Source: Spirochaetia bacterium
GTDB taxonomy: Bacteria > Spirochaetota > Spirochaetia > CAKZLE01
Assembly (NCBI GenBank): GCA_963677595.1
Contig: OY782041.1
Coordinates: 2,816,001-2,880,000, forward strand
Direction of reading: 5' to 3'
DNA: 64,000 nt
Shown one piece after another: positions 1 to 64,000 of this stretch; within the stretch, counting starts at the first letter, position 1, and each line of letters opens with the position of its first letter. Both the position numbers and the translations under genes were made by a program. The notes beneath the pieces were generated by a model. It was not told where the DNA came from. It was given only the letters and a program-made list of their open reading frames with translations, and ran no database searches.

Positions 1-2
1 CA

Positions 3-2168
3 CCGGGATGGACGAGTTATGACCATCGCCTGCTCTACCAGAGCTGCGTCGTCACCGGGTACCTGCACAAAGGCCGTAATGCAGTCGGTGCCCATCTCGG
101 GGCCGGCTGGTACAAGGGTGATATAAGCTTCACCCATGTGCGGAACTACTACGGGGACCATGCCTCCCTGTCGTTCCGCCTCGTTGTAGCATATACCGAT
201 GGAACGTCTGAGACCTTCTACAGCGACGAGAGCTGGACTGCTTCTGACAGCCCCGTCCTGCAGGCCGAGATATACGACGGCGAGGCCTACGATGCCCGGC
301 TGGAGCAGCCCGGGTGGGACCGGGCCGGGTTCGATGATTCTCTCTGGCGTACCGCTCGCCCGGTGCCCTGCACCTCCCGGCTCATCGAGCCGCAGCAGGG
401 GACGGCGGTCCGCCTCATTGAGACGGTCTCCCCGAAGCTGGCATTCTACACACCGAAGGGTGAGCGGGTGATCGACTTCGGGCAGAATATGTCGGCCCTG
501 CCGGAGATCTCCGGCCAGGGACAGGCCGGCGATACCATCGTGCTCACCTGCTTCGAGGTGCTCGATGCGGAGGGCAATGTCTACACCGACAACCTGCGGG
601 AAGCGAAGCAGCGGATCGTCTATATAGTGAAGGATGACAAGCCCTTCACCTACCGTCCCCATTTCACCTTCTTCGGGTTCCGTTTCCTCCATGTGGAATC
701 CTTCTGCGGACGTGCGGACCTCGATAACTTCACCGCGCGGGTGATTCACTCAGACATGGAGCCAACCGGCTCCTTCGAGTGCTCGAACCCTGAGATCAAC
801 CAGCTGCAGCACAACATCCTCTGGGGCCTCAAGAGCAACTTCGTCGACGTCCCCACCGACTGTCCCCAGCGGGACGAGCGGCTCGGGTGGACCGGGGATG
901 CCCAGATCTTCTGCAGGACAGCCTGCTTCAACGTGAACACCTACGGGTTCTTCACCACATGGCTGCGGGACCTTGCCCTTGACCAGGCTGCAGCCGGAGG
1001 GGTGCCCCACGTCGTTCCAGACCTCTTCAACAAGTACCCCTTCGAGAACTGGCTGCTCAACCAGGGGACCCACTCCGCTGCCGCCTGGGCAGATGCTGCC
1101 GTCATCATCCCCTGGAACCTCTACCTGTCCTTCGGGGACACGGCTGTGCTCGAACGGCAGTATGGGAGCATGAAGGAGTGGGTCGACTTCATGCACACGC
1201 ATGCGGTGGGGAATATATGGAACTACAAGCTCCAGTTCGGCGACTGGGTAGCCCTCGATGCCGAGGAGGGCAGTTACTTCGGTGCGACCCCGAACGACCT
1301 TACCTGCACCGCCTACTATGCCTATACCACCGGCCTCTTCTCGAAGGCCGCGAGAGTCCTGGGGAAGGAAGAGGTCGCGGATGAGTATGGGAGGCTCCAT
1401 GGTGAGATCGTCCGCGCCTTCAGGGAGACCTTCTTCGATGGTGAGGGGAAGCTGACTGCACAGACACAGACCGCCCATATCCTGGCGCTCCATTTCGATC
1501 TTGTCCCCGAGGCGTACAGATCGCAGACAGTCTCCGGCCTGAAGCGGCTGCTGGCCGAGCAGGATGGACACCTGGTCACCGGGTTCGTCGGTACCCCCTA
1601 TTTCTGCCATGCTCTGAGCGCTAACGGCTGCCTGAAAGAGGCCTATGAGCTGCTGCTCAAGGATGATTTCCCTTCCTGGCTCTACCAGGTCCGCAAGGGG
1701 GCGACGACCATCTGGGAACATTGGGACGGGATCCGTCCTGACGGCTCCATGTGGAGTCCGGGGATGAACTCCTTCAACCATTATGCCTACGGTGCCGTCG
1801 GGGAGTGGCTCTACCGGGTCGTCGCCGGGATCGAGATCGATGAGCAGGCCCCGGGCTATGCGAGGAGCATCATCGCCCCGAGGATCGGCGGTGACCTGTC
1901 ATACGTGAAGGCGTCCTATACCTCGAGCTACGGGGCTGTGGAGGTCATCTGGGAGGTGGCGCGGGATGCTGCCCATCCCGAGCTGAAGCATGTCCTGCTC
2001 CATGTATCCATACCGGTGAACACGGCTGCGGCGATCAGGCTCACCGACAATGCGGTACTGACTGACGGGGACGGCCTGGGATTCAGTCAGCAGGGTGAGT
2101 ACCTGGAGGCAGAGGCCGGATCGGGACGGTATACCATCGGGTTCGACCTGGCTGATCAGGCACGCTGA
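3..2168 (+). CDS. Alpha-L-rhamnosidase (GH78), 5'-truncated by the window edge
   Basis: Frame open from position 3 (PGWTSYDHRLLYQ); motifs PTDCPQRDERLGWTGD, GATTIWEHW and MNSFNHYAYG. Confidence 0.93.
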   Translation, partial: PGWTSYDHRLLYQSCVVTGYLHKGRNAVGAHLGAGWYKGDISFTHVRNYYGDHASLSFRLVVAYTDGTSETFYSDESWTASDSPVLQAEIYDGEAYDARLEQPGWDRAGFDDSLWRTARPVPCTSRLIEPQQGTAVRLIETVSPKLAFYTPKGERVIDFGQNMSALPEISGQGQAGDTIVLTCFEVLDAEGNVYTDNLREAKQRIVYIVKDDKPFTYRPHFTFFGFRFLHVESFCGRADLDNFTARVIHSDMEPTGSFECSNPEINQLQHNILWGLKSNFVDVPTDCPQRDERLGWTGDAQIFCRTACFNVNTYGFFTTWLRDLALDQAAAGGVPHVVPDLFNKYPFENWLLNQGTHSAAAWADAAVIIPWNLYLSFGDTAVLERQYGSMKEWVDFMHTHAVGNIWNYKLQFGDWVALDAEEGSYFGATPNDLTCTAYYAYTTGLFSKAARVLGKEEVADEYGRLHGEIVRAFRETFFDGEGKLTAQTQTAHILALHFDLVPEAYRSQTVSGLKRLLAEQDGHLVTGFVGTPYFCHALSANGCLKEAYELLLKDDFPSWLYQVRKGATTIWEHWDGIRPDGSMWSPGMNSFNHYAYGAVGEWLYRVVAGIEIDEQAPGYARSIIAPRIGGDLSYVKASYTSSYGAVEVIWEVARDAAHPELKHVLLHVSIPVNTAAAIRLTDNAVLTDGDGLGFSQQGEYLEAEAGSGRYTIGFDLADQAR

Positions 2169-2169
2169 T

Positions 2170-2202
2170 TCAGCTGTCGATCTTGATCCCAAGGAAGGAT
2201 AG
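2170..2202 (-). repeat. Displaced copy of the last 11 codons of the pentapeptide gene (direct repeat of 4191-4223)
   Basis: tcagctgtcgatcttgatcccAaggaaggaTag vs tcagctgtcgatcttgatcccGaggaaggaGag, 31/33 identical; both read LSFLGIKIDS* on the minus strand. Confidence 0.92.
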
Positions 2203-2213
2203 AGTAATTCATC

Positions 2214-2269
2214 TTGAATTTGTGAGATTTATAACTTATAATTGTTTTATGCAATAAACTTGCATAAAA
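2214..2269 (+). promoter_or_regulatory. Sigma70-like promoter plus 10-bp inverted repeat
   Basis: TTGAAT(2214)-17-TATAAT(2237); TTTTATGCAA-N5-TTGCATAAAA (2245-2269). Confidence 0.65.
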
Positions 2270-2290
2270 AGCTTGTAAGGTTGGTAGAAT

Positions 2291-3544
2291 ATGCTGCTGG
2301 AGTTCTCTGTTGGTAATTTCCGCTCTTTTAAGGAACGGGTGACATTCTCTGCTCTGGCTGATACGAAGATCAGGTCATTCACTGAGAATATACACATGGT
2401 AGGGAATCTTTCGGTATTGAGGGCGAATATCGTGTATGGTCCGAATGCCGGGGGTAAATCGAATTTTGCGCAAGCGTATTACAGCATGCTGCGGTTATTG
2501 CGCAGTTCATTCCAGGATGAGAACTCGCTCAGCCTCAGATATGATCCTTTTTCACTTGATGGCGCCATGAAGGGCAGGCCCACATATTTTGAGCTGCGGT
2601 TCCTGGTACAGGCTAAGGAAGATGCGATCTATCGGTTAGGGTTCGAGTATACTGCCGAAAAAGTCGTGCGTGAGTGGATGTACCGGAAAGCACTCAGCCC
2701 GAAAAGCAGGGAGAACCTCATCTATTCTCGTGATGGGCAAACTGTCCAGGCGGGTAACAGCATGCCTGACAAGGCCGTGATTCTCACCATCGAGAAGCAG
2801 AACCTGCTGCGGGAGAATACGCTGCTGTTCACCCTGCTTGATTCCTTGAACAACTCCATGGTCGCTGAGGTCCAGACTGAGTTCTTCCAGAAGAACATCG
2901 CTGCCAGTGCACTCTATCTTCATAAGAATGCCATGATCGATGAATCTGTCTTCGAAGATGAGACGTTGAAGGACGCGTATCTCTATCTTCTCCGGAAGGC
3001 AGATACCGGGATCGAGGATTTCAAACTTGACGATACGCCGCTGATGTCCAAGAAACGTAATATCCTGACGGCCCATACCGTGAGGAGGGGGAAAGAGCAG
3101 GAGCTCGAGTATTTTACGATGGCCACCATGGAATCTCAGGGAACGAAGAAGATCTTCATGCTGATAGGAGTAGTACTGACAGCCTTGAGGGACGGCGGCG
3201 TGGTGGTCATAGATGAATTGGATACTCAGCTCCATCCGTTGTTGACACGGCTCTTGTTCAATCTGTTCAATGACGCGACGATGAACCTGAAGCATGCACA
3301 GTTAGTTGCTATGACGCATGAACATTCATTGCTGAATCATCCTTCGATCAGGAAGGACCAGGTCTGGTTCATACAGAAGAATTCAGGTATGGAGAGCGAG
3401 CTCTTCTCTCTTGCAGATTTTAAGGATGAGCGGTCAGTCCATTCTTTTGGTAAGCGATATATGAGTGGGCAGTACGGTGCAATTCCTGACGTAGGAGACC
3501 TGGCATTCCTTACTGAGCACCTGTTTGGTGAAAGCCAGGTATAG
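2291..3544 (+). CDS. AAA_21/ABC-type ATPase (AbiLi/RloA-like)
   Basis: MLLEFSVGNFRSF start, Walker A GPNAGGKS, ESQGT signature, Walker B VIDELDTQLHP, C-terminal YMSGQYGAIP. Confidence 0.88.
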   Translation: MLLEFSVGNFRSFKERVTFSALADTKIRSFTENIHMVGNLSVLRANIVYGPNAGGKSNFAQAYYSMLRLLRSSFQDENSLSLRYDPFSLDGAMKGRPTYFELRFLVQAKEDAIYRLGFEYTAEKVVREWMYRKALSPKSRENLIYSRDGQTVQAGNSMPDKAVILTIEKQNLLRENTLLFTLLDSLNNSMVAEVQTEFFQKNIAASALYLHKNAMIDESVFEDETLKDAYLYLLRKADTGIEDFKLDDTPLMSKKRNILTAHTVRRGKEQELEYFTMATMESQGTKKIFMLIGVVLTALRDGGVVVIDELDTQLHPLLTRLLFNLFNDATMNLKHAQLVAMTHEHSLLNHPSIRKDQVWFIQKNSGMESELFSLADFKDERSVHSFGKRYMSGQYGAIPDVGDLAFLTEHLFGESQV

Positions 3545-4154
3545 AGTTGCCGGAAAGCCCCGGTTCAGGCAAAGGAAGATCCTTATTCTCTGTCAGGGGA
3601 AAACTGAAGAAGTGTACCTGTCATCTTTTCCCGGGGTGCGAAACGGCAGCGAGTGGTCAGTGTCTATCAATATTGAATCTCTGGCTCTCGATCCGCTGCA
3701 GCTGGTACAGCGTGCGGTGGCGCTGCGGGATCGTGAAAAAACCAGAGGTACAGGTTTCAACCAAGTCTGGTGTGTCTTTGATAAAGATGATTTCAAAAAG
3801 AACTTCCGCGAGGGGGTCCAGCTGGCGGATGCAGAGAATATCCACCATGCATTCAGTATTGAATCCTTTGAGTTGTGGCTCCTGCTGCATTTTCAGGCAG
3901 TTTCGGTTGACAGCCCTCTTGATCGGAATGATTACATCACTGAACTGGATTTTGGGAATCGATTGCCGGGATACTGCAAGCAGGAGGAGTGGTTGCAGCA
4001 GCATGTGACATGCAGGAGTCTGGGTAAGGTTCGGCGGGATCAAGCGCTGAGGAATTCTAAGAACCTGGAAGATAGGGCGAGGAAAAGAGGATCGGTCTAC
4101 AAGAAGCAGAATTGCACCATCCATAAGATAGTTGAGTTTCTGCTTCAGCTTTAG
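3525..4154 (+). CDS. RloB-family TOPRIM-like protein (AbiLii-like)
   Basis: ILILCQGKTEEVY, WCVFDKD and SFELWLLLHF motifs; overlaps the ATPase stop. Confidence 0.88.
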   Translation: MVKARYRVAGKPRFRQRKILILCQGKTEEVYLSSFPGVRNGSEWSVSINIESLALDPLQLVQRAVALRDREKTRGTGFNQVWCVFDKDDFKKNFREGVQLADAENIHHAFSIESFELWLLLHFQAVSVDSPLDRNDYITELDFGNRLPGYCKQEEWLQQHVTCRSLGKVRRDQALRNSKNLEDRARKRGSVYKKQNCTIHKIVEFLLQL

Positions 4155-4190
4155 ACAAAGGAAATAGAGAATAGGGCATGTTGCCTTGAG

Positions 4191-4814
4191 TCAGCTGTCG
4201 ATCTTGATCCCGAGGAAGGAGAGGAAAGACTGTGCCTCGGGCAGGGTGAAGACGGCATTCTTCAGTGCGTTGGACTCGGGGTCTATCAGGTAGCCCTCAG
4301 CAGTCCTGAAGTCGGCTTTCTGCAGGTCGCAGTGGCTGAAGGTGACATCCCTGAACCTTGTCTTCGAGAAGTCCGCCTCCCGGAAGTCAACATACCGGAA
4401 TTCAGAGCCTGAGAGGGTGCACTTCTGGATCGATGCCTTGCGCATCTTCCTGTTGGCGATGCAGACATTGTCGAGGATGCAGTCGGAGAAGGTGAGGGCG
4501 AAGAGGAACTCGTTGCAGTAGGTGAAGTCGACCCCGGCGAGCTTGCATCCGGAGAAGTGGACATCGTGCAGGGCGGTGTTGTCGAACTTCGTCAGGACGA
4601 AGGAGGACTCCTCGAAGATGCAGTCGGAGAAGTGGGTGCTCGCGAGCGTCATCCCGTCGAACGAGCAGGAGCGGAAGACGCACTCCTCGAACGAGCGGTC
4701 GGTGAGGTCCTCTACGGTGAAGTCTACCCCCTCATAGTGAATGAGCTCCTGGTAGTCCTGTATCTCAAGGGGTGATTCCCGGTCTATGGTCTGTATGCAG
4801 TTCACTGGTTTCAT
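4191..4814 (-). CDS. Pentapeptide repeat protein
   Basis: 5-residue periodic F/L-x-x-C/A repeats; ATG 4814 lies 10 nt after TATACT (ORF track start 4877). Confidence 0.88.
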   Translation of the reverse strand: MKPVNCIQTIDRESPLEIQDYQELIHYEGVDFTVEDLTDRSFEECVFRSCSFDGMTLASTHFSDCIFEESSFVLTKFDNTALHDVHFSGCKLAGVDFTYCNEFLFALTFSDCILDNVCIANRKMRKASIQKCTLSGSEFRYVDFREADFSKTRFRDVTFSHCDLQKADFRTAEGYLIDPESNALKNAVFTLPEAQSFLSFLGIKIDS

Positions 4815-4953
4815 GACGGAGCACAGTATAATCCATAAGCCCGGCTGTGGGAAGGAGCAGCTACCCTGCTGTGTCATACTGTTGACCCGATGTAACAGGA
4901 GCGAGCAGTCTCGGTATAGGTGAACGTATTTTCACCCGTTATGCCTGTTTTTG

Positions 4954-4967
4954 TGCATAATTATTCC
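4954..4967. promoter_or_regulatory. Palindromic operator candidate, copy 1 (TGCATAATTATTCC)
   Basis: 12/14 match to TGCATAATTATGCA; just upstream of TTGACT at 4975. Confidence 0.5.
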
Positions 4968-5040
4968 TGATTACTTGACTGTATTCTCATCTTCTATGAT
5001 ATAGTCATAGAAACTGCTGATACAAGAACACAAGGGGAGT

Positions 5041-5526
5041 ATGGCTTCAGAAGTCGTTGAGAACCAGACAAAGAGATCTCAGAGCAAGGACTCATTCCGC
5101 ATGACGCTGCCGAGGAAACTGATCCTCCAGTGCCTCCGGGAAGCCGAGAACTACCTCACTGCTGATGACATCTTCGTTGCCCTCTACCCCGAATACCCGG
5201 GAATAGGCCTGGCGACCATCTACCGGACCCTCAACCTGCTTGAGGAGTATGAGATGATCAACAAGGTCAATCTCGGGGACGGGAAGGCCCGTTTCGCCCT
5301 TACCGAGGAGGAGGAGGCAGCCCGCAACTACCACCAGCTGATCTGCAAGCGTTGTTTCAAGGTGATCAAGATCGATGAGTTCTCAGAATCGGAGATCGAC
5401 TGCTTCTCCTCCGTCGAGCAGCAGTATGCTGAGCAGTTCAATTTCACCATCGAGAGTCATATCGTCCAGTACTACGGGGTCTGCGAGGAGTGCGCTGCCA
5501 AGGCGCTCCAAGAGGATGAGGAATAG
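5041..5526 (+). CDS. Fur-family transcriptional regulator with a degenerate regulatory metal site
   Basis: IGLATIYRTL helix; CKRC and CEEC Zn motifs; YHQLIC in place of HHHLIC. Confidence 0.88.
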   Translation: MASEVVENQTKRSQSKDSFRMTLPRKLILQCLREAENYLTADDIFVALYPEYPGIGLATIYRTLNLLEEYEMINKVNLGDGKARFALTEEEEAARNYHQLICKRCFKVIKIDEFSESEIDCFSSVEQQYAEQFNFTIESHIVQYYGVCEECAAKALQEDEE

Positions 5527-5597
5527 CTGACCCCCTGCTAAAGATTACAAAAATAGTAAACTTTATCCTGAAAGTGTGACAGTCTGGTTAATTCTGA

Positions 5598-5626
5598 TTG
5601 AATAATTATGCAGGAATCTGTATAAC
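5598..5626 (+). promoter_or_regulatory. liv promoter with overlapping palindrome, copy 2 (TGAATAATTATGCA, 5599-5612)
   Basis: TTGAAT-17-TATAAC; the palindrome covers the -35. Confidence 0.55.
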
Positions 5627-5718
5627 TAAATATGGCATGTAGAGGAAAAATCCATTATTCGGCAGGGTTGATCCTCTTCAAGCATCATAGAACGATACTA
5701 AACAATGGAGGGTTTATC

Positions 5719-6951
5719 GTGAAAAAAAGTCTAGCTTTCTTATTGATTCTGATCCTGGCTGCAGGTTCCCTGTTTGTCTCATGTCAGAAGGAAGAGGCTG
5801 CTGAAGCAACTGCTGCTCCAAAAGCCGAGGCCACCGCTGCCGCCCCGGCTGTGGTGAAAGCTCCTACAGCAAAAGTAGGGTTCATCGGACCGATGACCGG
5901 CGACTATGCCAACTATGGTACCCTGATGTCCCAGGCTGTCCGTCTCGCTGCTGAAGAGAGGAACGCAAAGAATGGTGCTGACGGGATCCAATATGATATT
6001 ATCGTAGAGGATTCTGAAGGAACTGTCGAGAAGGGCCAGGCTGCCATCGAGAAGCTCGCATCAGTAGACAAGGTGAACGGGATCATCGGAACCGTGTTCT
6101 CCGGTGTCGGGATCGCGATCGCACCCCGTGCGAACGCTGAGAAGATCGTCATGATCTCACCGTCCGGGACCCATGCAGACCTCACCGGCCTTGGTGAGTA
6201 TATCTTCAGGACCGTACCTTCCGATGCACTCCAGGCAGATGTTGCCGGTGCCTATATCGCGAATGTCATGGGCATCAAGAAGATGGCTGTCCTCTATGTG
6301 AAGAACGACTACAGCCAGGGACTCTATGAGTCCGTAGCTAAGGTGTTCGAGGCTAACGGCGGAGAGATCGTCGCTGTCGAGACTGCACTGCAAGGAGACA
6401 AGGACTTCAAGACCCAGCTGACCAAGATCAAGGCAACCGCTCCTGAGGCGATCTACATCCCCAACTATGTTGCAGAGATGGCTCAGATCCTCGAGCAGGC
6501 TGCCAACCTCGGTATCAACGCCCAGTTCATCAGTGCTGACGGATTCACCAACCCCGAGATCTTCGACCTCGCAGGAGACTTTACCAACGGCGTCATCTAT
6601 ACCGGACCGGTAGAGATCGCGGCTACCAGTGGAAGCGCTTCTTTCGTGAGCGACTATACCGCTAAATGGGGCGTGGAGCCGGACTCCTTCTCAAAGAACG
6701 CATATGATGGTGCGAACATCATCTTCGATGCTATTGAGAAAGCTTACGAGGCAAGCGGGGAGATCGATCCTGCAGCTGTACGTGATGCAGTCGCAGCGAC
6801 CCAGGACTATGCAGGCGTGTCAGGTGACATCAGCTTCGCATCCAATGGTGACCTCATCGCTGTCCAGGGTATCTTCGAGGTACAGAACCAGAAACCTGTA
6901 CAGATCGGCGTCTACTCAGTGGACGGTGGGAAACTCGTAGAGATCAAATAG
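5719..6951 (+). CDS. livK: Branched-chain amino acid ABC substrate-binding lipoprotein
   Basis: GGAGG RBS and GTG at 5719; lipobox-like FVSC; KVGFIGPMTG, DFKTQLTKIK and AYDGA motifs. Confidence 0.88.
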   Translation: MKKSLAFLLILILAAGSLFVSCQKEEAAEATAAPKAEATAAAPAVVKAPTAKVGFIGPMTGDYANYGTLMSQAVRLAAEERNAKNGADGIQYDIIVEDSEGTVEKGQAAIEKLASVDKVNGIIGTVFSGVGIAIAPRANAEKIVMISPSGTHADLTGLGEYIFRTVPSDALQADVAGAYIANVMGIKKMAVLYVKNDYSQGLYESVAKVFEANGGEIVAVETALQGDKDFKTQLTKIKATAPEAIYIPNYVAEMAQILEQAANLGINAQFISADGFTNPEIFDLAGDFTNGVIYTGPVEIAATSGSASFVSDYTAKWGVEPDSFSKNAYDGANIIFDAIEKAYEASGEIDPAAVRDAVAATQDYAGVSGDISFASNGDLIAVQGIFEVQNQKPVQIGVYSVDGGKLVEIK

Positions 6952-6978
6952 TCTTTCGGGACTGAGAGAAACGTATCG

Positions 6979-7054
6979 GAAGCCCTGGGTATACCGGGGC
7001 TTCTGCCATACTGTTATCCGTAGAGACGGTACAGGTCCCTGTGCCGTCTCTACG
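6979..7054 (+). terminator. Two strong hairpins between livK and livH (partial terminator or mRNA stabiliser)
   Basis: gaagccctgg..ccggggcttc (6979-7003); cgtagagacggtacagg..cctgtgccgtctctacg (7019-7054). Confidence 0.6.
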
Positions 7055-7127
7055 CATAATTGTGCAGGTGTAAGAAAATAATTCGTTCGGGCAGCAGGAC
7101 CATCCTGTTGCGGATAAGGAGGATGTT

Positions 7128-8048
7128 TTGGGTTCAATCTCAGAAGTTCTGCAGCATTTCCTCAACGGGCTGACGCTCGGGGGCATCTATGCGCTGATTG
7201 CTCTCGGGTATACCATGGTCTACGGTATTCTCAAGTTCATCAACTTCGCGCATGGAGAGATCCTCATGGTCGGCGCCTATGTCGGGATGTTCGCGTTCGA
7301 TTTCCTGCGGGGCGACATGCCCTACGGCCCCCTGATGATGGTGGTCTTCTTCATAGCGATGATCATCGCCATGTTCATCAGCGCGCTGCTGGGGATGACG
7401 ATCGAGAAGATCGCCTACAAGCCGCTGCGTAAGGCGACACGGCTCGCCCCGCTGCTGAGCGCGATCGGTGTCTCGTTCATCCTGAGCAACCTGGCAGCCT
7501 TCATCTGGGGTACGAAGTCACGGAAGTTCTCCTATCCCTTCGACAACACATCGTTCGATGTCGGCGGGGTGGCGATCACGCCGCACCAGATCCTGGTGGT
7601 CATCGTGTCGTTCGTGCTCATGATCGCGCTGAAGCTCTATGTCGACAAGACCCGAATGGGCAAGGCGATGAGGGCGACCTCCCTTGACCAGGATGTCGCG
7701 GCCCTCATGGGGATCGACGTCAACCGGGTCATCTCGCTGACTTTTGCCATCGGCTCGGGCCTCGCAGCCACTGCGGGGATCCTCGTGGCCCTCGACTTCA
7801 AGGTCTACCCGACCATGGGAGCCATGGCAGGGCTGAAGGCCTTCGTCGCGGCGGTCGTGGGCGGCATCGGGAACATCACCGGCGCCATGATCGGGGGGAT
7901 CCTGCTCGGGCTCCTCGAGACGTTCGGCGTCGTGGCACTCGGCATCCCGCAGGGACTCAAGGACACGATCGCCTTCGGCATCCTCATCGTCATCCTGCTG
8001 GTAAAGCCGGAAGGTCTGCTCGGAAAGGCAGAAAGGGAGAAGGTGTAG
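7128..8048 (+). CDS. livH: BCAA ABC permease
   Basis: NGLTLGGIYALIALGYTMVYGILKFINFAHGE. Confidence 0.93.
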   Translation: MGSISEVLQHFLNGLTLGGIYALIALGYTMVYGILKFINFAHGEILMVGAYVGMFAFDFLRGDMPYGPLMMVVFFIAMIIAMFISALLGMTIEKIAYKPLRKATRLAPLLSAIGVSFILSNLAAFIWGTKSRKFSYPFDNTSFDVGGVAITPHQILVVIVSFVLMIALKLYVDKTRMGKAMRATSLDQDVAALMGIDVNRVISLTFAIGSGLAATAGILVALDFKVYPTMGAMAGLKAFVAAVVGGIGNITGAMIGGILLGLLETFGVVALGIPQGLKDTIAFGILIVILLVKPEGLLGKAEREKV

Positions 8049-8049
8049 T

Positions 8050-8976
8050 ATGTTCAATTTTCTCTTACTGATCCTGATCTATACAGGTCTCTATGCCCTG
8101 CTCTCGCTGGGGCAGAACATCATAACGGGATTCACCGGGCTGCTCTCCTTGTGTGCAGCAGGGTTCTTCGCCATCGGCTCCTACGTCACGGCGATCCTCA
8201 CGGTGAACTTCGGCTGGAACTTCTGGCTGACCATCCCGCTCGCCGGTCTCCTCGCCGCATTCTCCGGGGTCCTCATCGGGCTCCCGACCCTGCGGCTGAA
8301 GGGGGACTACCTGGCGATCGCGACCCTCGGGTTCGGGGAGATCATCAGGAACGTCATCCTCAACTGGGACGCCCTCACACGGGGCCCGATGGGGATCAAC
8401 GGCATCCCGATGCCCTCGATCTTCGGGCTGGTCATCAACCCCTACCGGAAGTACGGCTTCCTCGTCTTAGTCTGGGCCTTCGTCATCATCTTCTACTTCC
8501 TGCTCAAGCGGCTGACCCGCTCAAGGATGGGTCGTGCACTCGAAGCGATCCGCGAGGATGAGATCGCGGCCTATGCCATGGGGATCAACACGACGAAGTA
8601 CAAGGTCTGGGCCTTCATGGTCGGGGCCTTCGTCTCAGGCTGTGCAGGTTCCCTGCAGGCTGCCTTCACCCTGTCGGTGACACCGAACACCTATACCTTC
8701 ATGGTATCGGTCATGGTGCTCTGCATGGTCGTCCTCGGCGGCATGGGGAACCATCTTGCCGTCATCTTCGGGGCACTGATCATCCAGCTCGCTGCCGAGT
8801 TCCCGAGGCTCCTCGGGATATCGAGCACCGTGCCGCCGCAGTTCAAGCAGATCGTCTTCGGTCTGATCCTCGTCATCATGATGATCTATCGGCCGCAGGG
8901 ACTCATCGGGCGAAAGAAGGTGAACTATGACAGCAATGCCCCTGACGATACGTCCGGCAAGAGTGAGGTGAAGTAG
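8050..8976 (+). CDS. livM: BCAA ABC permease
   Basis: LRLKGDYLAIATLGFGEI and AIREDEIAA. Confidence 0.93.
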   Translation: MFNFLLLILIYTGLYALLSLGQNIITGFTGLLSLCAAGFFAIGSYVTAILTVNFGWNFWLTIPLAGLLAAFSGVLIGLPTLRLKGDYLAIATLGFGEIIRNVILNWDALTRGPMGINGIPMPSIFGLVINPYRKYGFLVLVWAFVIIFYFLLKRLTRSRMGRALEAIREDEIAAYAMGINTTKYKVWAFMVGAFVSGCAGSLQAAFTLSVTPNTYTFMVSVMVLCMVVLGGMGNHLAVIFGALIIQLAAEFPRLLGISSTVPPQFKQIVFGLILVIMMIYRPQGLIGRKKVNYDSNAPDDTSGKSEVK

Positions 8977-9753
8977 ATGAGTCTGTTATATACCAAGCAG
9001 CTTACGAGGGCGTTCGGCGGGGTCATCGCCGTATCGGATGTCGACTTCGCCGTGGAGAAACACTCCATCAGCGGCCTGATCGGGCCGAACGGGGCAGGGA
9101 AGACGACCCTCTTCAACAACGTGACGGGCATGGACATCCCCACATCAGGGACAGTCTATTTCAATGATAAGGATATCACGGGGGTGCCGGCATTCAAGAT
9201 CAGCCGTCTCGGCATCGCGAGGACGTTCCAGAACATCAGGCTCTTCAAGGAGATGTCGGTACTGGAGAACGTCATGATCGGCCGGCACTTCAAGTCAGGC
9301 AAGTCCATGATACACGGCAGGACGATGAATGCCCTGACGAGCTACCTCAAGATGGGAGCCGAGGAGAAGGCGGTCTATGACAAGTCACGGGAGTGGCTCG
9401 AGTTCTTCGCGCTGGACAGGGTTCGGAACGAGTCAGCGAAGAACCTCCCCTACGGGAACCAGCGGGAGCTGGAGATCGCCCGGGCGATGGCGACAGAGCC
9501 GGAGCTCCTCTTCCTCGACGAGCCGGCTGCGGGGATGAACCCGCAGGAGACCGAACAGCTGATGAGGACCATCAGGAGGATCAGGGACCTCGGGGTCACC
9601 GTCCTCCTGATCGAGCATGACATGAAGCTGGTCATGAACATCTGTGAGCAGATCACGGTGCTGAACTACGGCAAGAAGATCGCAGAGGGTACGGCTGCTG
9701 AGATCCAGCAGAACCCGCTGGTCATCGAAGCCTACCTGGGGAAGGAAGACTGA
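8977..9753 (+). CDS. livG: BCAA ABC ATPase
   Basis: GPNGAGKT, ARTFQNIRLF, LPYG and DEPAAG. Confidence 0.93.
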   Translation: MSLLYTKQLTRAFGGVIAVSDVDFAVEKHSISGLIGPNGAGKTTLFNNVTGMDIPTSGTVYFNDKDITGVPAFKISRLGIARTFQNIRLFKEMSVLENVMIGRHFKSGKSMIHGRTMNALTSYLKMGAEEKAVYDKSREWLEFFALDRVRNESAKNLPYGNQRELEIARAMATEPELLFLDEPAAGMNPQETEQLMRTIRRIRDLGVTVLLIEHDMKLVMNICEQITVLNYGKKIAEGTAAEIQQNPLVIEAYLGKED

Positions 9754-10520
9754 TGAGCGAACTATTGACAATCGATTCCATAGCCGTGAAATACGGCAAC
9801 ATACAGGCCCTCCACGACGTCTCCATGAAGGTCGACGAGGGGGACATCGTATGCCTGATCGGGGCGAACGGGGCAGGGAAGTCCACCCTGCTGAAGGCCA
9901 TCGTCGGGCTGGAGCCGCTGGTGAACGGTTCGATCACCTTCGAGGACACCGTGATCGCCAAGAAACGTGCCGAGGCGAAGAAACGTTTCGGCTTCACCCG
10001 CTCGCATGATATACTGACTACTGACAGGATCGCCGAGATGGGCATAGCGCTCGTCCCGGAAGGACGCCGGGTCTTCACCGACATGACCGTAGAGGAGAAC
10101 CTTGACATGGGTGCCTTCATGATACGTGACGAGAAGGTCGTCGCGAGGAAGAAGGAGGAGATGTTCGAGTTCTTCCCCATCCTGAAGAGCAGGCGGAAGC
10201 AGAAGACCCGTTCGCTCTCAGGGGGCGAGCAGCAGATGATGGCTATCGCCAGGGCGCTCATGAGCTCCCCGAGGCTGCTGCTCCTTGATGAACCGGGGCT
10301 CGGGCTCGCCCCGCTGATCATCCAGGATATCTTCCAGAAGATCGACCTGATCAACCGGGAAGATAAGGTGACGGTCTTCCTCGTGGAGCAGAATGCGAAG
10401 ATCGCATTGAAGGCCTCCACCCAGGGGTATGTCATGGAGAACGGCAGGATCGTCCTCTCCGGGAAGAGTGATGACCTGCTGGAGAACAGCAAGGTCCGCG
10501 CCGCGTACCTTGGGGAATAG
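9753..10520 (+). CDS. livF: BCAA ABC ATPase
   Basis: GANGAGKS, VPEGRRVF, LSGGEQQM and VEQNA. Confidence 0.93.
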   Translation: MSELLTIDSIAVKYGNIQALHDVSMKVDEGDIVCLIGANGAGKSTLLKAIVGLEPLVNGSITFEDTVIAKKRAEAKKRFGFTRSHDILTTDRIAEMGIALVPEGRRVFTDMTVEENLDMGAFMIRDEKVVARKKEEMFEFFPILKSRRKQKTRSLSGGEQQMMAIARALMSSPRLLLLDEPGLGLAPLIIQDIFQKIDLINREDKVTVFLVEQNAKIALKASTQGYVMENGRIVLSGKSDDLLENSKVRAAYLGE

Positions 10521-10555
10521 CTGTCGTATTCAACTTGTGTTAGACGGAGGTTACC

Positions 10556-11200
10556 ATGATCGTTGAACGTAGGATGACGAAGAATCCTGTCACCATCAGA
10601 CAGGATCTCCCGATCACAGAAGCACAGAGGCTCATGAGGCAGGAGAAGATCCACCGCCTCCCGGTCCTCGATAAGCATAACCGCCTTGTCGGTATCGTCA
10701 CCGAGAAGGATCTCCTCTATGCATCACCCTCACCGGCGAGCACGCTTGATGTCTATGAGCTGAACTACCTGCTGTCTAAGCTGACGGTGGGGAAGGTGAT
10801 GTCCTCCCCGGTGATCACTGTGTCGCCCGACACCGTGATCGAGGAGGCAGCACGGGTCATGGCCGACAATGACATCGGCGGGCTCACGGTCGTCTCAGAT
10901 GAGAAGGTGGTGGGAATCATCACCGAGTCTGACATCTTCAAGGTCTTCATCGAGCTCTTCGGCGCACGGGAGACGGGACTGCGCATCAGCATGCTCGTGC
11001 CCTCCGACCCGGGAGAGCTCTCGAAGCTGGCGACAGCCGTCTACGGGGCCGGCGGCAACATCATCTCCTTCGGCTCCTTCCTCGGCACAGACTCGACGAA
11101 CCAGCTGTGTGCCATGAAGGTCTCCGGGCTGGAGAAGGACGAGCTGCTGAAGATCCTCAGGCCTGTCACGATAGAGATCGAGGATATCAGGGAAGTCTAG
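10556..11200 (+). CDS. CBS-pair plus ACT domain protein (AcuB-like)
   Basis: Two CBS domains (LVGIVTEKDL, VVGIITESDI) followed by an ACT-like tail. Confidence 0.85.
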   Translation: MIVERRMTKNPVTIRQDLPITEAQRLMRQEKIHRLPVLDKHNRLVGIVTEKDLLYASPSPASTLDVYELNYLLSKLTVGKVMSSPVITVSPDTVIEEAARVMADNDIGGLTVVSDEKVVGIITESDIFKVFIELFGARETGLRISMLVPSDPGELSKLATAVYGAGGNIISFGSFLGTDSTNQLCAMKVSGLEKDELLKILRPVTIEIEDIREV

Positions 11201-11605
11201 GTGGATTTCGGCAAGATCCTCGAGGAGTGGGAATCCGAGCATGCCGGGGCGGCGGTCGATGACGGCCGTTCCCATAAGAGTGAACACTCTTTCTCAGGTC
11301 CCACGGTCTCCGAACTGAAGAGGATGGCACCCCAGCGCACGCTCGACCTCCACGGGTATACAGCCGAGGAGGCGCGTACTGCGGTGATGGCCTTCCTCTC
11401 CTCAGCGGGGAAGGGCGGGCTCCACAAGGTGATGATCGTCCATGGGAAGGGGTACCATTCGAAGGGCGGCAGGCCGGTGCTCCAGCAGGTGGTCTATGAG
11501 TGCCTCGATGCCTCACCCTATGCGGGAAAGCGCGGGGTCCCCTCGCGGGAACTCGGGGGAAGCGGGGCTGTCTGGGTGGCCATCAAAAAACCCGCTGTCT
11601 CGTGA
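11201..11605 (+). CDS. Smr/MutS2 domain protein
   Basis: LDLHG, IVHGKGYHS and GGSGAVWV. Confidence 0.9.
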   Translation: MDFGKILEEWESEHAGAAVDDGRSHKSEHSFSGPTVSELKRMAPQRTLDLHGYTAEEARTAVMAFLSSAGKGGLHKVMIVHGKGYHSKGGRPVLQQVVYECLDASPYAGKRGVPSRELGGSGAVWVAIKKPAVS

Positions 11606-11642
11606 ACAGCGGGATCGTGTTTCAGCATGAACTGATCAAAGG

Positions 11643-11861
11643 CTATCGTTCCCGATAGATGATCCTTCCTCGAGTAAGATCGTAAGGAGAGAGGGCGACC
11701 CTGACTTTATCACCGGGCACGATCCTGATGTAGTGTTTTCTCATCTTGCCTGAAAGGTGAGCCAGAATGAGATGCCCATTCTGGAGCTCGACACGGAACA
11801 TCGTGTTTGGCAAGGACTCCTTGACGATACCTTCTACTTCAATAGCTTCTTCTTTAGCCAC
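11643..11861 (-). CDS. infA: Translation initiation factor IF-1
   Basis: [10 protein letters not shown]...[11 protein letters not shown]...[10 protein letters not shown]; GTG start with GGAGG. Confidence 0.98.
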
Positions 11862-11913
11862 AATTCCTCCTGTGTGTCATGAGAGCGATACGCTCTTTTT
11901 CACAACACTGCAA

Positions 11914-11942
11914 ATTTTATTGCCATCTCACTGTTTTGTCAA
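11914..11942 (-). promoter_or_regulatory. infA promoter
   Basis: TTGACA-17-TAAAAT on the minus strand. Confidence 0.7.
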
Positions 11943-12075
11943 CCGCAGGGAACCAATCGCGGCTATTGAGTAAAAAATCATTAATTATGGGCAAAACGAA
12001 CCTCCAATACTTGACAAGTATTAAGCAAAAGATATTAATAGGTCATAAAATATTTGTCTTAGCAGGAGGCTCTCC

Positions 12076-12444
12076 GTGGATAGTGCATTTGTAAAAGAGA
12101 TGGAAGCTAAGCTTATCGGTGCCCGTGAGGAGATACTGAAGAAGTTCATCTCTGAGAGTGAAGATTTCAAACGGATCGTCAATGGGTTGGAGTCCAAGGA
12201 TTTCGGGGACATCGCGGCTGATGATGTAGCGACCAAGAAACTGGAAGCGATCAACCGCCATGAGTCGATACGGCTGAAGCAGGTTGAAGCTGCTCTCGCC
12301 CGAATCAGGAACCACCGCTACGGCATATGTTTGCAGTGTGGCAAGAAGATACCGGAGGACAGGCTCAAGGCCATACCCTACGCGGTCCAGTGTATCGAAT
12401 GCCGGAATGAGCAGGAACGGGCGAACCGGAAAGTCCGGGCGTAG
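12076..12444 (+). CDS. dksA: DksA/TraR C4 zinc-finger protein
   Basis: DxxDxA tip (DFGDIA); CLQC...CIEC. Confidence 0.85.
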   Translation: MDSAFVKEMEAKLIGAREEILKKFISESEDFKRIVNGLESKDFGDIAADDVATKKLEAINRHESIRLKQVEAALARIRNHRYGICLQCGKKIPEDRLKAIPYAVQCIECRNEQERANRKVRA

Positions 12445-12494
12445 CCTGTGAGAGCTTGTTGGATCGGGGGTGCTGAGTCTTCAGGCCCCGCGAT

Positions 12495-13151
12495 TCAGCG
12501 AATGAACGGGTTATGTGCCTTCTCGTACCCGATCGTCGTGGAGTCCCCGTGCCCGGGGTAGACGACCGTCCCCGCCGGAAGCGGCAGGAGCCGTTCCCTG
12601 ATGCTCCTGACCAGGGTCTCATGCGACCCGCCTGCGAAATCTGAACGTCCCACAGAATCCCTGAAGAGTGTATCCCCAGAGAAGAGGATCCCGGCAGACT
12701 CATCATAGAGACAGACCGAACCCGGCGTGTGCCCGGGGGTATGGATCACCTGCAGCGATGATCCGGAGACCGTATCCCCGTGTATGAAGGGGGAGGTCAC
12801 CTCAGGCAGCGACTCGAGACTCTCCCGCGCGTAGGAGAGCAGCTGCGGGATGAGGCTCCGCAGGTGTTCCTGCTGGTAGCGCTTCCCGCGCTCCCCCATG
12901 TACTCCCGCTCGGCTTCATGGGCATAGACCGGCAGGTCGCCGAAACGCCTGATGAGCTCGCCGCATGCGAGGATATGGTCAAAATGGGTATGGGTGAGGA
13001 TGATCGCGGCAGGCTGCAGCCCGCAGGCAAGGATCTCCCCCTCGATCGCAGCGGCCTCATCGGCCGGGTCTATGATGAAGAGGGATTCTCCGTCACTGCT
13101 GTAGAGGTAGCAGTTCGTCTGGAGCGGGCCCGATGGTATGGTCTTGACCAT
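12495..13151 (-). CDS. MBL-fold hydrolase (glyoxalase II-like)
   Basis: THTHFDH, HTPGHTPG, FSGDTLF and PGHG. Confidence 0.9.
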   Translation of the reverse strand: MVKTIPSGPLQTNCYLYSSDGESLFIIDPADEAAAIEGEILACGLQPAAIILTHTHFDHILACGELIRRFGDLPVYAHEAEREYMGERGKRYQQEHLRSLIPQLLSYARESLESLPEVTSPFIHGDTVSGSSLQVIHTPGHTPGSVCLYDESAGILFSGDTLFRDSVGRSDFAGGSHETLVRSIRERLLPLPAGTVVYPGHGDSTTIGYEKAHNPFIR

Positions 13152-13154
13152 TGC

Positions 13155-14708
13155 CTATTTCTTCGATCTCGCCGGGTTGACGACGAGTTCCTTCCCCTTG
13201 AACTGCTGGCCGTTGAGCTTCTCGATGATGAGTTCGGCAGATTCCTTCTTCACGGTGACGAAGGAGTAGTTGTCAAGTGCCTTGATCGCAAGGACCACAT
13301 CAGCCTCGAGACCGGTCTCGGTGGTGATAAGTTTCGTGAGGTCCTTCGGGTAGGCTCTTCGTGACCTGCCGATCCCGAAGAAGAGGGTAGCGCTCTCCTC
13401 CTCGGAGAAGTTCTGTGCCGGGGCCTCGGTTTTCCTTGCCCTACTCTTCGTCCTCGCGGGTTTGCCTGCCCCGGCAAGGTACTCCCTCAGGAGGTAGGCG
13501 GTGAGGTACCCTCTCCGGTAGAACGGTACTGATTTCTTGATCAGCCGTTTCAGGCTGTTGAGTTCTTCCGGGTTGGAGTCTTTCTCGATGGTCTCTATGA
13601 GCAGCTTGATCTTGCCTGCCATAACTTCTGCTGTTTCCGGTGTTTCGAAACGTGTACTCATGCTGTAATTCTCCTGAATTGGTATTACCGATGCGGCATC
13701 CTGAGCAGTATAGATGATATGGTGTGTTCCCGCAATAACGGGATTGATACTGCTCATCTGATTGATCCTTCTCTCCTCCATCGGCAGCCCTGCATACAGG
13801 ATATGGCCTGCTGCAGACGGTATCGTCGCTGATTCGGAGAGATGCTTGAGCGTGACTGAATAGAGTGTCTGGTTCTGTGCGAAGTAGGACTCGAGTTCTC
13901 GGTGGACCTTCGGATACGAGGTGATGACCTGCACCTCACTGATCCCCTGGGCATAGATGTAGTCTGATATGGCCTGAGGAGAGAGGCTCCCTGCCCGGTA
14001 GAGGACCACCAGACTGTCTGCCCTGAGTTGAGCGGAGGTGAGTACCGAGGCGCGTGGCATGGTCCCGCGGAACTCAGCGAGCCTTGCGGACCTGCCGGCG
14101 AACAGGAGCTTTCCCGCCTTGTTCGGGACCTTCTCGTTGATGTAGAGGAGGTCCTGGTCGAAGCTCTCGATATACCCGGAGTCATGGACCTGTGTCGGTT
14201 CCACGACACCGAACTGCCGGACTTTCGCCAGGGTCAGGTTCGCCCTCCGCACATGGTCGATGATCCTGCTCGGCGTACCGATGATGACTGGTGTCCTGCC
14301 CCTGAGGAGCTTGAGGTCAGCCCTGACATCCCCGGCTGAACCGAGGAGGACGGGGAGGTGCACACCTTCCCTGACCGGGTTGAGCCCGCTGATGAATGCC
14401 TGTGCGAGTGGGAGGTGCTCATCGGCGATGACCAGCACTCGGAGGGGTGCTTCCACGGGAGCGGAGGCGTTCGCCTTGCGGGCATGGGAGAGCAGGTACA
14501 TGAGTGCTGCGGTCACCTCATCCCCGGCGAAGTCGATCTCAATGATGGTGCTGCGCCGGCGGCTGCGGAGCGTATGCTCGGCAAAACTCTGTATGAGGCT
14601 GATGTTTGACTTGTATTGGATCTCATCGCACAGATTGAGAATCTGTCTTGTGATACCAGCTGATTGTTTTGACACTCTAATAACAGTTTCCGTATAGTCG
14701 TTTTTCAT
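13155..14708 (-). CDS. Degenerate DEAD-box-like domain fused to a DbpA-type RNA-binding domain
   Basis: Motif Ib GTPSRIIDH retained, no Walker A or DEAD; C-terminal LFFGIGRSRRAYPKDL...LDNYSFVTV. Confidence 0.7.
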   Translation of the reverse strand: MKNDYTETVIRVSKQSAGITRQILNLCDEIQYKSNISLIQSFAEHTLRSRRRSTIIEIDFAGDEVTAALMYLLSHARKANASAPVEAPLRVLVIADEHLPLAQAFISGLNPVREGVHLPVLLGSAGDVRADLKLLRGRTPVIIGTPSRIIDHVRRANLTLAKVRQFGVVEPTQVHDSGYIESFDQDLLYINEKVPNKAGKLLFAGRSARLAEFRGTMPRASVLTSAQLRADSLVVLYRAGSLSPQAISDYIYAQGISEVQVITSYPKVHRELESYFAQNQTLYSVTLKHLSESATIPSAAGHILYAGLPMEERRINQMSSINPVIAGTHHIIYTAQDAASVIPIQENYSMSTRFETPETAEVMAGKIKLLIETIEKDSNPEELNSLKRLIKKSVPFYRRGYLTAYLLREYLAGAGKPARTKSRARKTEAPAQNFSEEESATLFFGIGRSRRAYPKDLTKLITTETGLEADVVLAIKALDNYSFVTVKKESAELIIEKLNGQQFKGKELVVNPARSKK

Positions 14709-14759
14709 AGGATATAAAGAGTAATCGGCTTTGTCAAGAAACCAGTTCTATGCTACTAT
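14709..14759. promoter_or_regulatory. Back-to-back promoters sharing one -35 heptamer (ttgtcaa, 14731-14737)
   Basis: Plus strand TTGTCA-17-TACTAT with TG; minus strand TTGACA-17-TATCCT. Confidence 0.55.
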
Positions 14760-14797
14760 GCATAATAGGTGTCACAGATGCTCTAACGGGAGATTCA

Positions 14798-15952
14798 ATG
14801 GAAGAGATTCGTACGAAGATTGCTGAACTGAAACATACTGGTGCAACCCTGGATGCCCAGCTGAAGACCAGGTACCAGACCTTCGGGGAGCAGATCTATC
14901 CATTTGAGAAGCTCTCGGACGACCCGCTGCTCGAGGAGACCAGGGATCTCGTCGAGCAGAAGAGGGCAGCTGCCGCATCGTTAGAGGATGAGATCTCAAG
15001 GATTCGCCAGGCGACCTCCGCTTCGGAGATCGCGAAGGAGGAGATCGCGAAGATCGAGCAGCGGCTTGCCTCCATCGAGTTCGAGAAGAACTCCCTCTAC
15101 AGCAGGATCGGCGTCATCTCCTATGAGGAGTATGCCGCCGGCGAGATCGGGGAGGAGTTCTCCCTCCTGTTCACCTCCATCACCCACCAGAACGCGGAAC
15201 TCTCCCGGGTACAGAAGGACCTCAAGGAGAATGAGCTCAGGTATGTCGCCGCCTCCTTCTTCGAGAAGATGTCCCTGCGGATGAAGCGGAACAAGCTCAA
15301 GGCCGAGCTCGAGAAGATGGACGGGGCGAGGGAGGACCTCTTCAAGAACTCCGGGAAGCAGATCTGCAACTCAGAGTTGATCAGCCGCGTGAAGAGCAAG
15401 AATGCCGTGTCGATCTCACGGGACTTCAGCCGCCTCGACCAGGAGCGGGACCGTATGTATGCCCTCCTCGAGTCACGTAAGTTCGAGTACAACCAGAACC
15501 GCGACCTGCTCAGTCATGCAGGGGTCGAGGGGGACGTGAACAAACGGGTGAAGGAGCTGGAGAAGCAGGCTGACAGGGCCAGGAGGGAACTTGGTGATGC
15601 GTACAGCGAACTCGGTACCCGGGCTTCCGTTGATGAGGCCTGCCAGGGGAAAGCTGACGTCGAGGATGGGCTCAAGCCCGTCATCAGCGAGATCGCACAG
15701 CTTACCGAGGAGCGCCGCTTGGTCCAGCAGCAGCTTGACATCTTCGACTCCCGGCTCAAGATCAAGGAACTCGAGTCGACCATCGATGTCGACCACCAGA
15801 AGGAGCTGCGCCTGAAGAGCCAGGTGAAGGCCCTCAACGAGCAGCTCGATGACCTGAAGCTCCGCATCTCAGGCAACAGGAAGCAGATCGCCGCCCTGAA
15901 GAAGCTGATACAGGATGCCGAACCCCGGGATGACGAGCCGGACGGTGAGTAG
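14798..15952 (+). CDS. Coiled-coil protein of unknown function
   Basis: Heptad-rich E/K/L sequence, host codon bias, GGAG before ATG 14798, overlaps the mltG start. Confidence 0.75.
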   Translation: MEEIRTKIAELKHTGATLDAQLKTRYQTFGEQIYPFEKLSDDPLLEETRDLVEQKRAAAASLEDEISRIRQATSASEIAKEEIAKIEQRLASIEFEKNSLYSRIGVISYEEYAAGEIGEEFSLLFTSITHQNAELSRVQKDLKENELRYVAASFFEKMSLRMKRNKLKAELEKMDGAREDLFKNSGKQICNSELISRVKSKNAVSISRDFSRLDQERDRMYALLESRKFEYNQNRDLLSHAGVEGDVNKRVKELEKQADRARRELGDAYSELGTRASVDEACQGKADVEDGLKPVISEIAQLTEERRLVQQQLDIFDSRLKIKELESTIDVDHQKELRLKSQVKALNEQLDDLKLRISGNRKQIAALKKLIQDAEPRDDEPDGE

Positions 15953-17213
15953 GAACGATCAGGAAGGCCTCTTCTCCGAAGAGGACCTGCACTCCACGGG
16001 TGAACAGGGCAAACCACTGGCCCTTCGTAAGAACGCATCAGCCCCGCAGCAGAAGAAGCCGGAACCACGTGTTACCGCACCGAAGAAGAAGCCGAAGAAG
16101 AGGAAGCGGTTCACGCCCAAGGAGCGCCAGGCACTCGTACGGTTCTCGATCGCCTTCTCAGCCGTCCTGGTCGTGAGCCTCGCCGTCGCCCTGGTCCTCC
16201 GCTTCGCGGGCCCCTCCTATGAGCAGTATATCTCCTCCGATACGGTGACGAACCAGGAGTTCGTCAGGAGCTTCTCATCAGAGCTCCATCAGCCGGCGAT
16301 GCCCTATGAGGTCTATACGGAGATCGGGGATGCCGAACACATCATCTACACGATACCCTACGGGACGTCTGTCCCCGCGATCTGCCGGGAGCTCTCGGAA
16401 CTCGGGGTGCTCGGTGCCCGCAGCGCCCAGGAGCTGCTCGACCTGCTGACTGCCAACGGGTTCGACACCTCCATCCGGTCCGGGACCTACCTGATCCCGA
16501 AGGGCCTCGACCTCCAGACGATCGGGCTCATCCTCTACAAAGGCTTCTCAGACCTTGCTGTGGTCTCCCTCTATGACGGGATGACCCTCGCGGGGATCGA
16601 CTCCTACCTCTCCGGCAGGGGGCTCATTGGGGAGGGGTCATTCCTCGAAGCGGCAGAGCAGGCAGCGGTTCAGTTCGACCTGCCTTTCGCCGAGGGGTTC
16701 TGCCTTCCCGGGGCCTATGTGCTGCCCGTGAGTGGTGATGCACCGGAGGAGCTGGCCGAGGTGATGGTCCGTTCCGTGCTCGACCTGCTCAATGCACATG
16801 CCGACCGGCTGGGCTTCCTCGGCCGGACGAAGGAGGAGATCCTCATCATCGCGTCGATGATCCAGCGCGAGACAGCGAGCATCGGGCAGATGCCCCTGAT
16901 CTCAGGGATCATCTACAACCGGTTGGACTGCGGCATGCCGCTCGGCATCGATGCCACCACCCGGTATGAGACAGACAACTGGACCCGCCCGATCACGGCA
17001 GCCGAGCTTGCCGCGGACACCCCCTACAACACGAGGACCAAGAGCGGACTGCCGCCAACGGGGATCGCGAATGCCGGGATCGAGGCGATCGAAGCCGCCC
17101 TCTTTCCCGATGACACTCCCTATTTCTACTATCTCCATGATGCGGAGGGAAGGATCCACCCTGCCGTCACCTACGGTGAGCACCTCGAGAACGTGGAGAA
17201 GTACCTCCGCTGA
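15945..17213 (+). CDS. mltG: Endolytic transglycosylase MltG (YceG)
   Basis: N-terminal TM; IIASMIQRE, YNRL, LGIDAT, TPYNT and GLPPT. Confidence 0.88.
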   Translation: MSRNDQEGLFSEEDLHSTGEQGKPLALRKNASAPQQKKPEPRVTAPKKKPKKRKRFTPKERQALVRFSIAFSAVLVVSLAVALVLRFAGPSYEQYISSDTVTNQEFVRSFSSELHQPAMPYEVYTEIGDAEHIIYTIPYGTSVPAICRELSELGVLGARSAQELLDLLTANGFDTSIRSGTYLIPKGLDLQTIGLILYKGFSDLAVVSLYDGMTLAGIDSYLSGRGLIGEGSFLEAAEQAAVQFDLPFAEGFCLPGAYVLPVSGDAPEELAEVMVRSVLDLLNAHADRLGFLGRTKEEILIIASMIQRETASIGQMPLISGIIYNRLDCGMPLGIDATTRYETDNWTRPITAAELAADTPYNTRTKSGLPPTGIANAGIEAIEAALFPDDTPYFYYLHDAEGRIHPAVTYGEHLENVEKYLR

Positions 17214-17315
17214 TTTAACGGTAATCTTACCTGTATTTCAGAGTCCGCTCATGAACCTCTAACACAACAGCTTTACCATGCTCCTAGTTCTTATAGACAA
17301 ATAGGAGATTAAGAC

Positions 17316-18797
17316 ATGAAGAAAATGGTACAAGGTTTACTGATCTCGGCTCTTGTCCTCTCAGCAGCATGCGTAAGCGCTGAGGGTGTCCAGGAGCAGG
17401 CGATGGCAAGTTCTACCGGCTCATACGGGACCGCCAAGAACGTGATCCTCCTCATCGGGGACGGTATGGCGATGCCGCAGATCTCTGCTACCGAGGCGTT
17501 TCTCGGGACGAAGAAGGGTGTCATCGTGGACCCGCTCTCATTCGAGGCATTCCCTGCACAGGGTATGATCACCACCTATGCATCTGACCGGTTCATCACA
17601 GACTCAGCAGCTGCCGGTACCGCCCTGGCTACCGGGAGCAAGACCTACTGCGGGGCGATCTCGGTAGATGAGAGCGGCGCTGTCCTGAAGAATCTCGTCG
17701 AGTATGCACAGGATCAGGACAAGTCTACCGGTATCGTCACCTCGACCCGAGTGACCCATGCTACCCCGGCTGTGTTCATCTCACATAACGCGGACAGGGA
17801 TGCAGAGAACGAGATCGCCGAGGATGAGGCTTCCAGCGGCGTGGATTTCCTCGCAGGCGGCGGGTACCGGAATTTCGTTGCTCCCGCAAGCGGTCTGAGC
17901 AGCAAGAGGACCGACGGTGTCGACCTGATCGACCAGATGGAAGCTGAAGGCTACATCTCCTTCATCTCTGAGGATGAGACGGATGACTTCCTGGCGTGGA
18001 CCCCGAGAGCGGGCCAGAAGGTAGTCGGCCTCTTCGGTTCTTCACACCTCGATTATGACATCGACGATACCGATCAACCAAGCCTCGCCGAGATGACCGA
18101 GAAGGGGATCGAGCTCCTCTCACAGGACGATGACGGGTTCTTCATGATGATCGAGGGCGGACGGATCGACCATGCCTGCCACGCGAATGACGGTATGACC
18201 GCCATCCAGGATACCATCGCATTTGATGATGCAGTGAAGGTCGCGATCGACTTCTACAACAAGAACCCGAAAGACACCCTGATCGTGGTTACCGGTGATC
18301 ACGAGACCGGTGGTCTTACCCTCGGGTTCGCCGGTACGGCGTATGAGTCAGCCTACACCCTGCTTGCAGGACAGGATACTTCGTATGAGTTCTACCAGTA
18401 CGGAGACTTCGCTGCCTACAAGGCTTCACACACGAAAGCCAACGCGAAGGTCGCTGACCTTGCCGGCGACCTCGCAGACCAGTTCGGCCTGACCGACCTC
18501 AACGCAGCTGAGACCGAGATGCTCCAGGCAGCACTCGTGAGGAGCATCAGCGGTGAGGAAGTCAAGTCTACCTACACCGATGACTACCTCCTCTACGGCG
18601 GGTATGAGCCGTTCATCATGACGGTGACCCACATCCTCAACAACCGTGCAGGTCTCGGGTGGACCTCCTACTCACACACAGCCGTTCCCCTGGGTGCGTA
18701 TGCCCTCGGACAGGGTTCATCATCATTCCTCGGGTACTATGACAACACCAACGTGTTCGACAAGATCGCCGATGCGATGGGACTCCAGGTACAGTAA
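17316..18797 (+). CDS. phoA: Alkaline phosphatase
   Basis: Signal peptide; IGDGM, TDSAAAGT, THATPA, EGGRIDHACH and GDHETGG. Confidence 0.93.
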   Translation: MKKMVQGLLISALVLSAACVSAEGVQEQAMASSTGSYGTAKNVILLIGDGMAMPQISATEAFLGTKKGVIVDPLSFEAFPAQGMITTYASDRFITDSAAAGTALATGSKTYCGAISVDESGAVLKNLVEYAQDQDKSTGIVTSTRVTHATPAVFISHNADRDAENEIAEDEASSGVDFLAGGGYRNFVAPASGLSSKRTDGVDLIDQMEAEGYISFISEDETDDFLAWTPRAGQKVVGLFGSSHLDYDIDDTDQPSLAEMTEKGIELLSQDDDGFFMMIEGGRIDHACHANDGMTAIQDTIAFDDAVKVAIDFYNKNPKDTLIVVTGDHETGGLTLGFAGTAYESAYTLLAGQDTSYEFYQYGDFAAYKASHTKANAKVADLAGDLADQFGLTDLNAAETEMLQAALVRSISGEEVKSTYTDDYLLYGGYEPFIMTVTHILNNRAGLGWTSYSHTAVPLGAYALGQGSSSFLGYYDNTNVFDKIADAMGLQVQ

Positions 18798-18819
18798 CAA
18801 GACTCTCGAAGATATCTGA

Positions 18820-18853
18820 TGAGGACAGGCCGGGGTGACCCGGTCTGTCCTCA
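18820..18853 (+). terminator. Hairpin after phoA
   Basis: tgaggacaggccggg-gtga-cccggtctgtcctca; no U tract. Confidence 0.55.
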
Positions 18854-18892
18854 CTACCGTAAACAAGGACGATGCAGGGAGGACTTTTACCT

Positions 18893-20053
18893 ATGGGACT
18901 ACAGATAGATAGGAGCAACAGGAAGCAGATGGACCTGCTCTTCATTGGACTGCTGGCCGTGATCACGGCCATTCTCTTCATGCTGCCGATCGGTGTCAAG
19001 TCAGGCAGTACCAAGGGCGAGAATGTCCGGGTCCGTGTCCTTGAGGTCGACAATACCAATGTCGAGCAGTACGGGCTCGTGAAGACGGGGAACCAGTCGG
19101 TCTTCGTCGAGATCCTCAGCGGGGCCCACAAGGGCGAGCAGCTCAAAGGAGCCAACCTGCTGGTAGGGAAGCTCGAGCTCGATACCATCTATACTGAAGG
19201 GAACAAGGCCCTTGGCGTCGTCTATACCGATACAGAAGGGAATCCGAGGACGGTGACCATCGTAGGGCTCTACCGGGTCAATGCGGAGATCGCCCTTCTC
19301 GGGGTATTCATCCTCTTCCTCTTTCTCTTCGCCGGGCGCATCGGGGTGAAGGCGGTTATATCGTTCGCCTTCTCCGGGGTCATGATCCTCAAAGTGATGC
19401 TCCCGCTCTTCCTGCTCGGGATCGATCCCTTCCTTGTCGCTCTTGCTGTGGTGCTGATCCTCTCGGCGGTCATCCTCTTCCTGGTCGGGGACTTCTCCCG
19501 CAAGGGGCTTGCTGCCTTCCTTGGGACCTTCTCCGGGGTGCTGATCACCTGCATCATGGCGATCATCTTCGGGCGGGCCTTCCATATAAGCGGTGCGGTC
19601 AAGCCGTTCTCGGAGACCCTGCTCTACTCGGGCTATGCCCACCTCAACCTGACGAGGATCTTCCTCTCGAGTATCTTCATCGCCGCTTCCGGTGCACTCA
19701 TGGATATATCGATGGATGTGGCTTCCGCCATGGAGGAGGTCCAGTACCACCATCCCCGGATCTCCCGCGGCAAGCTCATCCTCTCGGGGTTCAGGGTAGG
19801 GCGATCGGTCGTCGGGACGATGACGACCACCCTGCTGCTCGCCTATTCGAGCAACTACATGGCACTGCTCATGGTCTTCATGGCACAGGGGACTCCCGGG
19901 ATCCAGATCCTCAACCTGAGTTATGTCGCAGCTGAGTTCCTCAATACCATCGTCGGCTCCTTCGGCCTTGTCGCCACGGCGCCGCTGACGGCCCTGGTCG
20001 CAGGGTTCCTCTATACGGAAAAGAAGCCCGGTCCGCATGAGAGCAGACCCTGA
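18893..20053 (+). CDS. YibE/F family membrane protein
   Basis: GALMDISMDVASAM and GTMTTTLLLAY; multiple TM segments. Confidence 0.85.
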   Translation: MGLQIDRSNRKQMDLLFIGLLAVITAILFMLPIGVKSGSTKGENVRVRVLEVDNTNVEQYGLVKTGNQSVFVEILSGAHKGEQLKGANLLVGKLELDTIYTEGNKALGVVYTDTEGNPRTVTIVGLYRVNAEIALLGVFILFLFLFAGRIGVKAVISFAFSGVMILKVMLPLFLLGIDPFLVALAVVLILSAVILFLVGDFSRKGLAAFLGTFSGVLITCIMAIIFGRAFHISGAVKPFSETLLYSGYAHLNLTRIFLSSIFIAASGALMDISMDVASAMEEVQYHHPRISRGKLILSGFRVGRSVVGTMTTTLLLAYSSNYMALLMVFMAQGTPGIQILNLSYVAAEFLNTIVGSFGLVATAPLTALVAGFLYTEKKPGPHESRP

Positions 20054-20095
20054 CCTGCGGTCAGTCGGAAAGATCAGGAATACACCAGAAAAACA

Positions 20096-20149
20096 TTGAC
20101 AACTGACGTACTGCGGAAGTACAATGCGAGATGATGAAAGTGCTTTCAT
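20096..20149 (+). promoter_or_regulatory. Promoter plus LacI-type operator
   Basis: TTGACA(20096)-18-TACAAT(20120); ATGAAAG-TG-CTTTCAT (20134-20149). Confidence 0.75.
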
Positions 20150-20177
20150 TCTACTGTTGTGCAGTGTTGGAGAATAT

Positions 20178-21176
20178 ATGAACAAAGTCCCCACGATCTA
20201 TGAAGTGGCCCAGAAGGCCGGGGTGAGCATCACCACGGTCTCACGGTTCCTCAACAACCCCGATAAGGTAGCCCCGAAGACGCGGGTGAGGATCGAGGAA
20301 GCCATGAAGGAGCTCGAGTTCGTCCCGAAGGCGGATGCCGTGGCGAGGGCACGCCAGGGGGCGAAACGGATCGGGATCCTGACCCCCTTCCTCACCGCCC
20401 AGTCGTTCGTGGAACGCCTTGACGGGATCCATGAGGTGCTCAAGCCCCTCGGGTACGAACAGGTCACCTATGTAGTGGACTCGGTTCGACAGTTGCACGG
20501 GTACCTCTCGATGCTGCCGGTGAGCGGCAGGATCGACGGGCTCATCGTCATGGCGCTTCCCCTTACCGACGGTGATGTCGAATCCTTCGCCTCCCACAAC
20601 ATCCCCATCGTGGGGATCGAGGTGGAACACCCGAAGATCTCAAGCATCACCATCGATGACCGCCGCGGGGGCGGTCTTGCGGCAAGCTACCTGGCAGGCA
20701 GGGGATACCGTCAGATGGGGTTCTTGGGGGAGGGCGGGGAACCGCACTACTCGCTCCATGCCACCGACAGGCGGCTCGAGGGGTTCCGGGACAAGCTCCA
20801 GGTCCTCGGCCTGCCGATGGATGAGGAGCATGTCTGCTTCCACCCCTACGGGATGGATGAGACGATCGCCGCGGCGAAAGTCCTGCTTGCGGGGAAATAC
20901 CGGCCCGATGCGCTCTTCTGTGCCTCTGACTTCCAGGCTGTCGGGGTGATCAAGGCCGCGAAGGCCCTGGGGATCGCCATCCCGGAGGAGCTTGGGGTGC
21001 TCGGCTTCGATGATACCCTCATCGCCGATTATATGGAGATCAGTACGATCAGGCAGTCCCTGCGGAGGTCGGGGGAGAAGGCAGCCGGAATGATCATCGA
21101 CCGGATCAGGGACCCCGGCTGCGGGCAGCTGCAGATCGGGCTGAATCTGAATATCGTGGAACGGCACACCACTTAG
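20178..21176 (+). CDS. LacI-family regulator
   Basis: TIYEVAQKAGVSITTVSRFLN HTH and VLGFDD; ATG 20178 with GGAG. Confidence 0.93.
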   Translation: MNKVPTIYEVAQKAGVSITTVSRFLNNPDKVAPKTRVRIEEAMKELEFVPKADAVARARQGAKRIGILTPFLTAQSFVERLDGIHEVLKPLGYEQVTYVVDSVRQLHGYLSMLPVSGRIDGLIVMALPLTDGDVESFASHNIPIVGIEVEHPKISSITIDDRRGGGLAASYLAGRGYRQMGFLGEGGEPHYSLHATDRRLEGFRDKLQVLGLPMDEEHVCFHPYGMDETIAAAKVLLAGKYRPDALFCASDFQAVGVIKAAKALGIAIPEELGVLGFDDTLIADYMEISTIRQSLRRSGEKAAGMIIDRIRDPGCGQLQIGLNLNIVERHTT

Positions 21177-21181
21177 GAGCG

Positions 21182-23095
21182 ATGATGGAGCGATATGAGA
21201 TCATGGGACGGGCGATCGGGAGAATCACCCCGGAAGAGAGCAACCCTCTCTGGGAGGAGTTCGAGAAGCGCTGCAGGGTCTATAGTGCGGAGCTCTATGC
21301 ACGCCTGTTCGAGCTCTACGGGCAGGAAGAGGGGTTCCTCTACCTGCTCGAAGACCTGCTCTCCGATGCCTGGGAGTCGTTCCGTGAGCGGAGCAGTTCC
21401 CTCCATGCGTATGACCGGGCCCATGCCGCCGATGATATGTGGTATGCATCCCATGAGACGGTGGGAGGGGTCCTCTATGTGGGGCTCTTTGCCGGGGACC
21501 TCACCGGGCTGCTGGACCACATCGACTATATCGAGGGGCTCGGGATCAACGTGATCCACCTCATGCCGCTCTTCAGGACGGCAGAGGGTGAGAGTGACGG
21601 CGGATATGCCGTGTCGAGCTACCGTGAGACCGACCCGGCCCTCGGTTCCATGGAGGACCTGAGACAGGTCATCTCCGCCTTCCATGGGCGGGGGATCTCC
21701 GTCATGATCGATTTCATCCTCAACCATACGTCAGAAGAACATACCTGGGCCCGGAAGGCCATTGCCGGGGAGCAGCAATATCGCGACTACTACTTCCTCT
21801 TCCCCGACCGGTACGAGCCGGACCAGTACCAGTGGAGCCTCAGGGACATCTTCCCCGAGGTCCGACAGGGCAGCTTCACCTGGCATGAGGAGTGCCGCTC
21901 CTGGGTCTGGACTACTTTCAACTCCTACCAGTGGGACCTCAACTACCAGAACCCCGATGTCTTCCGTGCCATGGCCGGCGAGATGATGTTCCTGGCGAAC
22001 GTTGGGGTCGATGTGCTCCGGTTCGATGCCATAGCCTTCACCTGGAAGGAGAAGGGGACCTCCTGCGAGGGGCTGCCGAAGGCACATACCCTCGTCCGGG
22101 CCTTCAGGGCCCTTGCGAGGATCTGTGCCCCGAGCATGGCCTTCCTCTCCGAGGCGATCGTTGCCCCCACGGAGGTGCTCTCCTACATCTCACGGGATGA
22201 GTGTGAGCTCTCCTACAACCCGCTGACCATGGCCACGGGCTGGGAAGCCCTTGCCACGAGGGACGTGAGGCTGCTGAGGAGATCTCTCCAGGACCGGTAC
22301 CGGCTTCCTTCCGGCTGCTCCTGGATCAACTACATCCGCTGTCATGATGACATCGGGTGGACCTTCGACGACGGGGATGCCTGGTCGCTCGGGATCGACC
22401 CGAAGGGGCACCGGGGCTTCCTCAATGACTTCTATACCGGGAGGTTCCCCGGGAGTTTCGCCTGCGGGCTCCCGTTCCAGGAGAACCTCATCACCGGAGA
22501 CTGCAGGATCTCCGGCACCGCTGCTTCCCTGGCAGGGTTGGAGAAGGGGCTGCTCTACCATGACGAGGAGGAGATCACCTTCGCGATCCGGAAGCTGCTG
22601 CTGCTGCACGGGATAGCCTCCACGCTGGGAGGGATCCCCCTGCTCTACCTGGGGGATGAGAAGGGGCAGCTCAACGACTACTCCTATCGTGACGACCCGG
22701 ATAAGGCTGATGACTCACGCTGGGTGCACCGGATCGCGGCCTGCTGGGATGAGGAGTGCGAGGATATCCTGCAGCGCGAGAGCGCACAGGAGATCTACGC
22801 TCTCATCCGGGGGCTCTATTCCCTGCGTAAACGGCTGCCGGTCCTCTCATCCGGGGACCTCAAGGTCTTGAGCAACCCCTCACGTCACATCCTCTCGTTC
22901 ACCAGAAGAGAGGGCAGCACACAGGTGACGGTGATCGCCCACTTCTCGGACCATGAGAACTCCCTCGAGACCGAGGGGATCCTTGACCAGCGGAAGCTCT
23001 ACCGGGACCTGCTGACCGGGGAGGTCATCACGGCCTACAGCTTGGTTGGCCCTTGGCAATTCCTGATCGTGGAGGAGCATGAAGATGAAGAGTGA
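21182..23095 (+). CDS. GH13 amylosucrase/sucrose hydrolase-like glycosidase
   Basis: SDGGYAVS, WVWTTFNSYQWDLNY, RFDAIAF, SEAIV and RCHDDIGW. Confidence 0.88.
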   Translation: MMERYEIMGRAIGRITPEESNPLWEEFEKRCRVYSAELYARLFELYGQEEGFLYLLEDLLSDAWESFRERSSSLHAYDRAHAADDMWYASHETVGGVLYVGLFAGDLTGLLDHIDYIEGLGINVIHLMPLFRTAEGESDGGYAVSSYRETDPALGSMEDLRQVISAFHGRGISVMIDFILNHTSEEHTWARKAIAGEQQYRDYYFLFPDRYEPDQYQWSLRDIFPEVRQGSFTWHEECRSWVWTTFNSYQWDLNYQNPDVFRAMAGEMMFLANVGVDVLRFDAIAFTWKEKGTSCEGLPKAHTLVRAFRALARICAPSMAFLSEAIVAPTEVLSYISRDECELSYNPLTMATGWEALATRDVRLLRRSLQDRYRLPSGCSWINYIRCHDDIGWTFDDGDAWSLGIDPKGHRGFLNDFYTGRFPGSFACGLPFQENLITGDCRISGTAASLAGLEKGLLYHDEEEITFAIRKLLLLHGIASTLGGIPLLYLGDEKGQLNDYSYRDDPDKADDSRWVHRIAACWDEECEDILQRESAQEIYALIRGLYSLRKRLPVLSSGDLKVLSNPSRHILSFTRREGSTQVTVIAHFSDHENSLETEGILDQRKLYRDLLTGEVITAYSLVGPWQFLIVEEHEDEE

Positions 23096-25988
23096 CTGGG
23101 TATTGACCGAGGAGGGGTTCGACCCCTCACGGACCGGGAGACGGGAGAGTCTCTTCTCCCTGGGGAACGGGTATCTCGGGTTCCGCGGCTTCTATGAGGA
23201 GCAGCTTCCCTCCTACCACCGGGGTATCTTCATCAACGGGTTCTACGACCTGGAGGAGATCGTCTACGGCGAGGAGGCCTATGGGTTCCCGAAGGTGAAC
23301 CAGAAGATGATCGATCTCCCCGACCTCAGGGGATTCTCCATCATGGTTGACGGGGAACGGCTGAACCTCGCCGAGGGGAAGGTCCACTCCTGCAGCAGGA
23401 CCCTTGATCTCCGTGAGGGGGTGATCCGTCGAAGGGTGGACTGGGAGAGTGAGTTCTCCTCACGGGTCGTCCTCACAAGCGAGTTCACTGTCTCCTATAC
23501 CAACAAGCACCTTGCGGCAGTGCGGCTTACCGTAGAGCCGGTACGGTGCAACCGCCTCGAGGTGATCTCATCAGTCAGCATGCCCGCAGCACCTGCGGCC
23601 GATCCCTCGGACCCACGGGTCGGGAAGGGGAGACATGCCCACCTGGAGATGACCGGCATCTCCTGCGGGGAGCATACCCTGGCGGCCTCCTTCCGGGCAG
23701 TCGGCAGTGACCTGAAGCTTGCCTGTGGTGCCGTCCTGACTGACATCTCCTGTGATGAGGAGCTCATCGAGCGGGAGGAGTATCCTGAGATCGTGCTCTC
23801 CTCTGAGTTCGGCAGGCCGGTCTCCTGCACCAAGTACTGCTTCTATACCCATGACACGGAAGAAGAGGCAGCTTCAGCGGCACTGAAGGAGCTGATGGAA
23901 GGGGTGGAACCTCTCTGGTTCGATACCCTGGCTGCAGGCCAGAAGGAGACGCTCTCCGGGTTCTGGGAGACCTCATCTGTCGAGATCCCCGATGATCCGC
24001 ATCTGGAGAAGAGCATTCGGTTCAATCTCTTCGGGCTCTACCAGTCGGTCGGGAAGGACGGGAGAAGCTCGCTCGCCGCAAAGGGGCTGACCGGTGCCGG
24101 TTATGAGGGACACTACTTCTGGGATACCGAGATCTACGGGATGCCCTTCTTTACCTATACCCGCCCGCAGATAGCGAGGAGCCTCCTGGCCTACCGCATC
24201 AGCACCATCCCCGAGGCTCGGAAGCGGGCTGCCGAGATGCGGCAGAAGGGGATCCTCTTTCCCTGGCGGACGATCGACGGGCGGGAGGCGTCAGCCTACT
24301 TCCCCGCAGGTACTGCCCAGTACCATATAAACGCAGATATCGCATACAGCCTGGTGACCTATCTCGAGGTGACCGGCGATGATGCTATCCTCGCCGAGGG
24401 CGGGGCTGAGCTGCTCTTCGAGACTGCCCGGTTCTGGTATGACCTCGGGTTCTTCAACCCGAGGAGGAAGGGGGCCTTCTGCATCCATGAGGTCACCGGT
24501 CCCGATGAGTACACGGCCTTGGTGAACAACAACCTCTACACCAACCTCATGGCGCAGTTCAACCTCAGGAAGGCTGCCGGGATCTACCGGGAGTACCCCG
24601 GGCTCGGGGAGAGCCTCGGGTTTACCCCTGAGGAGGCAGGCGGGTGGGATACGGCTGCGCACCTGATGTATATCCCGTATGACCGGGAGACCGGGCTCCA
24701 CCCGCAGGATGACCAGTTCCTCGACCGTGAGCGGTGGGACTTCGCCTCCTACCCGGCAGACGGCTACCCGCTGCTCCTCCACTGCCATCCGCTGGTGATC
24801 TACCGGTACCAGGTACTCAAGCAGGCTGATGTCGTGCTGGCCCACCTCCTGCTGCCCGATGCCTTCCCGCTCTATGAGCGACGGCGGGACTTCTCCTATT
24901 ACGAGGAGTTGACAACCGGTGACAGCTCGCTCTCTGCCTGCATCCAGGGGATCATCGCGACCGAGGTCGGGCAGTTGGATACCGGCTACCGGTACCTGCG
25001 CCGGACTGCCCTCGTGGACCTGGATGACCTCCAGGGCAATACGAAGGACGGGCTCCATACCGCCTCGATGGGTGGGTCCTGGATGGCCCTGGTCTACGGC
25101 CTGGCGGGGCTGCGCTGGAGGGATGGGCATCTTTCCTTCGCACCGAAGGTCTATGAAGAGCTTACCTCCTACGGCTTCATGATCCAGTCGGCAGGGGTAC
25201 TGCTCCATGTCACGGTGAATGAAGGGGAGACGACCTATACCGCGACCGGCGGGAGCCTGGGTATCATGCACCATGGGAAGGCCCTGCGTATTACCGAAGG
25301 GAGCCCCGTCACGGTAGGGACTACCCCATCGCTGCAAGCGGTGGTCTTCGACCTCGACGGGGTGATCACCTCCACCGACGGGCTTCACTTCCAGGCATGG
25401 AAACAGCTCGCAGACGAGGAGGGGTGGGCCTTCGACCGTGAAACGAATGAGCACCTGCGCGGGGTCTCGAGGAAGGAATCCCTGCTGATCATCACCGGGC
25501 ACAACGGGATCGAACTCACTGATGAGGCTCAGATACGATTGTTCACCGACCGGAAGAACGCTACCTACCGGGAACTGCTGAAAGGGATCACGCCAGCGGA
25601 TCTGCTCCCCGGGTTCGTACGGCTTGCTGAGGAACTCAAAGGTCGGGGTATCCTGATCGGGATCGCCTCGGCGAGCAGGAACGCCCCCTACATCCTGGAG
25701 CGGCTCGGGATCGGGGAGCTCATCGATGCCCTCGTGCCGGCCGCGGAGGTCTCGGTCGGCAAGCCCGACCCCGAGGTTTTCCTCCGGTGTGCCGACATGC
25801 TCGGGGTCTCCCCGCTTTCCTGTGCGGCAATAGAGGATGCGAAGGCAGGCATCGAGGCGATCAAGGCTGCCGGGATGCACTCGATCGGGATAGGGGAGGC
25901 TGCGAAAGAGGCTGAGATGCCGGTGGGAGACCTCACGGAGGTCTCGTATGGGAGGATCAGCTCTCTCTGGGGGGATCAGGTCCAGTAG
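23079..25988 (+). CDS. GH65 disaccharide phosphorylase fused to a beta-phosphoglucomutase (HAD) domain
   Basis: KGLTG..YEGHYFWDTE, GPDEY and KQAD; C-terminal FDLDGVI, KPDPE and IEDA. Confidence 0.92.
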   Translation: MKMKSDWVLTEEGFDPSRTGRRESLFSLGNGYLGFRGFYEEQLPSYHRGIFINGFYDLEEIVYGEEAYGFPKVNQKMIDLPDLRGFSIMVDGERLNLAEGKVHSCSRTLDLREGVIRRRVDWESEFSSRVVLTSEFTVSYTNKHLAAVRLTVEPVRCNRLEVISSVSMPAAPAADPSDPRVGKGRHAHLEMTGISCGEHTLAASFRAVGSDLKLACGAVLTDISCDEELIEREEYPEIVLSSEFGRPVSCTKYCFYTHDTEEEAASAALKELMEGVEPLWFDTLAAGQKETLSGFWETSSVEIPDDPHLEKSIRFNLFGLYQSVGKDGRSSLAAKGLTGAGYEGHYFWDTEIYGMPFFTYTRPQIARSLLAYRISTIPEARKRAAEMRQKGILFPWRTIDGREASAYFPAGTAQYHINADIAYSLVTYLEVTGDDAILAEGGAELLFETARFWYDLGFFNPRRKGAFCIHEVTGPDEYTALVNNNLYTNLMAQFNLRKAAGIYREYPGLGESLGFTPEEAGGWDTAAHLMYIPYDRETGLHPQDDQFLDRERWDFASYPADGYPLLLHCHPLVIYRYQVLKQADVVLAHLLLPDAFPLYERRRDFSYYEELTTGDSSLSACIQGIIATEVGQLDTGYRYLRRTALVDLDDLQGNTKDGLHTASMGGSWMALVYGLAGLRWRDGHLSFAPKVYEELTSYGFMIQSAGVLLHVTVNEGETTYTATGGSLGIMHHGKALRITEGSPVTVGTTPSLQAVVFDLDGVITSTDGLHFQAWKQLADEEGWAFDRETNEHLRGVSRKESLLIITGHNGIELTDEAQIRLFTDRKNATYRELLKGITPADLLPGFVRLAEELKGRGILIGIASASRNAPYILERLGIGELIDALVPAAEVSVGKPDPEVFLRCADMLGVSPLSCAAIEDAKAGIEAIKAAGMHSIGIGEAAKEAEMPVGDLTEVSYGRISSLWGDQVQ

Positions 25989-25996
25989 TCCCTGCT
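25976..25996 (-). repeat. Displaced copy of the 3' end of the DUF523/1722 gene (repeat of 26483-26503)
   Basis: AGC AGG GAC TAC TGG ACC TGA (SRDYWT*) vs ACC AGA GAC TAC TGG GCC TAA (TRDYWA*), 17/21 identical. Confidence 0.75.
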
Positions 25997-26009
25997 ACAA
26001 TCTTCTTCA

Positions 26010-26315
26010 TCAGACCGCTATCCCTTCAGTCGCTATCGTATGCTCGAGGGTGCCATGCAGTTCTTTTCGATCCTCAAAATCCACAGCTTTGATAACCAGT
26101 ACATCTAGTGCCATGTTGATATATTTCCTTGCCTCGACACGAACCTGATAGGCTATCTCAAAGGGGTCTCCATATTCAGGGGGTATCACGACACAGAGGT
26201 CAAGGTCACTGTCGGCTGAGGCAGATCCATCAGCTTGAGACCCAAAGACAAAGAACTGCATCTCAGGGAAGCTGTTATGTATCTGTTCCACAGCTGAACG
26301 TATTGTGTCATTCAC
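26010..26315 (-). CDS. Minimal nucleotidyltransferase (MNT antitoxin-like), orphan
   Basis: GS-X10-DLD motif; AGGAGG RBS; lower GC than flanks. Confidence 0.87.
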   Translation of the reverse strand: MNDTIRSAVEQIHNSFPEMQFFVFGSQADGSASADSDLDLCVVIPPEYGDPFEIAYQVRVEARKYINMALDVLVIKAVDFEDRKELHGTLEHTIATEGIAV

Positions 26316-26482
26316 TTCTGATCCTCCTTATTGCTTTCGTCCCATGTAGGTATGAATATGCCGTCAAGTAGTACGAAGACAACCTCTTAATCCAATATAT
26401 CAAATATCCCTATGTATTCATAGTTTCAATCCGGTAGATCTCTTAGGCCAACATACTCTCCCATCATCACAGATCTGTCTTT

Positions 26483-27385
26483 TTAGGCCCAGTAGTCTCT
26501 GGTGAAGTCCGGTTCTGCACCTTCTTTGAGGGCTTCTGGATAGGGGGCGAAGAGACTCTGGTCCTCGAAGCCCTTCCCGAGGAGCTCGAAGCGGAGCACC
26601 TCGATGCAGCTCTCCTCAGAGATACGGTTGGCTGCATAGTCATTCACTGCAGCGGAGAACTCAGCCGGATGGCTGACGATGGGGATGAGTTCCCGGAAGA
26701 ACGCGGCGACCGTTTTTGGGTTGGGCGGGTGGGCTATGACTCTCCTAAGCAGTGATTCATACTCCGCGGAATCGGGATCCGTATCATCGAGCGGGGGGAA
26801 GAGGCTGTGGTCATGCTTCATGATGAGCAGTCGGTTCTTTCGGTGGAATTCCTGCAGGCTGTGGTCTTCCTTGTGCTCCCTGAATGAGGCGAGGAGGAAG
26901 ACCCGCAGGAGGAAGTAGTGGCGTACCTTCCGGTAGGAGAACCTGCCGTACTCCTCGATGGGGTATCCCCGGAAGCGTCTGGTGACCTCGTCTGCGAAGA
27001 GGAGGCTGCAGGACTCGGTCACGGGGATGGCCCTGCTCCCTGAGTACACGGTTGCCTTGTGGGATCGGGCAGGACGGTTCACACCCTGGAGGATGAAGCC
27101 GTCGACCGGCTTCAGGCTGTCGAGGTACCTCCTGGAAAGCTCGCTGATCCGTTCGGTCAGGTCGATCCCGGTCCCCGGGTCGATCAGCCGCAGCGTATCC
27201 CCGTCACGGGTGAGCTTCAGCGGTTGGGCAGGAAGGTCTCCTCCCGCCTCGAGGACGGGACAGATGCTCCTGAACTCGACATAGGGCTCGAGTTCCCTGA
27301 TGATCCGTGACGTGGAACGATCCAGGACAATATCCTGTCCCAGACAGGCACTCGTACAGATGACGGGCTTCCCGAACGTGGACAT
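26483..27385 (-). CDS. DUF523/DUF1722 (YbgA/TudS-like) protein, divergent
   Basis: SACLG, ICP, DGFIL, PIEEYGR and LFAPYPEAL; ATG 27385 with AGGAGG. Confidence 0.75.
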   Translation of the reverse strand: MSTFGKPVICTSACLGQDIVLDRSTSRIIRELEPYVEFRSICPVLEAGGDLPAQPLKLTRDGDTLRLIDPGTGIDLTERISELSRRYLDSLKPVDGFILQGVNRPARSHKATVYSGSRAIPVTESCSLLFADEVTRRFRGYPIEEYGRFSYRKVRHYFLLRVFLLASFREHKEDHSLQEFHRKNRLLIMKHDHSLFPPLDDTDPDSAEYESLLRRVIAHPPNPKTVAAFFRELIPIVSHPAEFSAAVNDYAANRISEESCIEVLRFELLGKGFEDQSLFAPYPEALKEGAEPDFTRDYWA

Positions 27386-27408
27386 CAGCTCCTCCTTGGA
27401 AAGGCCTG

Positions 27409-28131
27409 CTACAGGGTCCCCTCCTGGTACCTTCTCCTGCATTCATCGAGGATCGCGACGGTAGAGGTCGTCCCGACACGGGATACCCCGACCTTCCTCA
27501 TCAGCAGGAGGTCGTCCAGGGTCCTGATCCCCCCGGCTGCCTTGATCTTCGTCGGGGGTTTGACGAACTCCTTCATGATCTCAAGATCCATGAGGGTAGC
27601 CCCCTTGTAGGCATAATACCCGTTCGGCTGCTTCAGGAACCCGTAGCCGGTGGAGGTCTTCACATAGGGGACTTCCAGTTCGCTGCAGATCTTGCACAGC
27701 TCGATGATCTCCTCCTCCCCGAGATAATCGTTCTCGAAGATGATCTTGAGCAGTACACCGTGTTCCCTGGAGAGCTCGAGGACCGAGTTCACCTCGTACT
27801 CGATGAAGTCCCAGTTCTCGCCCAGGGCCTTGCCGGTGTTGATGACCATGTCGATCTCCTCGGCACCGTCGGCGATCGCCTGACGGGCTTCCTCGACCTT
27901 GACACGGGTGTCACAGTTCCCGTGGGGGAAGGAGACGACCGTTCCGACCTTCACGGTGGAACCCTTGAGGATGGAGACCGCGATGGGCAGCGCATAGGGT
28001 TTGATGCAGACAGAGGCGGTCCGGTACAACAGGGCCGTCTCGCACCCTTTGAGCAGCTGGTCATCGGTGAGGATCGGGTGGAGCAGGGAATGGTCGATCA
28101 TTCCCGCGATATCGTCGTATGTAAGTGCCAT
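27409..28131 (-). CDS. deoC: Deoxyribose-phosphate aldolase
   Basis: IDHSLL, EIDMVIN, VKTSTG and KAAGGIR. Confidence 0.93.
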   Translation of the reverse strand: MALTYDDIAGMIDHSLLHPILTDDQLLKGCETALLYRTASVCIKPYALPIAVSILKGSTVKVGTVVSFPHGNCDTRVKVEEARQAIADGAEEIDMVINTGKALGENWDFIEYEVNSVLELSREHGVLLKIIFENDYLGEEEIIELCKICSELEVPYVKTSTGYGFLKQPNGYYAYKGATLMDLEIMKEFVKPPTKIKAAGGIRTLDDLLLMRKVGVSRVGTTSTVAILDECRRRYQEGTL

Positions 28132-28180
28132 AGGTTTACCCTCCTGATAGGACATTATACCATAAGCAGCCTGCTTGTCA

Positions 28181-28675
28181 TCAGGATTTGAGGAATTGTC
28201 TGTCCCCGTACCGGCGATGGAGGATCAGTTCCACATAGTCATGGGGGAGGTCCGTCATGGTGACGATCTCCTCAAGGTTCTTCCCACGGTCATGGAGACG
28301 GAGGATGACCTTCTCCATCGTCTCGCCGACTTCGATGAGGTGCTTGTCCGGGTCGAAGCAGCGGAAGATCTGCTGGTTCCAGGGCTGCATCTCGATCTCG
28401 TTCTGGAAGGCAACGCCGGCCTTCTCCAGCCTGGAGAAGTCGTCGATGATGTCATCGGTCTCGAAATAGATCCCGGAACGGTGGTCCGAGAGGTTCAGCA
28501 CCACCGATTTCCCGGTGGTCCGCTGGTAGTGTTCAGCATCATGGATGGCGAGTCCCCCCTCGAAGGTGACATGGTGCTTGAAGTCATGGACGACCTTCAG
28601 ACCAATCTGGTCGCAGTAGAACCGCTTCGATCGCTGGATATCGGAGACAAGCAGTATGGTATGTCTGTATCTCAT
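28181..28675 (-). CDS. Glyoxalase/VOC family protein
   Basis: LLVSDIQRSKRFY and PWNQQIFRCFDPDKHLIEVGE. Confidence 0.85.
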   Translation of the reverse strand: MRYRHTILLVSDIQRSKRFYCDQIGLKVVHDFKHHVTFEGGLAIHDAEHYQRTTGKSVVLNLSDHRSGIYFETDDIIDDFSRLEKAGVAFQNEIEMQPWNQQIFRCFDPDKHLIEVGETMEKVILRLHDRGKNLEEIVTMTDLPHDYVELILHRRYGDRQFLKS

Positions 28676-28839
28676 CTTCTGTATACCTCCCTGTAATACA
28701 TTACTATAAAACTAATATATAGGGCATGACCCCTGCAAGCAAGGAAAATCGACTCTGCAGGCAGGTGATTCGCCCGGCTCTATGCACGTTCAGTCCCTCT
28801 ATAGTATACTCTGAAACGATCATACGTGGAGGATATTTT

Positions 28840-29589
28840 ATGGGGACGGTCATCGGCTTGGTATTCATCTTCTCCGTGGGCGCCTTTGCCGGCTGGGTCC
28901 TGGAGCTCTTCTACCGGCGTGTGTTCAGCGGGAAGCGGTGGATCAACCCGGGCTTCCTCAACGGCCCGTACCTGCCGCTCTACGGCTTCAGCACCATTGC
29001 CCTGTACGGCATCTCACACCTCTCGCTGCCGTTCTGGGGCCAAGTCATCCTCTTCCTCGCAGTACCCACCCTCCTCGAGCTGGTCACCGGCCTCATCTTC
29101 ACCTCCTGGTACAACATCAGGCTGTGGGACTACTCTGACCAGCCGCTGAACTATAAGGGGATCATCTGTCCCCTCTACACCCTCTTCTGGGGGATCCTGG
29201 GGACGGGGTTCGACCGCTTCATCTATCCGGTCCTCTCCTCCCGGCTCGACTTCCTGCTCTCGCACCTTGAGCTCTCCTTCTTCGTCGGGTTCTTCCTCGG
29301 GCTCTTCATCCTCGACACGATCTACTCCCTCGACATCGCGGCCCAGATCAGGAAGGTGCTGACCCAGACCGAAGAACGGTTCCATGTCAACTACGAACGG
29401 CTCAAAGTGGAGGTCCGGGACTGGGCCTTTGAACATACCAACCGCAGGTTCCATCTCCGGTTCATGCTGCCCTTCAGCGGCAAGGCACACCCCGGCCTGC
29501 GTGAGACGATGGAGAAGCACCTCGACCGCATCCGCCGGGGGGTGAACGCCGCTGAGAAGCTCCCGGTGATCAGGAGGAGACGGAGATGA
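28840..29589 (+). CDS. Putative ABC permease (CmpB/DUF1113-like membrane protein)
   Basis: GWVLELFY, GFLNGPYLPLYG and LWDYS...NYKGIIC; ATG 28840 with GGAGG. Confidence 0.82.
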   Translation: MGTVIGLVFIFSVGAFAGWVLELFYRRVFSGKRWINPGFLNGPYLPLYGFSTIALYGISHLSLPFWGQVILFLAVPTLLELVTGLIFTSWYNIRLWDYSDQPLNYKGIICPLYTLFWGILGTGFDRFIYPVLSSRLDFLLSHLELSFFVGFFLGLFILDTIYSLDIAAQIRKVLTQTEERFHVNYERLKVEVRDWAFEHTNRRFHLRFMLPFSGKAHPGLRETMEKHLDRIRRGVNAAEKLPVIRRRRR

Positions 29590-30548
29590 GTCATCCATAC
29601 GAAGACTGTTGTCTCTGCCCCCATCGGTGCGGGGCCGACCGGAGCAGGGGAGAACTCGGGGTCTGCGGGGAGGGGACCGCTATGCGGATCGCTTTCGCGG
29701 GTATCCATCGGGGGGAAGAGCCTCCCATCAGTGTCCAGGGCGGGCAGTTTCGCGGTTCCGGCACGATCTTCTTCTCGGGCTGCACCCTCGGCTGTCGCGA
29801 CTGCCAGAACCTGCAGATCAGCTCGCAGGGGAGTAACCTGGGACGGGCGGTCACATATGAGGAGTTCGCCTCGATCTGCCTGTCTCTGCAGGAGCGGGGT
29901 GCTGCCAACATCAACCTCGTGACCGGCACGCAGTTCATCCCCTCGATCATCGAAGGGCTGGTGAGGGCGAAGACCCTCGGCCTTGACCTCCCGGTGGTCT
30001 GGAACACCTCCTCCTATGAATCAGCGGAGGGCCTGAAGCTGCTGTTCCCGTTCGTCGACATCTTCCTTGCCGACCTGAAGGCTTACGACGGGGATGCCTG
30101 CAGGCTCTTCTGCCGTGCTGGGAATTACCCAGCTGCCGCGAAGGAATCAATCATACGCATGGCGGCAGGCAATCCCCTTGTGTTTGACGGGGAGCGGCTG
30201 CTGGGCGGGGTGGTCTTCCGCCACCTGGTCATCCCCGGTGCACTGGAGAACACCAGGAGGGTGATGGACTGGTATGCTGCGCATCTTCAGGGCAAGTCCC
30301 TGCTCTCGGTGATGGTGCAGTACATGCCCATAGGGGATGCGCCGGCCTCCGACCGTGCAGTCACTGAAGACGAGTATGATGAGCTTCTCGATATCCTATC
30401 CGATGCGGGGATCGAGGAGGGCTTCCTCCAGGAACTCGAGGACGAGAGTCCATGGGTACCGGACTTCACGAGGGCAAACCCCTTCCCCCCTGAGTTCTGC
30501 GACCCCCTCTGGCACTATGCCTCGGGGCCGATTGATGTCCCCTCGTAG
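29586..30548 (+). CDS. Radical SAM protein, PflX-like
   Basis: CxxCPHRC N-terminus, HRGEEPPI, CTLGCRDCQN and RHLVIPG. Confidence 0.88.
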   Translation: MSHPYEDCCLCPHRCGADRSRGELGVCGEGTAMRIAFAGIHRGEEPPISVQGGQFRGSGTIFFSGCTLGCRDCQNLQISSQGSNLGRAVTYEEFASICLSLQERGAANINLVTGTQFIPSIIEGLVRAKTLGLDLPVVWNTSSYESAEGLKLLFPFVDIFLADLKAYDGDACRLFCRAGNYPAAAKESIIRMAAGNPLVFDGERLLGGVVFRHLVIPGALENTRRVMDWYAAHLQGKSLLSVMVQYMPIGDAPASDRAVTEDEYDELLDILSDAGIEEGFLQELEDESPWVPDFTRANPFPPEFCDPLWHYASGPIDVPS

Positions 30549-31213
30549 GCTTCCCGGTTGAGGATAGCCGTCATGTTCGCTATATTCCGTCCCTCTGCAG
30601 TGATGACCTCGAGGGAGAGCTCCGAACCGCGCTTCGCGGCGATGGGATCGAAGGGGACGTTCTTCCCGGGGACCCACTCGTCCCCGACCATCTCCCTGAA
30701 GGCAGCCCAGCCGATATGGTCGAGCGGCACGGCATCGGGATCGAGCTTGGGGTCTGCAGAGTAGACTTTCGCGATGTTCGACAGGTTGATCACACGGTCC
30801 GCGGAGAACCGCTCAGCCAGGACGACCGCGTCATTGTCGGTCGAGAATCCGGGCTTCCAGCCCGCGGCGATGAGCACGCGCCCGGTGAAGGAGAGCTCAG
30901 CTGTCGGGTCTGTCACCAGGGCATCGGTGCACCAGCCGGCAAATACTGCCCTGAGCAGGGTCCCGTTGAGGTGGGTGGCAGCGATGCCGATCCAGTCCTG
31001 GTCATGCGTGGAGGGCGTCTCCACGATCTCCCGGTAGGCCTGCTGGTAGCGTCGTGCCGGGGCTCCTCCCCCGGTGACCATGACGATCTTCCGGGCCTCA
31101 TCGGCCTGGAGGTAGGCGATGATCGCTTCCCTGAACTTCCGGATGAACGGGCTGTCTACCCCGTCCGGTACGATGATCGATCCCCCGAGGGAGAGTATGG
31201 TCACTTCTGGCAT
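30515..31213 (-). CDS. pyrH: UMP kinase (archaeal type)
   Basis: LSLGGS, TGGGAPAR, DWIGI, GWKPGFSTD and PFDP. Confidence 0.9.
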   Translation of the reverse strand: MPEVTILSLGGSIIVPDGVDSPFIRKFREAIIAYLQADEARKIVMVTGGGAPARRYQQAYREIVETPSTHDQDWIGIAATHLNGTLLRAVFAGWCTDALVTDPTAELSFTGRVLIAAGWKPGFSTDNDAVVLAERFSADRVINLSNIAKVYSADPKLDPDAVPLDHIGWAAFREMVGDEWVPGKNVPFDPIAAKRGSELSLEVITAEGRNIANMTAILNREAYEGTSIGPEA

Positions 31214-31243
31214 GGAGTGCCTCCTGGTTTGTATTTCCTCTCA

Positions 31244-31272
31244 AGCATACACACTTCACCCTGTTTTCTCAA
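31244..31272 (-). promoter_or_regulatory. pyrH promoter
   Basis: TTGAGA-17-TATGCT on the minus strand. Confidence 0.55.
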
Positions 31273-31314
31273 TCATCCTGATGGAGAAAAACAAGGTTCA
31301 GCAGCATGCAGTAT

Positions 31315-32229
31315 TCAGCGTGAGAAGGTGACCCGATCCCTCCCGTCCCGCTTGCTGCGGTACATGAGGGAGTCAGCCCGCTCGATGATGGAATCACGCG
31401 TGTCATCTCCCCTGACCATCGTGGCCCCGATGGAGATCGTTACACTGATCTGCCCCTCCTTATAGGGGAGTGATGATGCTGCGGTGAGGATCCTGAGCCG
31501 CTGTGCGGTACTGATGAGATGCTCCTCGGTGGTGTTCCTGATGATCCCGATGAACTCCTCGCCCCCGAATCGCCCGAAGAGGTCGAACGGCCTGCCGTTC
31601 GCTGACAGGGTGTTCGCGATGAGCCTCAGGACGCTGTCTCCGGCAAGGTGGCCGTAGGTGTCATTGACGCCCTTGAAATGGTCGATATCGAGGAAGATGA
31701 TGCCGAAGGGGACTGAGAACTTCCTGAACTCATTGATCCGGCAGTCGATCTCGTTCTCGATATAGGTCCTGTTCGCGAGCCGGGTGAGGGGATCGAGCAT
31801 GGCGAGCTGTTCGAGCTCCCTGATCCTGATCTCCTTCGCGGTCTGTTCCGAGATGTCGGTGAAGAGCTCTATGGCCTGGATGGCACTTTCCTTCTCCTCG
31901 AGGAGGGAGGTCCTGATCTGGACAGGGACCCGGTGCCCCTCCTTGTGGTGGAGGAAGACGCTGGCATCCCGCTGCTTCCGGTCGCAGATCGTGCTGCCGA
32001 GGGGGCAGTCCCCGGTGCAGAGGTTGGTCCCTTCCGCATCGACATGGACGAGGATGTTGTCAGAGCAGGACCTGCCGACGACCTCAGCGCTGCGGTAGCC
32101 GGTGATCCGTTCTGCCCCCTTGTTCCAGTAGATGATCCGCCTGTCGGCGTCGGTGATATAGATCCCGTCCTGGATCAGGTTCAGTACGGTAGCGAATCTT
32201 CCCTGATGAGTCTGTCTATGAGTTTCCAT
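31315..32229 (-). CDS. PAS-GGDEF diguanylate cyclase
   Basis: PAS (YWNKGAERITGY), DIDHFK, I-site RPFD and GGEEF. Confidence 0.92.
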   Translation of the reverse strand: METHRQTHQGRFATVLNLIQDGIYITDADRRIIYWNKGAERITGYRSAEVVGRSCSDNILVHVDAEGTNLCTGDCPLGSTICDRKQRDASVFLHHKEGHRVPVQIRTSLLEEKESAIQAIELFTDISEQTAKEIRIRELEQLAMLDPLTRLANRTYIENEIDCRINEFRKFSVPFGIIFLDIDHFKGVNDTYGHLAGDSVLRLIANTLSANGRPFDLFGRFGGEEFIGIIRNTTEEHLISTAQRLRILTAASSLPYKEGQISVTISIGATMVRGDDTRDSIIERADSLMYRSKRDGRDRVTFSR

Positions 32230-32371
32230 ACGGTAAGTATACCATAGAGATAGGCTATGATGCACGATATATCACATAGGAGTGAAGGTGTTTTATCAAT
32301 CACGACGCCGTTGATTTTTCAGCAAATATGCCCGATAATCAATCAAGACAAACCATGCAAACGGAGGCCCT

Positions 32372-32794
32372 ATGGGAGAGACGATCCGCTTCGGCGTATC
32401 CATGGACAGTGACCTCGTGGAACTGCTGGACCGGCTTACCCGTGAGGGGAACCATGACAACCGGTCGGAGACCCTGCGCACCCTCGTGCGCAATGAGATC
32501 ATCGCCAAGGGGATCGAGGATGATGACCGTGAGGTCATCGGCACGATGACGCTCCTCTACCACCACAAGACCCGCCTCCCGAGGGTCTCGATCGCCCCGT
32601 ACCCGTCAGTGAGCATCAAGGCGAACTTCCTCTTCCACGTGGAGGGCGAGATCTGCGCGAAGATCCTCATCATCAAGGGGACAGGCCGTGAGGTCCAGGC
32701 CTGGGCGAGGAAGCTGCTAAACAGCACGAACATCATCGGGAAGCTCAGTTTCACCGCCACGGATGAACTCTATCGGGAACTGGTCAAGTCCTGA
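32372..32794 (+). CDS. nikR: NikR-like ribbon-helix-helix regulator with a divergent metal site
   Basis: IRFGVSM and NRSE RHH; ACT-like GTMTLLYHH and HVEGEIC. Confidence 0.78.
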   Translation: MGETIRFGVSMDSDLVELLDRLTREGNHDNRSETLRTLVRNEIIAKGIEDDDREVIGTMTLLYHHKTRLPRVSIAPYPSVSIKANFLFHVEGEICAKILIIKGTGREVQAWARKLLNSTNIIGKLSFTATDELYRELVKS

Positions 32795-32835
32795 AACTGT
32801 ACAGGTAATTCCGACTGTTTCTCTCAGGCAGGGGA

Positions 32836-32901
32836 TTGACCCGCTGTTTTGGATCAGTGTATCCTGACAGAGTAACACGTAAAAATATAATCGTGTTACT
32901 C
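32836..32901 (+). promoter_or_regulatory. Promoter plus NikR-type operator
   Basis: TTGACC-18-TATCCT; GAGTAACACG-N12-CGTGTTACTC (32870-32901), equivalent to GTAACA-N16-TGTTAC. Confidence 0.8.
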
Positions 32902-32927
32902 ATATGGATCACAGATTGGAGAGAGTA

Positions 32928-34076
32928 ATGAGTTATCACCATGCACACAGACATTCTTTCAGGATCCCCCTGACGGGTATCCTCATCATCCTGGCACTCG
33001 TAGTCGGTACCGCGGGGCTCTTCGCGGCCCCGCAGCAGGAGGAGCTGGTACGGCAGGATTCAGTCACCGTGACTGACATGCGCGGACGGAGCGTGACGGT
33101 CCCCGGGACCGTTGACCGTATCATCGCCCTCGGGGCGGGATCGCTCAGACTGGTGAGCTACCTCGGTGCGGTCGACAAGGTCATCGCCGTCGAGGATGCC
33201 GGACACGGCAGGGAGATCACCGACTACAGCTTCTTCCCCCTGGCTACCTACCGGCTGGCAGAGCCGGGACTGCGGGACCTGCCCTCGATCGGCAGTGGTG
33301 AGAACCATGAGGGGATCATCGCAGCCGCTCCTGAGCTCATCATCTCCTCAGTCGTGGATGTCGCACAGCTCGATGCGCTGCAGGAGGTGCTCGGTATCCC
33401 GGTGTTCGCCGTTGATGTCGATGTGGAACTCTATGATACCGACCTCTTCTTCGGGCAGCTGGAGAGCTTGGGGAGCATCCTGGGTGCCGAAGAGCGGGCA
33501 GGGGAGCTGGTCTCGGGTATCAGTGCCGCCCTTGGTGATATAGCCTCCAGGGCTGCCGAGGTGGAGAGCCCGGTCCGTGCCTATGCAGGCGGGATGATGT
33601 TCTACGGGCCAGCTGACCTCCTCCGCACGACCGGGGACTATATCCCCTTCGACCTCACCGGGACTGCCAACGTGATGCCGACCAACCCCACGGGGAACCG
33701 GCAGCCCTACATGACTTCCCTCGAGGACCTCATCGCCGCTGCCCCGGAGTATGTCTTCATTGATGCGGCGAACCTCTTCCTGTCGAAGCAGGGGTTCTCT
33801 GACAATCGGGCCCTGCTCGAGGAGCAGGTCCCGGCCTTCAGGGACCGGGAGGTCTATGCTACCTTCGTCTACAAGTACTACGGGACCAACTGGGAGAACC
33901 AGCTGATCAACGTCTATGCAGCAGGGAAGGTCCTCTACCCCGATCTCTATGCTGATATCTCCATCCGCGACAAGGCAGAGGAGATCTGGGAACTCTTCTT
34001 CGGTACTCCCCTGGAGTATGAGACGGTCGTCGCCGGGCAGAAGGCCGGCTTCGGGCAGGTCGACTGGTTCAACTAG
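32928..34076 (+). CDS. FecB/BtuF-class ABC substrate-binding protein
   Basis: Signal peptide; VTDMRGRSVTVP..VDRIIALG; GKVLYPDLY. Confidence 0.88.
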   Translation: MSYHHAHRHSFRIPLTGILIILALVVGTAGLFAAPQQEELVRQDSVTVTDMRGRSVTVPGTVDRIIALGAGSLRLVSYLGAVDKVIAVEDAGHGREITDYSFFPLATYRLAEPGLRDLPSIGSGENHEGIIAAAPELIISSVVDVAQLDALQEVLGIPVFAVDVDVELYDTDLFFGQLESLGSILGAEERAGELVSGISAALGDIASRAAEVESPVRAYAGGMMFYGPADLLRTTGDYIPFDLTGTANVMPTNPTGNRQPYMTSLEDLIAAAPEYVFIDAANLFLSKQGFSDNRALLEEQVPAFRDREVYATFVYKYYGTNWENQLINVYAAGKVLYPDLYADISIRDKAEEIWELFFGTPLEYETVVAGQKAGFGQVDWFN

Positions 34077-35153
34077 ATGCGCGACGGTAACGTCACGGAC
34101 GTGAAGCTGGCTCCCGTCAGTTCGCTCTACCGGGGGTATGTCAGGAAGAAGACCCTCTTCCTTGCCGGCACGGCTGTGCTGCTCGGTATCCTGGTCATCG
34201 CCGCGACCTGTGCGGGGTCGATCAGGATCCCCTTCTCAGAGGTAGTCTCCTTTATCGTCCGGCTTGACCGGGTGGGGACGGGCAGGATCATCTGGGATGT
34301 GAGGATGCCGCGCATCATCGCAGCCCTCCTGGTAGGGGCGGGTCTCTCCCTGTCGGGGACCGTCATGCAGTCAGTACTCCGCAATCCGCTCGCGTCTCCC
34401 TATACCCTCGGTCTCTCGAGTGCCGCTGCCTTCGGGGCCTCGGTCGCCATCATCTTCTTCGGGGCAGGGACGAGCACGACCTCGACGATCATCATCAGCG
34501 ATTCGGTCACGGTCGCCTTCTCGGCGTTCTTCTTCGCTGCGGTGTCGACCGCAGCGATCCTGCTGCTCACTGTGCTCACGAAGATCTCGGCGGAGAGCAT
34601 GGTGCTCGCCGGTATCGCGATCGGGTCGATCTTCTCGGCAGGCCTCACGCTCATGCAGTACTTAGCCGACTCGATCCAACTTGCGAGTATCGTCTCCTGG
34701 ACCTTCGGTGACCTCGGCAGGGCGAACTGGCGTGTCATTCCGATCATCGCGCTGGCCCTGCTCCCTATCTTCCTCATCTGTTTCTACTACCGCTGGGATC
34801 TCAATGCCATGGATACCGGTGAAGACTCGGCGAGGGGGCTCGGGGTACGGACCGGAGCAGTCCGGATCATCGGGATGGTGGCCTCATCGATCCTCGCGGC
34901 GGTCATCGTCTCGTTCTTCGGCACGATCGCCTTCATCGGACTGCTCGGGCCCCATATAGCGAGGAGGCTCCTCGGGAGCGACCACCGCTTCCTCCTTACA
35001 GCCTCCCCGCTGATCGGGGCATTCATCCTCCTGGCGGCAGACACGGCCGCACGGACGATCCTCTCCCCGATGGTCCTCCCCGTCGGCATCCTGACCTCTC
35101 TGCTCGGGGGACCATTGTTCATCTACCTCCTCGCAGCCGGGAGGAGACGATGA
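34077..35153 (+). CDS. FecCD/BtuC-family permease
   Basis: RMPRIIAA, RNPLASPYTLG and FIGLLGPH. Confidence 0.92.
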   Translation: MRDGNVTDVKLAPVSSLYRGYVRKKTLFLAGTAVLLGILVIAATCAGSIRIPFSEVVSFIVRLDRVGTGRIIWDVRMPRIIAALLVGAGLSLSGTVMQSVLRNPLASPYTLGLSSAAAFGASVAIIFFGAGTSTTSTIIISDSVTVAFSAFFFAAVSTAAILLLTVLTKISAESMVLAGIAIGSIFSAGLTLMQYLADSIQLASIVSWTFGDLGRANWRVIPIIALALLPIFLICFYYRWDLNAMDTGEDSARGLGVRTGAVRIIGMVASSILAAVIVSFFGTIAFIGLLGPHIARRLLGSDHRFLLTASPLIGAFILLAADTAARTILSPMVLPVGILTSLLGGPLFIYLLAAGRRR

Positions 35154-35902
35154 TCCTTGAAGTCAAGGGGCTCGAGTTCGCCTACCGGAGCACGCCAGTG
35201 ATCGGTGATATAACCTTCAGCGTGGGGGAAGGGGAGATCCTTGCCATCCTCGGGCGTAACGGGGCCGGGAAGTCCACCCTCCTGAAGTGCCTCAACCATG
35301 TCCTTTCCCCGAAGGGAGGGACTGTTTCTGTGGACGGGTCCGATACTCGTTCCATGCGGCCGGCAGAGATCGCCCGGAAGATCGGCTGGGTCCCGCAGCA
35401 GGGTGAGGTGACGAGGATGAAGGTCTTTGACCTGATCCTGCTCGGCAGGAAACCCTATTTCCGCTGGGAGCCCTCACCGGAGGATTTCAGGAAGGTCGAG
35501 GAGGCTATTGGCCTGCTGGGGATCGAGGAGATAGCCCTGCGGTACGCAGATGAGCTCAGCGGCGGGGAGTTCCAGCTGGTCCAGATAGCCCGGGCCCTGG
35601 CCCAGGACCCGAGTGTGGTCCTCTTCGATGAACCGACGAGCAGCCTCGATATAAGGAACCAGCACCGGCTCATGGGGAGGCTGAAGGAGATCATCCACGG
35701 CACTCCCCGGGCAGCCGTCATGACGATGCATGACATCAATCTTGCCCTGCGGTATGCCGACAAGCTTCTCCTGCTCTCCGGCGGTACGGTATGTGCGGCC
35801 GGTACGGGGGATGCTATCACCGCTGACCACATCCGGGAGGTCTATGACATGGATGTCTCCCTCCTGGAGGCCGGGGGGTATCCTCTGGTGGTCCCCGTAT
35901 GA
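35150..35902 (+). CDS. FecE/BtuD-family ABC ATPase
   Basis: GRNGAGKS, LSGGE, DEPTSSLD and HDINLA. Confidence 0.92.
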   Translation: MILEVKGLEFAYRSTPVIGDITFSVGEGEILAILGRNGAGKSTLLKCLNHVLSPKGGTVSVDGSDTRSMRPAEIARKIGWVPQQGEVTRMKVFDLILLGRKPYFRWEPSPEDFRKVEEAIGLLGIEEIALRYADELSGGEFQLVQIARALAQDPSVVLFDEPTSSLDIRNQHRLMGRLKEIIHGTPRAAVMTMHDINLALRYADKLLLLSGGTVCAAGTGDAITADHIREVYDMDVSLLEAGGYPLVVPV

Positions 35903-36456
35903 TGCAGGGCCCTCTCAGGGATGCCGTGCTCAAGATCGTCGGCAGCATACTGGAGCGCTACCCCCTCTCAAGGCTCCCCGATATCTACAAGAGCTTCTTC
36001 CAGGACGAATTCGGCCCCGGGCACCTTCTCTCAGATCCCGGGAGGGCACGAGCGTATCTGGCAGAGGAACTGGGCAGCATGGTAAGCCGCGGCAGGAGGG
36101 CCGCAGAACCCTGCGGACTGGGGCTGCGCTTCTGCCGGCTGCCGCTTGACCTGGTGGCAGACGGGATCATACCCGAGGAGGCCTACTTCTCTGCCTTCGC
36201 AGCCTCCGCTGCCGCGTTCGGAATGCCTGATCCGGAGACCTGGAGAGAACGTTGGATGCTCATCGAGTCGGTCATCGCTGAGGAGTACCGTGGTCTGGAG
36301 GGGTTCGCTTGGGATTCGATGCGTATCAGGGAATCCCTCGGGAACGGGGTCAGCGCGATGGGCCACAGTGAAGTATACCGGAGGGCGTATGAGCCGCACT
36401 ACCGGGTATTCACCATCGAAGGGCAGCAGCTCTTCTCTAGCCAATGGGGTGTATGA
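35899..36456 (+). CDS. Conserved-looking hypothetical protein
   Basis: ATGA-coupled to the ATPase; motif-like DIYKSFFQDEFGPGH and HSEVYRRAYEPHYRV. Confidence 0.72.
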   Translation: MMQGPLRDAVLKIVGSILERYPLSRLPDIYKSFFQDEFGPGHLLSDPGRARAYLAEELGSMVSRGRRAAEPCGLGLRFCRLPLDLVADGIIPEEAYFSAFAASAAAFGMPDPETWRERWMLIESVIAEEYRGLEGFAWDSMRIRESLGNGVSAMGHSEVYRRAYEPHYRVFTIEGQQLFSSQWGV

Positions 36457-36498
36457 GATGGTACACTGCCTGCAATCTTTACTTGAACGGGGAATACT

Positions 36499-37086
36499 AT
36501 GCTGATACTGATAAGCGGCGGGAGCTGCGCAGGAAAGACCACCTTCTCAGCCGCGCTGCATGAAGCACTGAACCAGCACGGAGTACACTCCCTGGCTCTC
36601 TCCACCGACCTCTTCTACACCGACATCCCGGCAGGAGAGCCCCTTCGTGAACATGATTTCGATGCTGAACAGAGCGTGGATGCAGGACTCATGCACCGGA
36701 TCTGCTCCTCATATGAGAGTGGGATTTCTTCCTTCCCGGTCTTCGAGTTCCGGACCCATGCACGCAGCGGCATGCTGGAGGTCCCGCCGGTCCCGGTCCT
36801 GCTCCTCGAGGGGATCTTCGCCCTCTCGTTCCCTTCTATCACCGCCCTGCCGTCGCTGAAGATCTGTATCCGCACGGAGGCAGCCGAACGCTACCGGAGG
36901 CGGCATGAGTTCTACTCGCATACGCTCGGCCACACGGATGAGTTCATCGACTTCAAGTTCTACGAACAGGCAGAACCCTACTACCAGGCAAGCATCGCTC
37001 CCTGGGAGCACCGGGCTGACATCGTGCTCTCCGGGGAAGATGACTTCGGCCCCGGTATCGAGGATATCCTGCGGCGGTACTTCTGA
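36499..37086 (+). CDS. Uridine kinase/PRK-like P-loop kinase
   Basis: SGGSCAGKTT, STDLFY, LLLEGIFAL and IAPWEHRADI. Confidence 0.8.
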   Translation: MLILISGGSCAGKTTFSAALHEALNQHGVHSLALSTDLFYTDIPAGEPLREHDFDAEQSVDAGLMHRICSSYESGISSFPVFEFRTHARSGMLEVPPVPVLLLEGIFALSFPSITALPSLKICIRTEAAERYRRRHEFYSHTLGHTDEFIDFKFYEQAEPYYQASIAPWEHRADIVLSGEDDFGPGIEDILRRYF

Positions 37087-37303
37087 CCGGGGCAGCACCG
37101 AAAGGTCTCGTAAGTTTTTAGAAAGCTTTGTCTGGAAATTTTATCGTATTCAGGTAATAATGCTCTATGAGGGACAGGTCTCATCCTGTGATGGGGCCGC
37201 CTGCCCTCAGATAGGTGTCGTGATATGGATCACGCGTGATCCCCATCACGGAATCAGCAGGTACAGCGTAGTACTCTTCTTCTAAGAAGGATCAGGGCAG
37301 CGT

Positions 37304-37621
37304 ATGAAGCAGGTGATTGGTAAGATCGTAGAGACAGAGAAAGAGGCAGACCGGATTCTCTCCGAGGCACGCGAGCAGGTTGCTGCGAAGCTGGCTGCTG
37401 CTGATGAGGAGGTAAGCCGGGATGTGCGCGCTGCCAGGGAGGAGGGCCGCAAACGGATCGCCGAGGAGATGCACCGCATCGACGAGGAGGAATCCGCCCG
37501 GGTGGAGAAGAGCCTCTCCTCGATCCCCGGTGCCGATACCGAAGATACGGAGCTCATCGAGACGCTCGCCCGTTCGGTCGTGGAACGCATCACCACGACC
37601 ATATTCGATACAGGCCTATGA
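37304..37621 (+). CDS. V/A-ATPase stalk subunit H/G
   Basis: Charged helix KIVETEKEADRILSEAR; first gene of the operon. Confidence 0.72.
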   Translation: MKQVIGKIVETEKEADRILSEAREQVAAKLAAADEEVSRDVRAAREEGRKRIAEEMHRIDEEESARVEKSLSSIPGADTEDTELIETLARSVVERITTTIFDTGL

Positions 37622-38745
37622 ACTCATCCCCCGTCAGCCGCTATGGCTTCATCAACGCGAAACTGCGGGCAAAGATCAGCTCGATCCTGCCCGACGAATT
37701 CCGGGACGGTCTCCTGCGGGCTCCGACCCTTGAGGACGTGTTCGCATTTCTGAACGAGAACGGGTTCTCCCGTCTTACGGAGGTCTATACGCGGACCGGG
37801 GACCTGCAATCAGTGGAGGCCGAGCTCTTCATCGGGCAGATCGAGCAGTACCGCGAAGTGGTCCGCAATACCGAAGGGTCCGTCCGGGACTTTAGCTCAG
37901 CCCTGACGGTGAAACTTGAGATCGAGAACCTCAAGAACCTGCTGCGGCTCTGGTACGGCAGCCGTATCAAGAAGCGGCCGATGGACCATCGCGTGGGCTA
38001 TATCTACAAGGAGAGGATCCTCCATGCCATCCCCTGGGATGCCCTGATCAATGCCGCCTCCCTTTCTGATATCGCGGAGGCTCTGGGAGACAGTCCCTAT
38101 CAGGCGGTCGTACAGCCGTATGTCGGGACTCCTGTGGAACAGGAAGGGATCTTCTTCCTTGAGACCTCCCTCGACCGGTTCTACTACCGCTTCCTCCTCG
38201 ATGAGGCCGCGAAGCTCCCGACGGCTGACCGCCGCACCGTGAAGAAGATCCTGACTGCCGAGATCGACCTGCAGAACCTGAGCTGGATCATCCGGTTCAG
38301 CCGGTTCTATGCCCTGACCCCGGAGGAGCTCACAGCCATCCTCCTGCCGGGAGGGTATCCCTTCAGCCGGGAAGAGATAGCCTCCATCCTCGCACGGGAG
38401 GGAGAACGGCCCGGGCAGGGTCCGGGGCCGGGGATCCCCCGTGAGGAGGGGAGCCATATCACACGGGCTGCCGGGCTCCTCTCCCGCCGCTACCCTGCAC
38501 TGCAGGCAGTGGCCGGTGGGGAGCGGGGAGGAAGTGCATCTGCCCGGGCGGCGATGTTCGAGCAGCTCCTCGACCAGGTACGGAGGAAGGAGTTCGTGAA
38601 GATCATCACCGGCTATCCTTTTACCATAGGGATCGTCCTGGTGTACTTCTTCCTCAGGAGCCGGGAGAGCCGGTTCCTGACTACTGTCTTCAATGGTAAA
38701 TTCTACGGTTGGGAGGGCAGCCGGATGAGGGAGTTCGCAGAATGA
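37618..38745 (+). CDS. ntpC: V/A-ATPase subunit C/d
   Basis: YGFINAKLRA and EIDLQNLSWIIR. Confidence 0.85.
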   Translation: MNSSPVSRYGFINAKLRAKISSILPDEFRDGLLRAPTLEDVFAFLNENGFSRLTEVYTRTGDLQSVEAELFIGQIEQYREVVRNTEGSVRDFSSALTVKLEIENLKNLLRLWYGSRIKKRPMDHRVGYIYKERILHAIPWDALINAASLSDIAEALGDSPYQAVVQPYVGTPVEQEGIFFLETSLDRFYYRFLLDEAAKLPTADRRTVKKILTAEIDLQNLSWIIRFSRFYALTPEELTAILLPGGYPFSREEIASILAREGERPGQGPGPGIPREEGSHITRAAGLLSRRYPALQAVAGGERGGSASARAAMFEQLLDQVRRKEFVKIITGYPFTIGIVLVYFFLRSRESRFLTTVFNGKFYGWEGSRMREFAE

Positions 38746-40718
38746 GAATGTTCACTTCGAAGATGAGAATGCTGACTGCCGTGGTCCTCGAGGAAGATGC
38801 GGACCGGGTCACCCGTGAACTGCTGAAGCAGGGGGTGCTCGATTTCGTACAGATCAGCAGCCTCTCCGATGTCGATACCGAGTATATAAGGCCGCATCAG
38901 GCTGACGGACTGAGGAACCGGCTCTCCGAGCTGCGCCGTCGTATCGAGGGCTACTACCAGCAGGGCGGCCTGCCCCTGCCGGTGACGGATCGACTCGATG
39001 TCTCACAGCTCAAACACGCTACGATGGAGTCGTATGAGCGGGAGCTCTCCCGTATGGATGAGAAGATCCATGAGATCAGGGAGCGACAGCGGAGGACGAA
39101 CCAGGAGATCCTGAAACTGCAGGAGCTCGAACGCTACCTCGGCGGCTCGTCCCAGAAGGGCGGCGGTGAGTTCCTGGCTGTCTATACCGGTGAGGTCGGC
39201 CGGGGGACCCTGGCCGATCTCGAGAGGCGTATGGAGGGGATGCCCTGCTTCCTGACCGAGACCGGAGACGGGACTGCAGTACTGGTGACCCTGAAGCGGG
39301 ACCAGGGGACCGTTGCGGAACTCCTGGAGAAGTTCCAGTGGGTCGAGCACCAGGGGAAGGTCAACGGGAGCGGTGCTGCTGATCTCCTGAAGGAACTCGG
39401 GCAGAAGATCGCAAGCCTGAAGGACCTCCAGCACTCCGGCAGCGATGACATGAGACGGGAGGTCTCAGGGCAGAAGGATGCCCTCGATGCCCTCTGGGCC
39501 AACCTGCGGATGCATGAGCTCTATACCGTGATACAGGAGTACTTCTCCCATACCCAGCGGACCACGCTCTTCTCTGGATGGATCCCGGCCTCTGCGGCTG
39601 GTTCCCTGGAGACGGGCATTCGCACTGCTGCCAACTCACGCTGCGTGGTGGAGTTCTCGGAAGCGGAGGAGTTCCCCCGGGAGAAGGTCCCGGTCCAGGT
39701 GGAGACGCCGAAGGTCATGGAACCCTTCAGGATGCTCGTCGATAACTATGCCACCCCTGAATACGGCTCGGTGAACCCGACCCCCTTCGTGGCTGCAGCC
39801 TACCTGATCATGTTCGGCCTGATGTTCGGTGATGCAGGGCAGGGGCTGGTGATCGCCCTTATCGGCCTGCTCGGCAGGCGGTTCTGGAAAGGCGCGAGCG
39901 CGGGTGTGCGTAAGCTCCTGCAGCTCTTCATCTACTGCGGGGCGGCCTCGGTCGTGACCGGGGTGCTCTTCGGCTCCTACTTCGGCTTCCAGCTATTCCC
40001 CCCGCTCTGGTTCGACTATCATGGGATCATCCTCGGGCATGAGGGCGGGGGCATGATCACCGATGTCTATGACATCCTGAGGATCACCATCATCTTCGGC
40101 ATCAGCGTCATCGCCCTAGGGCTTGTCCTGAACTGGGTCAACCTGATCCGCAAGAGGCAGTGGTTCCTGCTCCTGCTCGACAAGGCAGGGCTGCTTGGCG
40201 GCTGGTTCTATGGCTGCGGCGTCTATACCGCCTTCTATTTCGTGGGGCATGCCTACAAGAGCCTGCCCCCGGGACTGTTCATCCCCCTTGCCTTCGGCAT
40301 CCCCGTGGTACTGCTGCTCTTCAAGGGGCCGCTGCACCACTACCTGCAGCACGGGAAGCAGGGAGGTTTCTCCCTCTTCACCCTGATCGACTTCTTCATG
40401 GAGTGGGTCGTGGAGCTGCTGGAGATCTTCTCCGGCTACCTTGCAAACACCCTCTCATTCATGCGGGTCGCGGGACTCGGGATCGCCCATGTGAGCCTCA
40501 TGGCAGCGTTCGCATCCATCGCCGCCATGACAGGGAATGACGGCAGGACGATCGGCGGGATCATCATCCTCATACTGGGGAATGTCCTGGTCATCGCACT
40601 TGAGGGTCTCTCTGCCGGGATACAGGCGCTGAGGCTCAATTACTATGAGTTCTTTTCCAAGTACTTCACCGGTGTCGGGGTGGCTTACAACCCCGTATCG
40701 CTGAGGCCGAAGGAATAG
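38742..40718 (+). CDS. ntpI: V/A-ATPase subunit I/a
   Basis: FGLMFGDAGQG, NTLSFMRV and QALRLNYYEFF. Confidence 0.93.
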   Translation: MRMFTSKMRMLTAVVLEEDADRVTRELLKQGVLDFVQISSLSDVDTEYIRPHQADGLRNRLSELRRRIEGYYQQGGLPLPVTDRLDVSQLKHATMESYERELSRMDEKIHEIRERQRRTNQEILKLQELERYLGGSSQKGGGEFLAVYTGEVGRGTLADLERRMEGMPCFLTETGDGTAVLVTLKRDQGTVAELLEKFQWVEHQGKVNGSGAADLLKELGQKIASLKDLQHSGSDDMRREVSGQKDALDALWANLRMHELYTVIQEYFSHTQRTTLFSGWIPASAAGSLETGIRTAANSRCVVEFSEAEEFPREKVPVQVETPKVMEPFRMLVDNYATPEYGSVNPTPFVAAAYLIMFGLMFGDAGQGLVIALIGLLGRRFWKGASAGVRKLLQLFIYCGAASVVTGVLFGSYFGFQLFPPLWFDYHGIILGHEGGGMITDVYDILRITIIFGISVIALGLVLNWVNLIRKRQWFLLLLDKAGLLGGWFYGCGVYTAFYFVGHAYKSLPPGLFIPLAFGIPVVLLLFKGPLHHYLQHGKQGGFSLFTLIDFFMEWVVELLEIFSGYLANTLSFMRVAGLGIAHVSLMAAFASIAAMTGNDGRTIGGIIILILGNVLVIALEGLSAGIQALRLNYYEFFSKYFTGVGVAYNPVSLRPKE

Positions 40719-40754
40719 AGATAGATAATCGTACACCATCAGGAGGATGAGTAT

Positions 40755-41111
40755 ATGACAGCAAGAATGTTTAGTCGAAGAGTCGTTATGAGCCTGGTCG
40801 TGACCCTGCTGCTGCTGGTGGTCATCGGCGGGGCATCTCCCTTGTTCGCTGCCTCGGCTGATACCACAACCACGGCAGTGACCACCGCTGCCAATGACAG
40901 CCTGAAATGGGGTCTCATCGCCGCGGCAGTAGCCTTCGGCCTGGGTGCCATCGGGGCGGGGATCGCCATCGCCAATGTCGGTGCGGCAGCCATGGGAGCC
41001 ATCGGAGAGAAGCCGGAGATCGCCTCCCAGGCACTGATCTTCATCGCGCTTGCGGAAGGTCTCGTGGTCTTCGGTTTCATCACGGCACTGATGATCCTCG
41101 GCAAGGTGTGA
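40755..41111 (+). CDS. ntpK: V/A-ATPase subunit K/c (single hairpin)
   Basis: Gly-rich hairpin, EKPE loop and ALAEG. Confidence 0.92.
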   Translation: MTARMFSRRVVMSLVVTLLLLVVIGGASPLFAASADTTTTAVTTAANDSLKWGLIAAAVAFGLGAIGAGIAIANVGAAAMGAIGEKPEIASQALIFIALAEGLVVFGFITALMILGKV

Positions 41112-41114
41112 GGC

Positions 41115-41423
41115 ATGACCTACTTCGTCATCGGTGATGAGGATACTGTGCTCGGCTTCGAGCTGGTCGGTATACCCGGTGCACGGGCTGCCGATCCTGA
41201 AGAGGCGCAGGCAGCATTCGGGAAGGCACTGGCTGCCGGTACGACCGGCATCATCGTCATCACCGAGACGGCGGCGGACATGATCCGCCCCCTCGTGGAC
41301 CGGTATCTCTTTACCGCCACATTCCCCCTGATCGTCGAGATCCCTGGTCCCGATGCCTCAGGGAAGAAGAAACGGGACCTGCGCGCCCTGGTGAACCAGG
41401 CGATCGGGATCAAATTGGGATGA
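41115..41423 (+). CDS. ntpF: V/A-ATPase subunit F
   Basis: VIGDEDTVLGFELVG and PLIVEIP. Confidence 0.92.
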   Translation: MTYFVIGDEDTVLGFELVGIPGARAADPEEAQAAFGKALAAGTTGIIVITETAADMIRPLVDRYLFTATFPLIVEIPGPDASGKKKRDLRALVNQAIGIKLG

Positions 41424-41430
41424 GTGTTTG

Positions 41431-42039
41431 ATGGAAGATAACAGACTGCTGACTGGAATAATCGAGGATGCACGGAACGAAGCAGAGAAGCTCCTGGCAC
41501 AGGCTGAGGAGCAGGTGAAGCAGCGTCTTCAGGCAGGGAAGGGCCGTATCGCCTCCCTCCAGGATGAGGACGAGCGCAAGATCGCGGCACACCGGGAGGC
41601 CGTCAGGCGGAGGAGTGATTCACTGATCTCCTCCCAGCGGCGCCGAATGGCACTGGAGCGGCGGGAAGTGCTCACCCGCAGGGTGCTCTCCCGGGCGGCA
41701 GAGCTGCTCCGGGAGGAGATGGACGGGCCTGGGTACCCGGAGTTCCTCTCCAGATGCATCGCAGAGGGGATCATCGGCGTGGACCGGGACGAGGTGGCAG
41801 TCAGCTGCTCTCACCGGGAGGAACTCACCCCGGGGATCCTCTCCGCGGCAGTCGAGCTGGTGCGTGAGGAGACCGGCAGGGAGGTCAGCGTGAAGGCATC
41901 AGGCATTGTGCTGGCAGACCAGGGTGTGGTCGTCTCATCAGCGGACGGGAGGGTCTCGTTCAACAACCAGGCAGCTGCCAGGTTCAGGCGGTACGACCAG
42001 GAGATCAAGGAGATCATCGCAAAGGCGGGACTAGTATGA
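41431..42039 (+). CDS. ntpE: V/A-ATPase subunit E
   Basis: N-terminal coil; GVVV..DGRVSFNN; operon position. Confidence 0.85.
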   Translation: MEDNRLLTGIIEDARNEAEKLLAQAEEQVKQRLQAGKGRIASLQDEDERKIAAHREAVRRRSDSLISSQRRRMALERREVLTRRVLSRAAELLREEMDGPGYPEFLSRCIAEGIIGVDRDEVAVSCSHREELTPGILSAAVELVREETGREVSVKASGIVLADQGVVVSSADGRVSFNNQAAARFRRYDQEIKEIIAKAGLV

Positions 42040-43817
42040 TAGGGCAGGAACTGAATACCGTGATCGGCACGATCAAGCGGGTGAACGGTCCGGTGATCGA
42101 AGTGAAGGGGATCACCGGGGCCATGATGATGGAACTCGTCAGGATCGGGGAAGGCCGGCTTGTCGGTGAGCTGATCAAACTGGAGGGCAGCCAGGCTGTC
42201 GTCCAGGTCTATGAGGATACCACCGGCATCGCCCCGGGAGACAACGTCTACGGGAGTGGTATGCCCCTTTCGGTGGAACTCGGCCCGGGACTGATCGGGA
42301 CCATCTATGACGGCATTCAGCGGCCGCTCGAGGAGCTGCTTGCCGCAAGCGGTGAGTTCATCGAGAAGGGGATCACCCGGCCGGGACTCAACCGTGAGAA
42401 GAAGTGGGCCTTCACCCCGACAGTCGATGCGGGAACAGAGGTCTCCGGAGGAGCGTTCCTCGGGACCGTCCAGGAGACCGAGCGGGTCGAGCATCGGATC
42501 ATGGTTCCCCCTGAGACCAGCGGGAAGGTCAGCTTCATCGCCGGGAAGGGAGAGTACACCGTCAACGACGTGATCGCCCGGATCGATGGGAGCAGGGGGG
42601 AGGTCCCCCTGACCATGATGCAGCGCTGGTCGATCAGGAAGCCGAGGCCGGTGAAGGAGCGCAAGCCCCTGCGCATCCCCCTGGTCACCGGACAGCGGGT
42701 GATCGATACGCTCTTTCCCCTCGCAAAGGGGGGGACGGTCGCCATACCAGGAGGGTTCGGCACCGGGAAGACCATGACCCAGCATGCCATCGCGAAGTGG
42801 TGCGATGCTGATATCATCGTCTATATCGGCTGCGGCGAGCGGGGCAACGAGATGACTGACGTCCTGCAGGAGTTTCCCCACCTCATCGACCCCCGTACCG
42901 GGGCATCGCTGATGGAGCGGACCATCCTCATCGCCAACACCTCCAATATGCCGGTCTCGGCAAGGGAGGCCTCCATCTACACCGGGGTCACCCTCGCGGA
43001 GTACTACCGCGACCAGGGTTATCATGTGGCGGTCATGGCCGATTCGACCAGCCGCTGGGCTGAGGCCCTGCGGGAGCTCTCCGGACGGATGGAGGAGATG
43101 CCGGCCGAGGAGGGGTTCCCGGCCTATCTCCCGACGAGAGTGGCCGAGTTCTACGAACGTGCCGGCTATATGCAGACCCTTGCCGGTGATGAGGGATCGG
43201 TGACGATCATCGGGGCGGTATCGCCCCCGGGCGGTGACTTCTCCGAACCGGTGACCCAGCATACCAAGCGGTTCGTCCGCTGTTTCTGGGGGCTTGACAG
43301 GCAGCTTGCCAATGCCAGGCACTACCCCGCGATCAGCTGGCTCGAATCCTACAGCGAGTACCTCGGCGACATCACTCCGTGGTGGACCGGTGAGGTCGGG
43401 GATGACTGGCCAGAGCTCCGCTCCGAGATGATGGAGCTGCTCCAGAAGGAGGTGCGGCTGCAGCAGGTGGTGAAGCTCGTCGGGCCGGATGCCCTGCCTG
43501 ACAGCCAGCGATTCATCATCGAGGTATGTACCCTCTTCAAGAACGCCTTCCTCCAGCAGAATGCCTTCGACGACATCGACCGGTATTCGACCAGCCAGAA
43601 ACAGGCGAGGATGCTCCAGATCATCATGACCTACTGGACCCGCGGGGCTGAAGCCATCAAGCGGGGGGCCACCGTGCTGAAGCTGAGACACCTCAAGGTG
43701 GTGCAGGATATCACGAAGATGAAGTTCAACATCTCGAACGATGACCTGAAGGGCCTCGATAAGCTGCAGGCACGTCTGGAGCGGTCCATGGACCAGCTGG
43801 GAGAGATCTATGAGTGA
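42036..43817 (+). CDS. ntpA: V/A-ATPase subunit A
   Basis: [17 protein letters not shown] and DSTSRWAEA; no intein. Confidence 0.97.
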
Positions 43818-45234
43818 ACAGAGACCCATGGGGAGTTTGGAGAAGAAGCTGCTGTCCGGCAGGGAGTATGTCGGGCTGAACAAGATCGAGGGCCCGCTCA
43901 TCTTCGTGCGGAACACCCACCCGGTGGGCTATCGCGAACTGGTGGAGTGCGAGGACCGGGACGGTCGTCTCCGGATGGGGATGGTGCTCGACACCTCGGA
44001 CGACACGGTCGTGGTGCAGATCTTCGACGGGACCTCGGGGCTCACCATGCCGGAGACGAAGACCCGGTTCATGGGCGAGCCGCTGACCCTCGGGGTATCG
44101 GAAGCGATGCTCGGGCGGGTCTTCAACGGGCTGGGCAAGCCGATCGACGGTGGGGGCGATGTCCCTTCAGAGGAGCGGATGGACGTGAACGGCCGTCCCA
44201 TCAACCCCACCGCACGGGAATACCCGCGGGATTTCATCCAGACCGGCATCTCGATCATCGACGGCATGACTACCCTGATCAGGGGCCAGAAGCTCCCGAT
44301 CTTCTCCGGGAACGGGCTGCCGCATAACGAGCTGGCTGCTCAGATCGCCCGGCAGGCGAAGATCAAGGGAGCCGGGGAGGATGGGGGCGACTTCTGCGTC
44401 GTCTTCGCGGCAATGGGCGTCAAGCATGACGTGGCCCGCTTCTTCATCGACAGCTTCGAGGAGACCGGGGTGCTGAATAACGTGGCGCTCTTCCTCTCCC
44501 TTGCTGATGATCCCTCCATCGAGAGGATCATCACGCCCCGTACCGCCTTGACGCTGGCGGAACACCTTGCCTTCAACAAGGGCAAGCACGTGCTGGTGAT
44601 CCTGACCGACCTGACCAACTACTGCGAGTCCCTTCGCGAGATCAGTACCCTCAGGGGGGAGATCCCCAGCAGGAAGGGGTACCCGGGCTACCTCTACTCA
44701 GACTTAGCCGAGCTCTATGAGCGCTCGGGCATGCTCAAGGGGTTCAAGGGCTCGATCACGCAGCTCCCGATCCTTACCATGCCAAATGATGACATCAGCC
44801 ACCCGATCCCCGACCTGACCGGGTATATCACGGAGGGGCAGATCGTCTTCGAACGGGAGATGTACGGGCGCGGGATCTATCCCCCTGTCGCGGGACTCCC
44901 CAGCCTGAGCCGCCTCATGAAGGACGGCATCGGGGAGGGCATGACCCGGGAGGATCATCCGCACCTGTCCAACCAGCTCTTTGCCTGCTACAGCTATGTG
45001 AAGGATGTGCGGAACCTGGCATCTGTCATCGGCGAGGAGGAGCTCACCCCCCTCGACCACCAGTACCTGGAGTTCGGGGAGTTCTTCGAACGGAACTTCG
45101 TCACCCAGGGATCGCATGACGACAGGACCATCGAGGAGACCCTGGACCTTGGCTGGAAAGCCCTCAGCCTGCTGCCGCAGGAGGAGCTCCACCGGGTGAC
45201 CGAGGACGAACTCGATGAGTACTACGGAAGGTAG
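43810..45234 (+). CDS. ntpB: V/A-ATPase subunit B
   Basis: [16 protein letters not shown] and [14 protein letters not shown]. Confidence 0.97.
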
Positions 45235-45240
45235 GGACCG

Positions 45241-45888
45241 ATGCGGAAGAACGTAGCGCCGACCAGGTCGAACCTCCTGAAGCTCAAGGATGAGCTGAAG
45301 TTCGCGAAGCTCGGGTATGAGCTCCTCGACCAGAAGCGGAACATCCTGATCATCGAGCTGCTGACCCTCGTCGACCAGGCAGTGGACTACCAGAGCCGGG
45401 TGGAGGAGACCCTCGCAGGAGCCTACGGCAGCCTCCAGGGTGCCGTCATGGCGATGGGGAAGCTCAAGGTGGGGAACCTCTCAGGGGCGGTTAACATCGA
45501 CACGTCCATCGTCCTGAAGGAACGGCGCGTCATGGGCGTCAGGCTGCCGAAGGTAGAGACTGCCTTCGAGGAGCGTGGTCCCTACTTCAGCCCCCTCGAT
45601 ACCAGCTTCCAGGTGGAGGATGCACTCGAGAACTTCAAGGAGGCGCTGAAGATGATGGGACGCCTTGCGGAACTGAAGGTCTCCATCATGCGACTGGCCC
45701 AGGAGGCGAAGAAGACCATCAGGAAGGTGAACGCCCTGGAGAAGATCGCCATCCCGGACCTGGAAGAGACCCTTACCTACACGACCGGGCGTCTTGAGGA
45801 GGCTGAACGGGAGAGTTTCCTGCTGATGAAACAGGTGAAGAATCGTCTTGATAAGAAGAAGGAGAGAGTTCATGAACAGTCCTTTTAA
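45241..45888 (+). CDS. ntpD: V/A-ATPase subunit D
   Basis: PTRSNLL, GYELLDQKR and KVNALE. Confidence 0.95.
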   Translation: MRKNVAPTRSNLLKLKDELKFAKLGYELLDQKRNILIIELLTLVDQAVDYQSRVEETLAGAYGSLQGAVMAMGKLKVGNLSGAVNIDTSIVLKERRVMGVRLPKVETAFEERGPYFSPLDTSFQVEDALENFKEALKMMGRLAELKVSIMRLAQEAKKTIRKVNALEKIAIPDLEETLTYTTGRLEEAERESFLLMKQVKNRLDKKKERVHEQSF

Positions 45889-46357
45889 GAAGATCATCGT
45901 CTATGTGGACGGCTCGGAGGCTTCCATCACTGCCGCCATGTATGCGATAGTACTTGCGAAAACCACGGGGGCATCCCTGACGGCTCTCTATGTCGTCAAC
46001 ACGAGGGCCCTGCAGGACCTGGTCGCTGCCAGGATCTTCCTGGAGATCGAGCAGGATGAGTACAAGCAGGATATGGAGGCAGATGCCTTCCGGTACCTGA
46101 ACCATGTGAGGAAGCTCGCCGAGAAGAAGGGACTTGCGATCGAGACGGTCACGGCGAGCGGGAGCATCAACCGGGAGATAAAGACGCAGGTCAGGGACCT
46201 GGATGCGGACCTCCTGGTGATAGGCGGGATCTCCCAGATCCGGAGCCGGCGGGACGAGATCATCAACGAGACGGAACGGGCTATGCGCTCAGTCCCCTGC
46301 TCAGTGCTGATCGTTCGGGATGATGATAGAACATGGGATCTCTATGAGGCCCTGTAA
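45872..46357 (+). CDS. Universal stress protein
   Basis: KKIIVYVDGS, ADLLVIG and PCSVLIVR; start lies inside the end of ntpD. Confidence 0.88.
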   Translation: MNSPFKKIIVYVDGSEASITAAMYAIVLAKTTGASLTALYVVNTRALQDLVAARIFLEIEQDEYKQDMEADAFRYLNHVRKLAEKKGLAIETVTASGSINREIKTQVRDLDADLLVIGGISQIRSRRDEIINETERAMRSVPCSVLIVRDDDRTWDLYEAL

Positions 46358-46372
46358 GCAGAGGATGATACT

Positions 46373-46822
46373 ATGGCATTGATAGACCTGATCCGTAAAG
46401 AACATATTGCAGTACCGATGAGAGCCTCGACCAAAGCGGCTGTATTGGAAGAGCTGGTGGACACGCTCATAACGGCGGGGTCCCTGTCCGACCGGGACGG
46501 GGTGCTCTCAGCCCTGAGGCAGCGGGAAGCCCTGTGCAGTACCGGCTTGGAGAACGGCATCGCCATCCCCCACGCCAAGACCGATGCGGTGGACTCCCTC
46601 GTCCTGGCATTGGGCATCAGCCCCGGAGGGATCGATTACGAGGCGCTGGACGGGAAGCCGTCCACCATCTTCTTCTGCATCCTCGCTCCGCCGAACCAGG
46701 CGGGCGCCCACATCGAGGCGCTCTCTGAGATCGCACGGGCGACGAAGTCCGCAGCCTTCCTGAGGCTCCTCCTCGCTGCCGAGAATGCTGATGAGGTGAT
46801 CGAGCTGTTCCACGAGGACTAG
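46373..46822 (+). CDS. PTS IIA (Fru/Ntr-type) domain protein
   Basis: REALCSTGLENGIAIPHAK with the phospho-His. Confidence 0.9.
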   Translation: MALIDLIRKEHIAVPMRASTKAAVLEELVDTLITAGSLSDRDGVLSALRQREALCSTGLENGIAIPHAKTDAVDSLVLALGISPGGIDYEALDGKPSTIFFCILAPPNQAGAHIEALSEIARATKSAAFLRLLLAAENADEVIELFHED

Positions 46823-46835
46823 GTAGTCCTCCTCG

Positions 46836-47453
46836 CTACACTACCGTTACCTCGAGCACGGTCTCGCCCTCGAGCTTGGCGACGAGCACATCACCCCTGC
46901 CCACCGGGCCGACCCCCTCGGGAGTTCCCGTCATGAGGATGTCCCCCTCATTGAGCGAGACGTAGCGGGAGACATGGGAGATCAGCCTGGCGACGGGGAA
47001 GATCATGTCTGCCGTGTTGCCGGCCTGTCGGGTCTCCCCGTTGATCTCGAGGGTGAAGCTGATCCCCTGTACAGGCTTACCCAGCTCCCCAAGCTTCTTC
47101 CATACCCCTGTGGGGGCAGACTCCTCGAAGGCCTTGCAGATCTCCCAGGGAAAGCCGAGCTGCTGCTGGCGCCGCTGCAGGTCCCGGGCGGTGAAGTCTA
47201 TGCCGAGGGTCACCTCAGAGTAGTAGTCCCCTGCTTCCTCGACGGGGATGTTCCTCCCGTCGAGGTCGATGCGTACTGCCAGCTCCACCTCGAAGTGGAG
47301 GTCTTCGGAGAAGTCGGGGAGGGGGAATACCCCCGGGACTTTCGGGATGGCGTTCTCCGTCTTGAAGAAGTACATCGGTTCCTCAGGGACCTTCCCGTTC
47401 CCCAATTCCTTCACATGGTTGTAGTAGTTCTTGCCGATACAGATATATTTCAT
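46836..47453 (-). CDS. Fumarylacetoacetate hydrolase family protein
   Basis: CIGKNY, FEVEL, DFTARDLQ and TGTPEGVG. Confidence 0.92.
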   Translation of the reverse strand: MKYICIGKNYYNHVKELGNGKVPEEPMYFFKTENAIPKVPGVFPLPDFSEDLHFEVELAVRIDLDGRNIPVEEAGDYYSEVTLGIDFTARDLQRRQQQLGFPWEICKAFEESAPTGVWKKLGELGKPVQGISFTLEINGETRQAGNTADMIFPVARLISHVSRYVSLNEGDILMTGTPEGVGPVGRGDVLVAKLEGETVLEVTVV

Positions 47454-47541
47454 ACCCTCTCTCGCTCCTTGTCTGTTGTTCCCATAATCATATCGCAGGA
47501 ATGGATGAACTGCTACGGGGAAATGTGCTGTTCAGGGGTAT

Positions 47542-48939
47542 TCAGTCTCCTGCGGAGGATCTGAGTATCGCGGATAGCTCCCGGTGGTAGGGGACATAGA
47601 GTGTGACCGCGACGGTGAACGAGAGGAGTATCCCTGCTGACATGGAGCCCATGAGCCCAGGCACCCCGAAGATGGAGGAGAGTCCCCAGATGCACAGGAG
47701 TGTGAGCAGCTGCCGTGCAGCGGTGAGCGTGATCGCGGGTCGCGGCCGCCCGAGGGCCTGGAAAAGGACGAGGGTGACGAAGAAGAACCCCGATACCGGC
47801 CAGGACGCCGCGAGGAACCGGATGCCGGTCACGGCGGGCCCGATGACTGCCTGGTCTGATGAGAACCAGCGGGCTAACTGTTCGGGGAAGATGAGCGATA
47901 TCCCCGACAATACGATCCCGAACAGTCCCGTCACGAGGAAGGCGAAGGTTATTGCCTGCCGTACCCGGGGATACTGCCGTGCCCCGTAGTTGTAGCCGAT
48001 GACTGGCTGCAGTCCCTGCCCGAACCCCATCATGATCGTGTAGCCGAGCATCGAGAGCCGGTTGATCACCCCCGCTGCCGCGACCAGGGAGTCCCCAGCC
48101 GCAGCCCCGCCGAGTCTCACTGCTGCCTGGTTGGTGAAGGCCATGGTGACGGTGACGAGCACCTGCTGGATGAATGCGGCGCCCCCCACAATGAGGATCT
48201 CACGGTACATGAGGGCATCCGGGGTGAACTGCCTGGGATGGAAGGGGACCAGGGTCTTTCTGCGGAAGTAGAAGCTGAAGAGGATCAACGTCCCCACTGC
48301 CTGCGAGATGACCGTGGCGAGTGCGGCTCCCATGACCCCGAGATCGAAGGTGAACATCAGGATCGGGTCGAGGATGATGTTGAGGACCGAGCTCAGCCCC
48401 ATGCCGAGGAGGCTGTGCACGGCACTCCCCTCTGCCCGCAGGAGGTTGTTCGCGCACATGGAGAGGATGGGGAAGACTGCCCCGATCGAGAGCACCCGTA
48501 TATAGAGGGTCGAGGGTTCGAGCAGCTGGTCGTTGGCCCCGAAGAGCACGGCGATCGTGCTTGAGAGGGGGGTGGTGACCAGGGTGGTGACCACCCCGAG
48601 GATGGCCCCGCTGACGAAGACAGTTGAGACGGCCTTCTCGGCCCGGTCCCGATTCCGCTCACCGAGCAGGCGTGACTGGTAGGAGGCACCGCCCATCCCG
48701 AACATGAGGCCGATGGCCGTGAGGATGATGAAGTAGGGGTACCCCACCGTTGCGGCCCCAAGTGCTTCGGTCCCGAGCATCCCCATGAAGATGGCATCGG
48801 CGAGGTTGTAGAGCGACATCACGACCATGGCCATGATGGCCGGTGCTGACATCCTCATGACGAGCTTCGGGATGGCTTCCTCCCGCAGGGCGACCTCTCT
48901 CCTGTCTGATGCTTCATGCGCCATGCTGTGTCCCTCCAT
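47542..48939 (-). CDS. MATE efflux transporter
   Basis: YNLADAIF, NIILDPIL and GYNYGA; alternative start 48924. Confidence 0.92.
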   Translation of the reverse strand: MEGHSMAHEASDRREVALREEAIPKLVMRMSAPAIMAMVVMSLYNLADAIFMGMLGTEALGAATVGYPYFIILTAIGLMFGMGGASYQSRLLGERNRDRAEKAVSTVFVSGAILGVVTTLVTTPLSSTIAVLFGANDQLLEPSTLYIRVLSIGAVFPILSMCANNLLRAEGSAVHSLLGMGLSSVLNIILDPILMFTFDLGVMGAALATVISQAVGTLILFSFYFRRKTLVPFHPRQFTPDALMYREILIVGGAAFIQQVLVTVTMAFTNQAAVRLGGAAAGDSLVAAAGVINRLSMLGYTIMMGFGQGLQPVIGYNYGARQYPRVRQAITFAFLVTGLFGIVLSGISLIFPEQLARWFSSDQAVIGPAVTGIRFLAASWPVSGFFFVTLVLFQALGRPRPAITLTAARQLLTLLCIWGLSSIFGVPGLMGSMSAGILLSFTVAVTLYVPYHRELSAILRSSAGD

Positions 48940-49522
48940 GTTCTGTGGTGTGTACTACGATCCCTTGCGTGAAGAGTTCCACGATCTCGGCGGTATCGAC
49001 TACTCCTGGGAGCTCCCTGAAGATCAGGGAGCGCTGGAATGAGCCGTGGACCAGGCTCAGGAAGTAGAAGGCTGCCCGATCGGGACTCATGCAGAGTGTG
49101 ACTGTCGTGGAGGATTCGAATCTCCTGAAGAGGTCTGCCAGGTACCGGTAGGCTCCAGGTCCCATCCCTTCCGCATAATAAGCACGTTCTTCCGGGTTGA
49201 CCACGCTGCGGTAGAAGATCTTCATGAGGTAGGGGTTGTCCCGGTAGAGGTCCCCGTAGAGGTCCGCGATCTCCTTCAGCAGAACTGAGATCCCCTGTCC
49301 CAGGTCACTGCCCTCGATCACCCTGATGATGTTCCCCAGGCCGTCGCTGAGGGAGAGGATCTCCCTGAAGAGGGTATCCTTGCTCTCGAAGGTCCTGAAG
49401 AGGGTCGACTCATTCACCCCTGCGGCTTCGGCGATCTTCCTCGTCGTGGTACCGCGGTATCCCTCTTCCGAGAAGAGCCGTACCGCGGCCTGCATGATCT
49501 TCTCCCGTGTCTCCTGCGACAT
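48914..49522 (-). CDS. TetR/AcrR-family regulator
   Basis: GTTTRKIAEAAGVNESTLFRTFESK; ATG 49522 with GGAGG. Confidence 0.9.
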   Translation of the reverse strand: MSQETREKIMQAAVRLFSEEGYRGTTTRKIAEAAGVNESTLFRTFESKDTLFREILSLSDGLGNIIRVIEGSDLGQGISVLLKEIADLYGDLYRDNPYLMKIFYRSVVNPEERAYYAEGMGPGAYRYLADLFRRFESSTTVTLCMSPDRAAFYFLSLVHGSFQRSLIFRELPGVVDTAEIVELFTQGIVVHTTEHGGTQHGA

Positions 49523-49539
49523 GAAGCTGCCTCCTACCA

Positions 49540-49596
49540 TATGCATGCAAGTACTTGCTTGCATACCCAGTATACTGAAATACAGGGAGGAGTCAA
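49540..49596 (-). promoter_or_regulatory. TetR operator and promoter
   Basis: 26-bp palindrome tatgcatgcaagtacttgcttgcata (49540-49565, one mismatch); TTGACT-16-TATACT. Confidence 0.75.
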
Positions 49597-49611
49597 TACG
49601 GGAGAAAGCCG

Positions 49612-50820
49612 TCAGCTGTGGTCTGCGGTAAGGTGATCGGCGAGCAGACTCTCACGGAAGAAGATGAGCATCACGACCCCGCCTGCGAGTCCGGTCGCGG
49701 CGATGAGCGGGGGTGCCGCTGAGAGGGCGATAGAATCCGAGATGAGCCCGACGACGAAGGGCCCGACAGCTGTCCCGGTCTCGGTGATGATGCGCCAGAT
49801 CCCGATGAACAACCCGGTGGAGGTGGATGGGGCAAGGTCGGTGCTGAAGATCATGTTGATGCCACTCCCGATCCCGTTGCCGAGGCTGATCAGGAGCGAG
49901 ACAGCCAACAGCCCGGTGAAGGACCCGGCAAGGGGGATCAGCGACAGGCCGACGGCACTGATGAAGATGGTGATGAAGAGGGTGGGCTTGCGGCCGAGCT
50001 TGTCGACAGAGAAACCCGCGGGTATGACCAGGGTGATCTCGAGCAGTGCGGAGATGCTGATGATCAGCCCGAGCTGTGCGATGCCCACCCCGATATGGGC
50101 AGCCCACAGGGGGACGATGAGCAGGCGTGCCGCCCGCAGGAGGGTGAGGGCGAAGATCCCTGTCATCGCCGAGGAGATGTTCCGCCTGTTCCCCGCGATA
50201 TGGTCCCTGACGGCTGTGAAGGACTCCTTAGAGCCCCGGGGCTGGTGGAAGGATGCGGGGAGCCTGAAGCCGGTGATGAGCAGGAGCAGGGCGGCGAAGA
50301 GCAGGAGCGCCTCCCCGAGGAATATGGAGCTGTAACCGGCTGCTGCGATGAGTGCGCTCCCGATGAGCGGGCCGATGACCCGGGCAGTGCGCAAGATGCC
50401 GCCGAAGCCGGAGAGGACACGGCCGCGTACCTGGAGCGGGACATCCTTCCTGATGTAGGTAAGGCGGCTGAGGATCCATAACGACTGCCCCGCACCGAGG
50501 GCGAGCCCTGCCGCGAGCAGGGTCCCGACCGTGGGGAAGAGCGACCTCAGCAGTGCCGCAGCCCCCATGAGGAGGAAACAGCCGGTGAAGATCCTCAATG
50601 CCGGGTACCGTTCGGTGAGGAACCCGCCGGGCAGGTTGACTGCCATGCTCCCGAGACTCGCTGCCGTGGCGATGAGGCCGACCATGGTCAGCCCCGCCCC
50701 GAGCTCCTGGGCATAGAGCGGGACATAGGAGACCGTCATGGCCGTACCTGTCTGTACGAAGAGGCTGGCGAGGTAGAGGATTATGAGGTTCTTCGAGGAG
50801 CCGCTGATTGTCTGTATCAT
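49612..50820 (-). CDS. MFS transporter
   Basis: About 12 TM; GFSVDKLGRK motif A. Confidence 0.9.
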   Translation of the reverse strand: MIQTISGSSKNLIILYLASLFVQTGTAMTVSYVPLYAQELGAGLTMVGLIATAASLGSMAVNLPGGFLTERYPALRIFTGCFLLMGAAALLRSLFPTVGTLLAAGLALGAGQSLWILSRLTYIRKDVPLQVRGRVLSGFGGILRTARVIGPLIGSALIAAAGYSSIFLGEALLLFAALLLLITGFRLPASFHQPRGSKESFTAVRDHIAGNRRNISSAMTGIFALTLLRAARLLIVPLWAAHIGVGIAQLGLIISISALLEITLVIPAGFSVDKLGRKPTLFITIFISAVGLSLIPLAGSFTGLLAVSLLISLGNGIGSGINMIFSTDLAPSTSTGLFIGIWRIITETGTAVGPFVVGLISDSIALSAAPPLIAATGLAGGVVMLIFFRESLLADHLTADHS

Positions 50821-50876
50821 GATCAGGGAGGATGATAGAGCGGCACAGGGGAAAAGTCAATATAGGAGGGTACAGG

Positions 50877-50908
50877 GCCCGGAGTACCGGGCGCCCGGAG
50901 TACTGGGC
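50877..50908. repeat. Tandem 16-bp self-complementary repeat
   Basis: gcccggagtaccgggc gcccggagtactgggc. Confidence 0.8.
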
Positions 50909-50981
50909 TTTCGATAAATCGGTTCATATTCATGCACATCCTCATCTATCCTGTGGTATACTTGACAGAAGGTAAAAAAGT

Positions 50982-53018
50982 ATGACATCACCACCGAAGT
51001 ACCTGCAGAATATCCTGATCGCCGTGATCCTGCTGCTCCTGGTAGCGGGGCTCTGGTATGCGGAATACACCAGCTACCTCTTCTTCCATAACCTGGTTGA
51101 ATTATTCAGCATCATCATCTCCTTCAGCATCTTCATCCTTGTGCTGAATGCGAGGAAGTGGCTGCAGACCGGTTTCTTCCTCATCCTCGGCTTCTCGATG
51201 CTCCCCGTCTCCGTCCTGGACCTGATCCATATGCTCTCCTACCGCGGGATGCCCTTCTTCCAGGACTTCCCCATCGACCTCACGCTGCAAGTCTGGATAG
51301 CCGCACGCTTCCTCCAGAGCATCTCCCTGCTCGCAGCGATCCTCTTCATGGAGAGATCCGTCAAGCCGGGTCTCCTCCTGTCCTCCTATGCTGCGGTCAC
51401 CCTGGTGTTCCTGCTTGTCATCTTCTCAGGCCTCTTCCCTCCCTGTTTCAACGAGTCTTCCGGCCTTACCGGGTTCAAGGTCATCAGCGAGTACGTGGTG
51501 ATCGCCATCGCGGCGGCTTCCCTGGTGCTGATCTTCAGCCACCGGGAGTACCTCTCCCGGTACGGCTTCTGGCTGATCTTCGCCGCGATCGGGGGCAACA
51601 TCCTCTCCGAGTTCGCCTTCACCCGCTATGCCGACCTCTATGACTTCATGAACAAGGTCGGGCATATCCTCAAGGTCGTCAGTTTCTACTGTTTCTACCT
51701 TGCCATCATCGCACGGGGGCTCATGCACCCCTATGAGGTCCTCTTCGGTGACCTCAAGCGGAAGGAGGCCCAGCTCGAGGAGATGAAGCGGGCCCTCGAA
51801 GTGGACGTGCAGAACAAGTCCAAGGACCTCGATACCACGCTCAGCCGGCTCGTCGATGAGGAGAGCAGGCACCAGAGCACGCAGGATGCGTTCCAGACCC
51901 AGACCGGCCGGCTCTCCCAGCTCCTCTCGATCGGGGCGGTCATGTCCAGTAGCGATGATATAGCGGTGATCAGCCGGTCCATCCTCGCATTCCTCCAGCA
52001 GGGCATGAAGGTGGAAGCCGGTGCCCTCTACCTGATCAACCCCGATACCCCCCGTCCGGTCTTCGTCGCACAGACGGAATCGGGGTATATCCACAATGAC
52101 CGGGAGAACATGGAGATCGACATCACCACAGGCTCCTGGAAGGAAGCCCTCACGAGCGGGGAGCTCATCATCCTTGATGAACTCCAGGATAACCGTGAAC
52201 AGGTGGTCCCTGAGGTCGTCAGGGATGAGGGCTTCGTCAAGTTCATCGGTGTGCCCCTCATCGTCAAGGAGGGGGTGGTAGGACTGCTCAAGACCTTCTA
52301 CCGGACAGACCTGCAGCCTGATGAACGGTGGCTCATGGTCCTGCGTTCTGTCGCGATGCAGGCTGCGATCGCGATCCATACCTCGGAGACCGTGCAGGCC
52401 CTGGAAGATTCCAACAAGGCCCTTGTGGGCACCTATGAGGAGACCCTCAATGCACTGGTCAACGCCCTCGATATTCGGGACAGCATGACCAACGAGCATA
52501 CGAAGCGGGTCGTCGAGAAGACGCTCTGCTTCGCGAAGAGGATGGGGATCACCGCCGATGATCTGGTGAACATCAGGAGGGGGGCCCTCCTCCATGATAT
52601 CGGGAAGATTGCGGTCCCCGACCATATCCTGCGGAAGCCCGGCCCGCTGACCGATGAGGAGTGGGTCATCATGAAGACCCATCCGGCCGTCGCCTACCAG
52701 ATGATCAACCCCGTCTCCTTCCTCCGCCCCGCGATCGACATCCCCTATAGCCACCATGAGAAGTGGGACGGCACCGGCTACCCGCAGGGTTTGCAGGGGG
52801 AGGAGATCCCGATCGCTGCCCGGATGTTCGCCATCATCGATATCTGGGATGCCCTCACCTCGGACCGTCCCTATCGGGAGGCATGGTCCCATGAGCGGAC
52901 GATCGATCACATCAGGGGGCTCTCCGGCACGCACCTCGATCCAGCGCTCACGGACGTCTTCCTCAAGGAGATCGTCGCAGGCTGCATGACCCCCGATCCC
53001 TCCTGTTTCCAGCCCTGA
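50982..53018 (+). CDS. MASE3-GAF-HD-GYP c-di-GMP phosphodiesterase
   Basis: YLFFHNLVELFS membrane sensor, GAF, LHDIGK and HHEKWDGTGYP. Confidence 0.9.
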   Translation: MTSPPKYLQNILIAVILLLLVAGLWYAEYTSYLFFHNLVELFSIIISFSIFILVLNARKWLQTGFFLILGFSMLPVSVLDLIHMLSYRGMPFFQDFPIDLTLQVWIAARFLQSISLLAAILFMERSVKPGLLLSSYAAVTLVFLLVIFSGLFPPCFNESSGLTGFKVISEYVVIAIAAASLVLIFSHREYLSRYGFWLIFAAIGGNILSEFAFTRYADLYDFMNKVGHILKVVSFYCFYLAIIARGLMHPYEVLFGDLKRKEAQLEEMKRALEVDVQNKSKDLDTTLSRLVDEESRHQSTQDAFQTQTGRLSQLLSIGAVMSSSDDIAVISRSILAFLQQGMKVEAGALYLINPDTPRPVFVAQTESGYIHNDRENMEIDITTGSWKEALTSGELIILDELQDNREQVVPEVVRDEGFVKFIGVPLIVKEGVVGLLKTFYRTDLQPDERWLMVLRSVAMQAAIAIHTSETVQALEDSNKALVGTYEETLNALVNALDIRDSMTNEHTKRVVEKTLCFAKRMGITADDLVNIRRGALLHDIGKIAVPDHILRKPGPLTDEEWVIMKTHPAVAYQMINPVSFLRPAIDIPYSHHEKWDGTGYPQGLQGEEIPIAARMFAIIDIWDALTSDRPYREAWSHERTIDHIRGLSGTHLDPALTDVFLKEIVAGCMTPDPSCFQP

Positions 53019-53082
53019 AAGGCCTGATGAGAGCCTTCTGCTTCTTGGCGCAGGCAGGTTAGTGATGCTATACTTCACAGCT

Positions 53083-53565
53083 ATGAATGCACTACTTTAT
53101 ATCGTGACAGCACTGCTGCTTACCCTCTCCTTCATCAAGGACCGGGGTAAGACGAAGAAAGCCCTGAAGAAGGCCTGGAAGTCGTTCGAGAACATCCTGC
53201 CGCAGATCCTCGTGGTGATCATCCTCGTGGGCGTCATGCTCACCCTCCTGGATGAGGAGACGATCCTCAGGGTCATCGGTTCCGATTCCGGGTGGATCGG
53301 TGTCGTCCTTGCCGCGATCGTCGGGGCGATCACCCTGATCCCGGGGTTCGTGGCCTTCCCGACAGCTGCCATGCTCCTCTCCGGCGGTGCGGGCTATATG
53401 CAGATCGCGGCCTTCGTCTCCACCCTCATGATGGTGGGGGTCATGACACTGCCGGTGGAGATCCAGTATTTCGGCAGGCGCCTGTCGGTCTACCGTAACC
53501 TCATGGCCTTCGCCTTCTCCTTCCTGGTCGCCTACGTGATCGGGTTCGTGGAGGCCCTTGTATGA
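53083..53565 (+). CDS. DUF318/ArsP-like permease, first half
   Basis: GAITLIPGFVAFP and EIQYFG. Confidence 0.8.
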   Translation: MNALLYIVTALLLTLSFIKDRGKTKKALKKAWKSFENILPQILVVIILVGVMLTLLDEETILRVIGSDSGWIGVVLAAIVGAITLIPGFVAFPTAAMLLSGGAGYMQIAAFVSTLMMVGVMTLPVEIQYFGRRLSVYRNLMAFAFSFLVAYVIGFVEALV

Positions 53566-54095
53566 AGACGATCGTGAAGAAATACCGGAACCTGCTCATT
53601 GCCCTCGTGGTATTGGCTGGTATCTCAGTCTTCAACCTGGCTTTCGGCAAGTCGGTGGTGAACCTCGCCGCGGCCCAGTTGAAGGAGATGCTGCTGATCA
53701 TCCCCCCGATCTTCATCCTGCTCGGACTGCTCGATGTATGGGTGCCCCGTGAGACCATGACCAGGTACATGGGAGAGCACTCCGGGCTGAAGGGCGTCGT
53801 GCTCTCGTTCCTGATCGGCTCAGCGGCTGCGGGTCCCCTCTACGGGGCCTTCCCCGTGGCGGCGGTCTTTATGAGGAAGGGAGTCAAGTTCACGAACATC
53901 CTCATCTTCATCGGTGCATGGTCGACCACGAAGGTCCCGATGTTCCTCTTCGAACTCTCCTCGCTCGGGGCGCGCTTTGCCCTGACGAGGCTGCTAATCG
54001 ACATCCCGGGGATCATCATCATCGCGCACCTGCTTTCCCGGATCGTCTCGAAGGAAGAGATCAGCCGTCTCTATGAGAAGGCAGAGAAGCTCTAG
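53562..54095 (+). CDS. DUF318/ArsP-like permease, second half
   Basis: AAGPLYGAFP and GAWSTTKVPM; ATGA-coupled. Confidence 0.8.
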   Translation: MKTIVKKYRNLLIALVVLAGISVFNLAFGKSVVNLAAAQLKEMLLIIPPIFILLGLLDVWVPRETMTRYMGEHSGLKGVVLSFLIGSAAAGPLYGAFPVAAVFMRKGVKFTNILIFIGAWSTTKVPMFLFELSSLGARFALTRLLIDIPGIIIIAHLLSRIVSKEEISRLYEKAEKL

Positions 54096-54219
54096 CAATC
54101 ATACCTGCCCGATTGTTACCAGTTCGCACAGCTGTATGGTCATCAGTGCCGGGGGGGAGCTGAAGCATCTGTCCTGTCGTGGGGATGCAGTTGGAATAGT
54201 CCAGCATCATCCTGCGATC

Positions 54220-55941
54220 CTACCCGACAGACAGGCCATGCCCTTGCCTCCGCCCTTTGAGCTCGTCCCTCACCAGCTTCGGGACGTCATCCCGCAGTTG
54301 TGAAGGCTTGACCACCTCAAAGATGTAGAACAGTTTCTGTACTTCAAGAGGCAGGTCGTCCCAGGAGCCTTCTGCGGGTACCTTCCCTGCCGGCTTTTTC
54401 AGCTTCGCATCGAAGACCTCATCTCGAAGGTCCTGAAACGTATACTGGTCATACAGGAGATATTCGTGCATGATTCGTCTGATGTGCAGCTCGAGTATCG
54501 TGGTCAGGAATGCAAGAAAGACCTTCCCTTCAAGATGCTCGTCGAGACTGTGGTTCGGTCTGTGCATCCTCGCCCTGTACCCCTCGTAAGCCTTCTCGAT
54601 GCGGTCCCTGCCGCGGGTCAGCTTCAGTACCTGCTCAGGTGAGAGCCCTGCAGGCCCGAGGTATCCTGAGAACCCACATGCGGTCATCCGTCTCCGCTGT
54701 GCCTCGTTGTTATGGGAGACAGAGATGATGTTCCCCTCACTGTCCTGTTCCACCGTATAATAGGTCCCATAGAATCCTGTCCCACTGTACAGACTCCCGT
54801 GCTCTTCCAGGTCAGCCTTGCCTCGGGCGAACCTCTCAGCTAACTGCTGCTGCTCTTCTGCCTGTCTGTCGGGGTGCAGGAACAGGTAGACAGAAAGGTC
54901 CCGGGAACCTGTTCCACGTACACTCGGAGTCTCGTTGGTGACCATCCTGGTATAGCAGTACATCCTGATCGCTGCATGGTAGTTCTCGGTATCAAAGATC
55001 ACCCCATGTGCTTCTTGAACGGCATCTTTGAACATCTTGGCAGCAGGCGGCAAGCCGGCCAGGAACCGGAGGTCCCCATCCTTTAGCAGCTGAATGGTAT
55101 CAAGGGAGTGGAACTCCCTGTCCAGTATCAGCGTGGTCCCCGCCTTGAACTCTTTCACATAGGGTCCGTTCAAGACGTTCCTGACTGAACAGTTCTCTAA
55201 CAGCGGCTGGTAATAGAGGGGAATACCGGTTAGCTTGTCGCAGATCATCAGGAGGTCGATCTGCGCATGGTCTGATCCCTCGTTATTCCTGCCATATTTC
55301 GCAGCTTCGAGCAGGGCTGAATACGTCGAGATCCTCCTCGTATCCAGGGGGTACACTACGATCTCCCCGGCAGTGCTCGCCCCCTGACGTGCATACAACC
55401 GCTCCTGATAATAACCGAAGAACCGTTCGATGGAAGCGGAGTCCACTGCGTCAAGGGCTTTCGCGATCCCATCCTCTGCAGGCGGGTCGACTAACGTATG
55501 CAGACAGACGTCATGGAAGTGTTTGGGACGGTACAGGTCACGGTCAGGGTAACTCATCATCGCTTCTACACAGGTGAGCAATTGTTTCCAGTCATTGGGG
55601 AAGACCCGCTTCAGAGCATCCCAGACGCCTGTCTTCTTTGCGGTGGTCTCGAGGAGTGCGACGAAACCATACATCTTGTATTCATGGGCATCGGTATCTC
55701 CCCGGGTGAAGAGCGCATAGCAGGGATCATCGACGAGACCGGTCTCCAGCTGCTCCTCAGGGGGAAGGGCGAGAAAGTTCTTGTTCGGTTCGAACGCTCC
55801 TGCTGCATTGATCCTGCCTATGCCTATCTTCGATACGACGGGATAGGGCTTGCCGGGGACATAGGTCGAGTGTCCCCAATAGAGGTATGTAATGCCGGAT
55901 TTCTTGTTCTTCTGCTTGATTACAACGTTTTTCCTATTCAT
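54220..55941 (-). mobile_element. IS1634-like DDE transposase, divergent, no terminal repeats seen
   Basis: KNKKSGITY N-terminus; LDTRRISTYS, LDREFHS, RDRIEKAY and LEGKVFLAF. Confidence 0.75.
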
Positions 55942-56148
55942 ATATGCATGGAAATTATGCCTATACCTTCACGGGTCTGTCAAGCCGGCATCTGCCGTGA
56001 ACCGGTCTGCCTTCCCTGTTTGTACGACCCATGAGCGGTTGAGTTGAAATAGGAGCGCCCTCCGGAAACATTCCTGTTGATACCATACCCCAGGTGCGTT
56101 ATCATAGAGGAATTAAAACATATTCATACACGGTAACTGGAGAATACG

Positions 56149-57297
56149 ATGTCTGTGCTCAACGACCTTCTCTATATGCACATCTACAACCAGGCGATAG
56201 TCGCCGTCGTCATGGTCGCCCTCTACCTGAACCGCAACACCCGCGTCCAGGGTGCAGGATACTGGGTAGCCAACCTCCTCCTCTACAGTGTGAGCCTCGT
56301 GTTCAACCTCCGGTACCAGCAGACGGGCGTGCTGTCCATGGCGCTCCTCTATTATGCCAGTCAGGTCGTCCAGATGATGCTCTTCATCCTCGGGTTCAGG
56401 GCCTTCCTCCGCCTGCGGATCAGGTGGGCTTGGGTCCTCGGGGTCATTGCGGCGATGCTCCTCCTGCTGTGCATCGTCTTCTTCATCGACCACCGCAAGC
56501 TGCAGCTCCTCTTCGCCGTCTACTGCCTCGGGATGGGTCTCTGGTACCTCCTGGTCTTCTCGAAGGGTATTCGCCAATCCCTGTGGGTGAACCATCTCTT
56601 CAAGCTGCTCTTCTTCCTCTACTGCCTGCTCGACGGGGTATTCCTGTTCAATATCATCACCTTCATCACGGGGGTGCATGTGCTCCTGAACCATATGGTG
56701 CGCGGCTCTGCCATCGCCATCCTCACGGTGGTGAACTATGTCCTCATCCTCCTGGTCAATAACGAGCTGCTCTTTCGGAGGATCAACGAAGGCCTCAGGC
56801 GGGAGAGGGAGATGAAGGTCCTGAAGGTGCTCTCCGAGACCGACAGCCTGACCGGCCTCTTTAACCGGAGGTCGATGGAGGAGCACCTGGCGATACTGCT
56901 CGATGAGGCGGAGAGGGGCGGGGAGCCCCTTGCGCTCTTCATCCTCGATATCGATGAGTTCAAGAAGATCAACGATACCTATGGCCATGATGCCGGGGAC
57001 AGGGTCCTCAAGGCGTACGCAGCCTCGCTGAGGAATTGCATGCGTGAGGATGATACTGCAGCACGCTGGGGTGGTGATGAGTTCATGGTGATCAGCAGGG
57101 GGACTGACAGCCGTTCCGCTGGTTCGATCCATGAGCGTCTCATCCAGCCTGTGCAGGTGGAAGGGATCGTGGAAGCTCCCCTGCAGGTGAGCCTCAGCTG
57201 CGGGTACGCGCTATTCGTGACCGGTGATACCGTCACTACCATCACGAAACGTGCCGACCTCATGCTGTATGAGCAGAAGGGGGGAGGAAGGGGTTGA
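56149..57297 (+). CDS. Membrane-anchored GGDEF diguanylate cyclase
   Basis: About 7 TM; DIDEFK, I-site REDD and GGDEF. Confidence 0.9.
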   Translation: MSVLNDLLYMHIYNQAIVAVVMVALYLNRNTRVQGAGYWVANLLLYSVSLVFNLRYQQTGVLSMALLYYASQVVQMMLFILGFRAFLRLRIRWAWVLGVIAAMLLLLCIVFFIDHRKLQLLFAVYCLGMGLWYLLVFSKGIRQSLWVNHLFKLLFFLYCLLDGVFLFNIITFITGVHVLLNHMVRGSAIAILTVVNYVLILLVNNELLFRRINEGLRREREMKVLKVLSETDSLTGLFNRRSMEEHLAILLDEAERGGEPLALFILDIDEFKKINDTYGHDAGDRVLKAYAASLRNCMREDDTAARWGGDEFMVISRGTDSRSAGSIHERLIQPVQVEGIVEAPLQVSLSCGYALFVTGDTVTTITKRADLMLYEQKGGGRG

Positions 57298-57318
57298 GCC
57301 TCCCTGTATAAAGAAGGA

Positions 57319-57346
57319 CCGCTCCCCGCGGGAAGCGGGGGAGCGG
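57319..57346. terminator. GC-rich hairpin between convergent genes
   Basis: ccgctccccgc-gggaa-gcgggggagcgg. Confidence 0.6.
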
Positions 57347-57377
57347 CCAGGTTCGGAGGCTGCCGGGGCTTACCCTG

Positions 57378-58670
57378 TCAGTGGACGAGTACCGTACACA
57401 TCTCGGGGAACATGAGCACGAGGATCAGGACCGCATAGTTGATGAGCAGGAAGGGGACCGTCTCCTTCATGATCTGCCCGAAACTGACATTGCAGAGTTT
57501 AGCCGCCATGAATATTGCCACGCAGAACGGGGGGGTTACCGCGCCGAACTCCAGGACCAGCAGTACGACTGCCGCGAAGAAGATGGGGTCGATCCCATAG
57601 GTCTGCAGCATGGGGGTGAGCAGCGGGATGAACAGCAGTGTCGCCACCGTCGCATCCACGATCATCCCGCAGATAGTGAACAGTATGACGACAGCCAGCT
57701 TGAACTGCCAGGGTTCCGTGAGGTTCGTCAGGAAGAAGTTCTGTACCATACCGGAGATCTGTGCGAAGGAGAGTGCCCGTCCTGCCGCTATGGCGAAGGC
57801 CATGATCAGCATGATGCTGCCGACGACCCCGACTGCGGAGGAGGCGATCTTCATGAACGAGCCCTGCACGGATTCGGGGTTCTTCTTCTTCTTGATGAAG
57901 TAGTAGACTGCCCCGTAGATCGCTGCGATAGCACCGGCCTCGGTCGGGGTGAAGACCCCGCCGTAGATCCCGCCGAAGATGATCACGGGCATCAGCAGGG
58001 CCCATACGGCATTCTTCGTGCTCTTCCCGATCTCTTTGGCATAGGGGACGAACTGGAACTTCTCGGCGATCTTCGTCTCGACCTTGCGTCGTACGAGGTA
58101 GTTGTAGACGCTGTAGCAGAAGACGATGATGATCGCGGGGATGACTGTCGAGAGCCATACATCCGAGATACTCAGCCCTGTCACCATCGCATAGATGATA
58201 CCTACCGAACTCGGCGGGATGAGCTGCCCGAGCATGCCTGAGTTTGCGACCAGGGCACCAGAATAGGCTCGCGAGTACCCCCGCTTCTCCATCTCCGGGA
58301 ATACGATCTGCCCGATCGCTGCGACGGTCGCCACGAGGGATCCGGTCAGCGTGCCGAAGAGCGCACAGGTCGCGACTCCGACTGCCCCGGTACTTGCCCG
58401 GAACCGGCCGACGAAGGCATTGATAAAGTTGAACAGCTTCTCTGACAGGTTCGAGTACTGCATGATGAAGCCGGCGAACACGAAGAAGGGCATGGCCAGC
58501 AGGTCGAACACATCGAGGCTGGCATAGGCGCTGGAAGCCAGGTTGGTCAGCGCGAACCCGTGGGTGACGAAGGTGACGGTCGCCGCTATGCCGAGTGAGT
58601 ATGCCAACGGGAATTCAAGGAGGATCGCGAGCCCCAGAAAGATAATCATAAACAGTAAGAAAGCATTCAT
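57378..58670 (-). CDS. dctM: TRAP large permease
   Basis: LAMPFF, LIPPS, FTPTEAG and TPPF. Confidence 0.93.
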   Translation of the reverse strand: MNAFLLFMIIFLGLAILLEFPLAYSLGIAATVTFVTHGFALTNLASSAYASLDVFDLLAMPFFVFAGFIMQYSNLSEKLFNFINAFVGRFRASTGAVGVATCALFGTLTGSLVATVAAIGQIVFPEMEKRGYSRAYSGALVANSGMLGQLIPPSSVGIIYAMVTGLSISDVWLSTVIPAIIIVFCYSVYNYLVRRKVETKIAEKFQFVPYAKEIGKSTKNAVWALLMPVIIFGGIYGGVFTPTEAGAIAAIYGAVYYFIKKKKNPESVQGSFMKIASSAVGVVGSIMLIMAFAIAAGRALSFAQISGMVQNFFLTNLTEPWQFKLAVVILFTICGMIVDATVATLLFIPLLTPMLQTYGIDPIFFAAVVLLVLEFGAVTPPFCVAIFMAAKLCNVSFGQIMKETVPFLLINYAVLILVLMFPEMCTVLVH

Positions 58671-58672
58671 CG

Positions 58673-59239
58673 TTACATCTCCTCGACTTCTGAAGCAGGG
58701 TTGCTCTTGTATTCTTTATGGATGATCTGCCCGATCATGATGAAGACCTTCAGGAATGAATGGATGACCATCAAGACGCTTGCTATGACGATCGAAACCA
58801 TGGGGATCCAGTTCGGCACCTGCAGTGCCGGGGATACGTCATGCATCGGTATGACCAGTTTTGTCAGGTAGGTGAGGAAGTTCCTCAGGAAGAACAGCAT
58901 GAACAGGCCGATGATCAGCTGTGTGGTCAGTTCCACCAGGGTCAGGATGAGTTCCGAGTGCTTCGAGAATCTCTTCACCAGGCCGCTGACGGCATTGATC
59001 CTCAGGTGGTCATTATGGTAGGTGCAGTATGAGGCGCCGATCCAGCCGAGTGCCACCAGGACGAATCTCGCGATCTCATCCGACCACGGCACAGAGATGT
59101 GGATCACGTACCGGCAGGAGATGAAGATCATCGTGGTGATCACCAGTGCGAGCATGACGATCACGCTGAAGAGGCGCTCGATGTTCCCAAGGGAATCGTT
59201 GACCGTTTCAGCGAAAAGAAAAGCTTTGTTTTTTTTCAT
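58673..59239 (-). CDS. dctQ: TRAP small permease
   Basis: RY...WSDEIAR and HLRI; 4 TM. Confidence 0.88.
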   Translation of the reverse strand: MKKNKAFLFAETVNDSLGNIERLFSVIVMLALVITTMIFISCRYVIHISVPWSDEIARFVLVALGWIGASYCTYHNDHLRINAVSGLVKRFSKHSELILTLVELTTQLIIGLFMLFFLRNFLTYLTKLVIPMHDVSPALQVPNWIPMVSIVIASVLMVIHSFLKVFIMIGQIIHKEYKSNPASEVEEM

Positions 59240-59355
59240 AGATTAATCCCTTCGTCCGCTTTATAAGAAGATCAGCCAGACAGGGCATACGGGGCTATGC
59301 CCCGCAGCCTGTCCGGCTAGTATCCTCAATCAGTGGAGTCCAAACAGTAAGGTGT

Positions 59356-60417
59356 CTACAGGACGTCTGCGAAGTTCACTTCGTAGTAGTCTTTCCTGAG
59401 TCTCTCCATCAGGTCCGCATCGTACTGACCGCTAGCGAATGCCCGCTCCCATACAGGGATCACGGCCTTCTTCATTGCGTTCTTCCATGCCCTGTCAGGA
59501 TAGACGACTTCGACGTTGTTCGCAGGGAGGGTCTTGTTGACATAGTCTGAGATAGCGTTCTTAGACAGGACGTTGTACTCATAGGAGATCTCGTTGACCA
59601 TGTCATCGAGGATGGTCTGCAGTGACGGGTCAAGGCCCTTGAACCAGTTCTCGTTGCTGACATAGAAGACTGACCCGTAGGTGTCGTGGATCAGGACCAG
59701 TTCCTTGATCACTTCTTCCAGGTTGAAGACCTCATGTCCTTCCTCTCCCTGGAGTACGGAGTCGACCGTCCCGTTCTGCAGTGAGGTGTACATGTTGATA
59801 CCGGCAACCGTCTGCATCCCGTATGCACCGCAGAGTTCATGGAACATGGGGTTGTTGGGGACTCGGACCTTCAGGTTCTGCCAGTCATCATAGGAATGGA
59901 CATCCTTGGTGAAGCTCAGGCACTTGAACCCTGAATAGACATAGTCATACACGTGGATACCGCCTTCAGCAGCGAACTCCTTGATCTTGTCCAGCATCCA
60001 GCCGCCTTCTTCATAGTCAGAAGCTGCCTGCTCGTCAGAGTCGAAGAGGAAAGGAAGGGAGATCCAGTCTCCGGCACCGGGGATCATCGTCGACATCTGG
60101 TCTACGGTATAGACTACGACCTGGATGTCTCCGTTCATCATCATCTGTGCTGATTCGACCTGGTTCCCGGCAGTACCTGCCTCGATCAGGTTACCGACCA
60201 TCTTGCCGCCTGATTTCGCTTCCAGTGTCTTAGCCATCTTGGCTACAGCCTGGCTGGCAAAGTTTCCGGTGTTCGGTGAGTAGAAGGTCACCCTGATAGG
60301 TTTGTCAGCTGCGGCAGCACTGTCTTTCTCCTGTGCTCCACCGGCAGTGACCAGCGAGGTTGCCATAACCAATACGAGTACCAACGCGATGAAAAGCTTC
60401 GTCCTAAACGATTTCAT
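59356..60417 (-). CDS. dctP: TRAP substrate-binding protein
   Basis: Signal peptide (AGGAQEK), LPFLF, LKVRVP and YTSLQNGTVD. Confidence 0.9.
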   Translation of the reverse strand: MKSFRTKLFIALVLVLVMATSLVTAGGAQEKDSAAAADKPIRVTFYSPNTGNFASQAVAKMAKTLEAKSGGKMVGNLIEAGTAGNQVESAQMMMNGDIQVVVYTVDQMSTMIPGAGDWISLPFLFDSDEQAASDYEEGGWMLDKIKEFAAEGGIHVYDYVYSGFKCLSFTKDVHSYDDWQNLKVRVPNNPMFHELCGAYGMQTVAGINMYTSLQNGTVDSVLQGEEGHEVFNLEEVIKELVLIHDTYGSVFYVSNENWFKGLDPSLQTILDDMVNEISYEYNVLSKNAISDYVNKTLPANNVEVVYPDRAWKNAMKKAVIPVWERAFASGQYDADLMERLRKDYYEVNFADVL

Positions 60418-60694
60418 ACAAAACCCCTCTTTGTTTTTATTATAAATCCCCTACGGGATCTATTTCCTTGGTATACCACTCAGGCAGCTGAGCTTGGGAA
60501 GGTCCCTTCCGCACTGGGACGGCCTTGGTCTGCATCATGCAGGCAGCTCCCGTATCTCTTGGATCAGTCCTTGGTGATAGGTGCAAAACAGGTATCATGT
60601 GCATCAGGTCACGATCATGAAAGTGCTATATCCTGGTCATTATCACTTTAGTATATGCTTGCACTAAGAATCTTTAATGCACAGTAATACAGGT

Positions 60695-60724
60695 ATTGTA
60701 ATCCTAAGAGTGATTGATTGTCAA
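60695..60724 (-). promoter_or_regulatory. dctP promoter, implying a leader of about 270 nt
   Basis: TTGACA-18-TACAAT on the minus strand. Confidence 0.65.
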
Positions 60725-61088
60725 ATAAAAAATGTAAATAAGTAATCATTGTAGGAGAATAAATAATCATAAGACAGCAATAAGTGATATTGATAAGATA
60801 ATAGTTGTGTATTGTATACAGTATAATTATATAGGGTTATACTGTGCTAGTACAGCTGGATGTGGTTTTGCCTATTACAGTATATGGTAATACAGGCTTG
60901 TATATGTATCATATTGTTGTTGTTACTGATCGAAACGAATGCACAGTATGTATGAGTCTGGTGGTGCCGACTTCCCGGCGGGAGCATGCCGATGCGGCCT
61001 GTGTATCGTAGAGGGCAGCCGGTATGGTGAAATATCATCACGCAGCAATTCGTAGTATGCTATAATCATCACAAGAGGAGGGGGATCT

Positions 61089-62123
61089 GTGGGAATGAAG
61101 AGGGGACGTACGATATCAAGGGGACTCATCGTGTTCCTGCTGATCATCGTTCTGCTCTCTGCCGGGACTGCCGGCTATATGCTCATCGCGGACCTCTCCC
61201 TCATCGATGCCCTCTACATGACGATCATCACCATCTCGACGGTAGGCTTTCGGGAGGTGACTGACTTGGATGCAGGGGGGAAGATCTTCACCATCCTCAT
61301 CATCCTCAGCGGTCTCGGTCTTGTATCCTATGCCGTGGTCCAGCTGGCATCGTTCCTGATCGAGGGCGGGGTGAAACAGATATTCAGGAGGCGGGCCATG
61401 AAGAACCGGATAGCCGAATTGCAGGAGCATATCATCATCTGCGGGGCAGGGCAGACCGGGGCGAGCGTCATCGAGCAGTTCAGGCTCGCCGGTACTCCGC
61501 ATGTGGTGGTCGAGCAGGATGAGGAGCGGATCAGGGAACTCGATGACGGCAGCCTCCTTGTCGTGAACGGGGATGCCACGAACGAGGATGTGCTCGAGGA
61601 AGCGGGGATCCTGCGTGCGAAGGGGGTGGTCTGCTGCCTGGATTCAGACGTCGACAACGTCTATGCGGTACTGACCGCAAGGGGTATGAACCCCAAGCTC
61701 CATATCGTCTCGCGTGCCATTGAGAAGGGGGCTGCAGAGAAGCTCAAGCGGGCCGGTGCAGACAAGACGATATCGCCGAACGAGCTCGGCGGGGCCAGGA
61801 TGGCCTATATGATGCTCCGTCCCCATGTCGTCTCCTTCCTCGATATCGTGACGAGGTTCGACGACGAGGTGCTCGACCTTGGTGAGGTCACCGTCGAGGC
61901 GGGGTCCCAGCTTGCCGAGACGATGCTGAAGGATTCGAAGCTTCCTGAGAAGACCGGCCTGATCATCATCGCCATGCGAAAACCACGGGGGAAGCTCCGG
62001 TTCAACCCCGGCCCACGAGAGGTCATGGTCCCCGGCTGCAGCGTGCTCGCGCTCGGCAAGTACGACCAGCTCGAGAAGCTGAAGCAGATGGCAAAGGGAC
62101 CGGAGGTGGAGGAACCCGCCTGA
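61089..62123 (+). CDS. 2-TM potassium channel with RCK (TrkA-N/C) domain, MthK/Kch-like
   Basis: Pore TISTVGFRE; IICGAGQTG and GDAT. Confidence 0.9.
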   Translation: MGMKRGRTISRGLIVFLLIIVLLSAGTAGYMLIADLSLIDALYMTIITISTVGFREVTDLDAGGKIFTILIILSGLGLVSYAVVQLASFLIEGGVKQIFRRRAMKNRIAELQEHIIICGAGQTGASVIEQFRLAGTPHVVVEQDEERIRELDDGSLLVVNGDATNEDVLEEAGILRAKGVVCCLDSDVDNVYAVLTARGMNPKLHIVSRAIEKGAAEKLKRAGADKTISPNELGGARMAYMMLRPHVVSFLDIVTRFDDEVLDLGEVTVEAGSQLAETMLKDSKLPEKTGLIIIAMRKPRGKLRFNPGPREVMVPGCSVLALGKYDQLEKLKQMAKGPEVEEPA

Positions 62124-62126
62124 GGA

Positions 62127-62877
62127 TCAGGAGGTAATGGTGATACCCAGCTCTTCGCAGTAATCGATCAGGGACCGGTACTCACGCTCCGCGATGGCCT
62201 TCAAGATCTTTCTGTCGAGCTTCTGATACTCATGAATAGCGCTTCCGGAAGCCTGTCATCCCCATCATCGCCTTCGCTGTCTTGTGGGATATGACGCTAG
62301 CGTTCTCGAGAACAAGGAATGCGGCTGCACTGTTCTCCGGCATGCCGAGCCGCTGCACTGCCACAATATGCTGGGCAAGGTCAATGGCAGCCTGGCATGC
62401 ACGCTCGATGTTCAGGATCATAGCATCGATATGGGTATAGTTGTCTAACGAGGGATTCGCTGCATACGCTTCGAGTATTCGCCGTATTGATCGCTCTATC
62501 ACAGCTGCCTTGCTGATGCTGATATTATCGTTGTCAGTAGCTATCTTCAGGATCGCTGCACGTATACATGCCATGCGATCCTCGTCTTTCACATAGACAG
62601 CCATGCCTTTCAGCAGGGCCTCACGGGAATAGGCCAGGCTCGTGCTGATGATATCTCCCAGGTCAACTGTTCGTGCTAGATCAAACGAGAGGTCCCCGAT
62701 CCATCGCATCTTCTCTGTTGCCGGAATACTGATACCTTGCTCTGCCATCACAGCTAGATCTATATCACTGTCGGGTCGGAGATTCCCCGTGACTGCACTT
62801 CCGAGCACGAAGACCGCGAGTATATGCTCCTTTCCTGCAACATACCGGGATACGACTTCCCTGATCCTTTCTACCAT
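62127..62877 (-). pseudogene. Fused MntA antitoxin-HepT (DUF86) toxin, frameshifted in the HEPN motif
   Basis: GS-X10-DID; ERACQAAIDLA; after GFRK the frame shifts to AIHEYQKLD...ITS* (62240-62127). Confidence 0.82.
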
Positions 62878-63022
62878 AAGGAGAGTATATCATGAAGGAG
62901 TGAATTAATGGAGCAAATGTGGGTGCATGGATTCTATCCAACTGAGCCTGGGCAGATGGTCTGTATGCTTCATGATCTTATGAGATCACCTAAATAGCAT
63001 TGTATCTCTCGGATCCTTGAAT

Positions 63023-63283
63023 CTATACACGCTGACTGGCGAGTGTTTTTCCCAATTCCCAGATATCATATCTATCTATATCAATCTCTTCATTCCAGGC
63101 AACGGCAAACCCGCTATCAATTACACGTACAGTGTTAAAGAACGTAACATTCTTGATAGGGCGAAACATCTCAAAGTCCTGAATATATGGGTGTACATCA
63201 AACTCTTTAATAGTACCATCCAGAAATTCTGTCTCAAGGTGAAAATCTGGTAGTGGAATAACTCGTTTAATTCTTGGAACCAT
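63023..63283 (-). CDS. DUF2442 antitoxin-like protein
   Basis: PRIKRVIPL..F.DG..K.FD and AVAWNEEIDI; AGGAGG RBS. Confidence 0.85.
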   Translation of the reverse strand: MVPRIKRVIPLPDFHLETEFLDGTIKEFDVHPYIQDFEMFRPIKNVTFFNTVRVIDSGFAVAWNEEIDIDRYDIWELGKTLASQRV

Positions 63284-63293
63284 GTACTCCCTC

Positions 63294-63547
63294 CTACTGA
63301 TGAGGTGCGATCTTATTGAATATCTGGTCTTCCCAGATAGCCAGAAGTTCGGTTTTATGAAGATTCGCCCACTCTTTCACGAGAGTGAGAGCTCGAACAG
63401 GTAGATCACCGACGATTACGTCTAGTGACTGTATATCTATTTCAGCTATATATTCACCGTACAGCGCATGAAAGTGCGGAGGTGGTGTTCACTTTTCCGG
63501 AAATACATCTTTATGATGATTCCATAAAATCTGGATATTTCTGGCAT
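63294..63547 (-). pseudogene. DUF4160 toxin-like gene with a 1-bp deletion
   Basis: MPEISRFYGIIIKMYF..EH /fs/ PHFHALYGEY...GDLP..LVKEW; 254 nt long (3n-1). Confidence 0.85.
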
Positions 63548-63616
63548 TCCAACTTCTTTCGTATGGATGAATCATACCACATCATGGCAGTATTTCCAAA
63601 TACCCACCCGACAGAA

Positions 63617-63814
63617 TCAAGGTAGTGAGCCTTCCCCACATTGCTCGATCAACTTCTGGAATTGCTCCCTTCCGGTGGTTCGTATTCCAGAGATCCCATG
63701 ATCAACAAACACACCGGCGAACACCCAACCGGGATGCTGCTAAAATGAACTGCGTGTAATACTGATCTGGTTTACAAGCGAATGCTCATAATCTCTCGAG
63801 ACACGGGCATAGGC
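63617..63814 (-). pseudogene. Serine recombinase catalytic-domain relic
   Basis: AYARVS..HSLVNQI /fs/ YYTQFI /fs/ QHPGWVFAGVFVDHGISG..GREQFQKLIEQC, then truncated. Confidence 0.8.
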
Positions 63815-64000
63815 GTGGAGTAGGGTGCACGTGTGGTAGGAAGTTCCACGATAGATGAGCCCCTTCCTGGACGTTTATGCGTCTTTTTACCTCTTTGTTT
63901 CAACTGTCATGACAATTCCCCAAAATTCTTGAATCAAATCCACCCAAATCATGTTTATAACTTATAGATAGATACAAGGAGGCATAAGCCATGAACAATC

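Follow-up and report, generated by a model that had tools for sequence, protein, structure and literature searches.

An AbiL-type gene pair between two copies of a pentapeptide-repeat gene end in a Spirochaetia genome

How does a two-gene cassette come to lie between two copies of a chromosomal gene end when no integrase or transposase is found in or beside it? We evaluated this for one locus in a 64,000-nucleotide stretch of a Spirochaetia genome (assembly GCA_963677595.1, here G000; the whole stretch is called the window). Our preferred answer, to which we assign a probability of roughly 55%, is that an AbiL-type gene pair was acquired horizontally and sits between two copies of the end of a pentapeptide-repeat gene, likely as the result of a single homologous crossover with trimmed, circularised DNA from a relative. 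The locus itself is ordinary, being one AbiL pair inserted via a known integrase-free mode.

The cassette and its direct repeats

The features of the locus are as follows.

2153..2168, + strand: short flank, common to strains without the rhamnosidase cluster; alignment of X2 record 5 begins at 2153
2166..2202, no strand: left direct repeat, a non-coding copy of the pentapeptide gene's last 11 codons plus 4 bases
2214..2242, + strand: predicted sigma-70-like promoter, TTGAAT-17-TATAAT, 10/12 consensus
2247..2267, no strand: palindrome, predicted as a likely operator; inverted repeat just downstream of the -10 box
2291..3544, + strand: AbiLi-like ABC-type ATPase, 417 aa (Pfam AAA_21, E 4e-25; PADLOC AbiLi, E 6.5e-82)
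3525..4154, + strand: RloB/AbiLii-like protein, 208-209 aa (Pfam RloB, E 9e-32; PADLOC AbiLii, E 1.5e-21)
3570..4155, no strand: 586-nt deletion in the second X2 strain, 8-nt microhomology
4187..4223, no strand: right direct repeat, covering the 3' end of the intact pentapeptide gene with its stop codon
4191..4877, - strand: pentapeptide-repeat gene, the target, intact (Pfam Pentapeptide_4, E 1e-22)

The insert between the repeats is 1,984 bp long, with a GC content of 48.1% compared with 61.7% for the left flank, 56.8% for the pentapeptide gene and 54.6% for the genome. This drop, and the polymorphism indicated by an empty site in one X1 contig, agree with an earlier description of the cassette as foreign. 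That it is AbiL-like was also borne out, as the pair matched the PADLOC models AbiLi and AbiLii (PDLC02335 and PDLC02337) and the start of rloB overlaps the end of the ATPase gene. The ATPase alignment keeps GPNAGGKS, ESQGT, VIDE and THE, which we take to be the Walker A, signature, Walker B and His-switch motifs with their corresponding roles; the ATPase motifs are intact. Judged from sequence, horizontal acquisition of the pair and a role in abortive-infection defence are both likely.

The insert had been said to start with its own promoter. A sigma-70-like site does begin at 2214, 12 bp inside the junction, but with four such sites found against 2.7 expected in shuffles it is a consensus match only. 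The palindrome after it is likely an operator; the G205 and G164 cassettes carry it in the corresponding position, and it has one exact match in G000, by a pattern derived from these three loci themselves.

The repeats are identical at 31 of 33 positions (2170-2202 versus 4191-4223), extending to 34 of 37 (2166-2202 versus 4187-4223). On the minus strand both copies translate to LSFLGIKIDS*. The two mismatches within the 33 bp (CTA/CTT in the far copy, CTC/CTC in the gene) are both gene-upstream of an exact 21-mer at 2170-2190, the second lying only 3 bases from the repeat end, and the chance that two random substitutions are both synonymous is 4.5%. Comparison confirmed the 31/33 repeat, the Leu third-position mismatches and the perfect 21-bp core of the preliminary description; its count of two mismatches is correct for the 33 bp, but a third (T at 2169 versus G at 4190), on the opposite side of the core in the 37-bp version, had gone uncounted. 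There are two exact occurrences of the 21-mer in the window, with no match in 100 shuffles, and two in the whole 4.33-Mb genome with up to 3 mismatches allowed, making the repeat unique. The repeats hug the low-GC cassette, lying within about 90 bp of its start codon and 33 bp of its stop.

Strain variants and related loci

In run X2, possibly the sample from which the assembly came, one contig spans the left junction (1000-2257) without differences and another spans the right (4156-4678). In run X1, one contig of depth 5.2 corresponds to an empty site, in which the pentapeptide end, with a right repeat copy the same as here, is joined to the flank found before the cassette in X2 strain B and only one repeat copy is present; this contig may be a chimera joined at the repeat, since a 160-bp piece of rloB is found in X1 as well. 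An exact match to the upstream flank of X1 and X2 strain B is absent from G000. The alignment of X2 record 5 has foreign sequence upstream of 2153, and a loose end in X1 finishes in the same motif; in the strain of the window, 2153-2168 provides the end of an alpha-L-rhamnosidase gene (3-2168).

A second strain in X2 carries changes in the left repeat copy at 2183, 2190 and 2191. The first two are non-synonymous and inside the 21-bp core, and the third is the gene's base. Counted together, known changes in the coding part of the far copy number four, of which 2 are synonymous and 2 non-synonymous, a pattern compatible with plain decay. The same strain has lost nearly all of rloB through a deletion joining 3569 to 4156 (depth 27.8).

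The pair belongs to a spirochaete-associated clade of 52-68% identity. Close homologues of the cassette were found in none of five other genomes of the order, in two of 400 genomes of the class and, using RloB, in none of 400 genomes of the phylum; a DNA search of 40 relatives gave no cassette match. In a profile search of 400 genomes of the class, three further loci of greater distance came up, with no bracketing repeat within the short stretches examined, and a related-locus search with the ATPase returned distant loci only (27% and 40% identity). A bracketing repeat was present at one of the two close homologous cassettes, the contig of the other ending about 130 nt after rloB. In the former, the one informative locus for this comparison (G164, of another spirochaete family), a 60%-identical cassette lies between an unrelated 56-bp, 87.5% repeat with different boundaries. 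Within G000, a repeat of at least 85% brackets only this one of nine AbiLi-like loci examined, and one other has two bracketing repeats of 70-77%; the bracketing repeat is not a trait of the AbiLi-like family.

The DNA that follows the pentapeptide gene in relatives had been suggested as a check. In both same-genus genomes other DNA follows it, and the 21-mer had no match in metagenome contigs. The G001 homologue is 67% identical and adjoins the same fur/ABC region, with no second repeat copy within 40 kb; it aligns from residue 36, leaving the true start of the pentapeptide gene uncertain.

A genome-wide scan found 25 brackets of unrelated direct repeats (26-384 bp), all of them genome-unique, versus 4 inverted controls, and we estimate that such insertion recurs at about 20 loci. 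The bracketed cargo includes Shango, AbiEi, AbiD, PDC-S01, PDC-M07, HepT and sugar clusters. At the AsnRS bracket an empty site is present in G001 and G002; at the Shango insert none was readable, its flanks lying on different contigs in relatives. The pentapeptide gene, earlier called an unusual target, is one of many, and targets differ at every locus.

Routes of insertion

In the crossover model, DNA from a relative, carrying that gene end beside the cassette, would be chewed back to about 35 bases of homology and its ends joined, giving an illegitimate joint at about 2200-2203. The circle would then integrate through one crossover, so that the gene stays intact and a non-coding copy remains, which would drift independently in different strains. 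At nine other duplicated gene ends with Pfam-supported targets, mismatches were 22 synonymous versus 7 non-synonymous, where neutral decay predicts 23-30% synonymous, or 38-46% if additional synonymous drift is allowed in the gene (p <=0.001; the nine genes were picked after seeing the unfiltered count of 45 to 36, and sites at one locus are non-independent). This excess suggests that the copies behave like two alleles, fitting a single crossover with trimmed, circularised donor DNA, but later allele exchange could give the same bias. The synonymous mismatches first put forward as the clue to a two-allele crossover carry weight for the class (22 versus 7) and not at this locus (2 versus 2).

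A comparable route is known from E. coli, where partly degraded, re-circularised donor DNA entered by a single crossover, leaving a gene-end duplication of 109-950 bp, at ten times the frequency of homology-facilitated illegitimate recombination (HFIR); HFIR proper mostly deletes and seldom duplicates (PMC3240628). Our locus shares with it the order of gene, cargo and partial gene-end copy, the variable length and the lack of an integrase. It differs in that the experiment used a plasmid construct, at a frequency of 4e-9, and 35 bp is far below the duplications obtained there, which counts against the crossover model. No donor was found in which the cassette directly follows the pentapeptide gene without the duplication. 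ComEC, encoded in all of G000-G003, is also present in 10 of the 14 control genomes and is non-discriminating.

For restriction-modification genes, insertion with long target duplication was reportedly described earlier by Nobusato et al. in 2000. The class as defined later (PMC2853133) has inserts below 20 kb (here 1,984 bp) without a mobility gene, duplications above 30 bp that are genome-unique with few mismatches (here 33-37 bp, two copies), a duplicated stretch that includes the 3' end of a gene, a situation also seen in the two H. influenzae examples of 46 bp, and an empty site in a relative (here the X1 contig of depth 5.2, with a chimeric join possible). The cargo is different, as AbiLi and RloB replace R and M genes and this genome also brackets sugar clusters; R and M cargo was, however, a search filter of that study rather than a feature of the mechanism, and we file the cassette under the same insertion mode. 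Double-strand breaks by R-M systems were suggested there as the cause of the duplications, whereas the AbiL cargo gives no obvious source of breaks. A search of the open-access literature listed no paper on long target duplication around Abi-type cassettes. As a tentative generalisation, the long 'target duplications' of this genome may be donor and recipient alleles, brought together by one crossover with trimmed, circularised DNA, with host recombination a main way in which defence and sugar cassettes entered at its roughly 20 loci.

The strongest alternative, which we regard as possible but the less probable account, stays within this class and supposes exact copying. The target would have been duplicated base for base, by repair of a double-strand break or by a long-duplication DDE transposase supplied in trans, and every difference would have come later, from decay in the orphan copy and from exchange of alleles among strains. 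Target duplications of IS1634-like elements are generally exact at birth. Four IS1634-like copies reside in this genome with duplications of 94-301 bp, and these already differ by up to 2.7% (in one case by 3 synonymous and 1 non-synonymous differences) though the IS copies are 99.85-100% identical, indicating that a synonymous bias can arise after insertion. Exact copying is further favoured by the far copy's changes, which are mostly strain-private and half non-synonymous, and by the gene copy, which has the base of the X1 allele at each of the three mismatch sites. Against it, the cassette ends have no IS1634-type terminal motif or terminal inverted repeat (best 8/12), and the 22:7 excess would require extensive later exchange in short repeats. 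The IS1634 family includes elements with duplications of 8-514 bp; IS1634/IS1549 share variable long direct target duplications with the cassette but have a DDE transposase and terminal inverted repeats, of which the cassette has neither (PMC2266710). A non-autonomous IS1634-type transposon finds no support, there being no terminal inverted repeats like those of the resident copies; an RNA-copy route was rejected, since the insert includes its own -35 box.

Some 20 loci, strains found together that have or lack the insert, the IS1634 control and the synonymous excess together form a test case, in which strain-resolved genomes could separate 'two alleles' from 'exact copy' for the entry of defence genes without mobility genes. 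If the two-allele reading is right, the synonymous excess would serve as a sequence signature resolving the question of mechanism raised by the work on restriction-modification genes.

The preliminary description proposed integration of a circular element through an attP mimicking the pentapeptide C-terminus; with a recombinase supplied in trans, or since deleted from a larger island, we consider this improbable. The geometry is that given by att integration, with the gene restored and mismatches gene-upstream of an exact core; six tyrosine recombinases are encoded in the genome, and one other bracketed insert carries serine recombinases. However, the nearest tyrosine integrase lies 402 kb from the cassette, and within 30 kb of any of the six no site scored above 23/33. 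Inverted recombinase-binding arms around the core are expected of tyrosine-integrase sites, though not universal, and the repeat contains no dyad (no arm pair of at least 5 bases with at most 1 mismatch). Nor does the homologous G164 cassette use the same att sequence, its repeat being unrelated, and the core mutations in the second X2 strain make one 'attP allele' strain-private and the core unprotected. The 21-mer was without a match in the metagenome collection, the uniqueness of each of the 25 brackets points the same way, and no excised join was seen among the X2 contigs, which drop rare forms. The reading of the repeat as an insertion footprint is supported, probably by a mechanism other than attP.

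That the repeat arose in assembly, or remains from a local tandem duplication that had nothing to do with the cassette's arrival, is very improbable: contamination of G000 stands at 6.3% and strains are likely mixed in its sample, but X2 contigs cross both junctions, leaving no artefact as far as contigs show, the left copy exists in different versions in two strains, and the repeat closely flanks the low-GC cassette.

The predicted effector and known systems

AbiL is a bicistronic abortive-infection system with a TOPRIM_OLD effector (PMC10440598). Like AbiL of Lactococcus lactis (AbiLi and AbiLii) and PARIS (AriA-AriB), the cassette has two overlapping genes, an ATPase followed by RloB/TOPRIM; in contrast to these it is chromosomal, belongs to a spirochaete-associated clade and has Gln at the first acidic position. 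By analogy with both systems, the ATPase may keep RloB inactive until a phage signal frees it.

The RloB-like protein is a predicted TOPRIM-type effector, an assignment based on Pfam and PADLOC together with PMC10440598. A search of the PDB by sequence gave no match with the RloB alignment and one weak match with that of the ATPase. With the predicted RloB model (pLDDT 88), Foldseek returned no match at E <=0.001, the top rows being lumazine synthases, and a weak OLD match (6nk8, E 0.11, TM 0.40) at rank 37.

In the alignment, the RloB acidic site keeps DKDD and a later Glu, and its first Glu is replaced by Gln (CQG versus CEG in distant relatives), which counts against the defence reading. 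This Gln is present in 10 of the 10 clade members with the N-terminus present. In AriB, the E26A change inactivates defence (PMC11464382), and we infer from motif position, rather than from a structural alignment, that the Gln site of RloB is equivalent to E26. The effector of this AbiL clade may have swapped its catalytic Glu for Gln, and the clade-wide change, with the loss of rloB in the second strain, offers a handle on a little-studied defence system.

The cassette and its repeats

The insert lies between two direct repeats, one of which is the 3′ end of a pentapeptide-repeat gene, and has a GC content of 48% compared with 57–62% in its flanks. Its features, in window coordinates, are:

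2166–2202, left (far) copy of the repeat
2214, promoter-like site, inside the cassette between the repeat copies
2247–2267, palindrome (also at L046:1522 and L047:2393 in homologous cassettes)
2291–3544, ATPase gene (PADLOC AbiLi, Pfam AAA_21)
3525–4154, RloB gene, overlapping the ATPase gene (PADLOC AbiLii, Pfam RloB)
4187–4223, right copy of the repeat, 3′ end of the pentapeptide-repeat gene, minus strand

The preliminary description of this feature was correct as to what is present and misread it in part. The AbiL-like assignment holds, with PADLOC AbiLi and AbiLii both matching the gene pair, as does the 33-bp repeat: 2170–2202 and 4191–4223 share 31 of 33 bases, the two mismatches fall at the third base of Leu codons on the gene-upstream side of a perfect 21-mer, and each copy, read on the minus strand, gives LSFLGIKIDS*. 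Extended to 37 bases, the copies agree at 34, with the third mismatch on the opposite side of the 21-bp core. The window contains this 21-mer two times (100 shuffles contained none), and the whole genome also has two matches with up to three mismatches allowed. Directly 3′ of the −10 box is a 7-7-7 palindrome, kept in 3/3 homologous cassettes and likely an operator.

The locus belongs to two established types: it is an AbiL pair, and it is an insertion accompanied by a long duplication of its target. As the latter are outlined in PMC2853133, it agrees with them in size, length and lack of mobility genes, but its AbiL cargo falls outside the restriction-modification cargo filter described there.

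Origin of the repeat and strain variation

A dedicated attP, as had been proposed, is not supported. All six tyrosine recombinases of the genome are 402–2,291 kb distant, no stretch within 30 kb of any of them agrees with the repeat at more than 23 of 33 bases, and no dyad was found in the repeat. The evidence is that the repeat is not an att site. The ATPase clade comprises 12 other proteins at 52–68% identity, with homologues in 2/400 genomes of the class. The homologous cassette of a more distant spirochaete, G164, lies between copies of another, 56-bp repeat (87.5%), set at other distances from the genes, and so, from this one informative locus, the repeat likely belongs to the target rather than to the cassette; in a second such genome, G205, the contig stops too soon after the cassette for a bracketing repeat to be read. 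The G164 copies (L047:2203–2257 and 4318–4373) are beside a methyltransferase-like gene, overlap a fragment that resembles the start of a cysteine desulfurase, and lie between what look like degraded DUF2442-like, PIN-like and AbrB-like genes.

Two sequencing runs were found and compared with the locus: X1, and X2, possibly the source sample itself. Both cassette junctions are spanned by contigs of X2, which makes an assembly artefact unlikely. X2 also contains a second strain (depth 27.8 vs 32.3) that carries the cassette behind a different upstream flank and has lost most of rloB to a 586-nt deletion. Its left repeat copy has changes at 2183, 2190 and 2191, the first two of them non-synonymous and inside the supposed 21-bp core. 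Since its base at 2191 is the gene's, the "attP allele" there is likely a private mutation.

One X1 contig of 557 bp (depth 5.2) fuses the upstream flank of this second strain straight to the pentapeptide end, with one repeat copy identical to the gene's. This is an empty site, although it may be a chimeric join through the repeat, given that a 160-bp piece of rloB is present in X1. Against a chimera, this piece is the sole close match to the cassette in that run, whereas the right flank is mostly covered. The two same-genus genomes have different DNA after the pentapeptide gene, and no second copy of the gene end was found in the 40 kb of G001 searched. In G001, lipoprotein-like and reductase-like genes separate the pentapeptide gene from the next shared genes. 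To the left of the cassette, the rhamnosidase/sugar cluster (window 1–2168; source contig 2802261–2818168) is variable too, and the flank at 2153 differs from the window's in X1 and in the second X2 strain.

Bracketed inserts and the route of insertion

Self-comparison of the source genome gave 242 direct pairs 0.3–30 kb apart. Successive filters (25–450 bp at ≥85% identity; unique in the genome; at least 500 bp of enclosed DNA at ≤52% GC) reduced these to 49, 31 and 25; inverted pairs treated identically numbered 37 at the start and then 17, 4 and 4. The 25 brackets are 26–384 bp long (for example L052, L055, L057, L060, L066 and L069). Four enclose transposases of IS1634-like type that have terminal inverted repeats, serine recombinases occur in one insert and a few brackets may be remnants of tandem paralogues, so the recombinase-free class is put at about 20 loci as an upper estimate. 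Annotation of selected cargo proteins (64 against Pfam, 20 against PADLOC) identified Shango, AbiEi, AbiD, PDC-S01, PDC-M07, a HepT pair and sugar clusters; in some inserts an IS110, IS66 or DDE gene lies within the cargo. Around the AsnRS insert, the flanking genes adjoin in G001 and G002.

The synonymous differences, offered as a clue to recombination, are weak at this locus, where the chance that two random changes are both synonymous is 4.5%, and real across the class. With this locus excluded, nine Pfam-supported target genes, picked after the unfiltered count was known and after six loci were dropped (doubtful ORFs or two coding copies), have 22 synonymous and 7 non-synonymous mismatches. 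The expected synonymous share is 23–30% if an orphan copy decays neutrally and 38–46% if the gene drifts too; against the latter, p is 3e-5 to 9e-4, with sites in one locus not independent. The unfiltered count is 45 to 36, over 352 and 1,150 sites. The simplest reading is that both repeat copies were coding alleles, and it is this testable two-allele signature, rather than the locus itself, that is of interest.

Such alleles could have met by a route described for E. coli in PMC3240628, where a linear donor that carried a homologous gene end was partly degraded, circularised and integrated by a single crossover. Here, donor DNA with the gene end and cassette would have been degraded and circularised likewise, the joint at about 2200–2203 would be an end-joining scar, and the crossover of the circle would have fallen inside the repeat. 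This retains the crossover geometry originally noted while dispensing with a dedicated attP. A related anchor-plus-illegitimate route is invoked for effector arrays in PMC5361080. However, 35 bp is short against the 109–950 bp duplications reported in PMC3240628, and the copies of a repeat can drift apart once the insert is in place, as an IS1634 control shows. There are two IS1634-like elements, each in two near-identical copies, with target duplications of 94, 128, 215 and 301 bp, at these positions on the source contig:

589133–591290, IS1634-like copy
757089–759133, IS1634-like copy
1576179–1578219, IS1634-like copy
2572952–2575109, IS1634-like copy

The element pairs are identical at 2,041/2,044 and 2,158/2,158 bases, while the 301-bp duplication has 8 mismatches. 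Because a duplication can thus diverge while the elements hardly do, exact target duplication followed by allele exchange is still a serious rival to the single-crossover route. A transposase acting in trans is less likely, since the IS terminal motif is absent from the cassette ends (cf. PMC2266710).

Several brackets were recorded for their own structure. A 188-bp, 92.6% direct repeat around the Shango (SngABC) operon (L069; contig 4202837–4209972) duplicates the end of an L-arabinose isomerase gene. In the nested array L054 (588919–592731), three related copies of a patatin gene's 3′ end region are separated by an HTH pair and an IS1634-like element. L063 (2879816–2891850), which begins in the window's last 200 bases, is an 11.8-kb insert bracketed by a 204-bp repeat located where the ssb gene begins; its cargo includes two serine recombinases, an rve transposase accompanied by an ATPase, and a large surface protein. 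The census also revealed a CRISPR-like array (430884–432563, ~61-bp spacing).

The AbiLi and RloB pair

According to PMC10440598, AbiL is an abortive-infection pair whose effector is of the TOPRIM_OLD type. Alignment shows the motifs of the ATPase to be intact and, by analogy with PARIS as presented in PMC11464382, the ATPase would keep RloB in check until freed by a phage protein. In the second X2 strain rloB alone is lost, which is compatible with RloB as the half that is dispensable or costly. The RloB structure model is confident, with a weak OLD match in Foldseek. In alignment A2, the close RloB clade has Gln for Glu in the first-strand CEG motif (CQG or TQG in 10/10 members with an N-terminus, vs CEG in four distant relatives) and keeps the DxD motif. 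The acidic motif binds two metals, according to the account in PMC10568477, and a comparable change, AriB E26A, abolishes defence in the assays reported in PMC11464382; therefore the putative RloB activity cannot be assumed. The genome has eight more AbiLi-like ATPase genes and five more RloB matches, and 1/9 AbiLi-like loci has a tight bracket. The further AbiLi-like/RloB loci are:

123799–125118
677082–678991
896002–898127
906519–907748
2992654–2994553
3032342–3037708
3137892–3139920

At 677082–678991 the pair has a GC content like that of the host, and its RloB motif is degenerate.

Follow-up and report, generated by a model that had tools for sequence, protein, structure and literature searches.

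The closest described systems to the locus considered here come from nickel regulation, metal and vitamin import, and the lactate racemase family. The NikR repressors (1q5v from E. coli, the P. horikoshii-type 2bj1, and that of H. pylori; PRK04460) share with its regulator the RHH and ACT-like architecture and the spacing of the operator half-sites. Helicobacter NiuBDE (CeuE/FecDE, PDB 4LS3) is a FecBCD-type nickel importer under NikR control (PMC5140060), and the locus likewise combines a class III binding protein and a FecCD permease with NikR-type control. BtuFCD-like vitamin salvage importers belong to the same transporter class and bring an organometallic cofactor into the cell in finished form, subject to feedback control. 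The closest structure to the binding protein is TM0189 of T. maritima, and the nearest clade of the importer is formed by spirochaete importers linked to FmdE and larCEB. The LarA system and NphT supply the predicted client enzymes of the locus; their cofactor is an intracellular product of LarB, LarE, and LarC, and the accessible parts of the two papers mention no uptake route (PMC11770544, PMC13524815). DUF362 and LarA are placed in the same Pfam clan (PMC11770544), and apo NphT can be loaded in vitro with free cofactor (PMC13524815). In the accessible literature, which included few subscription papers and no supplements, we found no description of salvage or uptake of this cofactor or of a NikR without nickel ligands, and an uptake route for the nickel-pincer cofactor is apparently not in print.

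The window is a stretch of 64,000 nucleotides from the genome of a Spirochaetia bacterium (one contig, 4.33 Mb, 95% complete). On one strand it carries a NikR-family gene, an operator, a FecBCD-type importer, a protein referred to here as U, and a kinase:

32311..32339, + strand: sigma-70-type promoter candidate for the regulator gene (consensus match 9/12)
32372..32794, + strand: NikR-family repressor with a degenerate metal site (RHH_1, weak NikR_C, PDB alignments, family conservation)
32836..32891, + strand: two overlapping candidate transporter promoters (consensus matches)
32870..32901, no strand assigned: operator, a perfect inverted repeat with the core GTAACAC-N14-GTGTTAC (repeat and conservation)
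32904..34076, + strand: class III (FecB/BtuF-like) binding protein (Pfam PF01497)
34077..35153, + strand: FecCD-family permease (PF01032, E 1.5e-86)
35150..35902, + strand: ABC ATPase, ATGA-coupled to the permease (PF00005; sequence)
35899..36456, + strand: U, a conserved protein of no described family (homologues, alignment, model, neighbourhoods)
36499..37086, + strand: uridine-kinase/PRK-family kinase, a lineage-specific extra paralogue (PF00485, E 5.5e-14)

All features of the initial annotation were found where it had placed them, and the sequence shows both the ATGA overlaps and the 42 bp that separate U from the kinase. Its word “divergent” holds for the sequence of the regulator and not for its orientation, the gene at 32372-32794 being on the strand of the transporter.

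Regulator, operator, and importer co-occur repeatedly across Spirochaetia, with U as a frequent accessory gene. We propose, with somewhat better than even confidence, that this module salvages the nickel-pincer cofactor (NPMN), or a derivative close to it, from outside the cell under feedback repression, the ligand being deduced from gene context. The binding protein would capture cofactor released by producer microbes, the permease and ATPase would import it, and U would bind, protect, or trim it and then pass it to apo-enzymes (LarA, DUF362). The regulator would sense the cofactor and repress the operon, possibly using H89 at an open nickel position together with N85/Q87/K97/W111. The weakest step, and a doubtful one, is a possible role of the kinase, in the host lineage, in re-phosphorylating a riboside form. 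The initial annotation had envisaged the import of a metal-organic or nucleoside-containing compound sensed by a retuned NikR, and this was partly borne out: control of metal-organic import by a retuned NikR on a conserved operator is supported, and the evidence narrows the compound to the nickel-pincer cofactor in preference to F430, cobamide, or heme. If the proposal is true, a nickel cofactor joins the cross-fed vitamins, a metal sensor has been retuned to an organometallic ligand, and the module becomes a genomic marker for nickel-pincer enzymes (DUF362 first) that larC-anchored searches would miss. The module is also tractable: its binding protein can be purified, its regulon comprises one site, and complementation offers a simple assay.

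Regulator and operator

Membership of the regulator in the NikR fold is indicated by an RHH_1 domain over the cut-off and by a NikR_C domain that scored 19.5 bits against a cut-off of 22 and is annotated in most homologues; the protein matched 2bj1 with E 1e-14 and scored below every NCBIfam NikR cut-off. It has an Arg-Gly-Ser DNA-binding strand. In the alignment to E. coli NikR (1q5v) the equivalents of H89 and C95 are retained and those of H76 and H87 are lost, as initially read, so the protein does not have the canonical high-affinity nickel site (H76', H87, H89, C95). The residue labels follow E. coli NikR. Compared with canonical NikR, the helix bearing H76 is also three residues shorter, C95 is variable (kept in 55/70 relatives), and 67 of the 70 relatives have Q at position 87, none having H. 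The regulator thus represents a subfamily without the H76 and H87 ligands and with invariant residues of its own (N85, H89, K97, and W111), H89 being invariant throughout the 70 and N85, K97, and W111 being new relative to the canonical proteins. No other NikR-like gene was found in the host genome.

The operator proved to be real and longer than claimed, with perfect 10-bp arms at 32870-32879 and 32892-32901 and a 12-bp spacer. It had been likened to the E. coli NikR site; a more exact match is the published Desulfotalea-type NikR signal, the D. psychrophila consensus GTAACAC-N13/14-GTGTTAC, to which the operator is identical (PMC545781). As at canonical NikR targets, a palindrome with 13-14 bp between 7-bp half-sites lies over the target promoter. 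It overlaps two sigma-70-like transporter promoter candidates, at 32836-32865 (9/12 consensus, with a -10 hexamer that recurs in relatives) and at 32864-32891 (11/12 consensus), and in many relatives a TATCCT-like hexamer is found about 7 bp 5' of the operator. Perfect 10-bp repeats with a 12-bp spacer number 59 genome-wide and are not rare as such, and the case for the operator therefore rests on conservation. Upstream of orthologous binding-protein genes, 27 of 30 distinct regions contained the site pattern, which had itself been derived from these regions, the present locus included; 0.01 were expected in shuffles. No second copy with the same spacing was found within 4 mismatches in the 4.33-Mb genome, and a wider regulon was rejected on account of this single site.

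Importer and its sister clade

The transporter class given by the initial annotation (siderophore/B12) was confirmed by Peripla_BP_2, FecCD, and ABC_tran domains; a Peripla_BP_2 protein of class III fold, a FecCD permease, and an ATPase lie in one operon, as in the FecBCD/BtuFCD class. Translation of the binding protein probably starts at 32928, where a GGAGAG ribosome site precedes an in-frame ATG. All importer matches to the NCBIfam equivalogs of BtuFCD, FhuBCD, FecBCDE, HmuTUV, and F420-0 were below cut-off, including those of the permease to BtuC, FhuB, FecC/D, and F420-0. The module differs from BtuFCD in scoring below the BtuC/BtuD cut-offs, in having a protein repressor, and in its predicted cargo, the nickel-pincer cofactor.

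TM0189 (2ETV) resembles the binding protein with E 1e-47, a TM-score of 0.87, and 35% identity; no ligand for it is described in the accessible literature, subscription papers being largely outside its scope. In a quick tree with a midpoint root, from which no direction of descent is claimed, the module binding proteins branch off on a long stem as a clade of their own. Compared with their sister clade they have gained two His, one Arg, and one Lys and have lost a conserved His, which is present in 14/16 sister proteins and replaced by Ala in 12/12 module proteins. The loci of the sister clade contain TrmO/FmdE in 20/21 cases and larC-larE-larB in 11/21, whereas the module operon has no FmdE, TrmO, or lar genes and so does not belong to the sister importers.

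The first alternative is a nickel-chelate importer like NiuBDE or the FmdE-linked sister, in which the regulator senses nickel via a rebuilt site and the nickel serves another user (e.g., a LarC-independent insertion route, glyoxalase, or acireductone dioxygenase). FecBCD-type importers of nickel under NikR are known (PMC5140060), the closest clade of transporters is encoded within larCEB operons, the operator is identical to a NikR signal from the literature, H89 is invariant with C95 in 55/70 relatives, and four module genomes have LarC. Nevertheless, we consider it improbable: the sister His and the FmdE/TrmO genes are missing, the binding protein is only 15-16% identical to that of NiuBDE in the fold match, and NiuBDE has a canonical NikR and serves urease and hydrogenase, neither of which was found in the module genomes tested. 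The distribution of nickel users, given below, also argues against it.

Client enzymes and cofactor supply

The host genome has 8 Lar_N matches and 3 strong DUF362 matches. One of the Lar_N proteins aligned with L. plantarum LarA (E 8e-117) including the active-site motifs, and is an intact lactate racemase. LarB, LarC, and LarE had no match over cut-off in the host, and HypD, urease, and CODH were not found there, so that free nickel would be without a detected user; since LarB and LarE are missing as well, nickel alone could not yield the cofactor. This combination of LarA-clan clients without LarB, LarC, and LarE is thus seen in the host and, judged by LarC alone, in 10 of the 14 module genomes, i.e., genomes with a close orthologue of the binding protein (LarA in 13, DUF362 in 14, LarC in 4). 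Within a 251-genome class sample LarC or HypD was present in 24/24 canonical-NikR genomes versus 4/20 degenerate-NikR genomes; every genome of the former type has one of them and 16/20 of the latter have neither, against expectation for a nickel importer. LarA or DUF362 was present in 19/20 degenerate-NikR genomes and in 166/251 genomes overall.

Among genomes with LarA or DUF362, LarC was absent from 16/20 with the degenerate regulator versus 82/146 (p 0.053, a marginal enrichment), and among LarA genomes from 9/13 with the module versus 59/108 (p 0.39, not enriched); the genomes are kin and mostly MAGs, so that the p values overstate and absences mean “not found”. Only 16 of 98 client genomes without LarC carry the degenerate regulator or the module. 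LarC was not found in more than half of the sampled LarA-bearing spirochaete genomes (68/121). TM1506, used as a marker for parallel routes, lifts the coverage of LarC-less client genomes to 60/98 and is not client-specific, as it also occurs in 24/85 genomes without LarA or DUF362, including 19/19 of one family. It is absent from the host genome; elsewhere a TM1506-ATPase fusion lies in a second operon under the same type of regulator, and in one genome TM1506 lies beside larC. No larA adjoined the module in the loci examined.

DUF362 is a putative user of the nickel-pincer cofactor; the DUF362 protein beside U keeps His175/Lys185/His201 at LarA spacing. In its free form the cofactor is labile, and it is often tethered covalently, which makes its availability uncertain.

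It is likewise improbable, in our view, that another metal complex or cofactor is imported (cobamide, heme, siderophore, Mo/W, or a pyridine compound) and that the link to LarA/DUF362 reflects only large fermentative genomes rich in such genes. The many ligands of class III importers, the high frequency of LarA or DUF362 in the class, the weak enrichment of missing LarC, and the unrelated neighbours of U (see below) would fit this explanation, whereas no component scored over a B12, heme, or siderophore family cut-off and separate gene links agree with each other (the sister with larCEB, U with DUF362, the TM1506-ATPase fusion, and TM1506 beside larC).

Protein U and the kinase

U had no match among Pfam and NCBIfam profiles. 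The alignment of U with its 60 homologues showed D28, K31, Q35, H42, E57, R80, H156, S157, Y168, and R169 to be invariant. Its structure model (pLDDT 93) gave no Foldseek match at E 0.001; the best PDB comparison was VIA (Z 4.3, rmsd 3.7, 89 aligned), and matches in the Atlas were all under 0.9. U is predicted to be an accessory cofactor carrier or processing protein.

The link of U to the transporter, proposed initially, was borne out: the ATPase is directly upstream in 17/17 spirochaete loci among the 80 U loci. Starting from the binding protein, U directly follows the ATPase in 4/13 loci, and a further 2 are cut off by the end of the contig. In 29/80 loci DUF362 is a neighbour of U. U adjoins DUF362 or TonB receptors in Bacteroidales, and in a Prevotella locus a degenerate nikR and a similar operator are followed by U and then a TonB receptor. 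Among fifty genomes with U, selected by hand from the 80 loci, 48 contained DUF362 and 1 contained LarC. In thirteen further spirochaete genomes with the module and U, at least one of which is also in the 251-genome class sample, LarA was present in 12, DUF362 in 13, LarC in 0, and HypD in 1, while 3 of the 4 loci with U in the class sample belong to genomes that have LarC. U also occurs as a fusion partner or neighbour of unrelated proteins (DUF3810, ABM, glycyl-radical operons). A fusion search with the U alignment among proteins of 407-2000 aa found none, yet fusions of 533 and 1162 aa were seen in the loci, so the search was insensitive; proteins of 325-406 aa fell outside both the homologue and the fusion searches.

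Import of a nickel-free precursor (P2TMN, P2CMN, or a riboside) finished by U and the kinase, with U as an unrecognised nickel insertase or maturase, could draw on the invariant His/Asp/Glu/Tyr residues of U, on its occurrence almost only in LarC-negative genomes among the 50 tested, and on one kinase fusion, but is very improbable given that U so seldom follows the ATPase, that 3 of the 4 genomes where it does have LarC, and that no importer was identified that would supply this route with nickel.

If the module does import the nickel-pincer cofactor, a broader and more tentative suggestion, to which we give somewhat less than even credence, is that anaerobic communities share the cofactor as a vitamin, with several unrelated import routes, that a NikR subfamily was rebuilt to sense an organometallic cofactor and not an ion, and that U is a carrier of undescribed fold that also serves DUF362. 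The routes would be the FecBCD importer, an ABC-3/ZnuA-like importer with TM1506, TonB receptors (Bacteroidales), and an ECF S-component (Bacillota).

Constant membership of the kinase as a fifth component was not supported: 0/169 related loci and 0/33 further loci contained it, four close relatives have no orthologue, and it was rejected as part of the core. A fusion of U with a kinase, suggested initially as a check, does exist in one Bacillota record beside an ECF S-component (1/72,556 plasmid records); its kinase is not detectably similar to that of the window (E 0.16). A scan of viral contigs with the fusion protein gave no match, and a terminator scan between U and the kinase, a weak test, found none. 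The kinase scored well below the udk equivalogs (TIGR00235, 66 vs 220 bits; PRK05480, 70 vs 180 bits). Its membership in the uridine-kinase/PRK superfamily holds, with E 1e-15 against PDB uridine kinases, and a separate housekeeping-like paralogue is encoded elsewhere in the host genome.

Locus anatomy and operator

Six genes, all on the plus strand of the window, encode in this order a NikR-like regulator, the binding protein, permease and ATPase of a FecBCD-type importer, a conserved protein of no described family (hereafter U) and a kinase. The names of homologues point to a spirochaete source. The features named individually below are:

32372-32794, plus strand, NikR-like regulator
32870-32901, operator, whose two 10-bp arms form a perfect inverted repeat
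35899-36456, plus strand, U
36499-37086, plus strand, uridine-kinase/PRK-family kinase

ATGA overlaps were present at the permease/ATPase and ATPase/U junctions and the kinase starts 42 bp beyond U, so that the coupling of U to the transporter and the spacing described in the initial annotation are both borne out. Judged from the sequence, the flanks are ordinary. Upstream, on the minus strand, lie genes for a PAS-GGDEF protein and for a UMP kinase-like member of the amino-acid-kinase family (30515-32265); downstream, the sequence looks like a V/A-type ATPase operon (37304-45888).

The regulator and the three importer genes form a recurring set. The ATPase lay directly upstream of U in 17/17 spirochaete loci among the 80 loci in which U was found; in 13 loci selected through the binding protein, the next gene was U in only 4, a contig edge in 2, and U was absent from 7, and U is therefore regarded as accessory. 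The kinase, initially proposed as a linked partner of U, was not found in related loci (0/169 and 0/33) and had no orthologue in four close relatives, which speaks against that partnership; other uridine-kinase-like genes exist in this genome. Analysis of neighbourhoods and fusions did return one fusion of U to a P-loop kinase, a 373-aa protein of a Subdoligranulum record with an ECF S-component after it (L221:5989-7878; L-numbers are locus handles), but no similarity was detectable between that kinase and the kinase in the window.

The operator overlaps two promoter candidates. Of 30 distinct sequences lying 5' of orthologous binding-protein genes, 27 matched its pattern, vs. 0.01 per shuffle, the pattern having been derived from this same set. 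The earlier claim of a perfect operator holds, and the operator is a conserved site. Its core equals, in reversed form, the NikR signal reported for D. psychrophila (GTAACAC-N13/14-GTGTTAC) in PMC545781. No second copy within 4 mismatches was found in the genome and the strict version occurred once, hence the regulon appears limited to this operon.

Regulator subfamily and transporter origin

Regulator positions were taken from the alignment and are given in E. coli NikR numbering. Among 70 homologues N85, H89, K97, and W111 were invariant, position 87 was Q in 67, C95 was kept in 55, and the helix that bears H76 in canonical NikR was three residues shorter; the regulator is a subfamily and no decayed gene. 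A second degenerate-NikR branch (39-47% identity) heads an unrelated ABC-3/ZnuA-like importer; in L281, L282, L283, and metagenome loci the same operator was seen upstream of the regulator gene of this branch. Its loci are:

L281:5098-7959
L282:4908-7691
L283:4286-7463
L280:4791-7508
L009:8172-10920

LarC was not found in the class-sample genomes scored to this branch (0/7), and one of its operons carries an ATPase fused to TM1506. The second-branch importer is often inserted ahead of a thiamine ABC operon. A Prevotella NikR (L045:197-3175) is differently degenerate (H87/H89 lost; H76 and C95 kept) and shares its locus with U, a TonB-dependent receptor, and a site resembling the operator.

In a quick tree the binding proteins of the module formed their own clade (SH-aLRT 100), set off by a very long stem. 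The next transporter clade (22 genomes, 18 of them with LarC; 29-35% identity) lies with TrmO/FmdE in 20/21 loci and larC-larE-larB in 11/21, which suggests that this sister importer supplies nickel for cofactor synthesis. A conserved His of the sister proteins (14/16) is Ala in the module proteins (12/12), in which His101, His135, Arg241, and Lys324 were gained (12/12 each); these swaps would agree with a changed ligand. The nearest fold was TM0189 (TM-score 0.87), followed by MolA-, YiuA-, and CeuE-type proteins. According to PMC5140060, FecBCD-type nickel importers under NikR, alike with the module in both class and control, are already known from Helicobacter, and the transporter class alone is therefore unsurprising. 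The sister operon (L201-L208, L219, L220, L190) consists of a class III importer, a TrmO-FmdE fusion, larC, larE, and larB; where the module has NikR, this operon generally has a divergent DeoR-family regulator, and in L190 it stands back to back with the module.

Genome content and predicted cargo

The genome (one contig, 95.4% complete) contains 8 Lar_N matches, including a protein matching the L. plantarum lactate racemase (E 8e-117) with active-site motifs aligned, and 3 strong DUF362 matches. No LarC, LarE, or LarB over the cut-off and no HypD, urease, or CODH were found in it (urease and CODH tested in 5 genomes). An exported-type DUF362 gene (L173:1213-2280) is followed by an ArsP-family permease gene. 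Since LarA requires a nickel-pincer cofactor built by LarB, LarE, and LarC (PMC13524815), nickel ion alone would not serve.

In the class sample of 251 genomes, 14 carried the binding protein (orthologues at 60% identity or more), with LarA in 13, DUF362 in 14, LarC in 4, and HypD in 1. Thirteen further module genomes had LarA in 12, DUF362 in 13, LarC in 0, and HypD in 1; no completeness values were given for them, one or more of them also belong to the class sample, and four loci duplicating class-sample genomes were left out. NikR-like matches occurred in 47 genomes, 24 with the canonical and 20 with the degenerate site (3 truncated or differently degenerate ones were left out of this count); LarC or HypD was present in 24/24 of the former vs. 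4/20 of the latter. Other counts weaken this picture. Among client-bearing genomes (LarA or DUF362) LarC was absent from 16/20 with a degenerate regulator vs. 82/146, a marginal enrichment only (p 0.053), and among LarA genomes its absence was not enriched for the module (p 0.39); because the genomes are kin, all p values overstate the significance. Only 16/98 genomes with clients and without LarC carried the module or a degenerate regulator.

Anatomy, operator, and genome content are observed; the mechanism proposed from them is as follows. The binding protein would most likely capture the complete cofactor, or a compound closely derived from it, for import by the ABC complex; U, where present, would carry or trim it for apo-enzymes, and the regulator would repress the promoter when cofactor-bound. 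In this lineage the kinase could put phosphate back on a riboside form, but it is not conserved and does not resemble the kinase fused to U. The literature searched, including word searches of PMC11770544, PMC13524815, and PMC13510736, gave no account of cofactor uptake and no description of the degenerate NikR subfamily. The module is a real, conserved, and undescribed form of a known importer class, and its predicted cargo is specific and testable.

U outside the spirochaetes, DUF362, and TM1506

In Bacteroidales, most U proteins carry a signal-like extension at the N terminus. The U model reached pLDDT 93, with no clear match in the PDB. A DUF362 lipoprotein adjoins U in 29/80 loci, many from close kin, and DUF362 was present in 48 and LarC in 1 of 50 U-bearing genomes. 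The U-adjacent DUF362 keeps His175, Lys185, and His201, spaced as His174, Lys184, and His200 are in LarA, and is 56% identical to the counterpart in this genome (L173:1213-2280). DUF362 and LarA belong to one Pfam clan (PMC11770544). One Prevotella locus has the order degenerate nikR, similar operator, U, TonB receptor, and another TM1506, U, TonB receptor, ECF-like S protein. Bacteroidales U is also fused to DUF3810, a large glycoside-hydrolase-like protein, or an ABM domain (L043:8966-10567, L076:7037-10525, L071:9914-10879, L067), and in environmental Bacteroidales it stands immediately 5' of a glycyl-radical enzyme and activase (L015, L016, L020, L021, L023, L026, L028, L032).

TM1506 genes are reported to neighbour those for TonB receptors, a 5TM protein, and aldo-keto reductases (PMC3239186), the last an enzyme family with some members that employ the nickel-pincer cofactor (PMC13524815). 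TM1506 or a degenerate regulator occurred in 50/68 LarA genomes without LarC vs. 19/53 with it; TM1506 was also present in 24/85 genomes having neither LarA nor DUF362. TM1506 also occurred in 19/19 small genomes, all from a single family, that showed no LarA, DUF362, or LarC (L287-L293, L295-L297). In spirochaetes TM1506 (DUF1893) is fused to or adjoins an ABC ATPase (L283:4778-5875, L231:781-1800, L233:1408-2475, L294).
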